Below, piece by piece: positions 1-64,000 of a DNA stretch of 64,000 nt; within the stretch, counting starts at the first letter, position 1, and each line of letters opens with the position of its first letter. A program made the translations under genes and the position numbers. This DNA comes from Alphaproteobacteria bacterium. Its GTDB lineage: Bacteria > Pseudomonadota > Alphaproteobacteria > RF32 > CAG-239. Where the stretch lies: positions 21,945 to 85,944 of the forward strand of contig JBGUGE010000076.1 of the NCBI GenBank assembly GCA_045111335.1, given 5' to 3'. Under the pieces are notes generated by a model. The model was not told where the DNA came from. It made no database searches and saw only the letters and a program-made list of their open reading frames with translations.

Positions 1-532
1 CGACAATGCGGATATGCGGCTGACGGAATTGGGATATCAAATCGGTTGTGTGGGCGCCGAAAGATATAGTGCATTTAAGCAAAAACGGGCGGCAATTGAA
101 AAATTTAATGCATATTGCGAGGCTGAGGTTGTCCCGTTTGCCGAAATTGAAAAACAGGGTTTGAGCGTAAAACATAACGGCAAAAAAACACTTAAAGATG
201 TGATGAGCTACCCGAATGTTTCACGTGAAACAATGGTAAAAATTGATTCTGAAATTAATAATGTTGCCGATGAGGTTTATGAGCAGGTTGAAATTGATGC
301 CAAATATGCCGGATATCTGAAGCGGGAATATGAGGATATTGCCGTATTCAAAAAGGATGAGAACCTGAAAATTCGCGACGATATCGATTATAATAAAATA
401 GGCGGCCTTTCTACCGAAATGGTGCAGCGCTTTTCAACCGTGCGCCCGAAAACCATCGGGGAGGCATCACGAATTACCGGTGTGACTCCGGCGGCAGTTA
501 CGGCTTTATTGGGGTATATAAAAAATGCGTAA
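1..532 (+). CDS. mnmG: tRNA uridine 5-carboxymethylaminomethyl modification enzyme MnmG (GidA), C-terminal part; 5' end lies outside the window
   Basis: The ORF runs off the left edge. It has a MnmG-type C-terminus (YAGYLKRE, IGEASRITGVTPAAVTALLGYIK) and the canonical mnmG-rsmG-parA-parB neighbourhood. Confidence 0.85.
   Translation, partial: DNADMRLTELGYQIGCVGAERYSAFKQKRAAIEKFNAYCEAEVVPFAEIEKQGLSVKHNGKKTLKDVMSYPNVSRETMVKIDSEINNVADEVYEQVEIDAKYAGYLKREYEDIAVFKKDENLKIRDDIDYNKIGGLSTEMVQRFSTVRPKTIGEASRITGVTPAAVTALLGYIKNA
217..232. promoter_or_regulatory. parS centromere-like site (perfect consensus palindrome)
   Basis: Exact 16-bp palindrome TGTTTCACGTGAAACA, embedded in mnmG codons N-V-S-R-E-T. 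parA-parB lie 2 kb downstream. Confidence 0.8.
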
Positions 533-1370
533 AGTTCAAAATTATTCTTATCATAATCATACGGACTTTTCTGACGGGTACGACACTTTGATCGCCATGG
601 TGCGTCGCGCCAAAGAAATAGGTTTTTGCGAGCTTGGCGTCAGTGACCACCTGATAGTTCATAAAAATATGCATCAAAGCCCGAGTTGGCCATACATGGA
701 ACAAAATCGCGCACCGCATGTTTATAACAGTGATTTTAAAAGCATTTTAGAAAAATATCAGCGCCACTGCGAGGATATTCGTCGGATTTCTCGCAAGGAA
801 AATTTCAGGCTGTTGGTCGGTTTTGAGGTTGATTATTTTCCGTATGACGGCTGGGAAGATGAATTTAAGTGGTTTGTGGCGCAATTGGATATTGACTACC
901 TGCATACCGGTAACCATTTTTACGGTACGGAAAACTATGAGCAGATTATAAATATGACACATTCAGCGCGCATTTGTACCGACAAGGGGCAAAATAAGGA
1001 ATTTTACGCACGGCATTTTCGGGCGATGGAACAAGCGGTAAATACGCGAATGTTTAAGTTTTTGGCTCATATTGATTATGTTCGCCGATTTGCTGACGAA
1101 AATTACGGTCCGGATAAATATTGGGATGAGAAAAATGCTGTTTTGGATGCTCTGCAAAATACCGGTACGGCATTGGAAGTCAGCACTAAAGGGCTGCGGC
1201 GAATAGGAGATTTTTATCCGGATTTCAGCATTTTACAAGCGGCGGCCGCTCGCAATCTGACGGTTGTTATCAGTGACGACGCTCACACGACAGCGGAACT
1301 CGGTGAGGATTTTGATAAGGCGGAAGATGTAATCGAAAAAGCCGGTATTACCAAACGGCTAAAATTTTAG
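525..1370 (+). CDS. PHP-domain phosphoesterase, HisJ-like histidinol-phosphatase family
   Basis: N-terminal YHNHTDFSDG motif and later H/D-rich motifs (GNHFY, LAHIDY, SDDAH) typical of PHP/HisJ proteins. The start overlaps the mnmG stop by 8 nt. Confidence 0.6.
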   Translation: MRKVQNYSYHNHTDFSDGYDTLIAMVRRAKEIGFCELGVSDHLIVHKNMHQSPSWPYMEQNRAPHVYNSDFKSILEKYQRHCEDIRRISRKENFRLLVGFEVDYFPYDGWEDEFKWFVAQLDIDYLHTGNHFYGTENYEQIINMTHSARICTDKGQNKEFYARHFRAMEQAVNTRMFKFLAHIDYVRRFADENYGPDKYWDEKNAVLDALQNTGTALEVSTKGLRRIGDFYPDFSILQAAAARNLTVVISDDAHTTAELGEDFDKAEDVIEKAGITKRLKF

Positions 1371-1388
1371 TTTAATAACCTACATATT

Positions 1389-2063
1389 TTGTTGCAAAAT
1401 AAAAAGAATCTTTCATACTATCCTTCAGAGGGTATGATGGATATAGATTTTGAATTGCAGAAATATGATGTTTCACGTGAAACAATCCAGAAAATGAAGG
1501 ATTTTGCGGAGCTTTTGCGCGACTGGAATACAAAAATGAATTTAGTCAGCAAAAACTCGATGGAGAATGTGTGGGAACGCCATATTTTTGACTCGTTGCA
1601 ACTTGCCGATTATTTGCCAAAGAATACCGAATATTTAGTGGATATAGGGAGTGGCGCCGGTTTCCCCGGGGTAGTGCTGGCTATCTATATGCAAGAGAAA
1701 ATTCCGGCGGCAAAAGTAACTCTCGTTGAAAGCATTACCAAAAAAACAGTGTATTTAAATGATGCTTGCTCAAAATTGGACTTAAAAAACGTAAAAATCG
1801 AAAATAATCGCGTCGAGAACATTGTATTTAAACATGTTGATGTGATTACGGCGCGGGCAGTGGCATCATTAGATGTGTTGTTCGGTTATGCGTCAAAAAT
1901 TGTCGGTAATGATACTAAGATGTTGTTCTTAAAAGGTCGGTCTTATACCGAAGAAGAAAATACGGCTAAGCAGAAATGGCGATATACGGCGATAACTCAT
2001 CCCAATAAATATGATGATAGCGGTGTGGTTATGGAAATACATAAGTTAAGGAAGGTCAAATGA
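1389..2063 (+). CDS. rsmG: 16S rRNA (guanine527-N7)-methyltransferase RsmG (GidB); start uncertain (TTG 1389, or ATG 1434/1437)
   Basis: DVSRET N-terminal motif, SAM-binding LVDIGSGAGFPGVVLAI, and position between mnmG and parA. Confidence 0.85.
   Translation: MLQNKKNLSYYPSEGMMDIDFELQKYDVSRETIQKMKDFAELLRDWNTKMNLVSKNSMENVWERHIFDSLQLADYLPKNTEYLVDIGSGAGFPGVVLAIYMQEKIPAAKVTLVESITKKTVYLNDACSKLDLKNVKIENNRVENIVFKHVDVITARAVASLDVLFGYASKIVGNDTKMLFLKGRSYTEEENTAKQKWRYTAITHPNKYDDSGVVMEIHKLRKVK
1469..1484. promoter_or_regulatory. parS centromere-like site (second perfect copy)
   Basis: Exact TGTTTCACGTGAAACA inside rsmG codons D-V-S-R-E-T. Confidence 0.8.
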
Positions 2064-2827
2064 AAATAATTTCTATTGCGAATCGCAAGGGCGGCGTAGG
2101 GAAGACCACCACCACAATCAATATCGCCACGGCGTTGTCGGCCATCAATAAAAAGGTGCTGGTTATCGATTTTGATCCGCAAGGCAACGCAACAACTTCT
2201 CTCGGAATTGCCAAAAAGAAAGGGCAATATTCTTCATACAGCGTGTTGGCCGGGCTTTGCGATGCGTCTGCGGCGATTGTGCATACAGATATTCCTAAAT
2301 TTGACCTTATGCCGTCCTCGCCGGACTTGGCGGCGGCAGAAATTGAGTTGGTGCAGGTTCCGAGCCGCGAATTTGTTTTGAAAAACGCTCTGCAGAAATT
2401 GCAACAGATATACGACTATGTGCTGATTGATTGCCCGCCGTCGCTGAATTTAATCACCATTAACGCGTTGGTGTGTTCGGATTCGGTGATTGTTCCGTTG
2501 CAATGCGAATTTTTGGCACTCGAGGGATTGGCTGATTTGATTAAAAATATCAACGCCATCAAACGCAATTTCAATCCGAATTTGAAATTGCAAGGAATTA
2601 TTCTGACAATGTTCAGCCGGCAGAATAACTTAAGTAAAATGATTGAAGCTGATGTGCGCAAATATTTCGGTGATAAGGTTTATACAACCGTTATTCCGCG
2701 CTGTGTACGTATTGCCGAGGCTCCGTCGTTCGGAAAGCCAATTTTGGTGTACGATTTTAAATGCACAGGCGCTCAGGCGTATATTCAACTGGCAAAAGAG
2801 TTTTTGAAACGTGAAAAGGAGATGTAG
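2060..2827 (+). CDS. parA: chromosome partitioning ATPase ParA
   Basis: Deviant Walker A NRKGGVGKTTT and full-length ParA/Soj-like sequence. ATGA overlap with the rsmG stop. Confidence 0.9.
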   Translation: MKIISIANRKGGVGKTTTTINIATALSAINKKVLVIDFDPQGNATTSLGIAKKKGQYSSYSVLAGLCDASAAIVHTDIPKFDLMPSSPDLAAAEIELVQVPSREFVLKNALQKLQQIYDYVLIDCPPSLNLITINALVCSDSVIVPLQCEFLALEGLADLIKNINAIKRNFNPNLKLQGIILTMFSRQNNLSKMIEADVRKYFGDKVYTTVIPRCVRIAEAPSFGKPILVYDFKCTGAQAYIQLAKEFLKREKEM

Positions 2828-3724
2828 ATGAACGCAAGCAATAAACGGCCGGTTATGGGTAGGGGATTAAGCGAGCTTTTGGGTGATGACGAGCTTGATT
2901 TTGATACCGGTAAAGATGTCGAAAGTTTTGTTAAGAACACTGTATTTAAAGATGCCGGTGCCGATGTTTTTGAAATTGAAACCACACGCATCAGTCCGTG
3001 TCCGTTCCAGCCGCGATTGAGCTTTGATGAAGCGTCGTTGTTGTCGCTCAGCGAATCGGTTAAAGAAAAAGGTGTATTGCAACCTTTGTTGGTGCGTCAA
3101 AAAGGTGAGCACTACGAAATTATTGCCGGAGAACGACGCTGGCGTGCAGCTCAAAAGGCAGGTCTGAAAACCGTTCCGGTAATTGTTAAGGATATCAATG
3201 ATCAGGAAGTTTTGGAAGTAGCGCTGATTGAAAATTTGCAGCGTGAAAATTTATCGCCGGTAGAGGAAGCCGAAGGCCTGAATCGACTGATGAAAGAATA
3301 TGAATATACGCAGGATACGTTGGGAAAAGTTATCGGTAAGTCGCGTAGCTATATTGCTAACAGTCTGCGTTTGTTGGTTTTGCCGGCCGAAATCAAAGAA
3401 ATGCTGAACGACGGCCGCCTGACTGCCGGCCATGCCCGTGCTTTGGTGGGTTTACCGAATGCCGTGGAAGTTGCCCGTAAAATCGTGCAAAAGGGACTTA
3501 ACGTGCGCCAGACCGAACAACTGATTGCCGATCTTAAGAATCCCAAGCAAAAACCGGAAAAATTAACCGACGGCGATTTATTGCAAATTATGGCTGACTT
3601 AGAACGTAAATTGAGTCTAAAAGTCAAAATTAATGCTGGTAAAAACGGAAAAGGTAGTGTAACATTAAAATATAATAATCCGGCGGAGCTCAGCTCTATT
3701 CTGGATATTTTGGAACAACGTTGA
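2828..3724 (+). CDS. parB: chromosome partitioning protein ParB
   Basis: ParB box GERRWRAA and an HTH region (SRSYIANSLRLL). The start abuts the parA stop. Confidence 0.9.
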   Translation: MNASNKRPVMGRGLSELLGDDELDFDTGKDVESFVKNTVFKDAGADVFEIETTRISPCPFQPRLSFDEASLLSLSESVKEKGVLQPLLVRQKGEHYEIIAGERRWRAAQKAGLKTVPVIVKDINDQEVLEVALIENLQRENLSPVEEAEGLNRLMKEYEYTQDTLGKVIGKSRSYIANSLRLLVLPAEIKEMLNDGRLTAGHARALVGLPNAVEVARKIVQKGLNVRQTEQLIADLKNPKQKPEKLTDGDLLQIMADLERKLSLKVKINAGKNGKGSVTLKYNNPAELSSILDILEQR

Positions 3725-3742
3725 TATATTAAGGAGAATAAA

Positions 3743-3988
3743 ATGCCTACAATCTTGGAAATGATGTTGGAAAACTGCAAAAAAGCCGGATATCACCCGA
3801 CGGCAAATATCGAAAAAATCGCTAAAGCTAAAAATATGATGTTTGGCGAGAGCGAATGGCGTCGTTGCCCGTGTGACGGCCAAAACGAAAAGAGATATTG
3901 TATTTCGGAATTGTGCCGCAGCGATATCGAGCGTGACGGAATTTGCCACTGTCGTTGCTATCAAAAATCCGGTACCGATAACCAATAA
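3743..3988 (+). CDS. small Cys-rich protein, possibly ferredoxin-thioredoxin-reductase catalytic-subunit-like
   Basis: Strong SD (AAGGAG) 8 nt upstream. It has a CPC...C-x4-C...CHC-x-C arrangement (RCPCDGQNEKRYCISELCRSDIERDGICHCRC). This recalls the FTR catalytic chain CPC/CHC motifs as I remember them. Confidence 0.4.
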   Translation: MPTILEMMLENCKKAGYHPTANIEKIAKAKNMMFGESEWRRCPCDGQNEKRYCISELCRSDIERDGICHCRCYQKSGTDNQ

Positions 3989-4016
3989 AGCTTCAAATGA
4001 GTAGCGGAATTTATGA

Positions 4017-7000
4017 ATGAGAAATCCCAAATTTATACATCTGCGGGTGCATACGGCGTATTCTTTGTCGCTTGGTGCCATACCGGTTCCGAAGCTCATT
4101 CATAAACTCCATGATTTAGATGTGCCGGCGTGTGCAATCACTGACCGCGGCAATCTTTTTGGCGGCAAGGCTTTTTCAAAGTACGCATCGGATGAGGGAA
4201 TTAAACCTATTTTAGGTTCGGAATTGAGCCTGCATAATGACGATTCCGAAAACTTGGCTCTGTCTAAAGGTCAGGAATTGGAGCCTAATCGCATCATTCT
4301 GCTGGTAAAAGACGAAAGCGGGTATGCTTCGTTGATGAAATTGTTTCGCCGCTACTACATCGACAATACTGAAAACAGTATTTATCCGCAAATAAAAATC
4401 TCTGATTTAAGACAGTTTAACGAAGGAATTATTTGCCTGACCGGCGGCTATGACGGACCTATCGGGAAGCTTATTTTACAAAATCGGGTTGCCGATGCCG
4501 AAGCCAAACTTTTGGAATTGAAGGAAATTTTCGGTGATCGATTGTATGTTGAAATTTCGCGCGTCGGTTATGATGAGGAAGAGACGACCGAGCCGGTATT
4601 TTTGGAATTGGCCTATAAACACAATATTCCGCTGGTGGCGACCAATGATATTTTCTTTTTTGACGAGGATATGTATGAGGCTCACGATGCATTGGTATGT
4701 ATTGCGGCCGGAGAGTATGTGGCAGACGATACGCGTCGCAAATATCTGCCGACAAACCGGTGGCGCAGCGAACAAGAAATGGTCGAATTATTCTCCGATA
4801 TTCCGGAAGCTGTTGAAAATACGGTAAAAATTGCCGAACGTTGTAACTATCTTTCTAAAAAAATTGACCCGCTACTACCGATATTTGTGTGTCCGGACGG
4901 CAAAACTCAGGATGAATTTATTACCGAAGAGGCTTATAAAGGCCTGCATGAGCGAATGGAAGCCCAAGTTTATACGCCTGAAACTACGTCGGAAGAGCGA
5001 TTGGCGATAGATGAGGAATATTATGCACGCTTGGAATATGAGTTAAGCGTGATTAAAAAAATGGGCTTTCCCGGCTATTTCTTAATCGTGTCGGATTTTA
5101 TTCGCTGGTCGAAAACACACGGTGTGCCTATCGGGCCGGGGCGCGGTTCGGGTGCCGGTTCGATTGTGGCGTGGGCGCTCAAAATTACCGATTTGGATCC
5201 GATCAGGCTGGATTTGTTGTTTGAACGTTTCTTAAATCCGGAACGCGTCAATATGCCGGATTTTGATGTGGACTTATGTCAGGAAAACCGCCACAAAACC
5301 ATTGAGTATGTACAGGAAAAATACGGTCATGAGAAGGTGGCGCAGATTATCACTTACGGCAAATTACAGTCTAAAGCGGTTATTCGCGATGTGGCGCGAG
5401 TGTTGCAAATGCCGTACAGTCAGGCCGATAAAATTTCTAAAATGATACCTCCGGGCAGCGGCGGCAAAAATCCGACCTTGCCGGAATCTTTGGAATTGGT
5501 GCCGGAGCTGCGTGAAATGCGCGATACCGACCCGCAGATCAATAAGCTGTTTGAAATTGCCATAAAACTCGAGGGGCTTTATCGTAACTCCGGTATGCAT
5601 GCAGCCGGTGTGGTAATCGGCGATCGTCCGTTGGATGAGTTGGTGCCGCTTTATAAAGATCCGCGTGCCGATATGCCGGTAACCCAATATGATATGAAAT
5701 TTGTGGAAGAAACCGGACTGATCAAGTTTGACTTTTTGGGTTTGAAAACACTTACGGTAATCGAGCGAGCGGTAGAATGGGTAAAGAAAATTCACGGTGT
5801 TGAGCTCAAAATGGCGGAAGTCCCGTTGGACGACGCCGAAACCTATAAAATTCTGCAAGATGGTAACACCAGTGCGGTTTTCCAATTTGAATCGGCCGGT
5901 ATGCGCGATGTGATGAAGCAGATTAAGCCGGACCGCTTTGAGGATTTAATTGCCGTGATTTCGCTTTATCGACCGGGACCGATGGCAAATATTCCGACGT
6001 TCATCAATCGCAAACACGGCCTTGAAAAAATAGAATATCTGCATCCTGATTTGGCGCCGATTTTGGATGAAACCTACGGGATTATGGTGTATCAGGAGCA
6101 GGTTATGAAAATTGCGCAGGTGCTCGGCGGTTATACTCTCGGCGGTGCCGATAAGTTGCGTAAAGTTATGGGTAAGAAAATGGTGGCGGAAATTCCGCAT
6201 CAGCGCGAAATGTTTATGGAAGGCGCCACTAAAAAAGGTATCAAACCGGAAATATCCGGTGCCATTTTTGACCAAATGGCCAAGTTTGCCGAATACGGAT
6301 TTAATAAATCACACGCTGCCGCCTATTCGCTGATTTCGTATCAAACCGCTTATCTGAAGGCGCATTATCCGGTGGAATTTATGTGCGCGGTGATGGATTT
6401 TGATATTACCAATACCGATAAAATTTCGTTTTATACTGATGAAGTGCGTAAAATGGGATTTAAGGTTTTACCGCCTGATATCAATCATTCCGATGCATTG
6501 TTTACGGTAGAAAACGGCAATATTCGCTTTGCGCTTGCCGGCGTAAAGGGGGTAGGCGAGGCTAACATGAATGCCATCGTTGAAGAACGCTCCAAGAACG
6601 GTGTATTTAAAAGTCTGTCGGACTTTATTCATCGCGTGGATATCAAGCAAATCAACCGCAAACAGTTAGAGCAGCTGATTAAGGCCGGAGCTTTTGATGC
6701 ACTTGAAAGTAATCGCGCCAAACTTTATAATAATATAGACAGTATCTTGCGGCATATTGCCTCGGCTTGTGAAACCAAAAACAGTGCTCAGACTTCGTTG
6801 TTCGGAACGCAGGAATTGGTAACGGATGTTAAGCTGGAAAGCGGCGGCGGGTGGTCGGATTTGGAACAGTTGCAGTATGAGGCGGAAGCGCTTGGTTTTT
6901 ATCTTTCGGCGCATCCTCTTGATGTTTATGCCGACAGTGTCGAACGATTGGGCATTAAAAAATTTACGGATGCGGTTAAAGGTATTAAAAACGGGGATAA

Positions 7001-7490
7001 AGTGTTGGTTAATTTGGCCGGATGCGTGCAGAATTTTCAAAAACGCACCGGAAAAACCGGTAAAGAATACGGCATTTTGCGTATGACCGATGCGTCTTCA
7101 GCGTTTGACGGCTTTGTGTTCGGCGACACGCTGTCCGCGGCCAAAGAAGCTGTAACACAGGGTGTACCGCTGTTTTTAGGAGCCAGAGTCGAAAAAAAGG
7201 ATGACGATACACCGCCACGGGTAATTTTTGATATTGTACGCACGCTTGATGAACAGATAACCGATAACTCTAAAGGACTGATTATTCGTATTAATGACGT
7301 TACGGCGGTACGGCCTGTCAGAGAAATGTTATCGCACGAACATTACGGTTCGTATAAAATATACATTGAACCGGAAATGCCGGATTGGGATGTTCGGATT
7401 CAACTTAAAAACAGCTATGCTCTGGATAACGGTAAGTTGATGACCAACATTCGCGCAATATCCGGTGTAACCTTAGTGAAGGAATTGTAA
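4017..7490 (+). CDS. dnaE: DNA polymerase III alpha subunit DnaE
   Basis: 1157 aa with an N-terminal PHP domain (FIHLRVHTAYSL), a GRGSGAGS motif, a PDFDVD catalytic motif, and full-length collinearity with DnaE. Confidence 0.95.
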   Translation: MRNPKFIHLRVHTAYSLSLGAIPVPKLIHKLHDLDVPACAITDRGNLFGGKAFSKYASDEGIKPILGSELSLHNDDSENLALSKGQELEPNRIILLVKDESGYASLMKLFRRYYIDNTENSIYPQIKISDLRQFNEGIICLTGGYDGPIGKLILQNRVADAEAKLLELKEIFGDRLYVEISRVGYDEEETTEPVFLELAYKHNIPLVATNDIFFFDEDMYEAHDALVCIAAGEYVADDTRRKYLPTNRWRSEQEMVELFSDIPEAVENTVKIAERCNYLSKKIDPLLPIFVCPDGKTQDEFITEEAYKGLHERMEAQVYTPETTSEERLAIDEEYYARLEYELSVIKKMGFPGYFLIVSDFIRWSKTHGVPIGPGRGSGAGSIVAWALKITDLDPIRLDLLFERFLNPERVNMPDFDVDLCQENRHKTIEYVQEKYGHEKVAQIITYGKLQSKAVIRDVARVLQMPYSQADKISKMIPPGSGGKNPTLPESLELVPELREMRDTDPQINKLFEIAIKLEGLYRNSGMHAAGVVIGDRPLDELVPLYKDPRADMPVTQYDMKFVEETGLIKFDFLGLKTLTVIERAVEWVKKIHGVELKMAEVPLDDAETYKILQDGNTSAVFQFESAGMRDVMKQIKPDRFEDLIAVISLYRPGPMANIPTFINRKHGLEKIEYLHPDLAPILDETYGIMVYQEQVMKIAQVLGGYTLGGADKLRKVMGKKMVAEIPHQREMFMEGATKKGIKPEISGAIFDQMAKFAEYGFNKSHAAAYSLISYQTAYLKAHYPVEFMCAVMDFDITNTDKISFYTDEVRKMGFKVLPPDINHSDALFTVENGNIRFALAGVKGVGEANMNAIVEERSKNGVFKSLSDFIHRVDIKQINRKQLEQLIKAGAFDALESNRAKLYNNIDSILRHIASACETKNSAQTSLFGTQELVTDVKLESGGGWSDLEQLQYEAEALGFYLSAHPLDVYADSVERLGIKKFTDAVKGIKNGDKVLVNLAGCVQNFQKRTGKTGKEYGILRMTDASSAFDGFVFGDTLSAAKEAVTQGVPLFLGARVEKKDDDTPPRVIFDIVRTLDEQITDNSKGLIIRINDVTAVRPVREMLSHEHYGSYKIYIEPEMPDWDVRIQLKNSYALDNGKLMTNIRAISGVTLVKEL

Positions 7491-7491
7491 A

Positions 7492-8454
7492 ATGAAACAA
7501 CAAAACAAATATACATTCTTCGGCGTATTGAATACATGGACACGGCAGTTAGTGCATATTGCCGCTCAATGGCGAATTTTTGCGGTTTATGCTGCGGTGA
7601 TTACGGTTATCAGTGCCCTGTTCGGTCGTTGGTCCTATGCTTGTCAGCACGGAATTTCAGGGTATTGGTGCCTGAGCCTGCCTGCCAATAAATACCTTAT
7701 TATTACATGCCTGGTCGTATTTTATGCTTTGTTGCTTTATCTTATCGGGGCTTTTATTACCGATTTACACAACAGTCTATTTAAAAACAGTGTATTTAAA
7801 CCCAAAGATGTTCTGGTTCTCAGCCGCCAGAAGATGGCTTCGGCACGCATGTTGTTGACGATAATGCTGCTTGCCGTTTCTTGCACGATGGCAGCCGTCT
7901 ATATTATCCGTCGGCCGGCGAATCCGGATTTCGGAATAGAGTTTTGCTGGTTTATCGCGGCATTTATGCTGATTTTGGTGCCGTTACTGATGGTGCGCTG
8001 TTCGGCGTGCTTTGCCTACTATCTCAACACCGGCCGTTTGCAGTTGCGCAAAGTTTTTGATTATACCGGAGGACGCTCATATATCAGCGTGATGTTATTT
8101 TTACTGTTGATGATAATTTTGCTGATGGTTAATCTGCATGCCATTGCTTTTTTCAATCGTATGATGCAAAATTACAATTATTTAGCTACGGCAGTGGTAA
8201 CGGATTTTGCCGATTGTCTGCTGAAATTGATTTGTTTGGCGATGATATTGGCGTTTTTTGATGCGCAATATATCCGTATGGAGGAAACTGCCGAATTACG
8301 CGAAACACCGGTCGTTGCCGCCAACGAAAATGATGATGAAAAAGAAGCGGATATTGCTCCCAAAATGACGGCAAAAGCAAGCAATAAAAAGAAAAACAAA
8401 CGCAAAGCTCAAAATTCGGAAACAAAAAAAGCAACAAGGAAGAAAAACAAGTGA
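7492..8454 (+). CDS. hypothetical polytopic membrane protein with Lys-rich C-terminal tail
   Basis: About 6 hydrophobic segments. The C-terminus is KASNKKKNKRKAQNSETKKATRKKNK. The ATG lies 1 nt after the dnaE stop, and the stop overlaps the next gene's GTG. Confidence 0.6.
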   Translation: MKQQNKYTFFGVLNTWTRQLVHIAAQWRIFAVYAAVITVISALFGRWSYACQHGISGYWCLSLPANKYLIITCLVVFYALLLYLIGAFITDLHNSLFKNSVFKPKDVLVLSRQKMASARMLLTIMLLAVSCTMAAVYIIRRPANPDFGIEFCWFIAAFMLILVPLLMVRCSACFAYYLNTGRLQLRKVFDYTGGRSYISVMLFLLLMIILLMVNLHAIAFFNRMMQNYNYLATAVVTDFADCLLKLICLAMILAFFDAQYIRMEETAELRETPVVAANENDDEKEADIAPKMTAKASNKKKNKRKAQNSETKKATRKKNK

Positions 8455-9191
8455 AATATCTGTATTTATGTTTATTGAGTCTGTTTTTGCTACCGGCAAC
8501 GGTTTATGCCGCAACGATTGTCGACGCTGAAACGGCTATTAAAGCAGAAGACGCAAATGCGCTTGAAAAAATGCTTGCCGACGGTTTGGATTTGCACGAG
8601 CACGACGCTCAAGGCAATTCGTTGTTCTATTTTGCGCTGGTAAACACCCATTCTGCCGATATATTGCGGCTTTTAGCCGACAACGGTGCCGATTTAAACG
8701 CGCCGGTACCGGCCACCGGGGAGACGCCGTTGCTGTACGCCGTAGCGGCAGCGGAAAGAATACAGGCCGAGGCAGCACAAGTTTTTACGGAAGAGTTGCG
8801 TCCGGAAAATCGTGCCGAAATGGAAGATGATTTTAAACAGGCCGCCGTTACCGAAATGAAACACGCCGCCAAAGTTGTACGTCTGTTGATAGAACTCGGA
8901 GCCGACGTTAATCAGGAGACTCCGGTCGGTACACCGTTGATGCGGGCGGCTACCAATCCGTGGAACAGCGAAATTGTGGGTATTTTGTTGGAGGCAGGTG
9001 CCGATGTCAATCAGCCGGATCAGAATGGTCGAACCGCTTTGTTTTATGCCGAGGCCTACGGTTGCGCGGATATTTCCATACAGCTTATTGCGGCCGGAGC
9101 CGATGTTTATTTTCGCGATTCTGACGGTAAAACTTACCTTGAAGTTGATAAAAAAGATTTGCTTCCCGCCGAAATTATCCACGATATGTAA
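8451..9191 (+). CDS. secreted/periplasmic ankyrin-repeat protein
   Basis: Signal-peptide-like N-terminus (LLSLFLLPATVYA/AT). At least 4 ankyrin-like units are present (GNSLFYFAL...LLADNGADLN, GETPLLYAV, LLIELGADVN, GRTALFYAE...LIAAGADV). Confidence 0.75.
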   Translation: MKYLYLCLLSLFLLPATVYAATIVDAETAIKAEDANALEKMLADGLDLHEHDAQGNSLFYFALVNTHSADILRLLADNGADLNAPVPATGETPLLYAVAAAERIQAEAAQVFTEELRPENRAEMEDDFKQAAVTEMKHAAKVVRLLIELGADVNQETPVGTPLMRAATNPWNSEIVGILLEAGADVNQPDQNGRTALFYAEAYGCADISIQLIAAGADVYFRDSDGKTYLEVDKKDLLPAEIIHDM

Positions 9192-9304
9192 AAATTTATC
9201 ACAAAGATAGTGAAAAGTAATTTTTTATGCTTTAGTATACAGGCAACCGGTCGGAGCAAGATGGTTTGCTTTGGCCACAGTTTAATTTTAAAAAGGAAGG
9301 AAAA

Positions 9305-11824
9305 ATGTTTAGCAAAGCAAAAATTTGTAAGGTTGCTTTATCAGCCTTGACTGTATTGTTTTCTGCTGTAAGCACGGCTTCCGCATCGGAATTGGATTTG
9401 GTAATTCCGAATTTGGCGGACGCAACTTATAGTATTTTCGGCCATAATACGATTTTTGGCCTGCCGATTACCGGTAATTTGCTGCTCTTGTGCGGTATGG
9501 TTATCTGCCTTTTGGGTATGATTTTCGGCTTGTGGGAATTTTTCAGCATTAAGAAAATGCCGGCACATGAAGCCATGCTCAAAGTGTCGGAAACAATTTA
9601 TGCTACCTGCACAACCTATATGAAACAACAAGCTAAATTGCTGTTTGTTTTGGAATTGTTCATCGGTGCTTGCATAGTTTATTATTTTGCCGGCCTGAAC
9701 AGCACTCCGTTGCCGCAGGTTGCGATTATTCTGCTGTGGTCGATTTTGGGTATTTTAGGCTCATTTACGGTTGCATGGTTTGGAATGCGCATTAACACAT
9801 ATGCCAACTCTCGCACTTCTTTTGCTTCGCTTAAAGGTAACGCTTATCCGGTAATGCATTTGCCGTTGCGTTCGGGCATGTCTATCGGCGTTTTGCTGAT
9901 TTGCGTTGAGCTGATTATGATGATGTTCATTTTGGTATTTGTTCCGCGTGAAACGGCCGGTGCCTGCTTTATCGGCTTTGCCATCGGTGAATCTTTGGGT
10001 GCTTCGGCGTTGCGTATTTGCGGCGGTATCTTTACCAAAATTGCCGATATTGGTGCCGATTTGATGAAGATTATCTTTAAAATTGACGAAGATGATGCGC
10101 GCAATCCGGGCGTTATCGCCGACTGCACCGGCGACAATGCCGGCGATTCCTGCGGCCCGACAGCGGATGGTTTTGAAACATACGGTGTTACCGGTGTGGC
10201 TTTAATCAGCTTCATTGTTTTGGCTGCCGGATATTTCTTCACCTCTGAGGGTAATTTGGCGGCGGATATTCATGCTCCTGAGTTGCAAGCCCGCTTGATT
10301 ACGTGGATTTTCGTGATGCGTATTTTGATGATTATTACCTCAGTATTCTCGTATGCCATCAACGGCTTCTTCTCTAAGCTGATTTACGGTAAATCTAAGG
10401 AATTTGACTTTGAAAAGCCTTTAACTAGCCTGATTTGGATTACTTCGTTAGTATCCATTGTCGTTACTTTTGCGGTTTCTTATATTATGTTGCCGCAAAG
10501 AAATTTCGGCCCGAATATCTGGTGGGAAATGTCGGTTATCATCAGCTGCGGTACTTTGGCGGCGGCGATTATTCCGGAATTTACCAAAATCTTTACTTCG
10601 TCGAAGTCAAAACATGTTCAGGAAGTTGTTAATGCCAGTCGTGAGGCCGGCGCCTCGCTGAACATTCTTTCGGGTATTGTTTCCGGTAACTTCTCCGGCT
10701 TCTGGCAGGGTGTGGTTATTGCCGGCCTGATGGGCTTGGCTTATGCTACGGCTTCCGGCTATGTTGCCGATTTGATGAGCGTTTTGTTCGGCTACGAGGT
10801 TTTGGAACAGTCGCACATCGGTGCCATTATGATTTATCCGACGGTATTTGCATTCGGTTTGGTGGCGTTCGGTATGCTCGGCATGGGACCGGTAACGATT
10901 GCCGTAGACAGCTACGGTCCGGTTACCGACAATGCTCAGTCAGTATTTGAATTGTCGCAAATCGAAAGCCTGAAGGGCATTAAAAAGGAAATCAAAAAGG
11001 AATACGGTTTCGATCCTGACTTTGAACATGGTAAACACTTGCTTGAAGCCAACGATTCGGCCGGTAACACCTTTAAGGCCACCTCTAAGCCGGTATTAAT
11101 CGGTACGGCGGTTATCGGTGCTACCACCATGATTTTCTCAATCATTTTGCTGTTGCATTTGGAATTGAACCTGATTGACGCTCGCGTATTAATCGGTCTG
11201 ATTTTGGGCGGCGCGGTTATTTATTGGTTCTCCGGCGCGGCAATTCAGGCGGTTTCTACCGGTGCTTATCGCGCAGTGAATTACATTAAAGAACATATTA
11301 AACTTGATACCAAGAAGGCGGCCTCGGTTGATGATTCGAAGACGGTGGTTAAAATCTGCACTCAGTATGCGCAGAGAGGTATGTTCAATATCTTTATTGT
11401 GATTTTCTCATTTGCTATTGCGTTTGCATTCTTCGGACCGGAGCTGTTTGCCAGCTACCTGATTTCAATCGCTATCTTCGGTCTTTATCAGGCACTTTAC
11501 ATGGCTAATGCCGGTGGCGCTTGGGATAATGCCAAAAAAGTGGTTGAGGTTGATTTGAATGAAAAAGGTACATCTTTGCACGATGCCTCGGTTGTCGGCG
11601 ATACGGTCGGAGATCCGTATAAAGATACGGCATCGGTTGCCTTGAACCCGATTATCAAATTCACAACCTTGTTCGGCCTGCTTGCGGCAGAAATGTCAGC
11701 CAAAGTATCGGAAGAAAATCCGAATGTTGCTTTGGGCATTGCCTGCACGTTCCTGGCTATTGGCTTGGTATTCGTATGGCGCTCCTTCTACGCTATGCGA
11801 ATTGAGGCTAAAAAAATGGATTAA
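9305..11824 (+). CDS. hppA: membrane-bound proton-translocating pyrophosphatase (M-PPase), divergent and long form
   Basis: M-PPase motifs GDNAGD, DSYGPVTDNA, GNTFKATSKP and DTVGDPYKDT, with many TM segments. ATG 9305 is preferred over 9266 because of the AAGGAAGG SD. Confidence 0.9.
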   Translation: MFSKAKICKVALSALTVLFSAVSTASASELDLVIPNLADATYSIFGHNTIFGLPITGNLLLLCGMVICLLGMIFGLWEFFSIKKMPAHEAMLKVSETIYATCTTYMKQQAKLLFVLELFIGACIVYYFAGLNSTPLPQVAIILLWSILGILGSFTVAWFGMRINTYANSRTSFASLKGNAYPVMHLPLRSGMSIGVLLICVELIMMMFILVFVPRETAGACFIGFAIGESLGASALRICGGIFTKIADIGADLMKIIFKIDEDDARNPGVIADCTGDNAGDSCGPTADGFETYGVTGVALISFIVLAAGYFFTSEGNLAADIHAPELQARLITWIFVMRILMIITSVFSYAINGFFSKLIYGKSKEFDFEKPLTSLIWITSLVSIVVTFAVSYIMLPQRNFGPNIWWEMSVIISCGTLAAAIIPEFTKIFTSSKSKHVQEVVNASREAGASLNILSGIVSGNFSGFWQGVVIAGLMGLAYATASGYVADLMSVLFGYEVLEQSHIGAIMIYPTVFAFGLVAFGMLGMGPVTIAVDSYGPVTDNAQSVFELSQIESLKGIKKEIKKEYGFDPDFEHGKHLLEANDSAGNTFKATSKPVLIGTAVIGATTMIFSIILLLHLELNLIDARVLIGLILGGAVIYWFSGAAIQAVSTGAYRAVNYIKEHIKLDTKKAASVDDSKTVVKICTQYAQRGMFNIFIVIFSFAIAFAFFGPELFASYLISIAIFGLYQALYMANAGGAWDNAKKVVEVDLNEKGTSLHDASVVGDTVGDPYKDTASVALNPIIKFTTLFGLLAAEMSAKVSEENPNVALGIACTFLAIGLVFVWRSFYAMRIEAKKMD

Positions 11825-11854
11825 GTGTTGACTAATTCGTTTTAGTTTGTTAGA

Positions 11855-11885
11855 ACGGCGGCATTGTTATAATGTCGCCGTTTTT
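11855..11885 (+). terminator. putative rho-independent terminator after hppA
   Basis: Stem ACGGCG/CGCCGT with a 15-nt loop, followed by TTTTT. It overlaps the upstream alternative start of the next ORF. Confidence 0.45.
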
Positions 11886-11898
11886 AATGGAGAAAGAA

Positions 11899-12522
11899 AT
11901 GAATATTACCGAAATACTGTCGTCATTTGATTTAACTCAATTTTTCGGGGCTTTTGTGGTTCTGTTTGCTATTATTGATATTATCGGTACTTTACCGATT
12001 GTAATGAATTTACAACGCAACGGCAGAATAGTCAGTGCATCGCGTGCCAGTATTATCTCTTTGTTGCTGTTTGTGGGCTTTATGTATATGGGAGAGGCTT
12101 TTTTAAGCCTGTTCAGCTTGGATATTTCTTCATTTGCGGTGGCCGGATCAATAATCGTGTTCATCATTGCCATGGAGATGGTTTTGGATATCGAAATCTT
12201 CCGCCCGAATAAGGTTGCCGGTAATGACGCCACCTTTACTCCGGTAGTGTTTCCTCTGATTGCCGGTGCCGGTTCGTTTACGACATTGTTGTCGATTCGC
12301 TCGCAATTTTCGGATTTTAATATTCTGTTGGCGTTGGTTGCCAATGTATTGGTTGTTTATGTTGTTCTTAAATCGTCGGCAAAATTAGAAAAAATCCTGT
12401 CTCCGGGAGTGATTTGTATTTTCCAAAAGGCGTTTGGGATTATTTTGCTTTCAATTTCGGTTAAGCTGTTTACGTCAAATCTTACGATGATTGTTGCCGA
12501 TTTGACACATTGTCAGGGATAA
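11899..12522 (+). CDS. MarC-family (UPF0056) integral membrane protein
   Basis: About 6 TM segments with MarC-like sequence (FAIIDIIGTLPIV...FPLIAGAGSFTT). ATG 11899 has a GGAGA SD. Confidence 0.7.
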   Translation: MNITEILSSFDLTQFFGAFVVLFAIIDIIGTLPIVMNLQRNGRIVSASRASIISLLLFVGFMYMGEAFLSLFSLDISSFAVAGSIIVFIIAMEMVLDIEIFRPNKVAGNDATFTPVVFPLIAGAGSFTTLLSIRSQFSDFNILLALVANVLVVYVVLKSSAKLEKILSPGVICIFQKAFGIILLSISVKLFTSNLTMIVADLTHCQG

Positions 12523-12628
12523 ATCAGGCAACATATTGCTTGCGTTTTAAGATGCATTTAATACAACGCCTTCTGTCGCTTGTGTGAATTTACGGCAAAA
12601 AAGGTGCAAATAGTTTTTGAATAATAAA

Positions 12629-12655
12629 AAGGCCTCCGTAAAGGAGGCTTCTTTC
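12629..12655. terminator. bidirectional rho-independent terminator (marC-family gene / T4CP operon)
   Basis: Stem GCCTCC/GGAGGC with loop GTAAA. It is flanked by an A-run upstream and a T-rich tract downstream, between convergent genes. Confidence 0.6.
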
Positions 12656-12671
12656 TAAAATAAAGCGTTTT

Positions 12672-14885
12672 TTAAGCCTGTGGAGCATCCATTTCAAAGC
12701 CGTCGACTTCCTCCTCCTCGGCGTTGTATTCAATGCCCAATTTGGCCAGCATATCGTCGTTGATATCTTCACGTTGTGCCACAATCCAATCCGGCACATT
12801 GGCGCACGGCGGCAGCTTGGCCAACTTCGTCATCTTCTTATCCAAATACCAACGCGGCGAGTCGGCGATAATCGGGCGGTCAATATGGCTTTGCATCAAT
12901 ACCACTTGTTTAAGCATCGGCAAACTCAACAGTTGGGTTGAGCTGATAACCGGAATGCCCTGCAATTGGTAGTTCACGTTCTTTGCCAGCGGGTTAAAGT
13001 CTTTACCCAGAGAACCTTCCGTACGCGAGAATGACGAAATTCTGACCGTCTTGTTGCCGATCATCTTAGAGAAGCGTTGCGCCGTAACCTCGTTGTTTTG
13101 GGAAAGAATAACCTTGCAGGCAGTGGTAGAAATCACCGTTTCCAAATCATCTTTTCCGTATTTACCGGAAATTTGCCCCAAGTCTTGTCCGATGAGCAGA
13201 TACGACACCTTTTGGCCACGACCTACGGCCGGTCCGTCAATAATCGCTTTCATCTTCGGCATTTGCGGGAACTCGTCGAGCACGAACAGGGCAGGGAACG
13301 GCCCCATCTTGCCGTCGGTACGGTTAACGTGATTCGGCGGGTTGGAAATCAAGTAAGAAGACATCAACTCAATAAAGGTTGAGCTGATAACGCCCAAAGC
13401 GCGGGCATCTACCTGGTTAACCGACAGATACACCGAAATCGGCTTCCACTCACCGGTAATCGGGTCTTTCATTCCGCGCAAATCCTTAAATTGCAAATCG
13501 GAAAAACTGGTACGCGCTTTAACCGCTTGGTTTTTGAACACGTTAATTCCGGCAAAGGCGGTTGAAAGAATAGAGCCGCGTTCCTTATCCGGAGTGTTGC
13601 TGAGCGTACTCAATTCGGTTACGCAACGTTGGGCATAACCGTAATTACGTGCTTCTTTAATCGCTTCTTCAAGCATATCGTGCGTCGGGTCGGCCATAGC
13701 CGCCATCTGATCACCTTCATCCAAGCGGCGTTGAATTTCCTGAGCGGCATTAATTTGTGCTTCGGTAATCCATTCCATAATCATGGCAATACACGCCTCA
13801 CGCCCCATCCAGCGCGACGGCAAAAGGTTCCATGTACCGATCGGTAAATAGTTTTCCATGGTCAGAGTGCCGTTCTTCAGGTTTTGAATGGCGCGCGGTG
13901 CTCCCGGATCACGCATATCCTGATAATAACCTTCCAACACTTCCTTATCTTTTTCATCAAGCTTGCCCTCATAAATGCGGCCGATAAAATAGTCGTTGGC
14001 GCGGGCGCGGTCACACTTGGAAACCACAAATTGAATAAAACCGGTTAATGCGGCACGACCGGTTTGCGACCAGTGCGGGTCAGCGCCGCCTTTCGGATCT
14101 TCCACCAAAATATTGCACATGGAATCCACATACATATCGCGATCCGGTCCCTGTTCCGGAATACAGTTCGGTGACAGCGGATTCCAGCTCGGATAATAAA
14201 TACCTTCACTCGGGTTATCTTCAGCACCCCAGTTGATGATGAATACCGGCCCTACCTTAGCGCGGGCACCTGATGTTTTGTAACACAACTCCGGCTTCGG
14301 GTCGTTAATCACCAAACTTAATCCCTCAGAGTGGAAAATAGTCGGCATCACCACGCCCACGGTTTTACCGGTACCAGGAGGCGCGCAGCACAATGTGGCG
14401 AGTGTTTCTTTTAAGAGCAGAAATTTGCCGTCAAATTTACCGACCACTTGGCAGAAACCGTCAAAACCCAAAAGCGGCATTTTCTTAATATCTCGCAAAT
14501 CGGCAATTTTGGCCTGACCTTGATAATTAACTTGGAATTTGTACGGACTGAACAAGGCACTGATAATAATGCCGAGCGGAATGGTAATGAACGGCAGAAT
14601 AGGAATCCACAGGCTTAAAGAAAATTCGCCGCGATGATTCCATAATTGCTTCCACCACTTACCGTACATTGTGAACAAGTGATCCGGATTTCTGAAGATT
14701 ACGCCCAAGAATTTTTGCACCATTGCCGTGGACGACTTAGAAATGCCGTTGCCGACAATGTATGACAGCGGCAATCCGAAAATAAAGAAGAAAATACTCA
14801 ACAACGTGCATATCAGCAAAGTAATCAACATCCATTTGACCGCTTTGTCATATTCTTTCCATTCTTCGCCACGCTCGCCTGCCAT
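12672..14885 (-). CDS. type IV secretion coupling protein (VirD4/TraG/DotL-class ATPase)
   Basis: Two N-terminal TM segments, Walker A CCAPPGTGKT (nt 14361-14384), INDPKPEL, and Walker B LFVLDEFPQM (nt 13269-13289). An IGQDLGQI...VILSQNN block follows, as in T4CPs. AAGAGGA SD. Confidence 0.8.
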   Translation of the reverse strand: MAGERGEEWKEYDKAVKWMLITLLICTLLSIFFFIFGLPLSYIVGNGISKSSTAMVQKFLGVIFRNPDHLFTMYGKWWKQLWNHRGEFSLSLWIPILPFITIPLGIIISALFSPYKFQVNYQGQAKIADLRDIKKMPLLGFDGFCQVVGKFDGKFLLLKETLATLCCAPPGTGKTVGVVMPTIFHSEGLSLVINDPKPELCYKTSGARAKVGPVFIINWGAEDNPSEGIYYPSWNPLSPNCIPEQGPDRDMYVDSMCNILVEDPKGGADPHWSQTGRAALTGFIQFVVSKCDRARANDYFIGRIYEGKLDEKDKEVLEGYYQDMRDPGAPRAIQNLKNGTLTMENYLPIGTWNLLPSRWMGREACIAMIMEWITEAQINAAQEIQRRLDEGDQMAAMADPTHDMLEEAIKEARNYGYAQRCVTELSTLSNTPDKERGSILSTAFAGINVFKNQAVKARTSFSDLQFKDLRGMKDPITGEWKPISVYLSVNQVDARALGVISSTFIELMSSYLISNPPNHVNRTDGKMGPFPALFVLDEFPQMPKMKAIIDGPAVGRGQKVSYLLIGQDLGQISGKYGKDDLETVISTTACKVILSQNNEVTAQRFSKMIGNKTVRISSFSRTEGSLGKDFNPLAKNVNYQLQGIPVISSTQLLSLPMLKQVVLMQSHIDRPIIADSPRWYLDKKMTKLAKLPPCANVPDWIVAQREDINDDMLAKLGIEYNAEEEEVDGFEMDAPQA

Positions 14886-14902
14886 TTTAATTTCCTCTTA
14901 AA

Positions 14903-16426
14903 TTATTTTATATTCTTCAATAATTTGCGCAAGTTTTCCGTATCTTTCTTTGAAACTTTGCCATCGGCTTCGGTCAACAACTTCGAAAACAGCTTAATTT
15001 CCTTAGGAGCTCCGCGATTAATGCGGGTAACTTCTATTCCCATGTCGTTCCATATATCGAACATATCGTCGGCGTTGATGATGTTTGCCATCTGAATAAC
15101 AACGCATGAGGTAACTTTTTGTTCAAATCCGCCATCATCCAAAGCTTCCTCAATGTCTTTTTTGACGCTGTTCAGTTTGCATACCGGCGATACACGGTGA
15201 CTGCTTTCCGAAAACCACAGCGGCTCTTCTCCGTTAAACATTTCCTCGTCGGCCAACCAATCACCGCTTTCTTTATCAATCAGGCACAAATAGATATCAC
15301 TCTCAGATACACCGATAAAGTCGATAAGTGTATTTTTGACGGTGACATTACTGATAATCTCATATCCCTTTTGTGCCAACGCATCATATACCGGACCATG
15401 AGGAGTACCTGCCGCCTTACTTTCAACCGTACGACCGCGCCGATTGCGCGTAACTTCGCCCTCATCCTCGTCCTCCTCAGGTTGGATGCGAGTACTGCGA
15501 TGCGGCATTTCCTCATTGCGACGGGAAGTTCTGCGTGTGTCTCGCTCGCGCGGCTTGCTTTCACGGCGGGCGGTGCGAGCTGCTTCAAACGAATCTTCAT
15601 CATCTTCATTTTCGTCTTCGTCTTCATCATCAAAGTCATATTTAGGCTTTGAGCGCTTAGCGCGTGAAAACTCTTCATCATCATCAACCGGAGCGCGTTT
15701 TCTCGGCTTAGATTCCGTGGCTGATTTCTTTTTCCCGATATCGGCTTTTTCAAACGAATCGATATCCAAATCAAAATCATCATCGTCATCATCATCAAAT
15801 TTAAACAAGGCATGGTCAATCGTTGCCGCCACATCGGTTTTCTTTTTAACGGTAGCCGGAGCCGGAGCCGGAGCCGGTGTCGGTGCGGAGTACGGCGCAG
15901 TATAGCTTGAACCTACCGCCGTTGCCATCGGCGCAGAAGAGGCGGTGTTACCGTAGTCGGAAATCGGTACGCGTAAAGTGTTAATCCCTGTCGGGCGAAT
16001 CAGCTTATACGATTTGCGCTTCACGACGCCGTAACGGTTGTTGACACTCGCTCCCGCATTTACGGAAACTCCGCGAATATATTTCATATACAGCGTGTAC
16101 GGAAGTTTCAAGATGCTCCAAATAATTTCTTCCCACGCTACCATGCACAGAGTCCACCAACCGGTAATCAGCATCGGGAAAAATACGATAATCAACATTA
16201 TAAACGCCCATTCTTTAGGGGCGCGCGGCACCCAACCGGCTTTCCAAGTGGTAATAAATTGCCGCCAATGATCCGGCCAGAAAATATCAAAATGCCAATT
16301 ACACAGCATAATCACACGGATACCTTCCGTGAAGACAATTCCCCACAGGCAGCCGACAATTAAAATTCTAAGAAATACCAAAATGGATTTCAACTGTGCA
16401 CTCCGTAAGTTTATAAACATACCCAC
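14903..16426 (-). CDS. hypothetical membrane protein: N-terminal TM module, long charged low-complexity linker, C-terminal globular domain (possibly NERD/PD-(D/E)xK-like)
   Basis: 507-aa ORF lying 17 nt upstream of the T4CP start. Hydrophobic segments span aa 14-115, and a low-complexity region spans aa ~155-345. The C-terminal pattern is GYEIISNV...IDFIGVSESDIYLCLIDKESGDW. Confidence 0.6.
   Translation of the reverse strand: MGMFINLRSAQLKSILVFLRILIVGCLWGIVFTEGIRVIMLCNWHFDIFWPDHWRQFITTWKAGWVPRAPKEWAFIMLIIVFFPMLITGWWTLCMVAWEEIIWSILKLPYTLYMKYIRGVSVNAGASVNNRYGVVKRKSYKLIRPTGINTLRVPISDYGNTASSAPMATAVGSSYTAPYSAPTPAPAPAPATVKKKTDVAATIDHALFKFDDDDDDDFDLDIDSFEKADIGKKKSATESKPRKRAPVDDDEEFSRAKRSKPKYDFDDEDEDENEDDEDSFEAARTARRESKPRERDTRRTSRRNEEMPHRSTRIQPEEDEDEGEVTRNRRGRTVESKAAGTPHGPVYDALAQKGYEIISNVTVKNTLIDFIGVSESDIYLCLIDKESGDWLADEEMFNGEEPLWFSESSHRVSPVCKLNSVKKDIEEALDDGGFEQKVTSCVVIQMANIINADDMFDIWNDMGIEVTRINRGAPKEIKLFSKLLTEADGKVSKKDTENLRKLLKNIK
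15854..15877 (-). repeat. tandem hexanucleotide repeat (AGCCGG)x4 inside ORF 14903-16426
   Basis: Four perfect head-to-tail copies on the + strand. On the coding strand they encode PAPAPAPA. Confidence 0.9.
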
Positions 16427-16470
16427 TATATTAATAACACGTAAACGTTAAAAAAGTGAATATATTTTTG

Positions 16471-16947
16471 TTATTTTTCCGACATTTGTATTTTCTCAAT
16501 AATTTCTTTGCGAAAATCAGTAGAATTTCCCTGATTTGACTTCTTTTTTTCTACATCAAGTCGTTCTTTGATAAACTGATCCAGCGTTTTCTTTTCTTCT
16601 ATTTTCAGGTTTTTGATGTTGACATCCGGCGCCACATAACCGTCAAGACCGCTGTTGAATATTTTATTAAGCGGCACCGTAATCAATTTCATGTACTTAA
16701 AATGATACAACCGGAACCAACCGTAAATACACAGCGGAATCATTAACAGAATCACCAAAATGATGCACAAATCTTTACCCTGAACGATATGCCCCTGATC
16801 CCAAAAATCAGCCAAACTGATGTAAAAATATAACGGATTGGTGTGATACACCAGCAAAATAATCAGATGCACCAGACCGGCTAAAAAAGCAGTCCACAGG
16901 GCACAAGCAATAATCACGCAAACATAATGAAAAAACTGTTTAATCAT
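16471..16947 (-). CDS. hypothetical small membrane protein, apparent paralogue of the N-terminal module of ORF 14903-16426
   Basis: 158 aa with 2-3 TM segments and a Lys/Glu-rich tail. ATGA overlap with the upstream 816-aa ORF. Confidence 0.55.
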   Translation of the reverse strand: MIKQFFHYVCVIIACALWTAFLAGLVHLIILLVYHTNPLYFYISLADFWDQGHIVQGKDLCIILVILLMIPLCIYGWFRLYHFKYMKLITVPLNKIFNSGLDGYVAPDVNIKNLKIEEKKTLDQFIKERLDVEKKKSNQGNSTDFRKEIIEKIQMSEK

Positions 16948-19394
16948 CGACGAGTGTTCCCATTATTTCTGGAGGAGCTGCCTGTCTGACGGGAATCAGT
17001 GTCATGTTCGGTGTGATTTTTGAGTTTGTTAAAGTTATCTTTGCGTTGTATATTGCGTTTATTATCGGCTTCGTAGCGCTCTTTTCGGTCGACAATATCT
17101 TGATTCCATGCTTTTTCTTTGCGCTCGCCGGTTCTTTCTTCGCGTGCTGCTTGCTCCATACCCATTCTTTCCGTATTTCTGCTGACAGCGCGCGGTTGCA
17201 CCTCTTGCTCGTCTTCCGGCTCGCGATATTTGTTATACGCCTTATCGAACACTGCACCCTGTGCGCGAATTTCCTGTTCTAACAGCTTCTTTTGCGTGGC
17301 GTCAGCGGTAATATGATGTTCGCATAGTTTAAAGCCCAGATTTCTGCCGGCAACACTGATATCCGACAAATACGTATCACGCATTTCGGCAGCAGCGGCA
17401 TCCATAATATCCTTTTGCTGCTTAAGCGATAATTTGGCATTCGGGTCGAGGTTTTTCTCGTGCTTAAAGTCAATTTCCTTTTGCTCATAAATCTTCGAAA
17501 TGGTTTCAGCCATATCATACATTTTAACCAGAGTATCTTTGCGAATTTTCTCCGCCGCCGCAGCATTGCCGACAAGCTCTTTGTCAGGATTTTTACGAAC
17601 ATAATCCATTGTTGCCAAATATGAACACATGTATATTTGCTCTTCCGAAAACATGGTTTGTAAGAATTTCGGATTCTTCTCTAAAACATCCATGTTTTTC
17701 ACAAACAAGTCTTTATCGGCCATATAAGAATTGTTGAGCTTGGCAATAAATCCCTGATGATTGGCCGGATTAAACCCCGGAACAGGCTTCCATTTGCTCG
17801 GCGCTTTACCGATATTTTGCTTAATATATTTAGTCAAACCGGCGAGCATTTCCGGTTTACCCAATATGCGTTTCACGTCCTGAATATAGGCATCACGGGC
17901 AACAAAAGATATATCCTGCATCTGCTTGAGAAAACCTGTGGCAGCCGGTGACAACGTATTTGCCTGAGAATTTCTTGCCGGAGGTGTGGCACTCGGAGGT
18001 GTTCCGGTAGCCTGATTGCCGGCTTGCTGAGTATTCTGCGGGACCGTTGCGGTAGCCGACTTATGCGGAATTTGACCGGATTCGCCGGTAAGATAATCAA
18101 TTAGGCCGTCAGCTCCCTGAAAAGTCTTTTTAAGTCCGTAGTTAATCAACCCCAAGAACCATACGTTATATAAGTATTTGATTAAATCCTGTTCACTTAC
18201 CGCCTGAAAATCGAATCCGCCAGATCCGTGTTTGGAATCTCTGCCCGGCTTTTCCATTTGCGCCGATTTTTCTTCTTCTTCATCATCTTGCGGATTAGGT
18301 TGCGGCGGAGTGTTGGTCTCAACGTTCAGGTTCTCCGGTTGTGCCGAGAACGTAAGAGTGTTACCGTCTTCCGGCAAGCCGCCAAAACGCACCGGATCCG
18401 GCGTGTTTTCGGTCTGTTCTGCCTGCTTCGGTTGTTGCGGATGTTCGGCGGCAAATCGCACGGCTTTTTCATAAGCATCTTTCATCATGAACGATTTTTT
18501 AGCCAAGTCACTGTATCTAATCTTGCGTCCGGTGGTGCTGTTTTCATGATTAAAGGCTTCATAAAGCATATCCGCATCAAAATTTTTGAGCGTATCCTGA
18601 ATTTCAACCATGGTTTGTGCATTATTATACAATATTTCACGGGTTTGCGGGTCTTTGATGCGCTTTTCCTTAAATTCAAGTGCATAAGTATTCATTGCCA
18701 CCACATCAAGCATACTCTTGCCGCTTTGCGGGTTAGGCTGAGTAATAAACTCGACGATTTGCTTATTATCGACTTTCCCTTCCTGTTGCAGCTGTTGCAA
18801 AGCCTTGAGCGTATTATTTATGCCGGACAGATTCTGAAATCCCAATTTTTCGGTTTCTTTGGAACCTTCAGGCACCGGAGCCGGAAACATCAAGGTCCGG
18901 AAAAGCGCCTTTTGAGAATCCGAAAGCTGATCCAAGCCGAATTTTTCTATTCCGGCCTTAATTGTATCAACATCAAAGTGTCCCTTTTTCAATTCTTTAC
19001 AAAAGAGAATAAATTCATCATCCGCTGTTTTCGGTTTGTCGGTGTTTTCCTCTTGGCTATCCTGATATTCGGAAGCTTTTGCCAACGGAACGGATTCGGT
19101 TTTTTTGGTTTTTTCGTTATAAAAAGCAATGTTCAGTGATTTATCTTCGGATTCATCGTTATAGATAACCGGTCGTTGCAGGTGCGGATTATTTTTCATA
19201 AATGCATAAACCCCTTTAACCTGAGCCTCGTTGATGATGCAGTTGCGCTGAATAATATCGAGATTTTTATTCGGATCGCTGTTGTGCACCAAGCGAATTA
19301 CTCCGTCGCCGTCATTATAAAAGCTCGGTTTGCTGCTTGTAATCGTGAACTCGGATAAGTCGATGTTCGTAAAATCTTCCGTTCTATCAGCCAT
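16944..19394 (-). CDS. large hypothetical protein (816 aa), no recognisable domain
   Basis: Long uninterrupted ORF with native codon usage and an AGGAG SD. It has Q/P/T-rich linkers, one short central hydrophobic stretch, and a basic C-terminal ~100 aa. Confidence 0.6.
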   Translation of the reverse strand: MADRTEDFTNIDLSEFTITSSKPSFYNDGDGVIRLVHNSDPNKNLDIIQRNCIINEAQVKGVYAFMKNNPHLQRPVIYNDESEDKSLNIAFYNEKTKKTESVPLAKASEYQDSQEENTDKPKTADDEFILFCKELKKGHFDVDTIKAGIEKFGLDQLSDSQKALFRTLMFPAPVPEGSKETEKLGFQNLSGINNTLKALQQLQQEGKVDNKQIVEFITQPNPQSGKSMLDVVAMNTYALEFKEKRIKDPQTREILYNNAQTMVEIQDTLKNFDADMLYEAFNHENSTTGRKIRYSDLAKKSFMMKDAYEKAVRFAAEHPQQPKQAEQTENTPDPVRFGGLPEDGNTLTFSAQPENLNVETNTPPQPNPQDDEEEEKSAQMEKPGRDSKHGSGGFDFQAVSEQDLIKYLYNVWFLGLINYGLKKTFQGADGLIDYLTGESGQIPHKSATATVPQNTQQAGNQATGTPPSATPPARNSQANTLSPAATGFLKQMQDISFVARDAYIQDVKRILGKPEMLAGLTKYIKQNIGKAPSKWKPVPGFNPANHQGFIAKLNNSYMADKDLFVKNMDVLEKNPKFLQTMFSEEQIYMCSYLATMDYVRKNPDKELVGNAAAAEKIRKDTLVKMYDMAETISKIYEQKEIDFKHEKNLDPNAKLSLKQQKDIMDAAAAEMRDTYLSDISVAGRNLGFKLCEHHITADATQKKLLEQEIRAQGAVFDKAYNKYREPEDEQEVQPRAVSRNTERMGMEQAAREERTGERKEKAWNQDIVDRKERYEADNKRNIQRKDNFNKLKNHTEHDTDSRQTGSSSRNNGNTRR

Positions 19395-19475
19395 TTGAGA
19401 ATCTCCTGCCTAACATATAATTTTTATTAAATATAACATAAAAAAACGTTTTTGTCCACATTTATTTTATTTTGC

Positions 19476-20423
19476 CTAAACTTTTACCTTTTTCATAAAT
19501 TTGCCGATTTCTATATTAACACGAATCCCGTCCTTGGGAGTGACCTTAATCAGCCCGAAGAGACGCGGCTTAATTTTGGCAAAATCAATCGGCGCAAAAA
19601 TTGCCGGATTGGTGGTCAGGGCTTGAAATGCGCCGTCCACATCCTTTTGTGCCACTCGGAAATAGTTACTGATTAAGCGCTCGGCATCAATCGGAAAATC
19701 TTTCTTTTCGACTTCTTCCACAAACCGATTCTGTCGCTCTTTACGTGCCAAATATTCTTCATACAGCAGGCGTTTGATGTGTTTTTCCTGATATTTGATG
19801 AGTTTTGCCTGATAAGACAACTCACAACTTTCCATATCAATTAAAATTTCAACATAAGAAATAACGGCCAACTGCAAATCCTGATCGCGCAACGTTTCGG
19901 CAAAATTCAAAAATTCTTCATCGGTTGACGTTACCTGAAACCGCCCGACACTTTCCGGAAAAGCCTCGCGCAAAACGTTCCATCCCGTAATCAGGTCATC
20001 GGCCAGCAAATGACCGACACTCGGCTTATAATTCGGGTACAGATAATCGATTTCAAAACGCCAGTCAATGGCCGGAAGTTGCTTGGCTACGCAAATTTTA
20101 TTAATGGAGCTTTTATAGTTGATAAAGGCCTGTGCCAATTCCGATTCCTCACTTTTTAACTCCGGTGTTTTTTCATCTTCATCAATCACCGCGCGGGCGT
20201 ATTCAAATGTTTCCGCCAACTCCGAATCAAGTTCTTCCGAAGCTGCTTTGTTTTCGGCTTCTCCCTGCTCGCTTAAGGTAAAATCGTCTTTTGCCGTATC
20301 GGCAGAAGGTTTGTTTTCTGTCTTGTCATCGTCGTCCTCAAAGTCGTCAACTTTGGAGTTAATAAAGCTGTTTAAGAGTTTTTCAAAATCGTCGCCGTCG
20401 CTGAAAGTATCGTCTTCATTCAT
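19476..20423 (-). CDS. hypothetical protein with strongly acidic N-terminal ~100 aa
   Basis: 315-aa ORF, the first gene of the minus-strand cluster. It is divergent from rluD, and I recognised no motif. Confidence 0.55.
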   Translation of the reverse strand: MNEDDTFSDGDDFEKLLNSFINSKVDDFEDDDDKTENKPSADTAKDDFTLSEQGEAENKAASEELDSELAETFEYARAVIDEDEKTPELKSEESELAQAFINYKSSINKICVAKQLPAIDWRFEIDYLYPNYKPSVGHLLADDLITGWNVLREAFPESVGRFQVTSTDEEFLNFAETLRDQDLQLAVISYVEILIDMESCELSYQAKLIKYQEKHIKRLLYEEYLARKERQNRFVEEVEKKDFPIDAERLISNYFRVAQKDVDGAFQALTTNPAIFAPIDFAKIKPRLFGLIKVTPKDGIRVNIEIGKFMKKVKV

Positions 20424-20451
20424 AAAATAAGCACTCCTCGTTAAACTTTTC

Positions 20452-20480
20452 TTGCAATTGAGTATATCAACCCTTATTAT
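20452..20480 (+). promoter_or_regulatory. putative sigma70-type promoter for rluD
   Basis: TTGCAA-N17-TATTAT, 42 nt upstream of the rluD ATG. Confidence 0.4.
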
Positions 20481-20521
20481 AAAATAAAAGCAAAATCGTA
20501 AAAATAATATAAAAAGGCGAC

Positions 20522-21496
20522 ATGATTACGGAAAATTTGATTATAACGCCGGAAGTTGCGGCACATGAGGCTAAAATGCGTTTGGATAAATATCTGACGC
20601 AACAACTGCCGGATATGTCTCGTTCGCGAATCCAAAAGCTGATAGAAACGGGTATGGTCACTTGCGAAGAGGTTGTGATTGCCGATAATTCGTTCAAGGT
20701 ACGAACGGGTGATTCGTTTCAGATTACGATTCCTCCGCCGCAAGAGGCCGAACCTCAGGCCGAAAATATTGCTCTTGACGTTGTTTATGAAGATGATGAT
20801 TTGATTGTGATTAACAAACCGGCGGGAATGACGGTTCATCCGGCAGCCGGCGCGTATCACGGTACGTTAGTCAATGCTCTTTTGTATCATTGTCGCCACA
20901 ATTTATCCGGTATCGGCGGGGTTAAGCGCCCCGGTATTGTGCACCGAATTGATAAAGAAACCAGCGGGCTTTTGGTGGCGGCCAAAAATGATTATGCCCA
21001 TGCTTTTTTGAGCGAACAATTTGCCGAACATTCGATTGAGCGTACATATTTGGCGGTTGTTTACGGGGTTTTTAACCCACCGAGCGGACGTATTGAAGGT
21101 AATATCGGTCGCAGTCGTTTTGACCGCAAAAAAATGGCGATTGTTGAAACAGGCGGAAAATTTGCGGCTACCAATTACCAAACCCTGCAAATATATAAAA
21201 ACACGCTGTCGTTGGTGCAATGCAACCTTGAAACCGGCCGCACTCACCAAATCAGAGTGCATTTAAGCAGCAAGGGTCATGCGCTTGTCGGGGACAAGGT
21301 GTATGTTAAAAATAAAAAATCCGAATTAGCTCTGCCTGCCGAGCTTAAAAATTACGTTAATTCCTTTCCGCGACAGGCACTTCATGCCAAAAGTTTGGGG
21401 TTTATTCATCCGCGCAGCAAACAGATGCTGCAATTTGATTCCGAGTTACCGCCGGATATGGCCGAATTAGTGGCAGAGTTATCAACAGCCGATTGA
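20522..21496 (+). CDS. rluD: 23S rRNA pseudouridine synthase RluD family
   Basis: S4 domain (RLDKYL), catalytic HRIDKETSGLL motif, and the HQIRVH motif. Confidence 0.85.
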   Translation: MITENLIITPEVAAHEAKMRLDKYLTQQLPDMSRSRIQKLIETGMVTCEEVVIADNSFKVRTGDSFQITIPPPQEAEPQAENIALDVVYEDDDLIVINKPAGMTVHPAAGAYHGTLVNALLYHCRHNLSGIGGVKRPGIVHRIDKETSGLLVAAKNDYAHAFLSEQFAEHSIERTYLAVVYGVFNPPSGRIEGNIGRSRFDRKKMAIVETGGKFAATNYQTLQIYKNTLSLVQCNLETGRTHQIRVHLSSKGHALVGDKVYVKNKKSELALPAELKNYVNSFPRQALHAKSLGFIHPRSKQMLQFDSELPPDMAELVAELSTAD

Positions 21497-21596
21497 TTTT
21501 ATATACTCCTTTATATGTTTTCACATCTAAAGTTCAGGTTGTGAAACCTTTCGTCCGTTCTTATCATTTGAGACGGTCAACAGAAAGGAGAACGAG

Positions 21597-22469
21597 ATGG
21601 AAACTGCTCTTACCGGACTGGACTTTTCGCCTGACACTAATCTGTCGCGTTATTTACAAAACATTCGCAAATATCCGCTTTTATCGCAGGAAGAAGAATA
21701 CGAATTAGCGGTAAAATATAAGGAAACTCAAGACAAAGATATTGCATACAAGCTGATTACGGCGCATTTGCGCTTGGTAATCAAAGTTGTTTCAAAATAT
21801 AAAGGCTACGGTTTGCCGATTAACGAAATGATTTCGGAAGGTAATATCGGGCTTTTATATGCCATTAACAAATTTGAACCGGATAAAGGCTTTCGCTTTT
21901 CAACCTACGCTTTGTGGTGGATTAAGGCGGCGGTGCAAAAATATATTTTAAACTCATGGTCGCTGGTTAAATTGGGTACTACCGCGGCGCAGAAAAAGTT
22001 GTTTTTTAATCTGCGCAAAATCAAAAACAATCTCAATTTAACCGATGATCGTGAACTTTCCAATCAAATTATTCAAGATATTGCCGATTCGCTTGATGTC
22101 AGTGCTCAGGAAGTTACCGACATGAATACACGACTGAAGGCACATGACGGCTCGCTGAATATTTCGGTTGATTCTCAGAGTGCGGAAGGGGGTGCCGAGT
22201 GGATTGATTTTATTTATGATACCAAGCCCAATCAGGAAGAACAGCTGGCATATCGCGAAACCATGAACTATCGGCGCAAACTGTTCAATCGCGCGATTAC
22301 TGTGCTCAATCCGCGTGAAAAAGATATTCTGTATAAGCGTCGGATGAGTGAAGAAAGCATTACTTTGGACGATTTAAGCAGAACCTATAATATTTCTAAG
22401 GAACGAGTGCGTCAAATTGAGCTCAATTCGATTCGCAAAATCACCAAGGCCATCGAATTAATGCAATAG
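21597..22469 (+). CDS. rpoH: RNA polymerase sigma-32 factor RpoH
   Basis: Sigma70 regions 2-4, plus a RpoH-box-like QKKLFFNLRK. Confidence 0.9.
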   Translation: METALTGLDFSPDTNLSRYLQNIRKYPLLSQEEEYELAVKYKETQDKDIAYKLITAHLRLVIKVVSKYKGYGLPINEMISEGNIGLLYAINKFEPDKGFRFSTYALWWIKAAVQKYILNSWSLVKLGTTAAQKKLFFNLRKIKNNLNLTDDRELSNQIIQDIADSLDVSAQEVTDMNTRLKAHDGSLNISVDSQSAEGGAEWIDFIYDTKPNQEEQLAYRETMNYRRKLFNRAITVLNPREKDILYKRRMSEESITLDDLSRTYNISKERVRQIELNSIRKITKAIELMQ

Positions 22470-22528
22470 AGCGGTATTGAAAAAGTCGGCAGAGAACATA
22501 TTTTACTTGCAAACAACCGGAGGATTTC

Positions 22529-23659
22529 ATGAAGGAAGAATATAAAAAAATACTCGGTCGTGTGATTGTCATGATTGTGCTGATATTCGGCTTAAATTGG
22601 GGTTATTGGGCATATCATCATCGTCATTCTCCGATAGGGATTAAGGCGGAAGATTTACCGCAAGTTGCGGTGTTTGAACCGCGAGCGCAAAATATAACCG
22701 TTACCAACAACTTTATCGGTCAGGTGGATGCTATCAATGCCGCTCAGATTGTGCCGTATATAAGCGGTTATATTGTCAGCATCAGCGCTCACGGCGGGCA
22801 ATTTGTAAAAAAAGGAGAGATTTTGGCGACCATAAAACAGGAAGAATATCGTGCCGCTTTGGCACAAGCCGAGGCAGATGTTTCTGCCGCTCATGCCGAT
22901 TTATTTAATGCCAAAATCAAATTTGAACGTATGCAAAATGCCGGAGATAAGGCTGTCTCGCCGACGGATTTGGATAATGCCGAGGCCGATTACCTGACTG
23001 CCGCCGCTGCCCTCAAAAAAGCAGAAGCCGGACAGGAATCGGCACAAACCGAATATGATTACACCCACTTAACCGCACCGTTTGACGGGGTTTTGGGTAA
23101 TATTAACATGTCGGTGGGCGAATATGTATCGCCGCAGAGTCGTAATTTAATGGAAGTGGTGCAATATGACCCGATTCGGGTGGTATTTTCCGTGTCGGAT
23201 AAGGAATACTTAAATCATTTCAAAAATTACGAACCGCAGAATTTGGTGGTGAAATTAAAATTGGCCAACGGCGAGATTTTTGAGCAAACCGGAACCATTA
23301 AGTATGCCGCAAATCAGGTTGACAACAGCACCGGCTCGGTGGCGATATATGTGGAATTTGCCAATCCTGACCGCAAGTTGATGCCCAATGCGTTTGTTGA
23401 AGTGCTGTTGGAGCGAACCTATGATAATGTGATACTGTTTCCCAAAAACAGGGTGGATATGCGGCCGGACGGCGATTATATAAGCGTAGTTGAAAACGGG
23501 GTGATTAAAACCCGTAAAATTCACATATATGGCACTTTTGACAATCAGTACGTAATTAACGATGACTTTGCCGCAGATACTTATTTGGTAAACGAAAGTA
23601 TAGAGCCGCGGCTTATCAACCAAAGGGTCAGCATTAAAAATTTGGCGGAGAAAGATTAA
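22529..23659 (+). CDS. RND efflux membrane-fusion (periplasmic adaptor) protein
   Basis: N-terminal anchor, a coiled-coil hairpin, and YTHLTAPFDGVLGNINMSVGEYV typical of the HlyD/AcrA family. It abuts the RND pump gene. Confidence 0.85.
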   Translation: MKEEYKKILGRVIVMIVLIFGLNWGYWAYHHRHSPIGIKAEDLPQVAVFEPRAQNITVTNNFIGQVDAINAAQIVPYISGYIVSISAHGGQFVKKGEILATIKQEEYRAALAQAEADVSAAHADLFNAKIKFERMQNAGDKAVSPTDLDNAEADYLTAAAALKKAEAGQESAQTEYDYTHLTAPFDGVLGNINMSVGEYVSPQSRNLMEVVQYDPIRVVFSVSDKEYLNHFKNYEPQNLVVKLKLANGEIFEQTGTIKYAANQVDNSTGSVAIYVEFANPDRKLMPNAFVEVLLERTYDNVILFPKNRVDMRPDGDYISVVENGVIKTRKIHIYGTFDNQYVINDDFAADTYLVNESIEPRLINQRVSIKNLAEKD

Positions 23660-26600
23660 ATGTTTTCGGCGTTTTTCATTAATCGTCCGCGCTTTGCTAT
23701 TGTGGTTTCAATAGTGATGATTCTGCTCGGATTACTGGCCTTGGCGGTGCTGCCGGTGGCTCAATATCCGGAAATTACGCCGCCGCAGATTGTGGTTTCT
23801 ACCACTTATATAGGTGCCAATGCCGAAGTTTTGGCCGATACGGTGGCGATTCCTATTGAAAATTCGGTCAACGGCGTTGATAATATGCTGTATATGTCAT
23901 CATCATCCGATGACAACGGTTCGTATAAGCTGACGGTTACCTTTGAAGTAGGCACCGATGCCGATATTGCGCAGGTTAAGGTGCAGAATCGTTTGCAACA
24001 GGTTACTTCGGAACTTCCGCAAGATGTTACGCAATACGGACTTGATGTTAAGACACAAAATTCAAATATTTTAGCGATGTTGGTGTTGCGTTCACCCAAT
24101 CATACATACGATGATTTATTTTTGAGCAACTATGCTTATACCAATTTGAAAAATGCCATATCGCGCGTTAAGGGAGTGGGCGATGTGCAGATTTTCGGTC
24201 CGCAATACAGCATGCGGATATGGCTTAACAGCGACAAACTTTACGGCATGGGTTTAACGGCGGCAGATGTGATGACGGCAGTCAAAAATCAAAATGTGCA
24301 GGCATCGGTAGGCAGTATCGGTGCCGCACCGAGCGATCGCGACAATAAAATCGTGCTTTCGCTGACGGCTAAGGGGTTGTTGCAAACGGTGGAAGACTTT
24401 GAAAATATTGTGGTTGCCTCCTCTGCCGACGGCGGTATTGTATATCTTAAAGATGTGGCCAATATTGAACTCGGTGCCGATATTTATAATCTGAAATCGG
24501 CATATAATGATACGCCGGCGCTGATTATGGCTATCAATCAGACCCCAAACTCCAATTCGTTGCAAATTATGAAGAACTTGCGCCAAAAAATTGCCGAGAT
24601 GACGGAACAGCTGCCGCCGGATATGGAATTCCGCGTGCTGTATGATTCAACGGACTATGTACGTGCCTCTATCGAAAGTATTTTGGATACGCTGCTGATT
24701 ACATTTTTGTTGGTGGTATTGGTGACTTATATTTTTTTGCAAAAAATCACCACCACATTGATTCCGTTACTGACGATTCCGGTATCGTTGATAGCGACTT
24801 TTGCCATAATTTATGCGCTCGGTTACAATATCAACATTCTGACGTTGTTCGCCATGATTTTAGCCATCGGTTTGGTGGTTGATGACGCCATTATTGTGGT
24901 TGAACGGGTGCAATATCTTATAAGTAAAAACAACTTAAACTCTCATGATGCGGCGATAAAAGCCATGCAGGAAATCGGTGGGGCCGTGGTGGCTACTACT
25001 TTTGTGTTGCTGGCAATTTTTATTCCGGTCGGGCTAATGGCCGGCATCACCGGCAAAATATATCAGCAATTTGCCGTTACCATTGCAACGGCCGTCAGTT
25101 TTTCCTCGATTAATGCGCTTACTCTCAGTCCGGCTTTATGCTCCATTTTTTTGCAAGACGAAGCCTCGCAAAAAATCAGTGTGTTTTTTCAAAAATTTGA
25201 TGCCGGACTTGATTGGACCAAGAAACATTATTTGCACTTTGTCGGCTATTTTTCGGAGCGTCTGAAGCTGACGGCGGGGATTGTACTTGCTACGATTGTT
25301 GTCATCTGCCTGTTTTTCAAATGGACACCGACTTCGTTTTTGCCGGAAGAAGATCAGGGTATTTTATTTGCCAATGTGCAGTTATCGGATATTTCCGGCA
25401 TTAATCGCACCAACGACGTCATCAGTGAAATGAATAAACGTGTTTTGCAGACGGCGGGTGTAAAATATTTTATGACGGTGGCCGGTTACAGTATGCTCGG
25501 CGGCGGAGGCGAAAATGTGGCGTTCGGAGTTATAGGGCTTGAGCCGTGGAGCGAACGCACTGCCAAAAATCTTTCGGTTGAGGCGATTCGCCAAGAACTC
25601 AGTCGCAAATTTGCCGATTTTACCGAGGCTGAAATTAACTTTTTTGCACCGCCGGCAATTGTCGGAGTAGGGCAGAGTAACGGCATATCGTTTGAATTTT
25701 TAGCCACCGATAATGAAATTTCCGCAACCGAATTAGCTCGCGAGCTGAATAAATATTTGCTCGAGGTCAACAGCTCACCGGATTTCAGTTACGCCTTCTC
25801 AACTTTTACCGCCGATACACCGCACATTTATCTTGATATTGACCGTCGCAAGGCCGAATATTACAAAGTCAGCGTAGCGGATTTGTTTGCGGTTCTGCAG
25901 AATAACCTCGGGTCGCGCTATATCAACAACATTACTTTAAGCGGACAGGTTAATAAGGTTATTTTGCAGGCGGATTATGCATATCGCGGCAGCATAGAAG
26001 ATATCGGTCGTTTGCAGGTACGGACTCAAGACGGAAAACTGATTCGCCTTGACAGCTTTGCCAATGTTGAGACCGAACTCTCGCCAAAGACGATTTATCG
26101 CTTTAATCAATACACATCGGCAAGCGTAACCGCCATGTCGCGAGAGGGAACAAGCAGCGGCACCGCTTTGGATATGTTGGAGAATATTCGGAAGAAAATT
26201 TCTGAAAATTATAATATTGCGTGGACCGGATTGAGTTTGCAAGAAGTGGAAAACCGCGGAGTTGCCGTATTTTTAATTGCGTTGGCAGCGGTATTTTGTT
26301 ATTTGTTTTTGGTGGCGTTGTACGAAAGTTGGTTTTTGGCGCTTTCGGTTATTTTCTCGACTATATTTGCCATTTTAGGAGCGTTGATCGGATTGTACTT
26401 TATGGGTGAATCCTTAAGTATTTATGCTCAGCTCGGTTTGGTTATGCTGATTGGTTTGGCGGCCAAGAATGCAATTTTGATTGTGGAATTTACCAAAATG
26501 TATCGGGAACAAGGGTTCAGCATTGTTGAAGCCGCAAAAAAAGGAGCAGAAGAGCGTTATCGGGCAGTGTTGATGACGGCGTTTACCTTTATTTTGGGCG

Positions 26601-26785
26601 TTTTTCCGATGATTGTAGCCAAAGGGGCGGGTGCCGGTTCGCAAATTGCCATCGGTTCGGCGGTATTCTTCGGTATGATTTTTGCCACCGTCATCGGGAT
26701 TGTGTTTATACCGCCGCTGTTTGCCGTTTTTGAAACCTTAAAAGAGCATTTTCAACCGCAGCCAAAGGAGAATAAAAATGCGTAA
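23660..26785 (+). CDS. RND-family multidrug efflux permease (AcrB/HAE1-like)
   Basis: 1041 aa with a 12-TM architecture, FFINRP N-terminus, [12 protein letters not shown] and [11 protein letters not shown] motifs. Confidence 0.95.
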
Positions 26786-28154
26786 GATTTTGTTGTGCGG
26801 CGTGAGTTTGGTTTGTGCGGCGTGCAATGTCGGACCGGATTATGTCAGACCGGAATTCTATGATGACGCGACGCTGATGCGGGAATTGAACTTACAGCAA
26901 AACCAAGCGTTGCCGGAAAAATGGTATCGACAACTCGGCGATTCGCACTTGAACAATTTGGTGGCAAAAGGTTTGCAAAACAGTACCGATATTCATAGTG
27001 CCGTTGCTCGATTGCATCAGGCAAGAGCCGAGTTAAACATAGACCGTGCCGCATATTTTCCGCAAGTCGGTTTTCAAGGCGGTTATAATTACGAAAAATA
27101 CAGCGACAATATAGGAATGGCGATTAATTCACACTATTATTCCGCCGGGTTTGATGCTTCATGGGAGGCCGATTTGTGGGGTAAAGAACGCCGCCAAACC
27201 GAGGCAGATGTGGCAAAATTGAGTGCGGCCGAATATACGCTGCAAGATGTAAAACTGACCGTTGCCGCCGAGATTGCCGCCGATTACATCAGCTTGTTGC
27301 AGAATATGGAAAATCTGCGATTGGCCGAACAAAATGCACGCCTGCAAAAGGATATTTCGGATACGGTAAAGGCTAAATATCAGAACGGCCTGAGCGATGA
27401 AACCGCCTATCGTGAGGCCCAATATTTGTGGGAAAACACCCGGGCGCAAATTCCGCAATATCGGGCCGCGGTTGAGCAATATAAAAATGCATTGGCTACG
27501 GTTATCGGGGTGCTGCCGTCTGATTTAGATATGGCGGAAATTCGCGCACATGCGATTTTGCATCAGAAAACTGCGCCGGATTTATCGAAGTTTCCTCTTT
27601 ATGTGGTGCGCTTGCGGCCGGATGTGGCGGCGGCCGAGCAAGAGTTGGTGGCACAAAATGCGTCGGTCGGAGTTGCGGTAGCTGAGCTGTATCCGGATGT
27701 CAGTATCAGCGGATTATGGGGATATGCCGCTCAAGGAGGAAGTAAACTTATTCGCTCAAGCAGTCAGACTTATAATTACGCGCCGTTGGTAACTTTGCCG
27801 CTGTTGGATTGGAATCGTCTGCAAAACAATATCGAATTGCAGGAATATATCCGGCAGGAAGCCTTAGAAAATTATAAGCAATCAATCTTGAATGCCGTTG
27901 CCGAAATCAGAAATGCGCAGACAGCGTATGCGGAAAATAAACGCGTTGCCGAAAATAAATTTGCCGCCCTCAAAAATATGCAAACGGCAGCCGAATTAAC
28001 GCAAACAAAATATAAAAACGGGCTGATTGAATTTTCCGATGTAATGCGCACCCAGCAAAATCTGTTGACCGCACAGCAGGAGTATGTGGCGGCAACGGCA
28101 CAAATCATGCAAAGTCTGATTGCTTTTTATAAAGCTATTGGCGCTCCGGTTTAG
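26778..28154 (+). CDS. efflux outer-membrane factor lipoprotein (NodT/OprM family)
   Basis: Lipobox LVCAAC and two OEP repeats. The start overlaps the RND gene stop by 8 nt. Confidence 0.85.
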
Positions 28155-28167
28155 ATATCCGAAAAGT

Positions 28168-28626
28168 TTATTTATAATTTAAATCTTCAAACGGAATCCG
28201 ATCGGCCGGACGCTGAGGTTTATACACAAACACGTTGGTTACGCTCGGAATATCATATTTGCGATGCCAATAACCTTTCTTTTCCATACACAAACGATAG
28301 TCCTTCGGGTTGGAATCTGCCGAATCGCGAATAGAATTGACTAACAGCGGTTGCGCTCCGCGATATGGCACATAACTGGCCCAAATACCTTTTTCTTTAT
28401 GCCAATCCACATGGATATTGTAGCGATATTCTTCGGAGTAGAACCAGTTGGTAATATTCGGCCAATGAAACCACCCTTCAGCCTGCTTCAAGCATTCGGA
28501 ATGGTCACGCGAAAATTTTGCCACTCCGGTGTGTTCGCGCTCCCAATGGTAAATAACCTGACCCTTGCCGCCGTAAGATGAACAGGCGCCCAAGAAAACA
28601 CTGAATAAAATCAACAAATATCTCAT
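28168..28626 (-). CDS. hypothetical lipoprotein
   Basis: Signal peptide plus lipobox (FLGAC). The product is W/Y-rich and 152 aa. The start lies 1 nt after the GST-like stop. Confidence 0.5.
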   Translation of the reverse strand: MRYLLILFSVFLGACSSYGGKGQVIYHWEREHTGVAKFSRDHSECLKQAEGWFHWPNITNWFYSEEYRYNIHVDWHKEKGIWASYVPYRGAQPLLVNSIRDSADSNPKDYRLCMEKKGYWHRKYDIPSVTNVFVYKPQRPADRIPFEDLNYK

Positions 28627-28627
28627 G

Positions 28628-29293
28628 CTAAAAATCCAAATTTGTGTAGTGGGTTGACGGGTAAATATTCTTGATACGATCGTTCAGAATCTCTTTGAAA
28701 CTCGGCCGCGACTTAATTTGCGAATACCACTGTTTGGCATTCTTAAAATCTTCCCACGGCACATCGCCCAAATAATCTATAATCGAAAGTTGTGCCGCCG
28801 CACTTATATCGGCCATGGAAAATCCGCCGCTGACCAAATAATTGTTGCGTTCGACCATCCAATCGATATATTCCAAATGAAAGCGCAAATTATTGATGCC
28901 GGTTTGTATGCGTTTTGATTCCGGAGGTTGATGCAGCGCAAAACGCTTATAGATTTTTTCTCCGGCAATATACTGATATACTTCCCGATAAAATTTATTA
29001 TCAAACCAATCAATCAAACGGCGTGTTTCGGCTCGTTCTTTATTGTTGCCGTTAATCAGTCGATTTTGGGTATATGTTTCTTCCAAAAACTCGGTAATAG
29101 CGTAATTTCCGGCAATAATATTGCCGTCAAAAATAAACACGGGAAGTTCGCCTGCCGGATTGATTTTTTTGATATCCGTCGATAAAGCCCAAGGTGTTTC
29201 TTCTTTCAAGACATACAGCATTCGTTTTTCGGCCATCAAAATCCGAATTTTACGACAATGCGGCAAAATATTGCTATGTACCAAAAGAACCAT
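28628..29293 (-). CDS. glutathione S-transferase family protein
   Basis: Thioredoxin-like N-domain pattern (LPHCRKIRILMAEK...NPAGELPVF...AITEFLEE) and an alpha-helical C-domain. Confidence 0.65.
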   Translation of the reverse strand: MVLLVHSNILPHCRKIRILMAEKRMLYVLKEETPWALSTDIKKINPAGELPVFIFDGNIIAGNYAITEFLEETYTQNRLINGNNKERAETRRLIDWFDNKFYREVYQYIAGEKIYKRFALHQPPESKRIQTGINNLRFHLEYIDWMVERNNYLVSGGFSMADISAAAQLSIIDYLGDVPWEDFKNAKQWYSQIKSRPSFKEILNDRIKNIYPSTHYTNLDF

Positions 29294-29301
29294 AAAACCT
29301 C

Positions 29302-30297
29302 CTAAATTCCCTCTAAAACCTCGTCTATCGACTTTTCTTCCACTTTTTGCTCAACCACATGACCGGCTTTGGCCGCCAAATCGTCATCAACATTCAAAAA
29401 TTCCTCTTTAACATCATCCGCATCGTGCTGTACAAACGACGGCGGAACCGTGCCTTCATAAAGGTGTTCTTCTTCGCCGACAATACGCAAAATCTCTTGT
29501 TTTACGGCATAGGCATATTCCGGTTTTGAAAATTCTGCCTGAAATACTTCCATATATTGCGAAAGTCGCGGCATATCCTTAGATATAGCGATAAATACCG
29601 GAATTTTAAACAACGGTTTTTGCGAATAAGATAAAAAACTGCTCAAACCGTAGTGACTTGACATCATGCGGTTATAATAGAGGCTGCCCAACATATAGTC
29701 GATTTTTCCTAAAATCAGCTGTTCGTAACCCTCATACGGAGTGTCAACATATTCAACACCCAATTCGGCAATTTTGCGGGCGATGAAATCACTGAGCTGT
29801 TCGGTTTTGGAAATAACTCCGCGCAAATTTTTAAGGTCTTGCAATCCGGTAATTTTTGAAACATTTTCCGGCGTCGTAATCAGGTGAATCGGGTTAGCGA
29901 TGACCGCCGGAAAAATAAGCTGCATTCCGTTAAATGCTTTGGTGTTTGAGTAGGCTCCGATGAACAACCGATATTTGCCGCTGCGAACATCTAACAACAA
30001 CAATTTCGGGTCGATTTCATCGTCTGCCAAATTAACCGGAACAACACTGATGCCGTGTTTTTTCAAAACATCGGTGGTCGGTCTCAAAAAGGCGCTTTCC
30101 AAAACGCTTAAATAGCCTTGGTTGGTTTTCTCTGTTTTGGTGTAACGGGAGAACGGCGGATAGTCTGTTATTCCGACGGTTGTCAGCGGTATATTGAAAT
30201 AGTTTTCGACATCAACCATATTTGACTTATCTGAAGCCGAAAAAGAGGGTTTAATCCCCAAAATCAAGAAAAATAACAAAATCCGAAAAATTTTCAT
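29302..30297 (-). CDS. periplasmic solute-binding-like protein (family-3-like, tentative)
   Basis: Signal peptide and a DYPPFS motif near the N-terminus. The size (~330 aa) fits. Confidence 0.4.
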   Translation of the reverse strand: MKIFRILLFFLILGIKPSFSASDKSNMVDVENYFNIPLTTVGITDYPPFSRYTKTEKTNQGYLSVLESAFLRPTTDVLKKHGISVVPVNLADDEIDPKLLLLDVRSGKYRLFIGAYSNTKAFNGMQLIFPAVIANPIHLITTPENVSKITGLQDLKNLRGVISKTEQLSDFIARKIAELGVEYVDTPYEGYEQLILGKIDYMLGSLYYNRMMSSHYGLSSFLSYSQKPLFKIPVFIAISKDMPRLSQYMEVFQAEFSKPEYAYAVKQEILRIVGEEEHLYEGTVPPSFVQHDADDVKEEFLNVDDDLAAKAGHVVEQKVEEKSIDEVLEGI

Positions 30298-30436
30298 TGT
30301 TTTGTATCCCGTGTTTGTGCCGATATTGCCGATTTATCTTTCTAAGCATAAATAAATTGTGTTAAAAAGATTTTAACCGATTGCATAAAATCAATAATTT
30401 TGTAACATATTACAAGAGAAAAAAGAAAAGTACAAG

Positions 30437-31218
30437 ATGATAAATGTAAATAAAAACTTATTTTTGCAACAAAGACGCAACACCATTGCCATAACCTCGG
30501 GTGTGGGCAGTATGGGAAAAACGTGGATGGCCGTAACTTTGGCGCATGCATTGAATATTTTGCAAAAATCGGTTTTGTTGTTTGATGCCGATAACGGCCT
30601 GTTGAATGTTGCCGCCCAAACTGATGCAGCGGGGGAGTATTCGCTTAACGATGTTTTGAATTCGGATATTACGCTTAATCAGGCGATTATTCCGCTGAAC
30701 CGGCGCAAATTTGACGTTATCACCGGCTATACGGGGAGCAATGTTTTGGAGAGTACGCCGGTCGGTCGATTGCAGATTTTGCGTGATGACCTGATGTTTA
30801 CGGCACAGGGGTATGATTATCTTTTGCTGGATTTACCGGTTTCGGAAAAAATCGCCACAAACATTTTGCCGCCGAACAGCAATTTGATTTTGGTTTGTAC
30901 CAATGAGCCGTCCAATGTCGTGTCGACATATAAATTTTTGCAAACCGCCGCGGCAACCGAGGGCTATAAAAATATGCAAATTATCATTAATCACGCTCAT
31001 TCGTACGAGGAAGGGTTGCAAACCTACAACACGTTGCGTCATGCTTGCGAAGAATATATTACGCAAACGCCGGATCTGTTGGGGGTGGTGCGGCGCGATA
31101 CCAGAGTGCGCGACGCTATTCGCAACCGCTTTTTGCTGCTAAATCGCTACCCTAACTCGGAGGCGGCGGAAGATGTGATGCAAATTGCCCGTAAAATTCT
31201 GCAAAAAGGAGAAGAATA

Positions 31219-31219
<1 letters not shown>
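30437..31219 (+). CDS. MinD/FlhG(YlxH)-like P-loop ATPase with degenerate deviant Walker A
   Basis: IAITSGVGSMGKTW (nt 30497-30523), LLFDADNGLLNV, LLLDLP, and a C-terminal region collinear with FlhG/MinD. The signature Lys of KGGxGK is absent. Confidence 0.7.
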
Positions 31220-33491
<2,272 letters not shown>

Positions 33492-33492
33492 A

Positions 33493-34443
33493 ATGAGTAA
33501 AAAGGCTGAGGTAAACGAAAAAATATTAGAGAGCTTCAAAAAAGAAAATAAAAAAGCCGGTATCAGAGTTTTTGTGGCCGGCGGTTCGCGTGCCGGAAGC
33601 GAAAAACAGTACGTTGAAGAAGCCTATATTTTGGGACGCAAAATCATTGAAATGGAGTTCAAACTTGATTTCGGGCTTTCTAATCGGGGAATTATGGGCG
33701 CGGTTGCCCGAGGTGTTATCGACGGTTGGAATGTCAAACAGGAGAGTAAGGACGATTTTCCGATTCAGGGAATTACCACCCAAAAATATTTTGACTTATA
33801 CCCGAGCGATGATGAGCTGATTCGCAAAATGGATATAGTAGTGGCACACACTTTGGAAGAACGCAAACGGAAGCTGCTTAAGGCCGATTTTGTGGTGTTT
33901 ACGCCGGGAGGTGTCGGTACATTGGACGAGTTGGCCTACGATTGCGTGGCCATGCAAGATGAAATGTTGCCTTATAAACCGTTCATTATTTATAACATTA
34001 ACGGCTATTTTCACCATTTGTTGGAGTTTTTAAAACATATTGCCCAAGAGGGATTTGCTGATCCGGTGCCGTTTATTGTGGTGGATAATCCGGAAGAGTT
34101 GGAAATTGCTTTTCGCTGGCTGAAGCTGAAACATATAGATTACGGCAACAGCAAAGAGGTGTTTGTAATGTCGCGCAAATTGGTTTATGAGTTGCCGTAT
34201 TACAGCAAGCAAAAAGAAAACTATGATATGGATGTCGAAACGTGTTCGGAGCGTATGGACTTTATCAAAGAGCACGGTACGGACTTTGATCGTCAGGTGT
34301 TGCAAGATGAGATTCGCACGGCTTATTTGGAAAATGAAATCGAAAAAATGTATAATCGACTGGCTCAAGCCGGTAAAGATACAGGTATAGTCAGCGAAAA
34401 ATTGGCCGCTCTCAAAAAACGCCGGAAAGAGATGATGGAATGA
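33493..34443 (+). CDS. LOG-family (TIGR00730-type) nucleotide N-glycosidase-like protein with ~120-aa C-terminal extension
   Basis: VFVAGGSRAG, GIMGAVARG, RKRKLL and TPGGVGTLDELAYD motifs. The extra C-terminal helical region ends in a KKRRKE tail. Confidence 0.65.
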   Translation: MSKKAEVNEKILESFKKENKKAGIRVFVAGGSRAGSEKQYVEEAYILGRKIIEMEFKLDFGLSNRGIMGAVARGVIDGWNVKQESKDDFPIQGITTQKYFDLYPSDDELIRKMDIVVAHTLEERKRKLLKADFVVFTPGGVGTLDELAYDCVAMQDEMLPYKPFIIYNINGYFHHLLEFLKHIAQEGFADPVPFIVVDNPEELEIAFRWLKLKHIDYGNSKEVFVMSRKLVYELPYYSKQKENYDMDVETCSERMDFIKEHGTDFDRQVLQDEIRTAYLENEIEKMYNRLAQAGKDTGIVSEKLAALKKRRKEMME

Positions 34444-36176
34444 ACGTATTTGCCTTTATTCTGAAATATTTGCGCAAGACCAAATTTATGGTAACCGTCA
34501 TCGTTGTCGGTATGATTATCCGCAGTATTGCCGACCGCGGCGAGGTTTATGCCATGTCACAAACAATCGGGGTATTGCCGCAATATACTTCTGATCCGAG
34601 TGTGTTACACAAGGTTATTTTTTACATTTGTTTGCTGGCGTTTTTTTTGTTTGTTGAAGGCATTGCCAACTATGCCTGGCGCTATATGGGCGGAAAATTT
34701 CAGCCCTATTTTACCAGCCTGATCTATAAAGATATATTTTCTGCGGTTCATCATCAGTCGGTAAATTTTTTCAATGTGGAAATGTCAGGCAAAGTGGCAT
34801 CTAAAACCAAAAACATCGTTACCGGAGTTCGCGATATTTACGGGCATGTTTTGTTCGGATTACTTCGGCCGATTACGGGGATTGCCGTCAGTTTGATTTT
34901 AATTTGCCGGGCCGATTTATTGATGGGGGCGGTTATCAGTATTTTAAATCTGATTTTTATCGGGATAAACGTTGTTATTCGCAAAAAAATCGGCTCGTTT
35001 TCGGAAAAGCGGGCGCGTTTCAGCGCAGAAACCGACGGAGTGTTCATTGATACGGTTACTAACTCCGATTTGGTAAAAAGTTTTGCCAATTATTTTTATG
35101 AAAAAGGGCATTTCTATCGCGTGTTGCGCACTGCCGTACGCTCCGAGCAGGAAGAGCGCACCAAAGACGCGTGGTTTGATTTGCAGGGCAAAATAGTATT
35201 TTATTCCGTGTATTTGGCCTCATGCATTTGCGTGTTTTATTTTTGGTATTTGGGGCGGTTGGAATTGGCCGATGTGGTTATGAGTACCTCGCTGATGACC
35301 GGATTGATGATGGAGGTTACCAATATCGGCTTTTTTGCCGGAGAATTCTCGCAATTGTACGGGCAAGTTAAAGACGGATTGAATCTGATTTTTCAGCCTT
35401 ATCAGGTTAAGGATTTGCCTGATGCTCACAATATCAAAATGCGCGGCAAGGCGGTTAATTTTGATAACATTGCCTACCACTATGAGGGCAAAGAAAATTT
35501 GTTTAATAAGTTTAATTTACGAATTAAATCCGGCGAAAAAGTCGGTTTGGTCGGACATTCCGGCAGCGGTAAATCAACTCTGATTAAACTTCTGGTGCGT
35601 TATTATGATATTGATGGCGGCAAAATCACGGTCGGCGGTGAAGATATCTCCAAAGTGCGACAAAACAGTCTGCGTGCGCAAATTGCCGTAATCCCGCAAG
35701 ATACAACGCTGTTTAATCGCACTATTATGGAAAATATTCGCTACGGCAACGTTAATGCCACCGACGAAGATGTTATCAGCGCAGCCAAGGCAGCATACGC
35801 CGATGAATTTATCCGAGAATTGCCAAACGGCTATGAAAGTCGTGTCGGCGAGCGCGGAGTTATGCTTTCCGGCGGTGAGCGCCAGCGGATTGCGATTGCT
35901 CGCGCTATTTTGAAAAACGCGCCGATTCTGATTTTGGATGAGGCAACTTCGGCGCTGGATAGCGAAAGCGAGCAATATATTCAAAAATCGCTTAAGAAAT
36001 TGATGAAAGGCAAAACGGTGATTGCTATTGCTCATCGCCTTTCCACCTTAAGGGAAATGGACAGACTGGTGGTTATGAATAAAGGTAAAATCCTTGAAGA
36101 AGGCTCGCACGACAAATTGTTGGCCGCTAAAGGAGCTTATTACGAATTTTATCAAATCCAAAGTTTGAACAAATAA
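34440..36176 (+). CDS. ABC transporter, fused permease/ATP-binding protein (MsbA-like exporter)
   Basis: 6-TM domain, Walker A GHSGSGKST, signature LSGGERQR, and Walker B ILILDEATSALD. Confidence 0.9.
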   Translation: MNVFAFILKYLRKTKFMVTVIVVGMIIRSIADRGEVYAMSQTIGVLPQYTSDPSVLHKVIFYICLLAFFLFVEGIANYAWRYMGGKFQPYFTSLIYKDIFSAVHHQSVNFFNVEMSGKVASKTKNIVTGVRDIYGHVLFGLLRPITGIAVSLILICRADLLMGAVISILNLIFIGINVVIRKKIGSFSEKRARFSAETDGVFIDTVTNSDLVKSFANYFYEKGHFYRVLRTAVRSEQEERTKDAWFDLQGKIVFYSVYLASCICVFYFWYLGRLELADVVMSTSLMTGLMMEVTNIGFFAGEFSQLYGQVKDGLNLIFQPYQVKDLPDAHNIKMRGKAVNFDNIAYHYEGKENLFNKFNLRIKSGEKVGLVGHSGSGKSTLIKLLVRYYDIDGGKITVGGEDISKVRQNSLRAQIAVIPQDTTLFNRTIMENIRYGNVNATDEDVISAAKAAYADEFIRELPNGYESRVGERGVMLSGGERQRIAIARAILKNAPILILDEATSALDSESEQYIQKSLKKLMKGKTVIAIAHRLSTLREMDRLVVMNKGKILEEGSHDKLLAAKGAYYEFYQIQSLNK

Positions 36177-36189
36177 CTGCAAAAAATAC

Positions 36190-36217
36190 TTGATTTTTAA
36201 AGAAAACCTCATATTAT
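36190..36217 (+). promoter_or_regulatory. putative promoter of greA leader
   Basis: TTGATT-N16-TATTAT, beginning 14 nt after the ABC stop. Confidence 0.35.
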
Positions 36218-36232
36218 ACACTCAATATGTTG

Positions 36233-36265
36233 CGGCTGCGAAGAGATTCGGCAGTCGGATTTTTT
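36233..36265 (+). terminator. terminator-like hairpin 1 (ABC gene terminator and/or greA leader attenuator)
   Basis: 7-bp stem CGGCTGC/GCAGTCG (one G-U) with an 11-nt loop, followed by a T6 run. Confidence 0.45.
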
Positions 36266-36280
36266 AACCTTAATGAGGAT

Positions 36281-36311
36281 ACCTATATAACAGAAAATAT
36301 AGGTGTTTTTT
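36281..36311 (+). terminator. terminator-like hairpin 2 in greA leader (possible attenuator)
   Basis: 8-bp stem ACCTATAT/ATATAGGT with an 8-nt loop, followed by GTTTTTT. It lies 20 nt upstream of the greA SD. Confidence 0.4.
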
Positions 36312-36332
36312 GTTTGATTTTTGGAGGATGAA

Positions 36333-36806
36333 ATGGAGAAATTTCCACTGACAAAAACAGGCTTTGCCATGTTGGAACAGGAATTGAAAAGACGCAAGGG
36401 AGAAGACCGTCCGAGTATTATCGAAGAAATTGCCGAGGCTCGCGCTAAAGGCGATTTGTCGGAGAATGCTGAGTATTCTGCGGCTAAGGAAAAGCAAAGT
36501 TTTAACGAGGGCCGGATTCAGGAACTCGAAGCGGTTATCAGCCGTGCGCAGGTAATTGACCCGTCGCAAATGAGCGGCGATATTGTGCGTTTCGGTGCTA
36601 CGGTTTTGGTGGCCAACATTGATACCGATGAAGAGCGCGAATATCAAATTGTCGGTGATTATGAGGCCGATATCGAAAAGAATAAAATCTCGCTTTCGTC
36701 GCCGCTGGCTAAGGCGCTTATTGGCAAAGAAGTCGGAGACACCGCCGAATATCAGGCACCGTCCGGCAAACGCTCGTACGAAATTATCCAAGTTAAATGG
36801 TTATGA
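36333..36806 (+). CDS. greA: transcription elongation factor GreA
   Basis: Full-length GreA-like sequence (LTKTGFAMLEQEL...ARAKGDLSENAEY...). ATG 36333 lies 5 nt after GGAGG. Confidence 0.9.
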   Translation: MEKFPLTKTGFAMLEQELKRRKGEDRPSIIEEIAEARAKGDLSENAEYSAAKEKQSFNEGRIQELEAVISRAQVIDPSQMSGDIVRFGATVLVANIDTDEEREYQIVGDYEADIEKNKISLSSPLAKALIGKEVGDTAEYQAPSGKRSYEIIQVKWL

Positions 36807-36812
36807 ACCCAT

Positions 36813-36836
36813 AAGCCCTCGAAAGAGGGCTTTTTT
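36813..36836 (+). terminator. rho-independent terminator of greA
   Basis: Stem AAGCCCTC/GAGGGCTT with loop GAAA, followed by TTTT. Confidence 0.8.
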
Positions 36837-36866
36837 AATGTGTAAAATATTTCTTCGCCAAACCGC

Positions 36867-36895
36867 TTGACAAAAATCTTGAATGAGATTATACT
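36867..36895 (+). promoter_or_regulatory. near-consensus sigma70-type promoter upstream of ORF 37045-38226
   Basis: TTGACA-N17-TATACT. It is followed by a 140-210-nt AT-rich leader with ATATTGA direct repeats at 36963-36969 and 36972-36978. Confidence 0.55.
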
Positions 36896-37044
36896 GACGC
36901 CACTTATGTATAATGATAGTATATTATTGTGAAGATTTTTATTGATTGGGAGTGGCGTTCCTATATTGATAATATTGAATCATCCGGTAATTTAGCTCGT
37001 TAAAAATAAGTAGACTGCTTGTCTGTTTAACTTAGTGTTGCAGA

Positions 37045-38226
37045 GTGTTCCCCCTTGCAGTTTTATCAAAATTGCTCCGCGGTGAACCGGAGGACTTTCA
37101 AATTTTATTGATTATGAGAACTGAAAAAGTATGTGATGCCGTCCTCGCTTTTGTGGGCGCTGTGTTGGTTATTCTTGCTTGTAACCCTTTATCGATGTTT
37201 GTGTTTAATCTGTTTTTCCCGGAGTATGCGTCGCGCTTTACGGCCGAGTTTATCGGCTTTCCTCAAGCCCTGCGCAGGTTCTATACCAAGTACGCGCTCA
37301 AGTGGCCGTATTGGTGGGCAAAACACTGGATTACGCTGGGAAATTTGAACACCTGCAGTGCGCGTAAACAGGTGGCCTTCTATCGGGACAACGACATTTA
37401 CAAAGAGGTGGTTAAGTTGATGAGCCCCGAGGCACAGGTGATGCTGGTTCGTAGGCATTTTGAGTTGATTGAGCGGATTTACAGTGAAATGCGGCTGACT
37501 GACGAGATGTTCGCCGAGTGGCTGCAACAGCTGATCAAGCAAGATGCTAAAAAGGAGCATAGCCTTGATTTTGTGAAAGAGCTGTATGCTCCGCTGGAAA
37601 ATTATCTGAAGAAGGGCAAGTTGCCTTTCTCGCAGATGATGTTGCTGCTGCATGCCGCGGTTGAAGAGTACGACAATTCGGCCTGTCCGCTGATGAGCTA
37701 TGTCTATGATTACATCGAGCGTTTCGGGATGAGTGAAAAGCAACTCAAAGAGATGGCACAATATATGTGTGATAATCTCTATTGGCACAGTGCTTTCAGC
37801 GAAAAGCCGACTACGGAAATGGCTAAAGAATTTGCCAAGTACGATAAGTTCACCCACTTCTTCGGCATGTTGCACGACCGACAGGTGCGCTATGAGCAGA
37901 GAATTTTCACTCGTACACACCGCTTGGCTAACCAGGCTGATGAATGGCGGGCTTTTTGCACCGAGAATACTTACATTTGCCCGGCCGCCCAGAAGGAGAT
38001 GAGTATCAATCAGTATACCATCTACCACGAAGCCGGCTACGTTCTCTGCGTTGAGGCAATCGCGCATTTCCTGCGCTATCCCGACCGCAACCTGCACCGA
38101 TTGGTGTTCCGCTACGAGCCGCTGGAAATCCTGCAAAAAAGTGAAATTCAGGCTCTGGTCGAGAGTACTATCTTTATGCGGGATGCCTATGACGAAGAGG
38201 TGGCAAAACGCACGGAAAAATCCTAA
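37045..38226 (+). CDS. hypothetical protein with one N-terminal TM segment; compositionally atypical; start uncertain (GTG 37045 / ATG 37114)
   Basis: Long ORF bracketed by its own promoter and terminator. Codon usage is GAG/CTG/C-ending rich, unlike its neighbours. I recognised no motif. Confidence 0.6.
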   Translation: MFPLAVLSKLLRGEPEDFQILLIMRTEKVCDAVLAFVGAVLVILACNPLSMFVFNLFFPEYASRFTAEFIGFPQALRRFYTKYALKWPYWWAKHWITLGNLNTCSARKQVAFYRDNDIYKEVVKLMSPEAQVMLVRRHFELIERIYSEMRLTDEMFAEWLQQLIKQDAKKEHSLDFVKELYAPLENYLKKGKLPFSQMMLLLHAAVEEYDNSACPLMSYVYDYIERFGMSEKQLKEMAQYMCDNLYWHSAFSEKPTTEMAKEFAKYDKFTHFFGMLHDRQVRYEQRIFTRTHRLANQADEWRAFCTENTYICPAAQKEMSINQYTIYHEAGYVLCVEAIAHFLRYPDRNLHRLVFRYEPLEILQKSEIQALVESTIFMRDAYDEEVAKRTEKS

Positions 38227-38236
38227 TCTGAATAAG

Positions 38237-38268
38237 AAGCTGTCGGAGTAAAATCCGGCAGCTTTTTT
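38237..38268 (+). terminator. rho-independent terminator
   Basis: 10-bp stem AAGCTGTCGG/CCGGCAGCTT (one G-U) with an 8-nt loop, followed by a T-run. Confidence 0.75.
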
Positions 38269-38352
38269 GTTGCACCGCCGCAAAAATAAAACTTGCAAAA
38301 AAAGTCAAATGGCATATATTCAAGCCAGTTAAATATTTTTTAGGAGATAGAT

Positions 38353-39402
38353 ATGGCTTTAGTTTCGATGCGTCAGATTCTTGACGATGCTGCCGAGCAT
38401 AACTACGGTGTGCCGGCGTTTAACATCAATAATATGGAACAGATTTTGGCCGTGATGCAGGCCGCGCAAAAGGTTAATGCTCCGGTGATTATGCAGACTT
38501 CGACCGGTGCTCGCAAATATGCCGGGGACCCGATGATTCGTCATATGGTGGCGGCGGCGATCGAGATGTTTCCGAACATTCCGGTTTGTATTCACCAAGA
38601 CCACGGCACTTCGGTAGATATCTGCCAATCAGCAATCGTTAACGGTTATTCGTCGGTAATGATGGACGGTTCACTTGAAACTGATGGTAAAACCCCGGCT
38701 TCGTTTGAATATAATGTGCGGGTAACTCAAGAAGTGGTAGCGCGCGCTCATGCCGTAGGCGCTTCGGTTGAAGGTGAACTCGGTGTTATCGGTTCGCTTG
38801 AAACCGGTAAAGCCGACAAGGAAGATGGTATCGGTGCTGAGGGCAAGTTGGATCGCAAACGTTTGGTAACCGATCCGGACGAAGCTGCCGAATTTGTGGC
38901 TCTGACTCATCTTGATGCATTGGCGGTGGCGGTTGGCACCTCGCACGGCGCTTATAAGTTTACCCGCAAGCCGGATGGTGAAATCTTGGCTATTGATGTG
39001 ATTGAAAAAATCCACGCAAAATTGCCGAATACCCACCTTGTAATGCATGGTTCTTCTTCGGTCCCGCAAGAATTGCAAGACCTTATCAATGCTTACGGCG
39101 GACAGATTCCTCAGACTTACGGTGTACCGATGGAAGAGATTGTTCGCGGCATTAAGTCGGGCGTGAGAAAGGTTAATGTTGATACCGATTCGCGTATGGC
39201 AATTACCGGTGCTATTCGTAAGGTATATGCCGAAAAACCGTCGGAATTTGACCCGCGTAAATATCTCAAACCGGCAATCGAAGAAATGCAGAAGGTGTGC
39301 GAAGAGCGCTATATTGCATTTGGTGCGGCCGGATACGGCGATAAAATTAAGCCGATAAAGCTTTCGGATATGGCAAAGCGTTACGCCGCCGGTGAGCTTT
39401 AA
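38353..39402 (+). CDS. fba: class II fructose-bisphosphate aldolase
   Basis: Full-length class II FBA sequence ([12 protein letters not shown]...HQDHG...MDGS...GTSHGAYKF...MHGSSSVP). Confidence 0.9.
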
Positions 39403-39424
39403 TTTACGGCTGATAAGCACAAAT

Positions 39425-39455
39425 AAAAACCGTCGGATTGCTCCGGCGGTTTTTA
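39425..39455. terminator. bidirectional rho-independent terminator (fba / atp operon)
   Basis: Stem AAAAACCGTCGG/CCGGCGGTTTTT with loop ATTGCT, between convergent genes. Confidence 0.75.
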
Positions 39456-39472
39456 TTTGTGTGGTTAATTAC

Positions 39473-40120
39473 TTATGAAACGAATTTATCCAACTCGGCA
39501 ATTGCCTCGTCAATCAGCCGACTTTTATCGGTGTTTTGCAAATAGCGATTGATGGCTTTTTGCGCCAATTCCACCGATACCTTACTGGCAGAAAGATTAA
39601 TTTCGTTTTGCGCTTTTTGGGTTGAAGCCATAATTCGCCGATCCGCTTCTTTTTCTTTATCTTTCAGCTCATTTTTCAAGTTGGTTATCTCGCGTTTTTT
39701 CAAATTTTCCAAATTTTTCTGCGATCTTTGAATAATTTGCTCCGCCTCTTTCTGAGCATCGATATATTTGCGCTCATAGTCAGCCAAAAGCACTTGAGCA
39801 TCATCACGTAACTTGGCGGCTTCGTCAATATCCTGAACCACTTTATCAATGCGCTGACGCAATAAATTGCGTATAACCTTGGCCAGCGGTTTAATCAGTA
39901 CGGCAACCGCCAATACAAAAGCCATTGCTACCCAAAATTCCACCTCGGAATAGAAAGGAACTTCATGAATTTCGGAGGCTGCGGTTTTGCCTGCGGTAAG
40001 CACCTCGGACACATTTTCCGCGGCGTCCATAATCATATTTTGGGTAGCATCAATCAGCTCCTGACCGGCAGAAGTTGCGGTTGCAGTATCGTTTGCTTCC
40101 AAAATCTCTTCCTCATTCAT
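39473..40120 (-). CDS. atpF: F0F1 ATP synthase subunit b (with ~55-aa N-terminal extension before the TM helix)
   Basis: TM helix FWVAMAFVLAVAVLI followed by a long charged coiled coil. ATG 40120 overlaps the b' stop (ATGAATGA). It is the last gene of atpI-B-E-F'-F. Confidence 0.75.
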   Translation of the reverse strand: MNEEEILEANDTATATSAGQELIDATQNMIMDAAENVSEVLTAGKTAASEIHEVPFYSEVEFWVAMAFVLAVAVLIKPLAKVIRNLLRQRIDKVVQDIDEAAKLRDDAQVLLADYERKYIDAQKEAEQIIQRSQKNLENLKKREITNLKNELKDKEKEADRRIMASTQKAQNEINLSASKVSVELAQKAINRYLQNTDKSRLIDEAIAELDKFVS

Positions 40121-40601
40121 GTGGTTTATCCTTTGCACTCAAGGTTGAAATATCTTTTCTGCTGATTTTTTCAAAGCCCAATTTTTGCACGATTTCATAG
40201 GCCAAATCCGCGGCAATTGCCTCAATTTGTTGCATGGTATCTTTCTTTTCTTTGGCTAAGGTAAATTCATTATCGGCGATTTTTTTATTCAGTTTCCGCG
40301 ATAAATTCGTTTCCGCCTCTTGCAAATACCGATTTAATTCATCTCTGCCTTTTTGCATTTCCGCCTGCGACGTTTGCTCGGCCTCGGTTAAAACCGCATG
40401 ATATTTATCAAGCGATTCCTTAGCTCGTTGATTGAGTGTATCGGCTTTTTGGATATACTCGTCGATTTTGCGTTTGCGTTGCTCAATCACGTCGGCGATT
40501 TTCGGAATTACAAACGTCGAGAGCAATGCCCACAAACAACAAAAGCATACGAGCAACCAAAAAATTTGCGAAACGTATGATGACGGATCTAATTGCGGCA
40601 T
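40113..40601 (-). CDS. atpG: F0F1 ATP synthase subunit b'
   Basis: N-terminal MPQLD...FWLLVCF TM helix plus a coiled coil. Alphaproteobacterial b/b' gene pair. Confidence 0.75.
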   Translation of the reverse strand: MPQLDPSSYVSQIFWLLVCFCCLWALLSTFVIPKIADVIEQRKRKIDEYIQKADTLNQRAKESLDKYHAVLTEAEQTSQAEMQKGRDELNRYLQEAETNLSRKLNKKIADNEFTLAKEKKDTMQQIEAIAADLAYEIVQKLGFEKISRKDISTLSAKDKPHE

Positions 40602-40622
40602 GATATATCCTTTAAACTGCTA

Positions 40623-40859
40623 TTACAGAATCATCAACAGCGCAATAACCAAAATATACAAAGCGATGGACTCGATGGTACCCATACCGAGGAAACCGAA
40701 CACCGTAACGTCTTTCTTTACTTGCGGATTGCGACCGACCGTCTCAATCAAAGATGTCCAAAGTTTGGTCAAACCCCAAGCGGCAACACTCATGCCCAGT
40801 GCGCAGATACCGGCGGCGATGAATGCCAAAGATTTGTCTTGTAAAATTTCGTTTTCCAT
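40623..40859 (-). CDS. atpE: F0F1 ATP synthase subunit c
   Basis: 78-aa two-helix proteolipid with an RNP loop (GRNPQ) and the conserved carboxylate context (GTIESIALY). Confidence 0.9.
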   Translation of the reverse strand: MENEILQDKSLAFIAAGICALGMSVAAWGLTKLWTSLIETVGRNPQVKKDVTVFGFLGMGTIESIALYILVIALLMIL

Positions 40860-40892
40860 TTTTTTATCCTTTCTTTAGAGTTAAGTTAGTTT

Positions 40893-41618
40893 TTATTCTT
40901 CGTTGCTGATTGCCTGACTTAAATACACACAGCTTAAAATCGTATATATATAAGCCTGCAATAAAGCGATAAACATTTCAAACATTATGATACACATATC
41001 CGCAATTAACGGAATAAACCCGAACAACTGCATGGCAATGATAAATGTACCTAAAACTTTCAACATAATGTGGCCGACCGACATATTAATCGCCAAACGG
41101 AGGGTGAGGCTGAACGGTTTGGCCAGCAATGATAACGTTTCCACCGGAATAATCATCGGTGCCATAAAAATCGGCAACCCTTCCGGACAGAAAGTATGAA
41201 AATAAGAAAGCCCTCGATGCTTAATGCCCAAAATAATGTTCAGCACAAAGCAAAACATTGAGAGGGTACCGACGGCGGCAATATGCGAAGTAAACGTAAA
41301 GCTGTATGGGAACAAGCCGAGTAAATTACCGAACGCTACAAACACAAACAGCGTAAATACGAAGGCCACAAACTTAAAGCCTTCTTTGCCTAATGTTTCG
41401 CCGATAATATTTTGCACAAAATCATAAATAGCTTCCGAGAATGCCTGCCCCATCGTCGGTACAATACCGCGTTTTCTCAGGCACAGAGACAAACCGAGAA
41501 ACACTACTAAAACCGTAATAACCATACACAAAGAAGAGTTGGTAAAAGATATATCAACCCCGTTAATATCAAGCGGGAATATCTTTTTAATTTCAAATTG
41601 TTCCAAAGGATTTTCCAT
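40893..41618 (-). CDS. atpB: F0F1 ATP synthase subunit a
   Basis: 241 aa and polytopic, with the conserved LTLRLAINMSVGH arginine motif. Confidence 0.9.
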   Translation of the reverse strand: MENPLEQFEIKKIFPLDINGVDISFTNSSLCMVITVLVVFLGLSLCLRKRGIVPTMGQAFSEAIYDFVQNIIGETLGKEGFKFVAFVFTLFVFVAFGNLLGLFPYSFTFTSHIAAVGTLSMFCFVLNIILGIKHRGLSYFHTFCPEGLPIFMAPMIIPVETLSLLAKPFSLTLRLAINMSVGHIMLKVLGTFIIAMQLFGFIPLIADMCIIMFEMFIALLQAYIYTILSCVYLSQAISNEE

Positions 41619-41623
41619 CCCAA

Positions 41624-41929
41624 CTACTCCTTGTCCATATCTTTATCAATCTGTTGCGCGGCCCGATACAGGTTTAAGGTCCCGGCGGCTACACCGAACA
41701 CTGCCAAAATCAACATAATAACCGGCTTGGTGTTGAAAAAACCATCGGCAACATAGCCGATACACAAACCGACAATAACCGGCGAGGCAAATTCGGTGGC
41801 CATGCGGAAGGCATATTCGCAAAAGACACGCAACCTTGAGCGGTTACGACTTTTCGGTGTTGCCGCTTTATTTTGCATCTCTCGGATTCGTAAATCCAAC
41901 TCCCGAATATCTGACGGCAGTTTTTTCAT
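41624..41929 (-). CDS. atpI: ATP synthase protein I-like (AtpI/AtpZ)
   Basis: 101-aa two-TM protein directly upstream of atpB. Confidence 0.6.
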   Translation of the reverse strand: MKKLPSDIRELDLRIREMQNKAATPKSRNRSRLRVFCEYAFRMATEFASPVIVGLCIGYVADGFFNTKPVIMLILAVFGVAAGTLNLYRAAQQIDKDMDKE

Positions 41930-41939
41930 TTTATATCTC

Positions 41940-42698
41940 TCAGTGTTTTACCCGTGCCAAACGGCTGTCCAGATATTCTTTGAAGGCCGAATAGGTTACC
42001 ACGCCGTAGATGATTTCATTGCCGTCGGCACCGCTGATCAAAAATGCCGGAGTTCCCTGAATTTTCAGACCGGTAAGGGCTTCTTGGCGGGTTGCGATAA
42101 TTTCCTGTGCCACATTTTTATTATTGAGGCATGCTTCCGCTTCATCATGATACAAACCGTAATCCGCAGCATAGCGGAACAGAATATTGTTATTGCTTTC
42201 AAACCACCACGAACGCTGATTCTCAAACATTGTATTGATAAAACCGGCGTAATTCTGATAAGTCATACATTCCGAAAGCATTGCTGCTTTCATCGAATTT
42301 TTATCCAACGGAAAGTTCACAAACACCACTCGCAACAAACCTGTGTCAACATATTCTTTTTCAATCATCGGCATGGTGTCTAAGTGAAAATCGGCACAAT
42401 GCGGACATGTCAGTGAGGAATATTCAAACATAGTCAGCGGCGCATTAGCCGAACCGTGCGCAAATTTCTGCGAGGCGTTGATGGCTATGTTTTTAGGTAA
42501 AACGGTGGCGATACCGTTATATTCGGCGGCATCGGCAACTTGTTCTCTTAAGTAAATTCGGCCGTTTTCATACACAAATCCTTTATAATTAAAATAAAGC
42601 ATGGCAGAAAAGCAGAACATAACAACTAATGAAAGGGCGTTGCTGATTTTTTTGATTATTTCATCCACAATATCACTCCTGACGGTTATTTTTCTCAT
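41940..42698 (-). CDS. DsbA-family thiol:disulfide oxidoreductase, membrane anchored (start ATG 42698 preferred over 42749)
   Basis: CPHC active site (SSLTCPHCADFH) with an N-terminal anchor. Confidence 0.7.
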   Translation of the reverse strand: MRKITVRSDIVDEIIKKISNALSLVVMFCFSAMLYFNYKGFVYENGRIYLREQVADAAEYNGIATVLPKNIAINASQKFAHGSANAPLTMFEYSSLTCPHCADFHLDTMPMIEKEYVDTGLLRVVFVNFPLDKNSMKAAMLSECMTYQNYAGFINTMFENQRSWWFESNNNILFRYAADYGLYHDEAEACLNNKNVAQEIIATRQEALTGLKIQGTPAFLISGADGNEIIYGVVTYSAFKEYLDSRLARVKH

Positions 42699-43200
42699 AC
42701 ACGGCACGACACAATCTTTCAAGGGTTTCTCGAATATCGTCGCGTTCAATATCTTTAACTAATTCCGTAATATATGATTCTTCATCGGCAGATACAACAG
42801 TTTTTTTAACTTTATCAATCGGTTTTTTCCTGATTAAAAAGTCTTCGGGTGTACCGTTTTGCAAAATTTTGATTTTGGATACGGCCGGATAGCCGAAAAA
42901 AGTATTAATTTGCGGTATAATCTGATTTTCTCGTTGCTTGATTTCCATAGCAAACGCACCGGCCGGAACCATAATCGTCAGGCACCCGTCGGAGTGTCGG
43001 TCTTTCGGAAAAGTCAGTTTTTGCGGCAGGCTGTATTGCGATAGTTCCTTGCCGACAATAATTTCCCACGAGTTAAGCAACTCAAGTTGGGTAAAACCGT
43101 TCACCCCCAAAATCTGACGGGTAAGAGGCAAGGCTGTCTGCGCAATACTGGTAAGATCTTTTAAGGTATGTTCTTTGTTAATTTTTACGGTTCGAGCCAT
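42673..43200 (-). CDS. DUF721/DciA-like protein
   Basis: From memory, the pattern W..IVG..L...S.P..L......L.I.V......E is typical of DUF721. The gene sits directly downstream of xerD. Confidence 0.5.
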   Translation of the reverse strand: MARTVKINKEHTLKDLTSIAQTALPLTRQILGVNGFTQLELLNSWEIIVGKELSQYSLPQKLTFPKDRHSDGCLTIMVPAGAFAMEIKQRENQIIPQINTFFGYPAVSKIKILQNGTPEDFLIRKKPIDKVKKTVVSADEESYITELVKDIERDDIRETLERLCRAVYEKNNRQE

Positions 43201-43201
43201 T

Positions 43202-44119
43202 TCAATCCTCCGCGTTGTCTTTATAATTCATCAGAGGATGCTTTTGGCAGACGGTATTAAAAAGCTTTTGCGATGTAATATGGGTATAAATTTCTGTGGT
43301 GGTAATATTTTCGTGACCGAGCATCTTTTGTACCGAGCGCAAGTCAGCGTCATTGTTCAGAAGATGGGTGGCAAACGAATGGCGCAAAACATGCGGTGAA
43401 ATCCGCGAAGGATAAATTCCGCACTCGGCAGCTAACTTTTTTAAATCTTTATAAAAAGCATCGCGGGTTAAATGTCCGTCGGTTGCCGTCAGCGATGGAA
43501 AAAGATAGTTCGACGGAGAATTTTTCTGGGTAAATTCCGAGCGCAACGTTTCGTATTTTTGCAGCGTTTTAAGCGCTCGAGCCGCCGTCGGCACAATTCG
43601 CTCCTTGCTACCCTTGCCGAAAATGGTGACCTGCCCCTTGGCAAAATTAATCGCCGTAATCGGCAAAGTTACCAATTCCGAAACCCGCATACCGGTTGCA
43701 TACATCAGCTCAATCATTACGGCAATTCGCTGGATTCGATAATCTTCGCTGGCCGCGGCAGTTTGAATCAGTTGCTCGATTTCGTCTGCAGACAGATATT
43801 TCGGAAGAGTTTTTTCCTGCTTAGGGGTTAAAATATTTTGCGCCGGATTATCGGAAATCACTTTTTCCGAATACAGAAATTTGCAAAATTCTTTAACTGC
43901 GGAAAGCTTGCGGGCAATGGTTTTCGGAGCAAATTGCCGCGAGTGTAAATCTTGTAAAAAAGCCTCGATTGACGATTTGGTTAAGTCGGTGTCATTTTGA
44001 AAATTTCCAAACTCGAGAAATTGCCGTAAATCGCGTTCGTAAGCGGCTATGGAATTTTGTGCGGCGCCTTTTTCCGCCGCCATCATCTGTAAGAAATTAT
44101 CGACTTCTCGCCCGAGCAT
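43202..44119 (-). CDS. xerD: site-specific tyrosine recombinase XerD
   Basis: SAM-like N-domain (SIAAYERDLRQF). Catalytic motifs: ATGMRVSEL, HVLRHSFATHLL, LGHENITTTEIYTH. Confidence 0.85.
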   Translation of the reverse strand: MLGREVDNFLQMMAAEKGAAQNSIAAYERDLRQFLEFGNFQNDTDLTKSSIEAFLQDLHSRQFAPKTIARKLSAVKEFCKFLYSEKVISDNPAQNILTPKQEKTLPKYLSADEIEQLIQTAAASEDYRIQRIAVMIELMYATGMRVSELVTLPITAINFAKGQVTIFGKGSKERIVPTAARALKTLQKYETLRSEFTQKNSPSNYLFPSLTATDGHLTRDAFYKDLKKLAAECGIYPSRISPHVLRHSFATHLLNNDADLRSVQKMLGHENITTTEIYTHITSQKLFNTVCQKHPLMNYKDNAED

Positions 44120-44122
44120 TTT

Positions 44123-44278
44123 TTATTTTTCGAGTTTAACTTCAATATCCTGCGAAACGTGTTCTGCCGATACGTCAATATCCTGTACGACAATCGCACC
44201 GATACCCAAAATAATAATCAACGCTACGGCATAGATAATGATTTTTGAGTTGTTTTGTTTGGTATAATAGCTTTTCAT
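44123..44278 (-). CDS. hypothetical small single-TM protein (51 aa from ATG 44278)
   Basis: One hydrophobic helix (IIIYAVALIIILGIGAIVV). The stop lies 3 nt before the xerD start. Confidence 0.35.
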   Translation of the reverse strand: MKSYYTKQNNSKIIIYAVALIIILGIGAIVVQDIDVSAEHVSQDIEVKLEK

Positions 44279-44371
44279 CTGATTTTTTCCTATAAGTGTT
44301 AAAAAATATTGATTATATATTAACAAGGTTATATGCTGAGGTCAATAGTTAAGAATACAAAAGAAAAGAAA

Positions 44372-44986
44372 ATGCCTAAAATAAACAAAATAATATTATT
44401 GGTCGGGTTGATGGGAAGCGGAAAAACGAGTGTCGGCAAGCGTTTGGCGCGGCGGCTTTCGTTGCCGTTTGTCGACGGCGATCAGGAAATTGAAAAAGCG
44501 GCCGGACTTTCTCTGGTGGACGTGCTTAAATGCTTTGGCGAAAAGGAATATCGTGCCGGTGAAGAACGTGTGATGAAGCGCTTATTGCAAGGCTCTCCGT
44601 GTGTGCTTGCTTCCGGTGGCGGCTCGTTTGTGGCGCAAACCACGCGACAACTTGCCAAAGAACACGCTCTAACCATTTGGCTGAAGGCGGATATCGATAC
44701 ACTGTACTATCGCACTGCCGGCCGCACTCGGCGTCCGTTTTTGCTCGGGGATAACGAAACCGTGAAAAACAAACTGCAAGAATATATCACTGAAGAATAT
44801 CCGTATTATTCCGAAGCCGATATTGTGGTGGAAACGCGCAACGAGCGGGTGGAAAATACCGTGCGTCACGTTATTGCCGCCATCAATAATTTTTACAAAC
44901 ACACCAAAAATCAGAGGAAAAATGATGCGTCCGAACAATCGTACGGCCGAACAAATGCGGCCGCTGGAAATAATTCCGAATGTTAA
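44372..44986 (+). CDS. aroK: shikimate kinase
   Basis: P-loop LVGLMGSGKTSVGKRLA, a DGD motif, and ASGGG. The 3' end overlaps rph by 65 nt. Confidence 0.8.
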   Translation: MPKINKIILLVGLMGSGKTSVGKRLARRLSLPFVDGDQEIEKAAGLSLVDVLKCFGEKEYRAGEERVMKRLLQGSPCVLASGGGSFVAQTTRQLAKEHALTIWLKADIDTLYYRTAGRTRRPFLLGDNETVKNKLQEYITEEYPYYSEADIVVETRNERVENTVRHVIAAINNFYKHTKNQRKNDASEQSYGRTNAAAGNNSEC

Positions 44987-45635
44987 TATTTATGCCGAGG
45001 GCTCGTGTCTGATTAAAGTCGGTAACACCCATGTTTTGTGTACGGCAACGATTGATAAAAACGTTCCGGCGTGGCTCAAGGGGCAAAATCGCGGCTGGAT
45101 AACGGCCGAATACGCACTCTTGCCTCGCGCTACTCAAACCCGAGTACAGCGTGAAACCAAGGGCGTCGGCGGCAGAACTCATGAAATTCAACGTCTTATC
45201 GGGCGCTCGCTCCGCGCCGTGACGGACCTGTCGGCCATGTCGGAAATATGTGTGCAAATTGATTGTGATGTGTTGCAGGCTGACGGCGGCACGAGAACTG
45301 CGTCAATTTCCGGCGCATTTGTGGCTTTATATTTAGCCTTGCGTAAAATGGTGCAAGAAGGAGAGTTGCCACGTAACCCGATTCGCGAATACGCGGCGGC
45401 CGTTTCCTGCGGAATTTATGACGGTGAACCGATTCTTGATTTGGAATACGCGGAGGATTCTCACGCCGACGCCGATACCAATTTTGTGCTGACCGAAAGC
45501 GGAAGAATTATTGAAATTCAGGCAACGGCCGAGGGCTCAACCTTTAGCGAAAGCGAGTATAACGAGTTGCTTCGTTTGGCAAAGTCAGGCATTCATCAGA
45601 TTATTTGCGCACAGAAAAAAGTTTTGGGAGAATAA
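44922..45635 (+). CDS. rph: ribonuclease PH
   Basis: Full-length RNase PH (GSCLIKVGNTHVLC...TAEYALLPRAT...DCDVLQADGGTRTASI). ATG 44922 has a GAGGA SD. Confidence 0.9.
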   Translation: MMRPNNRTAEQMRPLEIIPNVNIYAEGSCLIKVGNTHVLCTATIDKNVPAWLKGQNRGWITAEYALLPRATQTRVQRETKGVGGRTHEIQRLIGRSLRAVTDLSAMSEICVQIDCDVLQADGGTRTASISGAFVALYLALRKMVQEGELPRNPIREYAAAVSCGIYDGEPILDLEYAEDSHADADTNFVLTESGRIIEIQATAEGSTFSESEYNELLRLAKSGIHQIICAQKKVLGE

Positions 45636-45636
45636 A

Positions 45637-46230
45637 ATGAAAATAACCGAAATTCTGTTTGCCAGTCACAATGCCGGCAAAATCAAGGAAATTCGCCAGA
45701 TGCTTGAACCGTTGGGTATTACGGTAAAGTCGGCGGCGGATATGGATTTGCCCGATGTTGAAGAAACCGGCACTACCTTTGCCGAAAATTCACTGTTAAA
45801 ATCGCGAACCATCGCGCAGGCCACAGGGATTCCGTGTATTGCCGACGATTCGGGATTGTGCGTCGATGCACTCGACGGAGCACCGGGAGTATATTCGGCA
45901 CGTTATGCTCCGAATCGCGACTTTGATAAAGGAATGGATAAGTTGCTTGCCGCCATGGCTCAAAGCGGTAATCCGAGTCGTAAAGCGCACTTTTCCTGTG
46001 TGGTGTCTTTGGCCTATCCGAACGGCGAATATAAGCTTTTTGAAGGCCGTGTTGACGGTACGATAGCGCCGAATAAAATGTCCGGAGCAGAAGGTTTCGG
46101 CTATGATCCTGTGTTTATTCCCGACGGTTATGATATAAGTTTTGCCCAAATGGCAAAGGCCGAAAAAAATAAAATATCGCACCGCGGGCGCGCCATGCAA
46201 AAGTTTAAGGAATATCTGATATCTTTGTGA
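45637..46230 (+). CDS. rdgB: dITP/XTP pyrophosphatase RdgB (HAM1 family)
   Basis: ASHNAGKIKE, ETGTTFAENS, DDSGLCVDALDGAPGVYSARY, GFGYDPVF, and a KNKISHRG C-terminus. Confidence 0.9.
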   Translation: MKITEILFASHNAGKIKEIRQMLEPLGITVKSAADMDLPDVEETGTTFAENSLLKSRTIAQATGIPCIADDSGLCVDALDGAPGVYSARYAPNRDFDKGMDKLLAAMAQSGNPSRKAHFSCVVSLAYPNGEYKLFEGRVDGTIAPNKMSGAEGFGYDPVFIPDGYDISFAQMAKAEKNKISHRGRAMQKFKEYLISL

Positions 46231-46240
46231 GGACTTTGAG

Positions 46241-49162
46241 ATGTCGCAGAAAATTTTTAACATCAGCGCCGGTCAAAAGTTTGTTGATGTTTTGGCCGAG
46301 CGTTATTTAAAAGAATATGAAAACAATCCCGAGGGGTTGTCGCAGGTTTTGTTTTTGCTGCCGAATTTGCGAGCCTGCCAGAGTTTAGCTGATGCGTTTG
46401 TGCGTCAACGGGGGCTGACTCCGACGATTTTACCGCAGATGAAACCGATTGCCGAAGCAGATGAAAATGAGGTCTTCCTGACGCAGAATCCCGATATTTT
46501 GGAAAACATCAAATCGGCAATTGACCCTACGGACAGAGCCTTGCAGTTTACCAAGCTTATTTTGAAAAAAGCTGAATTGGGCTTGGATAAAATGTCGCTG
46601 GCACAGGCTTATACTTTGGCCCAAAACCTCGCGGAGCTTATGGATACGGCTTATAATGAGGAGTGCACTTTTGATGAAATTGCCGATTTTGTTGATGCGG
46701 AATATGCAACTCATTGGCAGCAAACCGTCAAACTGTTGCAGATTATTACCGAAAACTGGCCGGCAATTTTGGCGGAAAAAGGGTTGATTAATGCGGTTGA
46801 ACGGCGCGATTTGCTGTTGCGGGCACAATTTGAATTTTGGGAAAAATCGCAAACCGCACAGAGAATTGTCGTGGCCGGTACCACAGCGGCATTTCCGGTT
46901 TTAAAACAACTGGTAAAGACTGTTTTGAATTTGCCTAACGGTGAGGTTTATCTGTACGGATTGGATAAATATTTATCCGATTCGGACTGGGAAAAAATCG
47001 ATGAAAATCATCCGCAGTTTGAGCTGAAAGAACTTTTAGAAAGTCTGCAGATTACGCGCGATTCGGTCAAAAATATCGGTGAGAAAAATTTCTCTTCGCG
47101 TGAAAAAATCGTGGCGGAAATGATGCGTCCGGCAGAAACGTCCGAGGCCTGGCGCGACTTGAGAGAGCACCCGATGTCTGAGGCAGATTTCTCGGATATT
47201 AAATTTGTAAGTTGCGACGATATGCGGCAGGAGGCACAGGCAATTGCGCTGATTATCAGGCATACGCTGAACACGCCCGAAAAGACTGCGGCATTGGTAA
47301 CAATGGACCGCAATTTGTCGCGTCGCGTTGTCTCGGAGTTGCAAAAATGGAATATTGCCGCGGATGATTCGGCCGGAAAGCCTTTGAGCCTGTCGCCGAT
47401 AGGGATTTATTTGCAACTGATTTGTGAGTACGCAAGCGAGCGCACCGATACGGCGATGATTGCGTTGATGAAGCATCCGTTTACGGCTTGCGGTTTGAAT
47501 ATTCGGGCATTTCATCAAAACCTGCGGGCTCTGGAATTTGCCTTGCGAAAAGATGAACCTTTTGATGCCGACACGCAGAAATTTTATGATGATTTTTGCC
47601 GCCGCATTCAGCCGATTCTTGATTTGTACGAGCAACCGGCCGCGGATTTATCGACAATTTTCAAAACGCATATAGAGGTGGCCGAAAGTTTGGCGGATAC
47701 CGATATAAAAACCGGTGCCCAAATTATTTGGAAAAACGATGCGGGCAACGTTGCCGCCAAATGGGTCGGCGATTTTATCACACGCTGCGATACATTCGGC
47801 ACCGTCAAAATCGGTGATTATGAAGCATTTTTAATGATTTTACTGTCTGAACAAAGCGTTCGTGCTCGTTACGGTACGCACCCGCGGGTTAAAATTTTAG
47901 GACCGATTGAGGCCAGACTCACTCATTACGACGTTATGATTATAGGCGGTGCCAATGAGGGAACGTGGCCGAAAATACCGGAAGCGGATATGTGGATGTC
48001 GCGGCCGATGAAGGAAAAATTCGGGTTGCCGCAACCGGAGCGGCAAATAGGGGTGGCTGCCGCGGATTTTGCACATTTAATGAACGCTCCTAAGGTGTAT
48101 ATCACCCGCGCCAAAAAAGTCGGGAAAGACCCTACCAACAAGTCGCGGTGGTGGCTGCGGTTGGAAACGGTTTTGGCGGCAAATTTCGGTACGCAGGACA
48201 AAGATGAAACTAAAAAAGCTTATGCGTTTATGTATCAACAGCCGTATGCCTATTGGGCCAAAAACTTGGATCGAGCTGACAAATATCAACCGATTTCGGC
48301 ACCGCGGCCGTGTCCTAAAGTAAATCGTCGACCGAAAAAAATGTCGGCCACCAATATTGAGCGGTGGATGCGCAATCCGTACGATATTTATGCCAAATAC
48401 GTTTTGAAACTGTATCCTTTGGATGAACTCGATGTTGAGCAAAAACCGTATAATTTCGGCAATATTGTGCATGATTTATTAAAAGAATTTAATAACAAAT
48501 ATGACGGTGATTTTTATCCCAAACCGGAAGAAGCTCGCAAAATTCTGCTTGAGCGCGGTCGGGAAATGTTTGCGGCCGCGGAGGTTTCGCCGGATGTTAT
48601 GGCCTTTTGGTGGCCGAAGTTTGTAAAGCAGATTGAATGGGTAATCTCGCAGGAAACGGAAATTCGAACCGATGTCAAACACTTGTATAACGAGCGGGAT
48701 GGTGAAATTTTTCTGCCTAATCCGGCCGGCGGTATGTTCAGAGTTTTTGCAACGGCCGATCGAATTGAAGAATTAAAGGACGGCACGCTGAATATTGCGG
48801 ATTATAAAACCGGCAACGACAGCCGTAAACCTACGGAAATTAAGGCGTGTAAGGCACCGCAACTTCCGGTGGAAGGTATGATTGCGGCTCGGGGCGGTTT
48901 CAAAGATGTGGCGGCGGCACCGGTTTCAAAATTGCAGTATTGGGCGCTGAAAGAAGAAAAAACAAAGGAAATTGCCGGCGCCGATTGTGTCGCAACTTTG
49001 GATAAAATGGAACAAATCGTGAAAAATCTGATTGACGAATATGCAAATCCCGAGCGGCCGTATTTGGTAAAACCGCGCCCGGCCGATATTGATAATAATT
49101 CGGATTACGACCATTTGGCGCGCTTACAGGAATGGTGTGTTCACGCCGATAAGGAGAATTGA
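46241..49162 (+). CDS. addB: double-strand break repair protein AddB (alphaproteobacterial type)
   Basis: 973 aa immediately upstream of, and overlapping, addA. C-terminal PD-(D/E)xK-type motif (ADRIEEL...LNIADYKTG). Confidence 0.8.
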   Translation: MSQKIFNISAGQKFVDVLAERYLKEYENNPEGLSQVLFLLPNLRACQSLADAFVRQRGLTPTILPQMKPIAEADENEVFLTQNPDILENIKSAIDPTDRALQFTKLILKKAELGLDKMSLAQAYTLAQNLAELMDTAYNEECTFDEIADFVDAEYATHWQQTVKLLQIITENWPAILAEKGLINAVERRDLLLRAQFEFWEKSQTAQRIVVAGTTAAFPVLKQLVKTVLNLPNGEVYLYGLDKYLSDSDWEKIDENHPQFELKELLESLQITRDSVKNIGEKNFSSREKIVAEMMRPAETSEAWRDLREHPMSEADFSDIKFVSCDDMRQEAQAIALIIRHTLNTPEKTAALVTMDRNLSRRVVSELQKWNIAADDSAGKPLSLSPIGIYLQLICEYASERTDTAMIALMKHPFTACGLNIRAFHQNLRALEFALRKDEPFDADTQKFYDDFCRRIQPILDLYEQPAADLSTIFKTHIEVAESLADTDIKTGAQIIWKNDAGNVAAKWVGDFITRCDTFGTVKIGDYEAFLMILLSEQSVRARYGTHPRVKILGPIEARLTHYDVMIIGGANEGTWPKIPEADMWMSRPMKEKFGLPQPERQIGVAAADFAHLMNAPKVYITRAKKVGKDPTNKSRWWLRLETVLAANFGTQDKDETKKAYAFMYQQPYAYWAKNLDRADKYQPISAPRPCPKVNRRPKKMSATNIERWMRNPYDIYAKYVLKLYPLDELDVEQKPYNFGNIVHDLLKEFNNKYDGDFYPKPEEARKILLERGREMFAAAEVSPDVMAFWWPKFVKQIEWVISQETEIRTDVKHLYNERDGEIFLPNPAGGMFRVFATADRIEELKDGTLNIADYKTGNDSRKPTEIKACKAPQLPVEGMIAARGGFKDVAAAPVSKLQYWALKEEKTKEIAGADCVATLDKMEQIVKNLIDEYANPERPYLVKPRPADIDNNSDYDHLARLQEWCVHADKEN

Positions 49163-49164
49163 AA

Positions 49165-52100
49165 ATGGTAGATTTTGCTTTACAAAAAGAAAATCGCGCC
49201 CGCACCGCTACCGAACAGCAGCGTGACGCGGCCAATCCGATACAATCGGTGTGGGTGGAAGCATCGGCCGGAACCGGAAAAACCAAAGTCCTGACGGATA
49301 GAGTGTTGCGTCTGCTGTTAAACGGGGTTAAACCGATTCGTTTGTTGTGTTTGACTTATACCAAGGCGGCTGCGGTGGAGATGCTGTCGCGAATTTCGCA
49401 GCGCTTGAGCGAATGGGCGGTAAAAGATGAGAACAATTTGGATAAAGATTTATATGATTTGCTCGGTGATGAAATAAAATCGGGAAACGATTTGCAAAAC
49501 TATCGCAAACAGGCTCGAATTTTGTTTGCCGAGCTGTTGGATACGCCGGGGGGTATCAAAGTCCAGACATTGCATAGTTTTTGTACCGACGTTTTGAAAC
49601 GTTTTCCGCTTGAGGCCGGTGTGTCTCCGTATTTTGATGTTTTGGATGACGAACAGGTAAATAACGCTTTGGAGCAAATAAAGTCGGCAATTGTGCAGGA
49701 AGATGAAACCACGGACAGTCCGGAACTTATGGCGGCACGTCGCTACCTGATGAATAATGCTTCCGAATATACTTTCGGTGAAATGGTTCGCAAAATTATC
49801 GGCAGTCGGCGCAAAATGGTGAAAATTATTGATCACTACGGCAATTTAACGGCATTTCTTCAGGCTCTCGGCACCAAAATCGGGATTCGCGATACGGATA
49901 CCGATGATATATTGGTGCGGGAATTTATGGATTCGCTGCGGCTAAGGATTGATGACATGCAGGCAGACATTGCCGCGTGGAATTATGGCGGCGGCAAGCG
50001 GGATATGAGCAAAGCCGAAGCGTTGGCGCAGGTGATTGCCGACGATTTTTCTCCGGCCGATTATGAAATGTATCGCAGTTGCTTTTTGAAAGCAGGAAAC
50101 GAGCTGATAACCGGTGAAAGTTATATTGCCAACACCAAAGCGCAAAGTTATGATCCGGAGCTTAAAGCGCGGTTTGAGGCCGCCGGCAAAAGATTGCAGG
50201 CCTTTGAACAAAAACGCCTTAAATGCAAACTTTATCAATCTACAAAAGCGGCATTTACGGTGGCACAGGAAATTAACCTGCGCTATGAAGAATATAAGCA
50301 ACAACAGGCCTGTATGGATTTTGACGATTTGATTTTGCATACCAAAAATTTGTTGGAAAAATCCGATGCGCGGCAATGGGTTTTATATAAATTAGATGGC
50401 GGCATTGATCACATTTTGGTAGATGAAGCGCAAGATACATCGCCGGAACAATGGGATATTATTGCCGGCCTGAGCGGTGATTTTTTCAGCGGCTGCGGAC
50501 AATCGGAAAATAACCGCACTTTATTTGTGGTCGGTGATCGAAAGCAATCGATTTTCGGTTTTCAGGGTGCTGATCCGGATAAATTTGACTATATGTTCAA
50601 GACATTTAGGGATAAAGCAAAAAAAGCCGGAAAAAAGTTCAAACAGGTAAATTTGGAAATCTCTTTTCGTTCGGCTCCGGCAATTTTGGATTCGGTTAAT
50701 CAGATTTTTGCTACCGAGCAGGCGGCTGACGGTGTGGTAATAGAAAGTAAAAAAGTCGAACACAAGCCATATCGTGTCGGTCAATATGCCAAAGTCACGA
50801 TTTTGCCGCTGATGGAACCGGAAAAAGGTGAAGATATTCACACTGAAGATGAGTATATGCGTCCGCCGATGGAGCGCGTTTATAAAACCGCGTTGGTTAC
50901 CAAAATGGCAGAAGCTACCGCTCATCGGATTCGGCAAATGGTAGATGACAGTGCCGCATCGGATAAGCCGTTGCATTATCGGGATATAATGGTATTGGTG
51001 CGGACCCGCAATGATTTTGTGGAAGAATTTATTCGGGCTTGCGAAAAGGAACATGTTGCCATTTCCGGTGCCGATAAAATGGTGCTTTCCGAACAGATTG
51101 CCATTCAGGATCTTATTTCTTTAGGTAAATTTTTGCTGTTTCCGGCAGATGACTTATCGTTGGCAGAAGTTTTGACATCGCCGTTATTTTCTATTGAGGG
51201 CAAATTGTTGGAAGATTTGTGCTACGAGCGCGCCGGCGGTGAATCGCTGTGGGATAAAATAGAACATGAACCGCGCTGTGCCGATATATGCGGTCAATTG
51301 AAAACTCTGTTGAATAATTTGGATTACGTTCGTCCGTATGAGTTGTTTAATTTTGTGCTTTCGCAAATGGGCGGTCGGCGCAAATTTATTCGGCGCATGG
51401 GACAGGAAGTAGAAGATGCGTTGGATGAATTTATAAATTTGACATTAGATTACGAACAGCAGCAAATTCCGAGTTTGCAGGGATTTATTTCGTGGTTTGG
51501 TCGCAGTACGCGCGAAATCAAACGCGAAAGTGATGATCAGGAAACCGATGCCGTGCGTCTGTTAACGGTGCATCACTCCAAAGGGTTGCAAGCTCCGATT
51601 GTCTTTTTGCCGGATACCGGAACCGTGCCGAAAACAAGTCGGGAAAATGCCTTTTTGCAGGACGGAGAGCTCGGATATTATCCGCTGAACGCAAGCTATT
51701 ATGACGATATTTGCACGGGGCTCAATAAGCAAAACGCGCTTAAGGCTATGCAAGAATATCATCGGTTGCTTTATGTTGCTTTAACCCGTGCCGAAGATGA
51801 GCTGTATATTTGTGCTTACGGCAATCGCAATGCCGATTCATGGTACGAAATTTGCCGCCGCGCGTTTGATGTCGAAGATATGAAAAAAGAGGATGTTATT
51901 GAAAATATCTCGGCGGAATATATGACCAAAGAGCAAAAGAAAAAATCGCTCATCAATGACGGAGAATTTGCCGTCGAACCATGGATAAACGAAAATTTGG
52001 AGCCGGAGGAGGCATTGGCAAAACCGTATACTCCGTCTAAGGAAGAAACCGACGAGGAGGCGGATTCGGCTTCACCGCTGGCAGATAATGAGAGATTTTA

Positions 52101-52554
52101 TCGCCGTGGCACGCTGATTCACCGGTTGTTGCAATTTTTGCCGCAAAATGTCGGCAATCGCGAAAAAGCCGTCGATATGTTTTTAAGTCAGTATGCCATC
52201 GGTTTTTCGCCGCGAGAATGCCAACAGATTAAAACGGAGGTCTTAAATCTGATAAACAATCCGCAATTTGCCGATATTTTCGGTGCGTATTCGCGGTCGG
52301 AAGTGCCGATTATGGGGGCGGTCGACAATCGGATTATTTCGGCGCAGATTGACCGCTTGGTGGTTATGCCGGATAAAATTATGATTGTCGATTTTAAAAC
52401 CAATCGCCCGGCCTGTCCGGATGCGGCACATACGCCGCCGGTATATCTCAATCAGCTGAAAACCTATGCCGAGTTGGCGTCACGTATTTATCCGCATAAA
52501 CCGATTGAAACTTATATTTTATGGACTAACGAAATGCGTTTAATGGAGATTTAG
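49165..52554 (+). CDS. addA: double-strand break repair helicase/nuclease AddA (UvrD-like)
   Basis: Walker A ASAGTGKT, LVDEAQDTS, and UvrD helicase motifs. C-terminal nuclease motif QIDRLVV...IVDFKTN. Confidence 0.85.
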   Translation: MVDFALQKENRARTATEQQRDAANPIQSVWVEASAGTGKTKVLTDRVLRLLLNGVKPIRLLCLTYTKAAAVEMLSRISQRLSEWAVKDENNLDKDLYDLLGDEIKSGNDLQNYRKQARILFAELLDTPGGIKVQTLHSFCTDVLKRFPLEAGVSPYFDVLDDEQVNNALEQIKSAIVQEDETTDSPELMAARRYLMNNASEYTFGEMVRKIIGSRRKMVKIIDHYGNLTAFLQALGTKIGIRDTDTDDILVREFMDSLRLRIDDMQADIAAWNYGGGKRDMSKAEALAQVIADDFSPADYEMYRSCFLKAGNELITGESYIANTKAQSYDPELKARFEAAGKRLQAFEQKRLKCKLYQSTKAAFTVAQEINLRYEEYKQQQACMDFDDLILHTKNLLEKSDARQWVLYKLDGGIDHILVDEAQDTSPEQWDIIAGLSGDFFSGCGQSENNRTLFVVGDRKQSIFGFQGADPDKFDYMFKTFRDKAKKAGKKFKQVNLEISFRSAPAILDSVNQIFATEQAADGVVIESKKVEHKPYRVGQYAKVTILPLMEPEKGEDIHTEDEYMRPPMERVYKTALVTKMAEATAHRIRQMVDDSAASDKPLHYRDIMVLVRTRNDFVEEFIRACEKEHVAISGADKMVLSEQIAIQDLISLGKFLLFPADDLSLAEVLTSPLFSIEGKLLEDLCYERAGGESLWDKIEHEPRCADICGQLKTLLNNLDYVRPYELFNFVLSQMGGRRKFIRRMGQEVEDALDEFINLTLDYEQQQIPSLQGFISWFGRSTREIKRESDDQETDAVRLLTVHHSKGLQAPIVFLPDTGTVPKTSRENAFLQDGELGYYPLNASYYDDICTGLNKQNALKAMQEYHRLLYVALTRAEDELYICAYGNRNADSWYEICRRAFDVEDMKKEDVIENISAEYMTKEQKKKSLINDGEFAVEPWINENLEPEEALAKPYTPSKEETDEEADSASPLADNERFYRRGTLIHRLLQFLPQNVGNREKAVDMFLSQYAIGFSPRECQQIKTEVLNLINNPQFADIFGAYSRSEVPIMGAVDNRIISAQIDRLVVMPDKIMIVDFKTNRPACPDAAHTPPVYLNQLKTYAELASRIYPHKPIETYILWTNEMRLMEI

Positions 52555-52561
52555 ATAAAAC

Positions 52562-52590
52562 TTGACGAAAGTCTAAATAAATTGTAATAT
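52562..52590 (+). promoter_or_regulatory. putative promoter of the 52.6-55.6 kb ORF trio
   Basis: TTGACG-N17-TAATAT, starting 8 nt after the addA stop. Confidence 0.45.
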
Positions 52591-52619
52591 AAAGGTAATA
52601 TAAAACAAGGGGTGTACAC

Positions 52620-53060
52620 ATGGTTGAAGAAAACATCGCCAAAAATACGGAACAAGATATAAAACTGATTGAAAAATCCGCATTATTCATCGGAGATGAA
52701 GAAGGAATATTGGTGGTTGTCGATATTGAATGCGATTCAAAAGTAACAAACGCCGAGATTATATATGACGGCAAGAACACCGTTATTCTGAATCGGGATA
52801 ATAAGGATTATTTTGCCTTAAAAAATATTCCGCCAAGCATAAGAGAAGACATAAAGTCGTCTGAATTTGTGACAGTTGTTGAGAAATTGAAAGGTGATAT
52901 TTATTCGTACGAAGTAAGTGTCAGAATTGTACCGGATATGGGAATTCCGGATGACTGGGATCAGTGTGCTTTCAAAATTATAGAAGAAATGGAAAAACGA
53001 CTCTCTGCCCAAAACTTCGAAAAATTCAGACAATTAATTAATACTGAAACAAGTAAATAA
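52620..53060 (+). CDS. hypothetical small acidic protein (146 aa)
   Basis: ORF with an AAGGGG SD. AT-rich and AGA-using. No recognised motif. Confidence 0.5.
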   Translation: MVEENIAKNTEQDIKLIEKSALFIGDEEGILVVVDIECDSKVTNAEIIYDGKNTVILNRDNKDYFALKNIPPSIREDIKSSEFVTVVEKLKGDIYSYEVSVRIVPDMGIPDDWDQCAFKIIEEMEKRLSAQNFEKFRQLINTETSK

Positions 53061-53073
53061 GAGGAGAAAATCA

Positions 53074-53484
53074 ATGGATTTCAATATTTTTAACAAAAAA
53101 GCGCCGAAGACGCGAGAGAATACGGAAAATACCATAAAAAGATTGGAAAAAATTGCGCAAAAGGCCGATAAAATTAAGCAGAACGCGGCAGAATACAGTA
53201 ATACCGGCGTATACATCGGAGGAGCCGGCTTTTTGATGAATTTTATTGCCGGTGACGGAATTTACGATATTATCGGTGGTTTGCTGGTTGCCGGCGGTGC
53301 GGCAACACTTGTCGGCAGCTACGGTACAGTTTATGCCGCCGACGCTGTTAAAAAATATACGGAATATAAATTAAGTAAAACCAGAGGTAAGCTTCCGCAA
53401 CAAGAGCAGACCGTTGCCGCAGGCAAACCGGCAGAAGCAAAATCCGTGACCGGCATAAAATTGCAAAATGTAACGGTTCGCTGA
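53074..53484 (+). CDS. hypothetical small membrane protein with glycine-zipper-like hairpin (136 aa)
   Basis: GAGGAG SD. The central region GVYIGGAGFLMNFIAGDG...IIGGLLVAGGAATLVGSYG is flanked by Lys-rich tails. Confidence 0.5.
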   Translation: MDFNIFNKKAPKTRENTENTIKRLEKIAQKADKIKQNAAEYSNTGVYIGGAGFLMNFIAGDGIYDIIGGLLVAGGAATLVGSYGTVYAADAVKKYTEYKLSKTRGKLPQQEQTVAAGKPAEAKSVTGIKLQNVTVR

Positions 53485-53564
53485 TTTTCAGTATATTGGT
53501 AAGGTATATCCGTCCGCACAGGACGAATGGTGTCGTCTTTCGCTGTTAAATAAAAGGAAAGCTG

Positions 53565-55616
53565 ATGTCGGAAGCAAAAACGCAAAGGGAACGCAATCAA
53601 AGCATTTTAGATACGTATGACGGATCGGATATATACCATCCGCAGGTGATTTTGCGCAAGGTAAATCAGGTTGATGGCAATGTGCTCGATGATGAATTAT
53701 TCGGGGTTAAACTTAGTTGTTGTCGTGATTATGATTTCTCTTATGTTTGGGATCAATTGCCGGAAAATTTTAAGTGGGCGGCATACGGTATCGTCGATTT
53801 TATAACACAATATAATGAGTTGTTGAAACATCCGACGGAACGGATACATTTGGAGGCGTTGGCGCAAAATGGCCGGATTTTTATCGAAGACCGTTGTTCT
53901 TCCACCAGAGGAAACTCTAAAAGCGGTGGATACGAAGGAATGTCAACTTTTATTTATGGAAAGCCGGCAATAGTATTGGTGGCTCGGTACTGCAATAGAG
54001 AAACTTTATTGCATGAGGCTATACATAATTCTGACTTGCGTGTATACAGGTATAAAGGCAGTTTCAGCGCCCAAAAGATTTATCAGGCGGCGATTATGAT
54101 GCTTGACGCCCAAAAGATACAATCTTCAAGGGGCTATGAAAGCGTTAAATGTTTGCGTAAAATCAACAGAATTTATCAAGACGGCGAAATATATGCCGAA
54201 GGTCTGGCCTGGATTACCTCAATGCCGATGGAAAAATTGGCCAAGGAAAAAAATCATATCGGTAAAAACCTCAAGATTTTGCATTCTCTCTATACCGAAG
54301 CCTCAGTATCTTTGAAAAATCAACTGGCTGTAATAGAATATTTTCAATTCTGGCAACCGTCGGCGCATATCGCCAAATTGTTGGAAGTCTATAACAAAAA
54401 TGGGCAAAAAATCGGTAAAGAGCGCAATAAAATCCTCAAGCAGCAGAAGCATTTTTGGGATGAGTTGATGAAATTCCGCAAAGAAATCAACAAACTCAAA
54501 GTGCGCGGTATACAATGCAATTCTTTATCTTTAAATGCCGGTGCTCTGACTTATTGTCAAAATAACGGGGTTAATTCGTTACTTCCGGCATATTTAGCTC
54601 AAGATACGTTCAGAAAGTCCTATCAATCCGTCAATGATGATGAAAAGGATGAGATTGCCAACCACTGTTTGCATACGGAAATGCTGAAAACATTGTTTGC
54701 CGATATTAAACCGGCTGATTTCAGTCATCCGGCGCTGTTTGCGGAAAAGTTTTTGACGTGTCGTGAATATCTGTTCAAAATGAGATCTGATTTTTTGCAT
54801 CAAAATAACGTCGCGAGTTTGTTTGATACCTTGAATGCAGATAAAAAGTTGAGCGGAATTGCGGCGCGCTATATGCTTTATAATAATATGAAAGCGTTGA
54901 TCGAGATTGCCTATATGCAAACACATTCTCATTGTTCTGATAAAGAATGCACTTTGGCGTATTTATACGATATACGTCCAGAAACCGCCGCGACCAGAGA
55001 TATGCTCGTTCAACTTAAATTGAAAGAAGCCGATTCTGTTGAGCAAAAGAGATCTCTTACAGAAAGGGCAATTAATCGGGCTCAAGAAGAATTGTCTCAC
55101 AGAACATTAAGAGGCGACAGGTTTCTTGCAGATGCAGTTTGGGCAACCGAGCATTTGCTCAAAGAATATAATTTGCCGTCGGGTATTCATGGTATTTTGC
55201 AACTTGACGACTTGCAGAATTTTAGTGTTTCGGCGAATGTTGTGCGTGATTTGCAATGGATTGAAGCCAAAAACGGCGATGATGGATTGCCGGCGGAGAT
55301 GTATCGACATTTTGAGCCGGGAATCATCGCCGATTATTGCAGCAGACCGACCGATGCCTTTAATCCGAAAAGTGAAGATTATGTGCCGAATAATTACCTT
55401 AATTCCGATTCGAAAAAGGTTGCACATACTCGGGCATTGTATGAGTTTTTGGCCTTGCGGCACGCGTATCAGGCTAAAACTCATTGTAAAAAATTTCCGC
55501 CTAATTTGCGATTGAATGCGTTTACGCCTAACTCTGATTATTATAGACAAATCAGGTCATTATCGGCGCCGCAAAAAGCTCCGACAAGCGAAACAAACGG
55601 CAATACAGGGAAATGA
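53565..55616 (+). CDS. hypothetical 683-aa protein with an HExxH motif (possible zinc metallopeptidase/effector)
   Basis: Long ORF with an AAGGAAAG SD. HEAIH lies at aa 150-154 (nt 54012-54026). AGA/AGG Arg codons are frequent. Confidence 0.6.
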   Translation: MSEAKTQRERNQSILDTYDGSDIYHPQVILRKVNQVDGNVLDDELFGVKLSCCRDYDFSYVWDQLPENFKWAAYGIVDFITQYNELLKHPTERIHLEALAQNGRIFIEDRCSSTRGNSKSGGYEGMSTFIYGKPAIVLVARYCNRETLLHEAIHNSDLRVYRYKGSFSAQKIYQAAIMMLDAQKIQSSRGYESVKCLRKINRIYQDGEIYAEGLAWITSMPMEKLAKEKNHIGKNLKILHSLYTEASVSLKNQLAVIEYFQFWQPSAHIAKLLEVYNKNGQKIGKERNKILKQQKHFWDELMKFRKEINKLKVRGIQCNSLSLNAGALTYCQNNGVNSLLPAYLAQDTFRKSYQSVNDDEKDEIANHCLHTEMLKTLFADIKPADFSHPALFAEKFLTCREYLFKMRSDFLHQNNVASLFDTLNADKKLSGIAARYMLYNNMKALIEIAYMQTHSHCSDKECTLAYLYDIRPETAATRDMLVQLKLKEADSVEQKRSLTERAINRAQEELSHRTLRGDRFLADAVWATEHLLKEYNLPSGIHGILQLDDLQNFSVSANVVRDLQWIEAKNGDDGLPAEMYRHFEPGIIADYCSRPTDAFNPKSEDYVPNNYLNSDSKKVAHTRALYEFLALRHAYQAKTHCKKFPPNLRLNAFTPNSDYYRQIRSLSAPQKAPTSETNGNTGK

Positions 55617-55624
55617 TTTTTTAC

Positions 55625-55652
55625 TTGACAAAATATAAAAAAGTGATATATT
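55625..55652 (+). promoter_or_regulatory. strong sigma70-type promoter with extended -10
   Basis: TTGACA-N16-TATATT, with TG one base upstream of the -10 (TGATATATT). Confidence 0.5.
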
Positions 55653-55659
55653 AAACTTA

Positions 55660-55987
55660 CATTTTTATTGTATATATACCGTTTATGTATCGGACATTCA
55701 TTTAGATTCGTGCCTTTTCTCCCTTATTATTCGATAAGAATATATGAGGATTAAGAGAAACGCACGAAGGAGATTTTTAGCACGGTCGGCACTTAAGTGC
55801 TTGCAACCTATACGGCTTAAATCTCTTGCTGTGACGTGTATATCACAGCCTTGTTATCTGATTGAAATGTCCTTAGGCTTCTTTTTGTATACTCGACTAA
55901 GTCGATATCAAAAACGGAGCCTCCAAAGTACGTGCTGTTATTTTTAACGGCACAAAATAAACGGCCCCGATAGCGGGCCTTTTTTTA
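55660..55987 (+). ncRNA. putative ~330-nt structured RNA of unknown class (could instead be a structured 3' UTR)
   Basis: Bounded by the promoter at 55625-55652 and the terminator at 55963-55987. It contains long hairpins at 55708-55767, 55828-55849 and 55875-55922. The only ORF inside (55744-55947) lacks an SD and has implausible composition. Confidence 0.3.
55963..55987 (+). terminator. rho-independent terminator
   Basis: GC-rich stem GGCCC(C)/(G)GGGCC followed by TTTTTTTATTTT. Confidence 0.6.
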
Positions 55988-56120
55988 TTTTAAATCGGCG
56001 AGATTTTTCCTTTGTTGCGCGATTTTGCTTAAAAAAAGTGTTGTAATTATTCAGATTATCTTTAATATGGATTAAAGCGGATTATATATAATGCAAAATT
56101 AATAACATGAGGAGAAAAAT

Positions 56121-56438
56121 ATGACACAACCTTTAAAAGACAGCCAGTTCGGTGAAAATGTATTGAACGCCAAAGGTTTGGTGCTGGTAGATTTTTGGGC
56201 GGAATGGTGCGGTCCGTGCCGTCAGCTCGGCCCGATTTTGGAAGCTATCGATAACGAAATCGGAAACGAAGTTAAAATCTATAAAATGAATGTTGACGAT
56301 TCACCGGAAATTGCCGGCCAGCTCGGGATTCGCAGTATTCCGACCATGTATTTGTTCAAAGACGGTAAACAAGTTGATTTTAAGGTCGGTTTAAACACGC
56401 AATCAACTATTCAGGATTGGATTAAATCGTATAAATAA
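56121..56438 (+). CDS. trxA: thioredoxin
   Basis: WAEWCGPCRQL active site. 105 aa with a GAGGAG SD. Confidence 0.95.
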   Translation: MTQPLKDSQFGENVLNAKGLVLVDFWAEWCGPCRQLGPILEAIDNEIGNEVKIYKMNVDDSPEIAGQLGIRSIPTMYLFKDGKQVDFKVGLNTQSTIQDWIKSYK

Positions 56439-56454
56439 ATTAATTCGGTACAAT

Positions 56455-56488
56455 AAAAAAACGCCGCTCAAATCAGAACGGCGTTTTA
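56455..56488. terminator. bidirectional rho-independent terminator (trxA / rplQ)
   Basis: Stem AAAACGCCG/CGGCGTTTT with a 12-nt loop, between convergent genes. Confidence 0.7.
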
Positions 56489-56506
56489 ATTTATCGGTTT
56501 TGAAAA

Positions 56507-56965
56507 CTATTTGTTTTCGGAAACTTCATTCTCTGCTTTTTCAGCTTCGGCAGCGGCAGCCTTTTCAGCAGCAACACGAGCCAAATCTTTAGCGCCTTTC
56601 GCATTAACATCGCGATCAACCAATTCAATGATTGCCATCGGCGCGCAGTCGCCGTAACGGAAACCGGACTTCAATACGCGGGTATAACCGCCGTTGCGTT
56701 CCTTATAACGTTCGGCCAAAGTAGAGAAAAGTTTGGAAACAACTTCGTTATTGCGCAAGAAACCGGCAGCCAAACGACGGCTGTTCAAGTCGCCCTTCTT
56801 GGCATAGGTAATCATCTTGTCGGCAAAAGTTCTGAGTTCTTTTGCACGGGTTAACGTGATTGTAATTTGTTCGTGTGTCAGCAATGCACCGGTCAAATTA
56901 GAGAATAAAGCTCTTCTCTGGCTCTTCGGCATACTGAATTTTTTATGTGCGTCACCATGTCTCAT
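56507..56965 (-). CDS. rplQ: 50S ribosomal protein L17
   Basis: MRHG...TLTRAKELR...NGGYTRVLK...[12 protein letters not shown] pattern of L17, with an Ala/Glu-rich C-terminal tail. Confidence 0.9.
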
Positions 56966-57130
56966 AGGTGTTTTCCTTTCATTTTCTCTATGCTTTGCTG
57001 GGCAAAGCGGATTGTTACAGTGCTCTTACTACGGTGGCCTTGCGGCTCATACATAAAAGCGATTCGTTTTTCGGATATGTTCGTAACATATTATTTTGCT
57101 AAATGCAAGCAGAATCTTTATCTGCGGCAT

Positions 57131-57157
57131 AAAAAAAGCCCGCAATTAAAGCGGGCT
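57131..57157 (-). terminator. rho-independent terminator of ORF 57176-57595
   Basis: Stem AGCCCGC/GCGGGCT with a 7-nt loop. The T7 run is on the minus strand. Confidence 0.75.
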
Positions 57158-57175
57158 GATTAAAATTTGCAAAGA

Positions 57176-57595
57176 TTAAGCTGAGCGAACCTTATCCTTT
57201 TGGGTAACGTTCACCGTATTCATTTTCTTGATTGAGGCAATTGCTCTTTCAGACAGTGCAAGTGAATCACTCTGTTTATTAACCTCAAGCGCATTGTTAT
57301 AGCCGCGCTCAATACCTTTCATCAGTGCCTCATACAGCGGCGGAACATTTTCCGCATAATTTCTCATCGGACTCAACCTTTCATTAAAAATCGCTCCAAA
57401 GGCATCCAGACTGGCTCCCGAATACGGTTTCTCGGCTCGAGCGTTATTTTTCATAGGGATCAAAGCTTCATTGTAATTACTCTCTAAATCTTTGATGCCT
57501 GCCCCCGACGACTTGCGTACGGCATCGGAAGCCCCCATCTCAATCAGCTCGGCGCCGCCTAATGAAAAAATCTTTGCCTGCGATTTGTCACTCAT
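57176..57595 (-). CDS. hypothetical soluble protein (139 aa)
   Basis: ORF with its own terminator. No recognised motif. Confidence 0.5.
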   Translation of the reverse strand: MSDKSQAKIFSLGGAELIEMGASDAVRKSSGAGIKDLESNYNEALIPMKNNARAEKPYSGASLDAFGAIFNERLSPMRNYAENVPPLYEALMKGIERGYNNALEVNKQSDSLALSERAIASIKKMNTVNVTQKDKVRSA

Positions 57596-57783
57596 CTCTC
57601 TTTTCCTAATTTATATAAGCCAACATTTGACGAATATGAATTCATCTTTTGTCTAACAATAACACGTATAAATAATTTTGTCAACCTTTTTTTTGAAAAA
57701 AATGCATATTTTGTGATAAAAGTAACCTTTTTGTTACGAACATCGATTAAAATAGCCTCAAATAAAAGAAAAAGGGGACTGTA

Positions 57784-59355
57784 ATGTCGTTATTCAAATC
57801 GATTGCCACATTTGGCGGATTTACCCTCATCAGCCGCGTCACCGGCTTTGTGCGCGATATGATGTTGGCGTATTTTATGGGTGCGGGAGCTATGGCCGAT
57901 GCCTTTGTGGTGGCCTTTAAGTTGCCTAATTTGTTCCGCAGTTTGTTTGCCGAAGGGGCGTTTACCAGTGCGTTTGTGCCGCTGTTTTCACAAAAATTGG
58001 TAGGCGAAGGCAAAAAAAGAGCGGTGTTTTTTGCAGCGCAGGCAATGATGATTTTAACGGTAATTGTCGGCTTGTTGGTTATTTTGTTTGAGTTTCTGAT
58101 GCCGTATGTGGTAGCGGTTTTGGCACCCGGATTTCACAATGATGCCGGCAAAATCGAGTTGGCGGTACAACTTTGCCGCATTACGTTTCCGTTTTTGCTG
58201 TTGATTTCGATTGTGTCGTTTCAGGGCGGAATTTTGAATTCGTTTGAAAAATTTGCCGCGCCGGCGGTGGCTCCGGTTATTTTGAATTTAACCATGATTC
58301 TGTCGGCGTTTGTGTTGGTGCCGTTTATGCCGACTGCGGCACACGGATTCGCACTCGGTATTACGCTGGCCGGATTGTTGGAAATGCTGTGGCTCTACTT
58401 TAATTTGCGCCGCATCGGAGTCTCAATACATCCGTATCTGCGCCTGATTAAAATAATGCACAACCCGGAGATTAAAACGCTGTTTAAACGGATTGCCCCC
58501 GGAGTGGTGGGCGCCGGCATATATCAAATCAACATGGCAGTTGATACGATATTGGTTTCATTGGCCGGAACCGGTGCAATCTCGTGGCTGTATTATGCCA
58601 ATAGGTTACAACAGCTTCCGCTCGGTGTGGTTGGAGCGGCCATCAGCGTGGCGCTTCTGCCGATTCTTTCAAAGTATTTGAAGGCTGATGATTTACAAAA
58701 TGCCCGTACCACCCAAAATCAGGCGGTGGAATACGGCTTGCTGTTGTCGTTGCCGGCGGCGGTTTTGCTGATTGTTTTGGCGCATCCGGTGGTTACGTTT
58801 TTATTTCAACACGGGGCGTTTAAGGCAGTTGATGCCAAAATGACGGCGTATGCGGTGATTGCCTATTCCGTGGGATTACCGTGCTATGTTTTGGCCAAGG
58901 CACTGATGCCTAACTTTTTTGCCCGCGGCGATACGGTAACGCCGGTAAAATACAGTTTTTGGGTGTTTGTGACCAATTTTGTGTTTAATGTGATTTTAAT
59001 GCAATGGTTCGGGCATGTCGGCATAGCTATGGCCACGACGATTGCCGCTTTTGTGTCGCTCGGACAATATCTGGTCGGGCTGAAACGGCGCGGATATTGG
59101 CAATTTACACCGCCGCTGATAAAACAATCGATTAAAATTGCGGCGGCATCGGTGGTTATGGGAGCGGGGGCATGGTGTGCCAATGCCGCACTGATGCGTT
59201 TCTTTCCGTTGTATTTTAAGAGCAAATTATGCCTGTTTGCGGGTTTGGCCGGTGTCGGTATAATAGCGCTTGCAATTTTGTTGATAATGGTTAAAATACT
59301 ACATATTGTTGATTTTCGGCAGATTATAAACATGGCAAGGAGAAAACATGGCTAA
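57784..59355 (+). CDS. murJ: lipid II flippase MurJ (MviN)
   Basis: N-terminus SRVTGFVRDMMLAYFMGAG..ADAF.VAFKLPNLFR.LFAEGAF.SAFVP. About 14 TM segments. Confidence 0.9.
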   Translation: MSLFKSIATFGGFTLISRVTGFVRDMMLAYFMGAGAMADAFVVAFKLPNLFRSLFAEGAFTSAFVPLFSQKLVGEGKKRAVFFAAQAMMILTVIVGLLVILFEFLMPYVVAVLAPGFHNDAGKIELAVQLCRITFPFLLLISIVSFQGGILNSFEKFAAPAVAPVILNLTMILSAFVLVPFMPTAAHGFALGITLAGLLEMLWLYFNLRRIGVSIHPYLRLIKIMHNPEIKTLFKRIAPGVVGAGIYQINMAVDTILVSLAGTGAISWLYYANRLQQLPLGVVGAAISVALLPILSKYLKADDLQNARTTQNQAVEYGLLLSLPAAVLLIVLAHPVVTFLFQHGAFKAVDAKMTAYAVIAYSVGLPCYVLAKALMPNFFARGDTVTPVKYSFWVFVTNFVFNVILMQWFGHVGIAMATTIAAFVSLGQYLVGLKRRGYWQFTPPLIKQSIKIAAASVVMGAGAWCANAALMRFFPLYFKSKLCLFAGLAGVGIIALAILLIMVKILHIVDFRQIINMARRKHG

Positions 59356-60490
59356 AACCAAACAAAGCAAAGAAGCCCTGAAAACGCGTATGCCGAAGCG
59401 GACACTTAAGTTGCCCGAGGTGCTGTCCGCGGCTAAATCTCCGTTTTTGCAAGCAATAAGCCGAAAAGTATCGGCTTTATGGGATAAGGTCCGGAAGTTC
59501 GATTGGCATAAACAGCTTAATAAGGCGCATAAAATATATCATAAAATGCAGCCTAAATTGCAAAAAGTAAAAAAAATAACTTTGAAAGCCGTCAGCCATT
59601 GGAAGTTTTTGACGTTATTTTTACCGTCCTTTATATTTTTCTACTATTTTTTAGGCAGTATGATGGCCGAAAACATTGACGTTACGACGGAATATAATTT
59701 GGCCGAGAAGCACTTGCCGATGTTTGAAACGGCGGACAGTATGTCCTTTTTGCTTAAAAGAGAAGTTGACGACAAAATGTGGACCCCGAATCTGCCGTTT
59801 ATTTTTCCGGCTTCGATTTTGGATAATATGCCGAATTTTCAAGGAGGAATTGTTGCCGGAGTTAGGGGAATTGTACCGGTTATCAAGCATTTTGAGCAAA
59901 ATACCGATGCGCAAAAAGATGATATCAAAGCGGCCGCAAAGTTGTTGAGTTATCCGCCGAATGTGTGGCTGATGTCGCGCAAAGGAAAATTTAATTTGGC
60001 GCCGTCTTCCAATGCACAATATCGCAAGGCGGCGGCCGAGTTGCATAAATTTGCCAAAGACGGAGTATTCCTTCCTAAAGCCGAAGATTTAGATGCTTTG
60101 TTGCAAAAAATCAGCACCAATTTACAAAAAATCACGGTTCGCAACGAAGAACAACAGCGTGAGAAGTCGACGGATTGGATTGATACATCATCGGACGATT
60201 TGTTTTATTTCGGCAAGGGATACGCCTTTGCTCTGTGGCAAATTTCCAAAACATTGGGCGCGGATTTTCGGGAGATAATTTTGGAAAAGAATCTGTATGC
60301 GGAATGGACTTACTTGGTTAATTCACTTAAAAAAGCCGCCGAATTTGAACCGATGATTGTGCGTAACGGGGCGCCGGACAGTTTGTTTAAACCAAACCAT
60401 CTGATTATGCAAAATTTTTATCTGCAACGCGCAATTGTGGCGGCCCAAAAAATTCGTAACGGGGTGCTGAAAGAAAGTCATGCAGATTAA
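59348..60490 (+). CDS. hypothetical single-pass membrane protein (possibly DUF2333-like, from memory only)
   Basis: Basic N-terminus, one TM segment (FLTLFLPSFIFFYYFLG), and a ~280-aa extracytoplasmic domain. 8-nt overlap with murJ. Confidence 0.55.
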   Translation: MAKTKQSKEALKTRMPKRTLKLPEVLSAAKSPFLQAISRKVSALWDKVRKFDWHKQLNKAHKIYHKMQPKLQKVKKITLKAVSHWKFLTLFLPSFIFFYYFLGSMMAENIDVTTEYNLAEKHLPMFETADSMSFLLKREVDDKMWTPNLPFIFPASILDNMPNFQGGIVAGVRGIVPVIKHFEQNTDAQKDDIKAAAKLLSYPPNVWLMSRKGKFNLAPSSNAQYRKAAAELHKFAKDGVFLPKAEDLDALLQKISTNLQKITVRNEEQQREKSTDWIDTSSDDLFYFGKGYAFALWQISKTLGADFREIILEKNLYAEWTYLVNSLKKAAEFEPMIVRNGAPDSLFKPNHLIMQNFYLQRAIVAAQKIRNGVLKESHAD

Positions 60491-61007
60491 AATTGAAACA
60501 CTCGAAAAATTGCAAGTGATTAATTTTTATCCGGAGAAACCGCTGCTTATCGGCAATGTGTGCTATGTTGCGGATAAAACAAATCAGCCGCAAAACAGTT
60601 TATTTCAGAATATTTTGAATTTACGGGGTGTGTGCCGTTTGTTGGCAACCGCCGAGCTGTTGTCGATTCGGTATGAAAATACCGATATCGAAGAATTGAA
60701 AATGCTGATTATGGCTGAACTTGATGATTATTTTGCAACTGCTGAAAATTTGGTTGCCGAAACGGTATGCGCAACAGATAAAGAAAATGCCGAAGCAGTG
60801 GCCGATGCACTGATTCGCCCGACCTTAAATCGGGACGGCGGCGATATCGTAATACATTCGGTGCAAAACGGAATCATCGAATTGTCGTTTGCGGGGCATT
60901 GCGCCGGCTGTCCGTATGCGGAAAACACGCTGCAAAACGTGATAAGAAAGGCCTTTGTACGCTGCATGCCGCAAATCAGAGAGATTAAAATGAGGGAGGC
61001 AAAATAA
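60480..61007 (+). CDS. NifU/Nfu-type Fe-S cluster assembly protein (Nfu_N + NifU C-terminal domain)
   Basis: C-terminal LNRDGGDIVIHSVQNGIIELSFAGHCAGCP motif with CxxC. Confidence 0.75.
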   Translation: MQIKIETLEKLQVINFYPEKPLLIGNVCYVADKTNQPQNSLFQNILNLRGVCRLLATAELLSIRYENTDIEELKMLIMAELDDYFATAENLVAETVCATDKENAEAVADALIRPTLNRDGGDIVIHSVQNGIIELSFAGHCAGCPYAENTLQNVIRKAFVRCMPQIREIKMREAK

Positions 61008-61008
61008 A

Positions 61009-61905
61009 ATGAAACGGCTGCTGCTTATTTTGTTTTTCGCGATATTTACGATTGCCTCCGCTGCGGCCGAAATGGTTGCAGAACAAGATAAAGGCACGGT
61101 TGTTGTGAAAAAATCTTCAACCGATGATGTTATGAAATTCTTTCGCAAATATCCGTATAATTATGCCAAAACCGAAGCCGAAATTCCGCGCGTTTTTTTT
61201 CAGCGCTTGCCGTATGATTGGGATCGTGCGCCGGAAAGTGCTTCCAAAAATCGCAATTTTATTCGCATTTTGTTGCCGCTGGTATTGAAGGTAAATGAAG
61301 AGATTACGGAGGAGCGTAAAGAAGTATTTGAACTGTACAGAAAAGCCCGTCGCGCCATACCGTTGTCAGAAAAAGAAACAGAAAGAATTGAAGTATTGGC
61401 AACAAAATATGAGGCATTTACGCCAAACAAAAGGGACGGCCGCGCGCTGATCTTGTTAAAGCAGTTATTCAAAAAAGTTGATGCCGTGCCGCCGTCGATT
61501 ATGATTTCGACCGCGATAATTTACAGCAATTGGGGCACGTCACGCTTAGCCATCGAGAATAATTCACTGTATAAAGAGGAAGTGTGGTATACCAATCAGG
61601 GGATTAAACCGAAAGACGACCCCGATGCCGATTATCGATATCGCGTATTTTCAAATTTGGAAGATTGTATACGTGCACGGGCGTTGCGCTTGAATTCGCA
61701 CATCGATTATGATTATTTCCGTCATACCCGAATGTATCAGCAGCGGATGCAACAAGCGCCGAACGGTATTAATTTGGCGGCACAAATGATGCATGACAGT
61801 AATTTGCAAAATATTTCGGGTATTATCGATTATACCTTTTCGTTTTATAAGCTCGAAAAAACCGATCAACGGCCGAAGCTTGTCGATTTTAAGGGTAAAC
61901 TCTGA
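61009..61905 (+). CDS. Bax-like / glucosaminidase-domain protein, secreted
   Basis: Signal peptide, and a SNWGTSRLAIENNSLY segment resembling the ESGWGTSR...NNLFG glucosaminidase core. Confidence 0.5.
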   Translation: MKRLLLILFFAIFTIASAAAEMVAEQDKGTVVVKKSSTDDVMKFFRKYPYNYAKTEAEIPRVFFQRLPYDWDRAPESASKNRNFIRILLPLVLKVNEEITEERKEVFELYRKARRAIPLSEKETERIEVLATKYEAFTPNKRDGRALILLKQLFKKVDAVPPSIMISTAIIYSNWGTSRLAIENNSLYKEEVWYTNQGIKPKDDPDADYRYRVFSNLEDCIRARALRLNSHIDYDYFRHTRMYQQRMQQAPNGINLAAQMMHDSNLQNISGIIDYTFSFYKLEKTDQRPKLVDFKGKL

Positions 61906-61932
61906 AGCAAACCGAACACGGGAGAGTAAAAA

Positions 61933-63606
61933 ATGTTTATCAGTCTGAACAAAAAAATTTTATACAGCCTGTTTATTTTCACCATCTTGCTGATTGTTGT
62001 GTTTTTTGCCATTTTTATCAACTTTTACAGTCAGAAAATGCAAGACAGTCGTAATTCGGTTTACTTGCGTAACCAATACGTGGTGGGGTTGTTGATGGAT
62101 AACATTCAGCTGCAAAGTCTGATTTCCGAAATTGCCCAGCAAAGTCCCGAAATTTTGAAAAATAAGTATTACAACTACGATATCAGCGGCGAAAAAATCA
62201 ACATTACCCAGCGTGCGCTCACCAACGAACAAAGGCTCAACGAAGAATTTCGGCAAAATTATAACAACAATCAGGAGGCTATTGTTGTCGGTGCCAAAAT
62301 TTGCGTAATCGGTTTGGTGATAGTATTACTGCTGATTTTGTTGCTGATTGTGTTTTTGGATCGTTGGGTTATTCATCCGCTGACACGGCTCATTGATATC
62401 AGTAACGACGTTTCTTCCGGCGTTTTTTCGAGCCGCCTGCCGTTGCATGAAAATCGGTGGTTGCAAGATGAATTTGATATTCTGTATAAGACGTTCAATC
62501 AAATGTTGGAAAATATTGAAAACAATATTGAAGAAACCAAAATGCGGGAAAAGTTTTTACAACAGCTGATTGATGCCATTCCGGACGGGATTCGCGTGAT
62601 TGATTTGAACTATAATGTGGTGATGGCAAACGCGGCATTTTATCGCTTGCTTAAGCTTAAAAAATCGTGCGTTGGGCAAAAATGCCATTTGGCGTACGGC
62701 TATAAATGCGAAAGTTGTCCGTTAAGCCACTATAATTGTCCGATCAGAAACATTAAAGAAAATAATGATGAATTCCATGCCATTCACGAAGTCGGAAAAA
62801 TACCGCTGTACGTTAATGCGGCAAAATTGCAATTCGGGCGAAAGAATAATGAGTACTATATTATTGAGGCAATCCATGATTTAAGCCCGGATGTACGCTT
62901 TTCACACCAGCAAAAAGTATCTTCGCTCGCTTTCCTTTCCACTTCTTTAGCGCATGAAATGAAAAACAATTTGGGCGCCATCAGGCTTATTTTGGAAGGC
63001 ATTTTAAGCGATAAAGATGTACAAAAAAAGGTAGATGCCGACTATAAAAAATATCTGCAAATGGCACACAAACAGCTTGAGGAGGCAATACAAACTCCGG
63101 AACGATTGCTGAAACTGGCACAATATTCGGATAAAGATGTTGATTCGATAGATGTGGAAGCGGCCATAAAAGATATCATGTTGATGATTGATTATGAAGC
63201 TAAACGCCGGGGTGCCGAGTGCAAGCAGGAAGTAGAATCAGGTTTGACCTTCAGCGGTAACGAAGCGGACTTTAAGATGATGCTGCTGAATTTATCGCAA
63301 AACGCGCTCAAGGCCATGCCAGAAGGCGGTACCTTAACTTTTACCGGTCGCAAGGAAGGGGATAAAGTCGTGATATCCGTTAAGGATACGGGTATCGGAA
63401 TTGAGCCGGAAAAAATCAAGCGTATTTTTGAACCATTTTATTCCGCAAACAGCAAGGCAAAAAGTTCGGGTTTGGGACTTGCTATAGTGAACAGTTTAAT
63501 CATGAAAGCCGGCGGCAACATAACGGTAAAAAGCAAGGTCGGAAAAGGTACGGAATTTACCATTAAAATTCCGGTAAAGCCGAAAAAGCAACGCCGCAAC
63601 TCATAA
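61933..63606 (+). CDS. sensor histidine kinase (2 TM, HAMP, PAS-like with Cys cluster, HisKA, HATPase_c)
   Basis: H-box SLAHEMKNNLGAI, N-box LLNLSQNALKA, and G-boxes DTGIGI / GLGLAI. No response regulator is adjacent. Confidence 0.85.
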   Translation: MFISLNKKILYSLFIFTILLIVVFFAIFINFYSQKMQDSRNSVYLRNQYVVGLLMDNIQLQSLISEIAQQSPEILKNKYYNYDISGEKINITQRALTNEQRLNEEFRQNYNNNQEAIVVGAKICVIGLVIVLLLILLLIVFLDRWVIHPLTRLIDISNDVSSGVFSSRLPLHENRWLQDEFDILYKTFNQMLENIENNIEETKMREKFLQQLIDAIPDGIRVIDLNYNVVMANAAFYRLLKLKKSCVGQKCHLAYGYKCESCPLSHYNCPIRNIKENNDEFHAIHEVGKIPLYVNAAKLQFGRKNNEYYIIEAIHDLSPDVRFSHQQKVSSLAFLSTSLAHEMKNNLGAIRLILEGILSDKDVQKKVDADYKKYLQMAHKQLEEAIQTPERLLKLAQYSDKDVDSIDVEAAIKDIMLMIDYEAKRRGAECKQEVESGLTFSGNEADFKMMLLNLSQNALKAMPEGGTLTFTGRKEGDKVVISVKDTGIGIEPEKIKRIFEPFYSANSKAKSSGLGLAIVNSLIMKAGGNITVKSKVGKGTEFTIKIPVKPKKQRRNS

Positions 63607-64000
63607 ATTGCACGGTCCGCTGATATCATGATCAATCCGTTTTTCTTCAATTCCGTAAGGATCCTGATGTATAATAACTTGTGCATTCGGGTACATTTTT
63701 GTAATTTTGCGCTCGGCTTCATCGGCAATTTCGTGGGTGGCAAACAGGGATTTTTCCCCGTCAAATTCCAAATGAATCTCAAAGAACAATCTTGAACCGG
63801 AAATTCGCGAACGCAAGTCGTGGTAACCTAAAATCCCGTCAATTTTGCCGATTTCGCGCACAATAGCGGCCTTGATTTCGGCGTCAACTTCCTTGTCGGT
63901 GATTTCACCTAAGGCTTTGCCGGCAATTTTGAAGGCGACAATCAACAAATAGCAGGAAACCGCTATCGCTGCCAAAATATCAAACCATTCCCAATTCAGC
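63601..64000 (-). CDS. cation diffusion facilitator family transporter, C-terminal part; 5' end lies outside the window
   Basis: The ORF continues to the right edge. CDF C-terminal domain pattern (HDLRSR.SGSRLFFEIHLEFD...IHQDP). Confidence 0.75.
   Translation of the reverse strand, partial: LNWEWFDILAAIAVSCYLLIVAFKIAGKALGEITDKEVDAEIKAAIVREIGKIDGILGYHDLRSRISGSRLFFEIHLEFDGEKSLFATHEIADEAERKITKMYPNAQVIIHQDPYGIEEKRIDHDISGPCNL

Follow-up and report, generated by a model that had tools for sequence, protein, structure and literature searches.

A chromosomal VirD4-type ATPase operon with four clade-specific partners and no nearby secretion channel genes in gut and rumen Alphaproteobacteria

The window, i.e. 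the whole 64-kb stretch of DNA that was analysed, contains five co-directional minus-strand open reading frames at 12672-20423, encoding products of 737, 507, 158, 816 and 315 aa. The 737-aa product is the coupling ATPase, hereafter T4CP, and the other four are named after their lengths (P507, P158, P816 and P315). According to the ORF coordinates, and as the original prediction had it, the genes are spaced, in the direction of transcription, by 81 nt, a 4-nt overlap, 44 nt and 17 nt. The features of the operon are listed below with coordinates, strand and the evidence used.

12632..12648, minus strand: intrinsic terminator at the operon end, a 6-bp GC-rich stem (GCCTCC/GGAGGC) with a 5-nt loop (TTTAC) and a CTTTTTATTA tail
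12672..14885, minus strand: T4CP, VirD4/TraG-family coupling ATPase, 737 aa (Pfam, Walker motifs)
14903..16426, minus strand: P507, membrane-tethered nuclease-fold partner, 507 aa, start probably the TTG at 16393
14906..15393, minus strand: P507 C-terminal PD-(D/E)xK / NERD-like domain, residues 345-507, cytoplasmic (AF2, Foldseek, Pfam)
15394..16078, minus strand: P507 disordered linker, about 220 aa, residues ~117-344 (pLDDT <50)
16079..16393, minus strand: P507 membrane module, residues ~12-116, two TM helices (AF2, hhalign, conservation)
16471..16947, minus strand: P158, small inner-membrane protein with two TM helices and a charged cytoplasmic tail (hhalign, synteny)
16944..19394, minus strand: P816, hypervariable, highly charged, soluble, candidate client or substrate of T4CP (positional orthologs)
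16947..17036, minus strand: P816 basic C-terminal tail, last 30 aa, ending in SRQTGSSSRNNGNTRR (charge count)
18105..18206, minus strand: P816 amphipathic motif EQDLIKYLYNVWFLGLINYGL, residues ~397-430, the only conserved internal motif
19476..20423, minus strand: P315, cytoplasmic all-alpha protein, 315 aa (AF2)
20424..20521, no strand: divergent P315/rluD intergenic region, 98 nt, presumed to hold the operon promoter (position only)

The terminator lies inside 12629-12655, where it had been predicted, 24 nt past the stop codon of T4CP. Shuffled sequence gives promoter-like matches at least as often as the region as a whole does. The operon is flanked by housekeeping genes, in agreement with the earlier reading: an H+-PPase, MarC, an RluD-type pseudouridine synthase and an RpoH-like sigma factor. 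The largest remaining ORFs of the window are those of dnaE, addAB, murJ, a histidine kinase, an ABC transporter and an RND efflux system. The GC content is unremarkable, and we found no tRNA genes, integrase, flanking repeats or GC anomaly; together with the rluD-rpoH synteny across the clade, this upholds the earlier view that the operon is not a recent insertion.

The assignment of the last gene to the VirD4/TraG class is well founded. T4CP matches the Pfam families T4SS-DNA_transf (PF02534, 6.6e-57), TraG-D_C (PF12696, 2.6e-21) and TrwB_AAD_bind (PF10412, 3e-17), and has two N-terminal hydrophobic helices (~residues 17-41 and 89-113). Walker A (APPGTGKT) is at residue 168 and Walker B (LFVLDEF) at residue 533, and the key residues of both are invariant across 83 orthologs. 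The cytoplasmic domains are 84-88% conserved, compared with 48-62% for the TM region. The C-terminal segment PNVPDWIVAQREDINDDMLAKLGIEY is conserved, and the tail is acidic with a net charge of -11 over the last 40 aa. Against the NCBIfam equivalogs and curated VirD4, TraG and TraD families, T4CP obtains 122-140 bits, far below the cut-offs of 250-728. Among solved structures, the family profile is closest to Cag-beta (8dol, 3e-13) and TrwB (1e9r, 1e-3), and it does not detect DotL. Of the relatives linked to a channel, the nearest (31-35% identity) are encoded after virB11 in type IVA virB2-virB11 loci. These comparisons point to a type IVA VirD4 as the ancestor of T4CP and give no footing to the type IVB (DotL/DotM-like) reading offered by the original prediction.

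The window was also correctly described as lacking type IV secretion channel genes. A tblastn search with the full VirB2-B11 set gives no match in the 64 kb, no relaxase or pilin gene was found there, and no virB gene is located within 10 kb of T4CP in 82 relatives. The operon thus differs from the type IVA systems (Agrobacterium VirD4, H. pylori Cag-beta, R388 TrwB), even though it shares with them the three Pfam families, the two N-terminal TM helices, the intact Walker motifs and, in the candidate client P816, a positively charged C-terminus. It further differs from them in being core-chromosomal and vertically inherited, and in having four partners that match no T4SS protein. A coupling ATPase without nearby channel genes and with four clade-specific partners may work in a way not yet described.

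The gene order had been proposed as a check, and it is strongly conserved in relatives. The order rpoH-rluD, P315, variable protein, P158, P507, T4CP is found in about 70 of the 82 related loci, and a T4CP relative is present in more than 200 GTDB species. Among the matches listed, all 80 loci are from gut or rumen MAGs. The identity within the clade is 73-96% for T4CP, compared with 58-94% for RpoH and 61-86% for RluD, and nearly every genome has the five ORFs without disruption. The four-gene core holds together when it is relocated beside cysS, gyrB or secY; P315 is absent from this relocated version. The operon is part of the core chromosome, vertically inherited, in an order-level clade of uncultured gut and rumen Alphaproteobacteria, and the conservation reveals an intact VirD4-type ATPase that is very strongly constrained. 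That the operon is a decaying, functionless remnant of an integrated conjugative element would fit the descent of T4CP from plasmid-type VirD4 proteins. However, the five ORFs are intact nearly everywhere, the Walker motifs are invariant and the cytoplasmic domains of T4CP are conserved at a level equal to or above that of RpoH. These data effectively refute the remnant reading, to which we give hardly any credence.

The four partners had been described as unrecognisable. This holds in so far as none of them matches a T4SS or ICE family, but not for P507, which has a borderline NERD match and a nuclease-type fold. A 100%-identical NCBI protein, P0236 (496 aa), begins at residue 12 of P507 (the TTG at 16393), and with this start the gap to the 158-aa gene would be 77 nt, not 44 nt. 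The family consists of 713 proteins, all within the clade and annotated only as 'hypothetical'. The AF2 model has TM helices first, then a disordered stretch, and ends in a confidently predicted C-terminal domain. The membrane module has helices at 2-30, 40-51, 59-83 and 87-105 (model numbering, which is the true residue number minus 11), and its invariant residues in 85 sequences are E34 and R37 in TM1 and D47, H53 and W54 in a Trp-rich loop. In the linker acidic and basic blocks alternate, and the motif DH(A/S)LFKFDD..DDFD.DIDSF is kept (H205, F208, D223, F225).

The C-terminal domain of P507 is modelled with a pLDDT of 84-95 and has an alpha-beta-beta-beta-alpha-beta-alpha-beta topology. 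Its top Foldseek matches in the PDB are all PD-(D/E)xK nucleases (probability up to 0.99, E from 7e-3 upward), among them 1y88, EndoMS (5gke), N.BspD6I, the R2 endonuclease and Card1/Can2. The Pfam NERD match is borderline, with an E-value of 4e-4 and 21.2 bits against a cut-off of 22.1 bits; 12 of 50 family members match NERD at E<=0.01. At least 83 of 85 sequences keep the candidate metal-binding residues D369, D384 and E386, and so does the distant homolog at locus L087. The canonical lysine of the (D/E)xK motif is replaced, the triplet being D384-K385-E386, and catalytic competence is therefore uncertain. P507 resembles NERD and other PD-(D/E)xK proteins in its alpha-beta-beta-beta-alpha-beta core, where strands 2 and 3 carry conserved acidic residues, and NERD proteins also in the weak but repeated family matches and in the N-terminal TM anchor, which is a known NERD architecture according to the Pfam description. 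Unlike in those proteins, it is joined to a membrane module of which a second gene encodes another copy, and its gene is coupled to that of a T4CP. An invariant loop, G388-D-W-L-A-D-E-E...F397-N...P-L-W-F-S-E...H410-R...S-P-V415, spans 28 residues (388-415), and we identified no counterpart of it in NERD or PD-(D/E)xK proteins.

The P507 gene is tightly coupled to the T4CP gene, and a self-contained DNA machine is the alternative that this pair brings up. T4CP, as a translocase of the FtsK/HerA superfamily, and P507, as nuclease or nickase, would work together at the inner membrane, cutting DNA and pumping it, for example in DNA export or release, uptake or clearance, with no type IV secretion channel and with P816 and P315 as DNA-associated or regulatory proteins. 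Hexameric ATPases of this superfamily are recurrently paired with nucleases, HerA-NurA being an example, and the pair found here would be of that kind. The nuclease fold with its conserved acidic residues, and the presence of the site-specific nickase N.BspD6I and of EndoMS among the top structural matches, speak for such a machine. The replaced lysine and a NERD score under the Pfam cut-off speak against it, and it leaves the hypervariable, basic-tailed P816 of the same operon unexplained.

The surroundings of related T4CPs bear on the same question. T4CP belongs to a wider lineage (L087/L094, L089, L090, L091, L092, L093 and L095; 36-54% identity) whose members are found among housekeeping genes with no virB within 10 kb. 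It groups with these chromosomal T4CPs without nearby virB, apart from the plasmid ones (91% NJ bootstrap in a small sample), so that the placement suggested as a check puts the ATPase outside the ordinary conjugative clade. In L087/L094, where T4CP is 54% identical, a 387-aa homolog of P507 contains both modules (E 5e-11 and 8e-40) and its gene overlaps the T4CP start; the P507-T4CP pair is thus older than the clade. An RHH DNA-binding-type protein is encoded just upstream of that pair. Elsewhere in the lineage the partners are pentapeptide-repeat proteins, unknown proteins or none, and homologs of P315, P816 and P158 were not detected in L087-L090 or among the immediate neighbours of L091-L093. 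The DNA machine gains from the coupling of P507 and T4CP down to 54% T4CP identity with an RHH-type protein beside it, from a broader channel-less core-genome lineage with no VirB near T4CP in more than 80 genomes, and from the pentapeptide-repeat partners of sister lineages, since the pentapeptide-repeat fold is known to mimic DNA. Other members of the lineage, however, have no nuclease partner, and on balance we regard the DNA machine as unlikely, though a serious candidate. The nuclease-fold partner and the wider lineage without nearby virB genes speak to some extent for the broader idea in the original prediction, a self-contained membrane ATPase system.

The same pair recalls the MOB_C system of CloDF13, in which the T4CP MobB and the relaxase MobC, with a restriction-endonuclease fold, are encoded without channel genes. 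A domesticated module of this kind, with P507 as nickase and its own T4CP, could mobilise chromosomal or element DNA through the channels of co-resident conjugative elements. Both loci encode a coupling protein together with a restriction-endonuclease-fold protein in the absence of mating-pair-formation genes, and a nickase is among the top structural matches of P507. We nevertheless consider this improbable. The CloDF13 ORFs have no detectable sequence similarity to P507, P158, P315, P816 or T4CP, and the operon belongs to the core chromosome and not to a mobile element, with no tRNA gene, integrase or flanking repeats. Core synteny and RpoH-level conservation are ill-suited to sporadic helper elements. 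In addition, relaxases are transferred together with the DNA, whereas P507 is membrane-anchored.

P158 occupies the same position in nearly all loci. Its family is homologous to the membrane module of P507 (hhalign 98.9%, E 9.8e-18, 104 columns), and by this profile alignment P158 is a paralog of that module, which implies a hetero-oligomeric membrane assembly.

P816 is the variable protein of the operon. A positional ortholog is always present, with 427-1069 aa and a mean column identity of 12%; no TM segment is predicted, and none of five orthologs tested contains a Pfam domain. The only invariant or near-invariant columns of the alignment are in the amphipathic motif, which has the family consensus KExDIIxYMYxxWLIxxxNW and is found in most orthologs by motif search. 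Of 72 distinct orthologs, 92% have a net positive charge over their last 30 aa, compared with 35% of internal windows, and 34 have 'GR' within the last six residues against a 1% background; as the orthologs are related sequences, these counts overstate independence, and they reflect composition. Basic-tailed proteins are also encoded immediately upstream of T4CP in L090, L092 and L093, and in distant virB-less T4CP loci a pentapeptide-repeat protein directly upstream has a tail more basic than that of P816. Acidic T4CP tails are found in the clade, in L090 and L092 with their basic-tailed neighbours and also in L087, but not in solitary or virB-linked T4CPs; this correlation covers about 15 lineages, with L087 and L093 as exceptions.

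The extreme variability of P816 could also come from an arms race. The operon would then be a membrane defence or exclusion system in which the T4CP-like motor captures incoming conjugative or phage DNA for the tethered nuclease, with P816 as sensor or decoy. A nuclease effector with an ATPase motor is an architecture common among defence systems, and the operon would provide both. PADLOC, however, recognises 0 of the 5 proteins and there is no meaningful PHROGs match. Defence systems are typically patchy and island-borne, whereas this operon is uniformly present at a fixed position beside housekeeping genes, with housekeeping-level constraint across more than 200 species, and we think a defence role improbable.

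P315 has an N-terminal motif (DDFEKLLNSFI), an acidic disordered stretch and a conserved helical domain of about 220 aa; in the AF2 model the pLDDT is above 90 for residues ~90-200. The family, 535 proteins, is confined to the clade. Its fold is unmatched in the PDB (best E 1.1) and in the BFVD viral library (best E 0.15), and with no solved structure matched, P315 could not be equated with DotN, IcmS/W or LvgA. The protein in the 'DotM position', P507, has a PD-(D/E)xK nuclease fold and not the DotM fold according to Foldseek. A type IVB coupling subcomplex is not supported, as no resemblance of the partners to DotM, DotN, IcmS/W or a relaxase was found. The operon has in common with the Legionella DotL-DotM-DotN-IcmS-IcmW-LvgA complex a T4CP, a membrane protein gene directly upstream and soluble adaptor-like proteins, and charged linear motifs probably mediate recognition in both. 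However, T4CP has no long DotL-type C-terminal extension, only ~45 residues following the ATPase domain. The charge logic is also reversed: Legionella DotM binds acidic effector signals, whereas this operon combines acidic machine parts with a basic tail on the candidate client.

The explanation we favour, tentatively and at somewhat less than an even chance, is a module that combines substrate receptor and motor and has its origin in a type IVA VirD4, and in which new accessory proteins replace the known coupling-complex subunits. The T4CP hexamer would sit in the inner membrane with the two paralogous 2-TM modules of P507 and P158, and P315 would be a cytoplasmic adaptor or chaperone. P816 would be the dedicated client, recognised via its Arg-rich C-terminal tail, which is perhaps read by the acidic tail of T4CP and by acidic-aromatic motifs of P507 and P315. 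A positively charged C-terminus is a signal class of VirB/VirD4 substrates, and P816 is the candidate here because its family, with a mean identity of 12%, keeps a basic tail that often ends in GR. ATP hydrolysis would drive P816 into the inner membrane or across it, and P816 might carry nucleic acid that the tethered nuclease-fold domain of P507 processes. Delivery would be to a channel whose genes are elsewhere in the genome, or would need no channel. The lack of a channel gene in the window and within 10 kb in the 82 relatives counts against client delivery, as does the nuclease-fold domain, which is not expected in a pure protein-delivery complex. P816 could instead be a fast-evolving disordered scaffold.

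Within the part of the P507 gene that encodes the linker, we also observed a 56-nt repeat, with copies at 15579-15634 and 15744-15799.

The T4CP gene, which encodes a coupling ATPase of the VirD4/TraG family, is the last of five minus-strand genes transcribed as P315, P816, P158, P507 and T4CP, where the four partners are named after their length in amino acids. The ORFs found agree exactly with the original prediction, both in their positions and in their intergenic spacings.

Features of the operon (coordinates in the window, strand, feature)
12648-12632, minus, intrinsic terminator
12672-14885, minus, T4CP gene, 737 aa
14903-16426, minus, P507 gene, 507 aa
16471-16947, minus, P158 gene, 158 aa
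16944-19394, minus, P816 gene, 816 aa
19476-20423, minus, P315 gene, 315 aa

A protein in the NCBI database, P0236 (496 aa), is 100% identical to P507 and begins at P507 residue 12, a TTG codon at 16393; residue numbers for P507 follow the true protein numbering. The neighbours of the operon are genes for an H+-pyrophosphatase and MarC at one end, and for a pseudouridine synthase of RluD type and a sigma factor resembling RpoH at the other. According to Pfam searches of the largest ORFs, the remaining window is core chromosome, with dnaE, addAB, murJ, an AcrAB-TolC-type efflux system, an ABC transporter and a histidine kinase. Base composition is flat over the operon region, and Rfam, tRNA and repeat scans found no tRNA gene, Rfam match, flanking repeat, integration site or element boundary. 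The promoter scan gave matches at a frequency not above that of shuffled sequence. Elsewhere in the window, a 683-aa ORF (53565-55616, plus strand) has no Pfam match and sits in the stretch of lowest GC (0.40-0.42, 54-58 kb).

The 737-aa protein matches three Pfam families of coupling proteins: T4SS-DNA_transf (6.6e-57, 193.8 bits, cut-off 20.1), TraG-D_C (2.6e-21, 76.3 bits, cut-off 22) and TrwB_AAD_bind (3e-17, 63.0 bits, cut-off 20.5). The Walker A motif APPGTGKT and the D-E-F of Walker B are both invariant among 83 T4CP orthologs, and two hydrophobic stretches read off the sequence (~17-41 and ~89-113), with a loop of ~47 residues between them, make up a predicted two-TM N-terminal anchor. 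Conservation is 84-88% in the cytoplasmic domains versus 48-62% in the membrane part. Judged by these domains and motifs, the protein is a bona fide T4CP. It does not belong to any of the curated NCBIfam equivalogs (VirD4, Ti/IncP TraG, F TraD, CD1115), where the best score is 140 against a cut-off of 250 bits, and the VirD4 model PRK13897 gives 121.8 bits against a cut-off of 728.

When the family profile of the T4CP was compared with the sequences in PDB, the only matches at E ≤ 0.01 were Cag-beta of H. pylori (8dol, 3e-13) and TrwB (1e-3), with DotL absent, whereas a single-sequence phmmer search of PDB gave no match. Among 72,556 plasmids, the best matches have 31-34% identity, and the genes of these plasmid T4CPs come straight after virB11, the loci being complete from virB2 to virB11 and carried by alphaproteobacterial megaplasmids. 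This position of its nearest plasmid relatives indicates that the T4CP descends from the type IVA VirD4 and not from the type IVB DotL line.

One of the two readings in the original prediction was a type IVB-like coupling subcomplex, with a DotM-like membrane partner next to the ATPase and adaptors among the other proteins. We reject this reading, as neither profile nor fold searches show any resemblance to DotL, DotM or the adaptors. No DotL match was obtained with the T4CP profile and no DotL/IcmO is found among its NCBIfam matches; the leading fold matches of P507 are PD-(D/E)xK nucleases, with DotM absent from the top 50 in Foldseek; and for adaptors of the DotN, IcmS, IcmW or LvgA type, the best PDB match of P315 has an E-value of 1.1, and P816 and P158 have no Pfam or NCBIfam match to those families. 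By these searches, the operon contains no recognisable subunit of the coupling complex of Legionella (DotL/DotM/DotN/IcmSW/LvgA).

T4CPs are regarded as substrate receptors that feed a VirB4-based channel. Here, tblastn with VirB2-B11 of the nearest plasmid system gave no match at E ≤ 0.01 in the window, nor in the 82 loci of ~22 kb each that were fetched around relatives of the T4CP. In the window and these loci, the T4CP is not linked to VirB4, to other channel genes or to a relaxase, and according to Pfam the largest ORFs of the window are housekeeping genes.

Scanning a single genome for each GTDB species revealed 201 stretches that encode a T4CP relative. The 80 loci among the matches listed all come from uncultured "Alphaproteobacteria" MAGs of gut or rumen, with T4CPs of 73-96% identity; examples are Azospirillum sp. 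51_20, Ca. Scatocola and the RUG/RGIG rumen bins. We take this clade to be the GTDB order RF32; at NCBI, Ca. Scatocola is placed under Rhodospirillales. The gene order rpoH(-), rluD(-), P315-like, variable protein, P158-like, P507-like, T4CP is present in ~70 of the 82 fetched loci, so the five-gene order is indeed conserved in related alphaproteobacteria. The variable, P816-type protein ranges from 427 to 1069 aa, and the T4CP is conserved like the sigma factor.

Identity to the proteins of the window across related loci
T4CP, 73-96%
RpoH, 58-94%
RluD, 61-86%
P315, 36-75%
P507, 34-79%
P158, 21-77%
P816-type variable protein, undetectable to 50%

In one subclade (loci L013, L016, L019 and L037) the variable protein, P158, P507 and the T4CP are relocated together beside cysS/gltX, gyrB or secY, and no P315 homolog is found within 10 kb of these four-gene loci. 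The conserved order, the identities and the relocated core together point to an ancient operon, passed on vertically and kept under strong selection. Comparative evidence of this kind indicates that the operon is not an island, and an old conjugative element in decay is excluded by the conservation data.

Two further explanations fit core-genome conservation poorly. One is that the operon is a domesticated mobilisation module, for which the MOB_C plasmid CloDF13 was used as comparison. When all CloDF13 ORFs from 100 aa upward were searched with hmmsearch and phmmer, none of the five families had a match at E ≤ 10, the CloDF13 annotation in PLSDB being incomplete; the comparison lends no support, and we consider this origin very unlikely. 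The other is a defence or exclusion system, which we find just as improbable; here, too, support is lacking, with none of the five proteins matching PADLOC at E ≤ 1. None of the five has a meaningful match in PHROGs either.

Two variations of the locus were seen. At L077:2760-8695, upstream of P507 and the T4CP, the trio of P315-like, variable and P158-like genes is apparently duplicated in tandem (282+533+134 aa, then 282+533+160 aa), which may be genuine or arise from the assembly. Between rluD and the P315-like gene, a gene for a ~95-aa DUF6476 membrane protein is found at L039:5343-5627, with an equivalent in ~38 deep-clade loci; it is restricted to the deeper branch, is missing from the branch of the window, and is probably an unrelated neighbour.

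The P507 family contains 713 proteins, all from this clade and annotated only as "hypothetical". An AlphaFold2 model, made from an alignment of 85 sequences, has four N-terminal helices (residues 13-116), followed by a disordered stretch of ~220 residues and a C-terminal domain (pLDDT 84-95) with an alpha-beta-beta-beta-alpha-beta-alpha-beta topology. In the model, this domain thus has the alpha-beta-beta-beta-alpha-beta core of restriction endonucleases. The leading Foldseek matches in PDB are the PD-(D/E)xK enzymes AF1548, EndoMS, the N.BspD6I nickase, the R2 retrotransposon endonuclease, Card1 and Can2, with probabilities up to 0.99 but weak E-values (7e-3 to 0.3). They agree with a borderline Pfam match of P507 to NERD, 21.2 bits versus a gathering threshold of 22.1. 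NERD is also matched at E ≤ 0.01 by 12 of 50 family members (best 1.2e-5), and PF08378 is among the precomputed annotations of three database relatives. The P507 profile gave only low-complexity noise against the PDB sequences.

The putative active site is well conserved: D369 in 83 of 85 sequences, D384 in all 85, E386 in 84, while position 385 is K in 80 and R in five. In the model these residues are located on or just after strands 2 and 3, and all four are retained in a distant P507 homolog at locus L087. E386 occupies the canonical Lys position of the D...(D/E)xK motif, with K385 adjacent, a pattern that we assume resembles BamHI-type variants. With a Glu at this position, catalytic competence of P507 is plausible but unproven. 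The signature of the family is a 28-residue invariant loop, 388-415.

The membrane module of P507 has a paralog in the operon, as the P158 family aligns with it by hhalign over 104 columns (98.9%, E 9.8e-18); on this alignment, P158 is a paralog of the module. By the positive-inside rule, both termini of P507 and of P158 would be cytoplasmic, which would also place the nuclease-fold domain in the cytoplasm. Inside the first TM helix of the module, E34 (window 16324-16326) and R37 (16315-16317) are invariant in 85 of 85 sequences. Such a pair within the membrane suggests a functional contact and would be unusual in a simple anchor. In the linker of P507, a 56-nt direct repeat (15579-15634 and 15744-15799, 73% identity) encodes an acidic run with SFE.A after it, twice over.

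A nuclease fold beside a coupling ATPase allows the reading that the operon encodes a self-contained DNA-handling machine, with the T4CP as DNA pump and P507 as the cutting enzyme; we consider this rather unlikely, but it is the main rival to the mechanism that we prefer.

The remaining two proteins are P315 and P816. The P315 family (535 proteins) is restricted to the clade and is modelled confidently as all-alpha. Its fold search found no match, with a best E-value of 1.1 in PDB and 0.15 among the viral models in BFVD, and its profile gave only low-complexity noise against the PDB sequences. The P816-type proteins are the fastest evolving of the operon, with a mean column identity of 12%. 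Scanned with Pfam, the variable proteins of five lineages show no domain, and no TM segment is predicted. Two features are retained, an amphipathic motif (KExDIIxYMYxxWLIxxxNW) and a basic C-terminal tail. Of 72 distinct orthologs, 92% have a net positive charge over their last 30 residues, versus 35% of internal windows, and "GR" occurs in the last six residues of 34 of the 72 versus 1% in the background; as the sequences are related, these statistics overstate their independence. By these counts, the basic tail is kept while nearly all else in the protein has diverged.

Taken together, the comparisons show an intact motor of VirD4 descent that is fixed in the core genome. It is coupled to a nuclease-fold protein tethered to the membrane and to the membrane paralog of this protein, and the operon further contains P816, hypervariable with a basic tail, and P315, a novel all-alpha protein. 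The mechanism that we consider most likely, if tentatively, is an inner-membrane complex centred on the T4CP with P816 as its dedicated client. The modules of P507 and P158 would join the T4CP in a membrane assembly, P816 would be recognised via its Arg-rich tail, and P315 may act as adaptor. P816 would then be delivered to a channel encoded elsewhere, or without a channel.

The T4CP itself is a familiar protein; new are its accessory set, its status in the core genome and its separation from channel genes. The T4CP is core-chromosomal, without adjoining channel genes, in over 200 species of an uncultured clade widespread in gut and rumen, and none of its four clade-specific partners belongs to a known family of coupling-complex subunits or is functionally annotated. 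The searchable literature, a 2025 T4SS nomenclature review among it, yielded no account of chromosomal T4CPs that stand alone, nor of partners of the NERD or pentapeptide kind; these searches covered orphan T4CPs and T4SS in RF32 or CAG-239. If a dispersed channel exists, the operon would encode a new coupling complex that brings its own candidate effector, and would do so in common inhabitants of human and livestock guts. If there is no channel, a T4CP motor would have been recruited to a channel-independent job with a nuclease-fold partner, widening the role of the ATPase family; and if these bacteria have no VirB4-based channel, the finding shifts toward a new class of machine. Either way, P315, P816 and the membrane module of P507/P158 are three new protein families.

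A search of 1.84 billion cluster representatives identified full-length relatives of the T4CP at 54, 50, 44, 41 and 34-37% identity. We examined eight contexts for seven relatives, and all are chromosomal, flanked by housekeeping genes and free of virB genes.

Contexts of distant T4CP relatives (locus, identity of the T4CP, neighbours)
L087/L094, 54%, an RHH protein, then a 387-aa P507 homolog overlapping the T4CP start
L089 (Rickettsiales MAG), 50%, small unknown neighbours
L091, 50%, small unknown neighbours
L095, 44%, solitary, between ribosomal-protein operons
L090, L092 and L093, 36-41%, soluble pentapeptide-repeat protein directly upstream, with a strongly basic tail

The 387-aa homolog matches both parts of P507, the membrane module at 5e-11 and the nuclease domain at 8e-40. 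None of the seven sister T4CPs reaches an NCBIfam cut-off. In a neighbour-joining tree, which is only indicative since its 20 sequences are a small and biased sample, a split with 91% bootstrap divides the chromosomal T4CPs that lack nearby channel genes from the virB-linked T4CPs of plasmids, and the clade of the window is monophyletic at 100%.

These relatives bear on the second reading in the original prediction, a self-contained membrane ATPase system. Here the coupling ATPase would work without a channel, as an autonomous inner-membrane machine for translocation and processing, and would be one branch of an ancient, so far unrecognised lineage of channel-independent chromosomal T4CPs. The machine would consist of the T4CP, the two paralogous 2-TM proteins and the tethered nuclease-fold domain, with DNA or the disordered basic-tailed protein as substrate. 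It would be core to a major order of gut and rumen bacteria, while partners vary over the lineage: nuclease-fold, pentapeptide-repeat or none. We judge this possible, if on the unlikely side.

For the T4CP-centred complex with P816 as client, the tails are of interest. The C-terminal tail of the T4CP is acidic, with a net charge between -6 and -17, in this clade and in L090 and L092, which have basic-tailed neighbours, and also in L087 (-7). Solitary or virB-linked T4CPs have tails that are not strongly acidic. However, L093 has a basic-tailed partner, yet its T4CP tail is +2. Whichever mechanism applies, a basic against an acidic tail is a testable recognition signal, and a defined set of chromosomal T4CPs without nearby virB is available for comparison.

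The pentapeptide-repeat proteins (L090:8772-10001, L092:8672-9997 and L093:8971-9978) are mutually homologous, with a KYDFP-like motif and very basic tails. Together with the orphan T4CP they look like a recurrent and seemingly undescribed pair. The solitary T4CP (L095:10001-12166, 44% identity, GCA_016735395.1) lies between the rpmI-rplT-pheST and rpsF-rpsR-rplI operons. Finally, two small proteins beside distant orphan T4CPs, L087:13456-13803 and L089:9503-9958, have prepilin-like N-termini (G|RSMVEML... and G|ASMFETV...).
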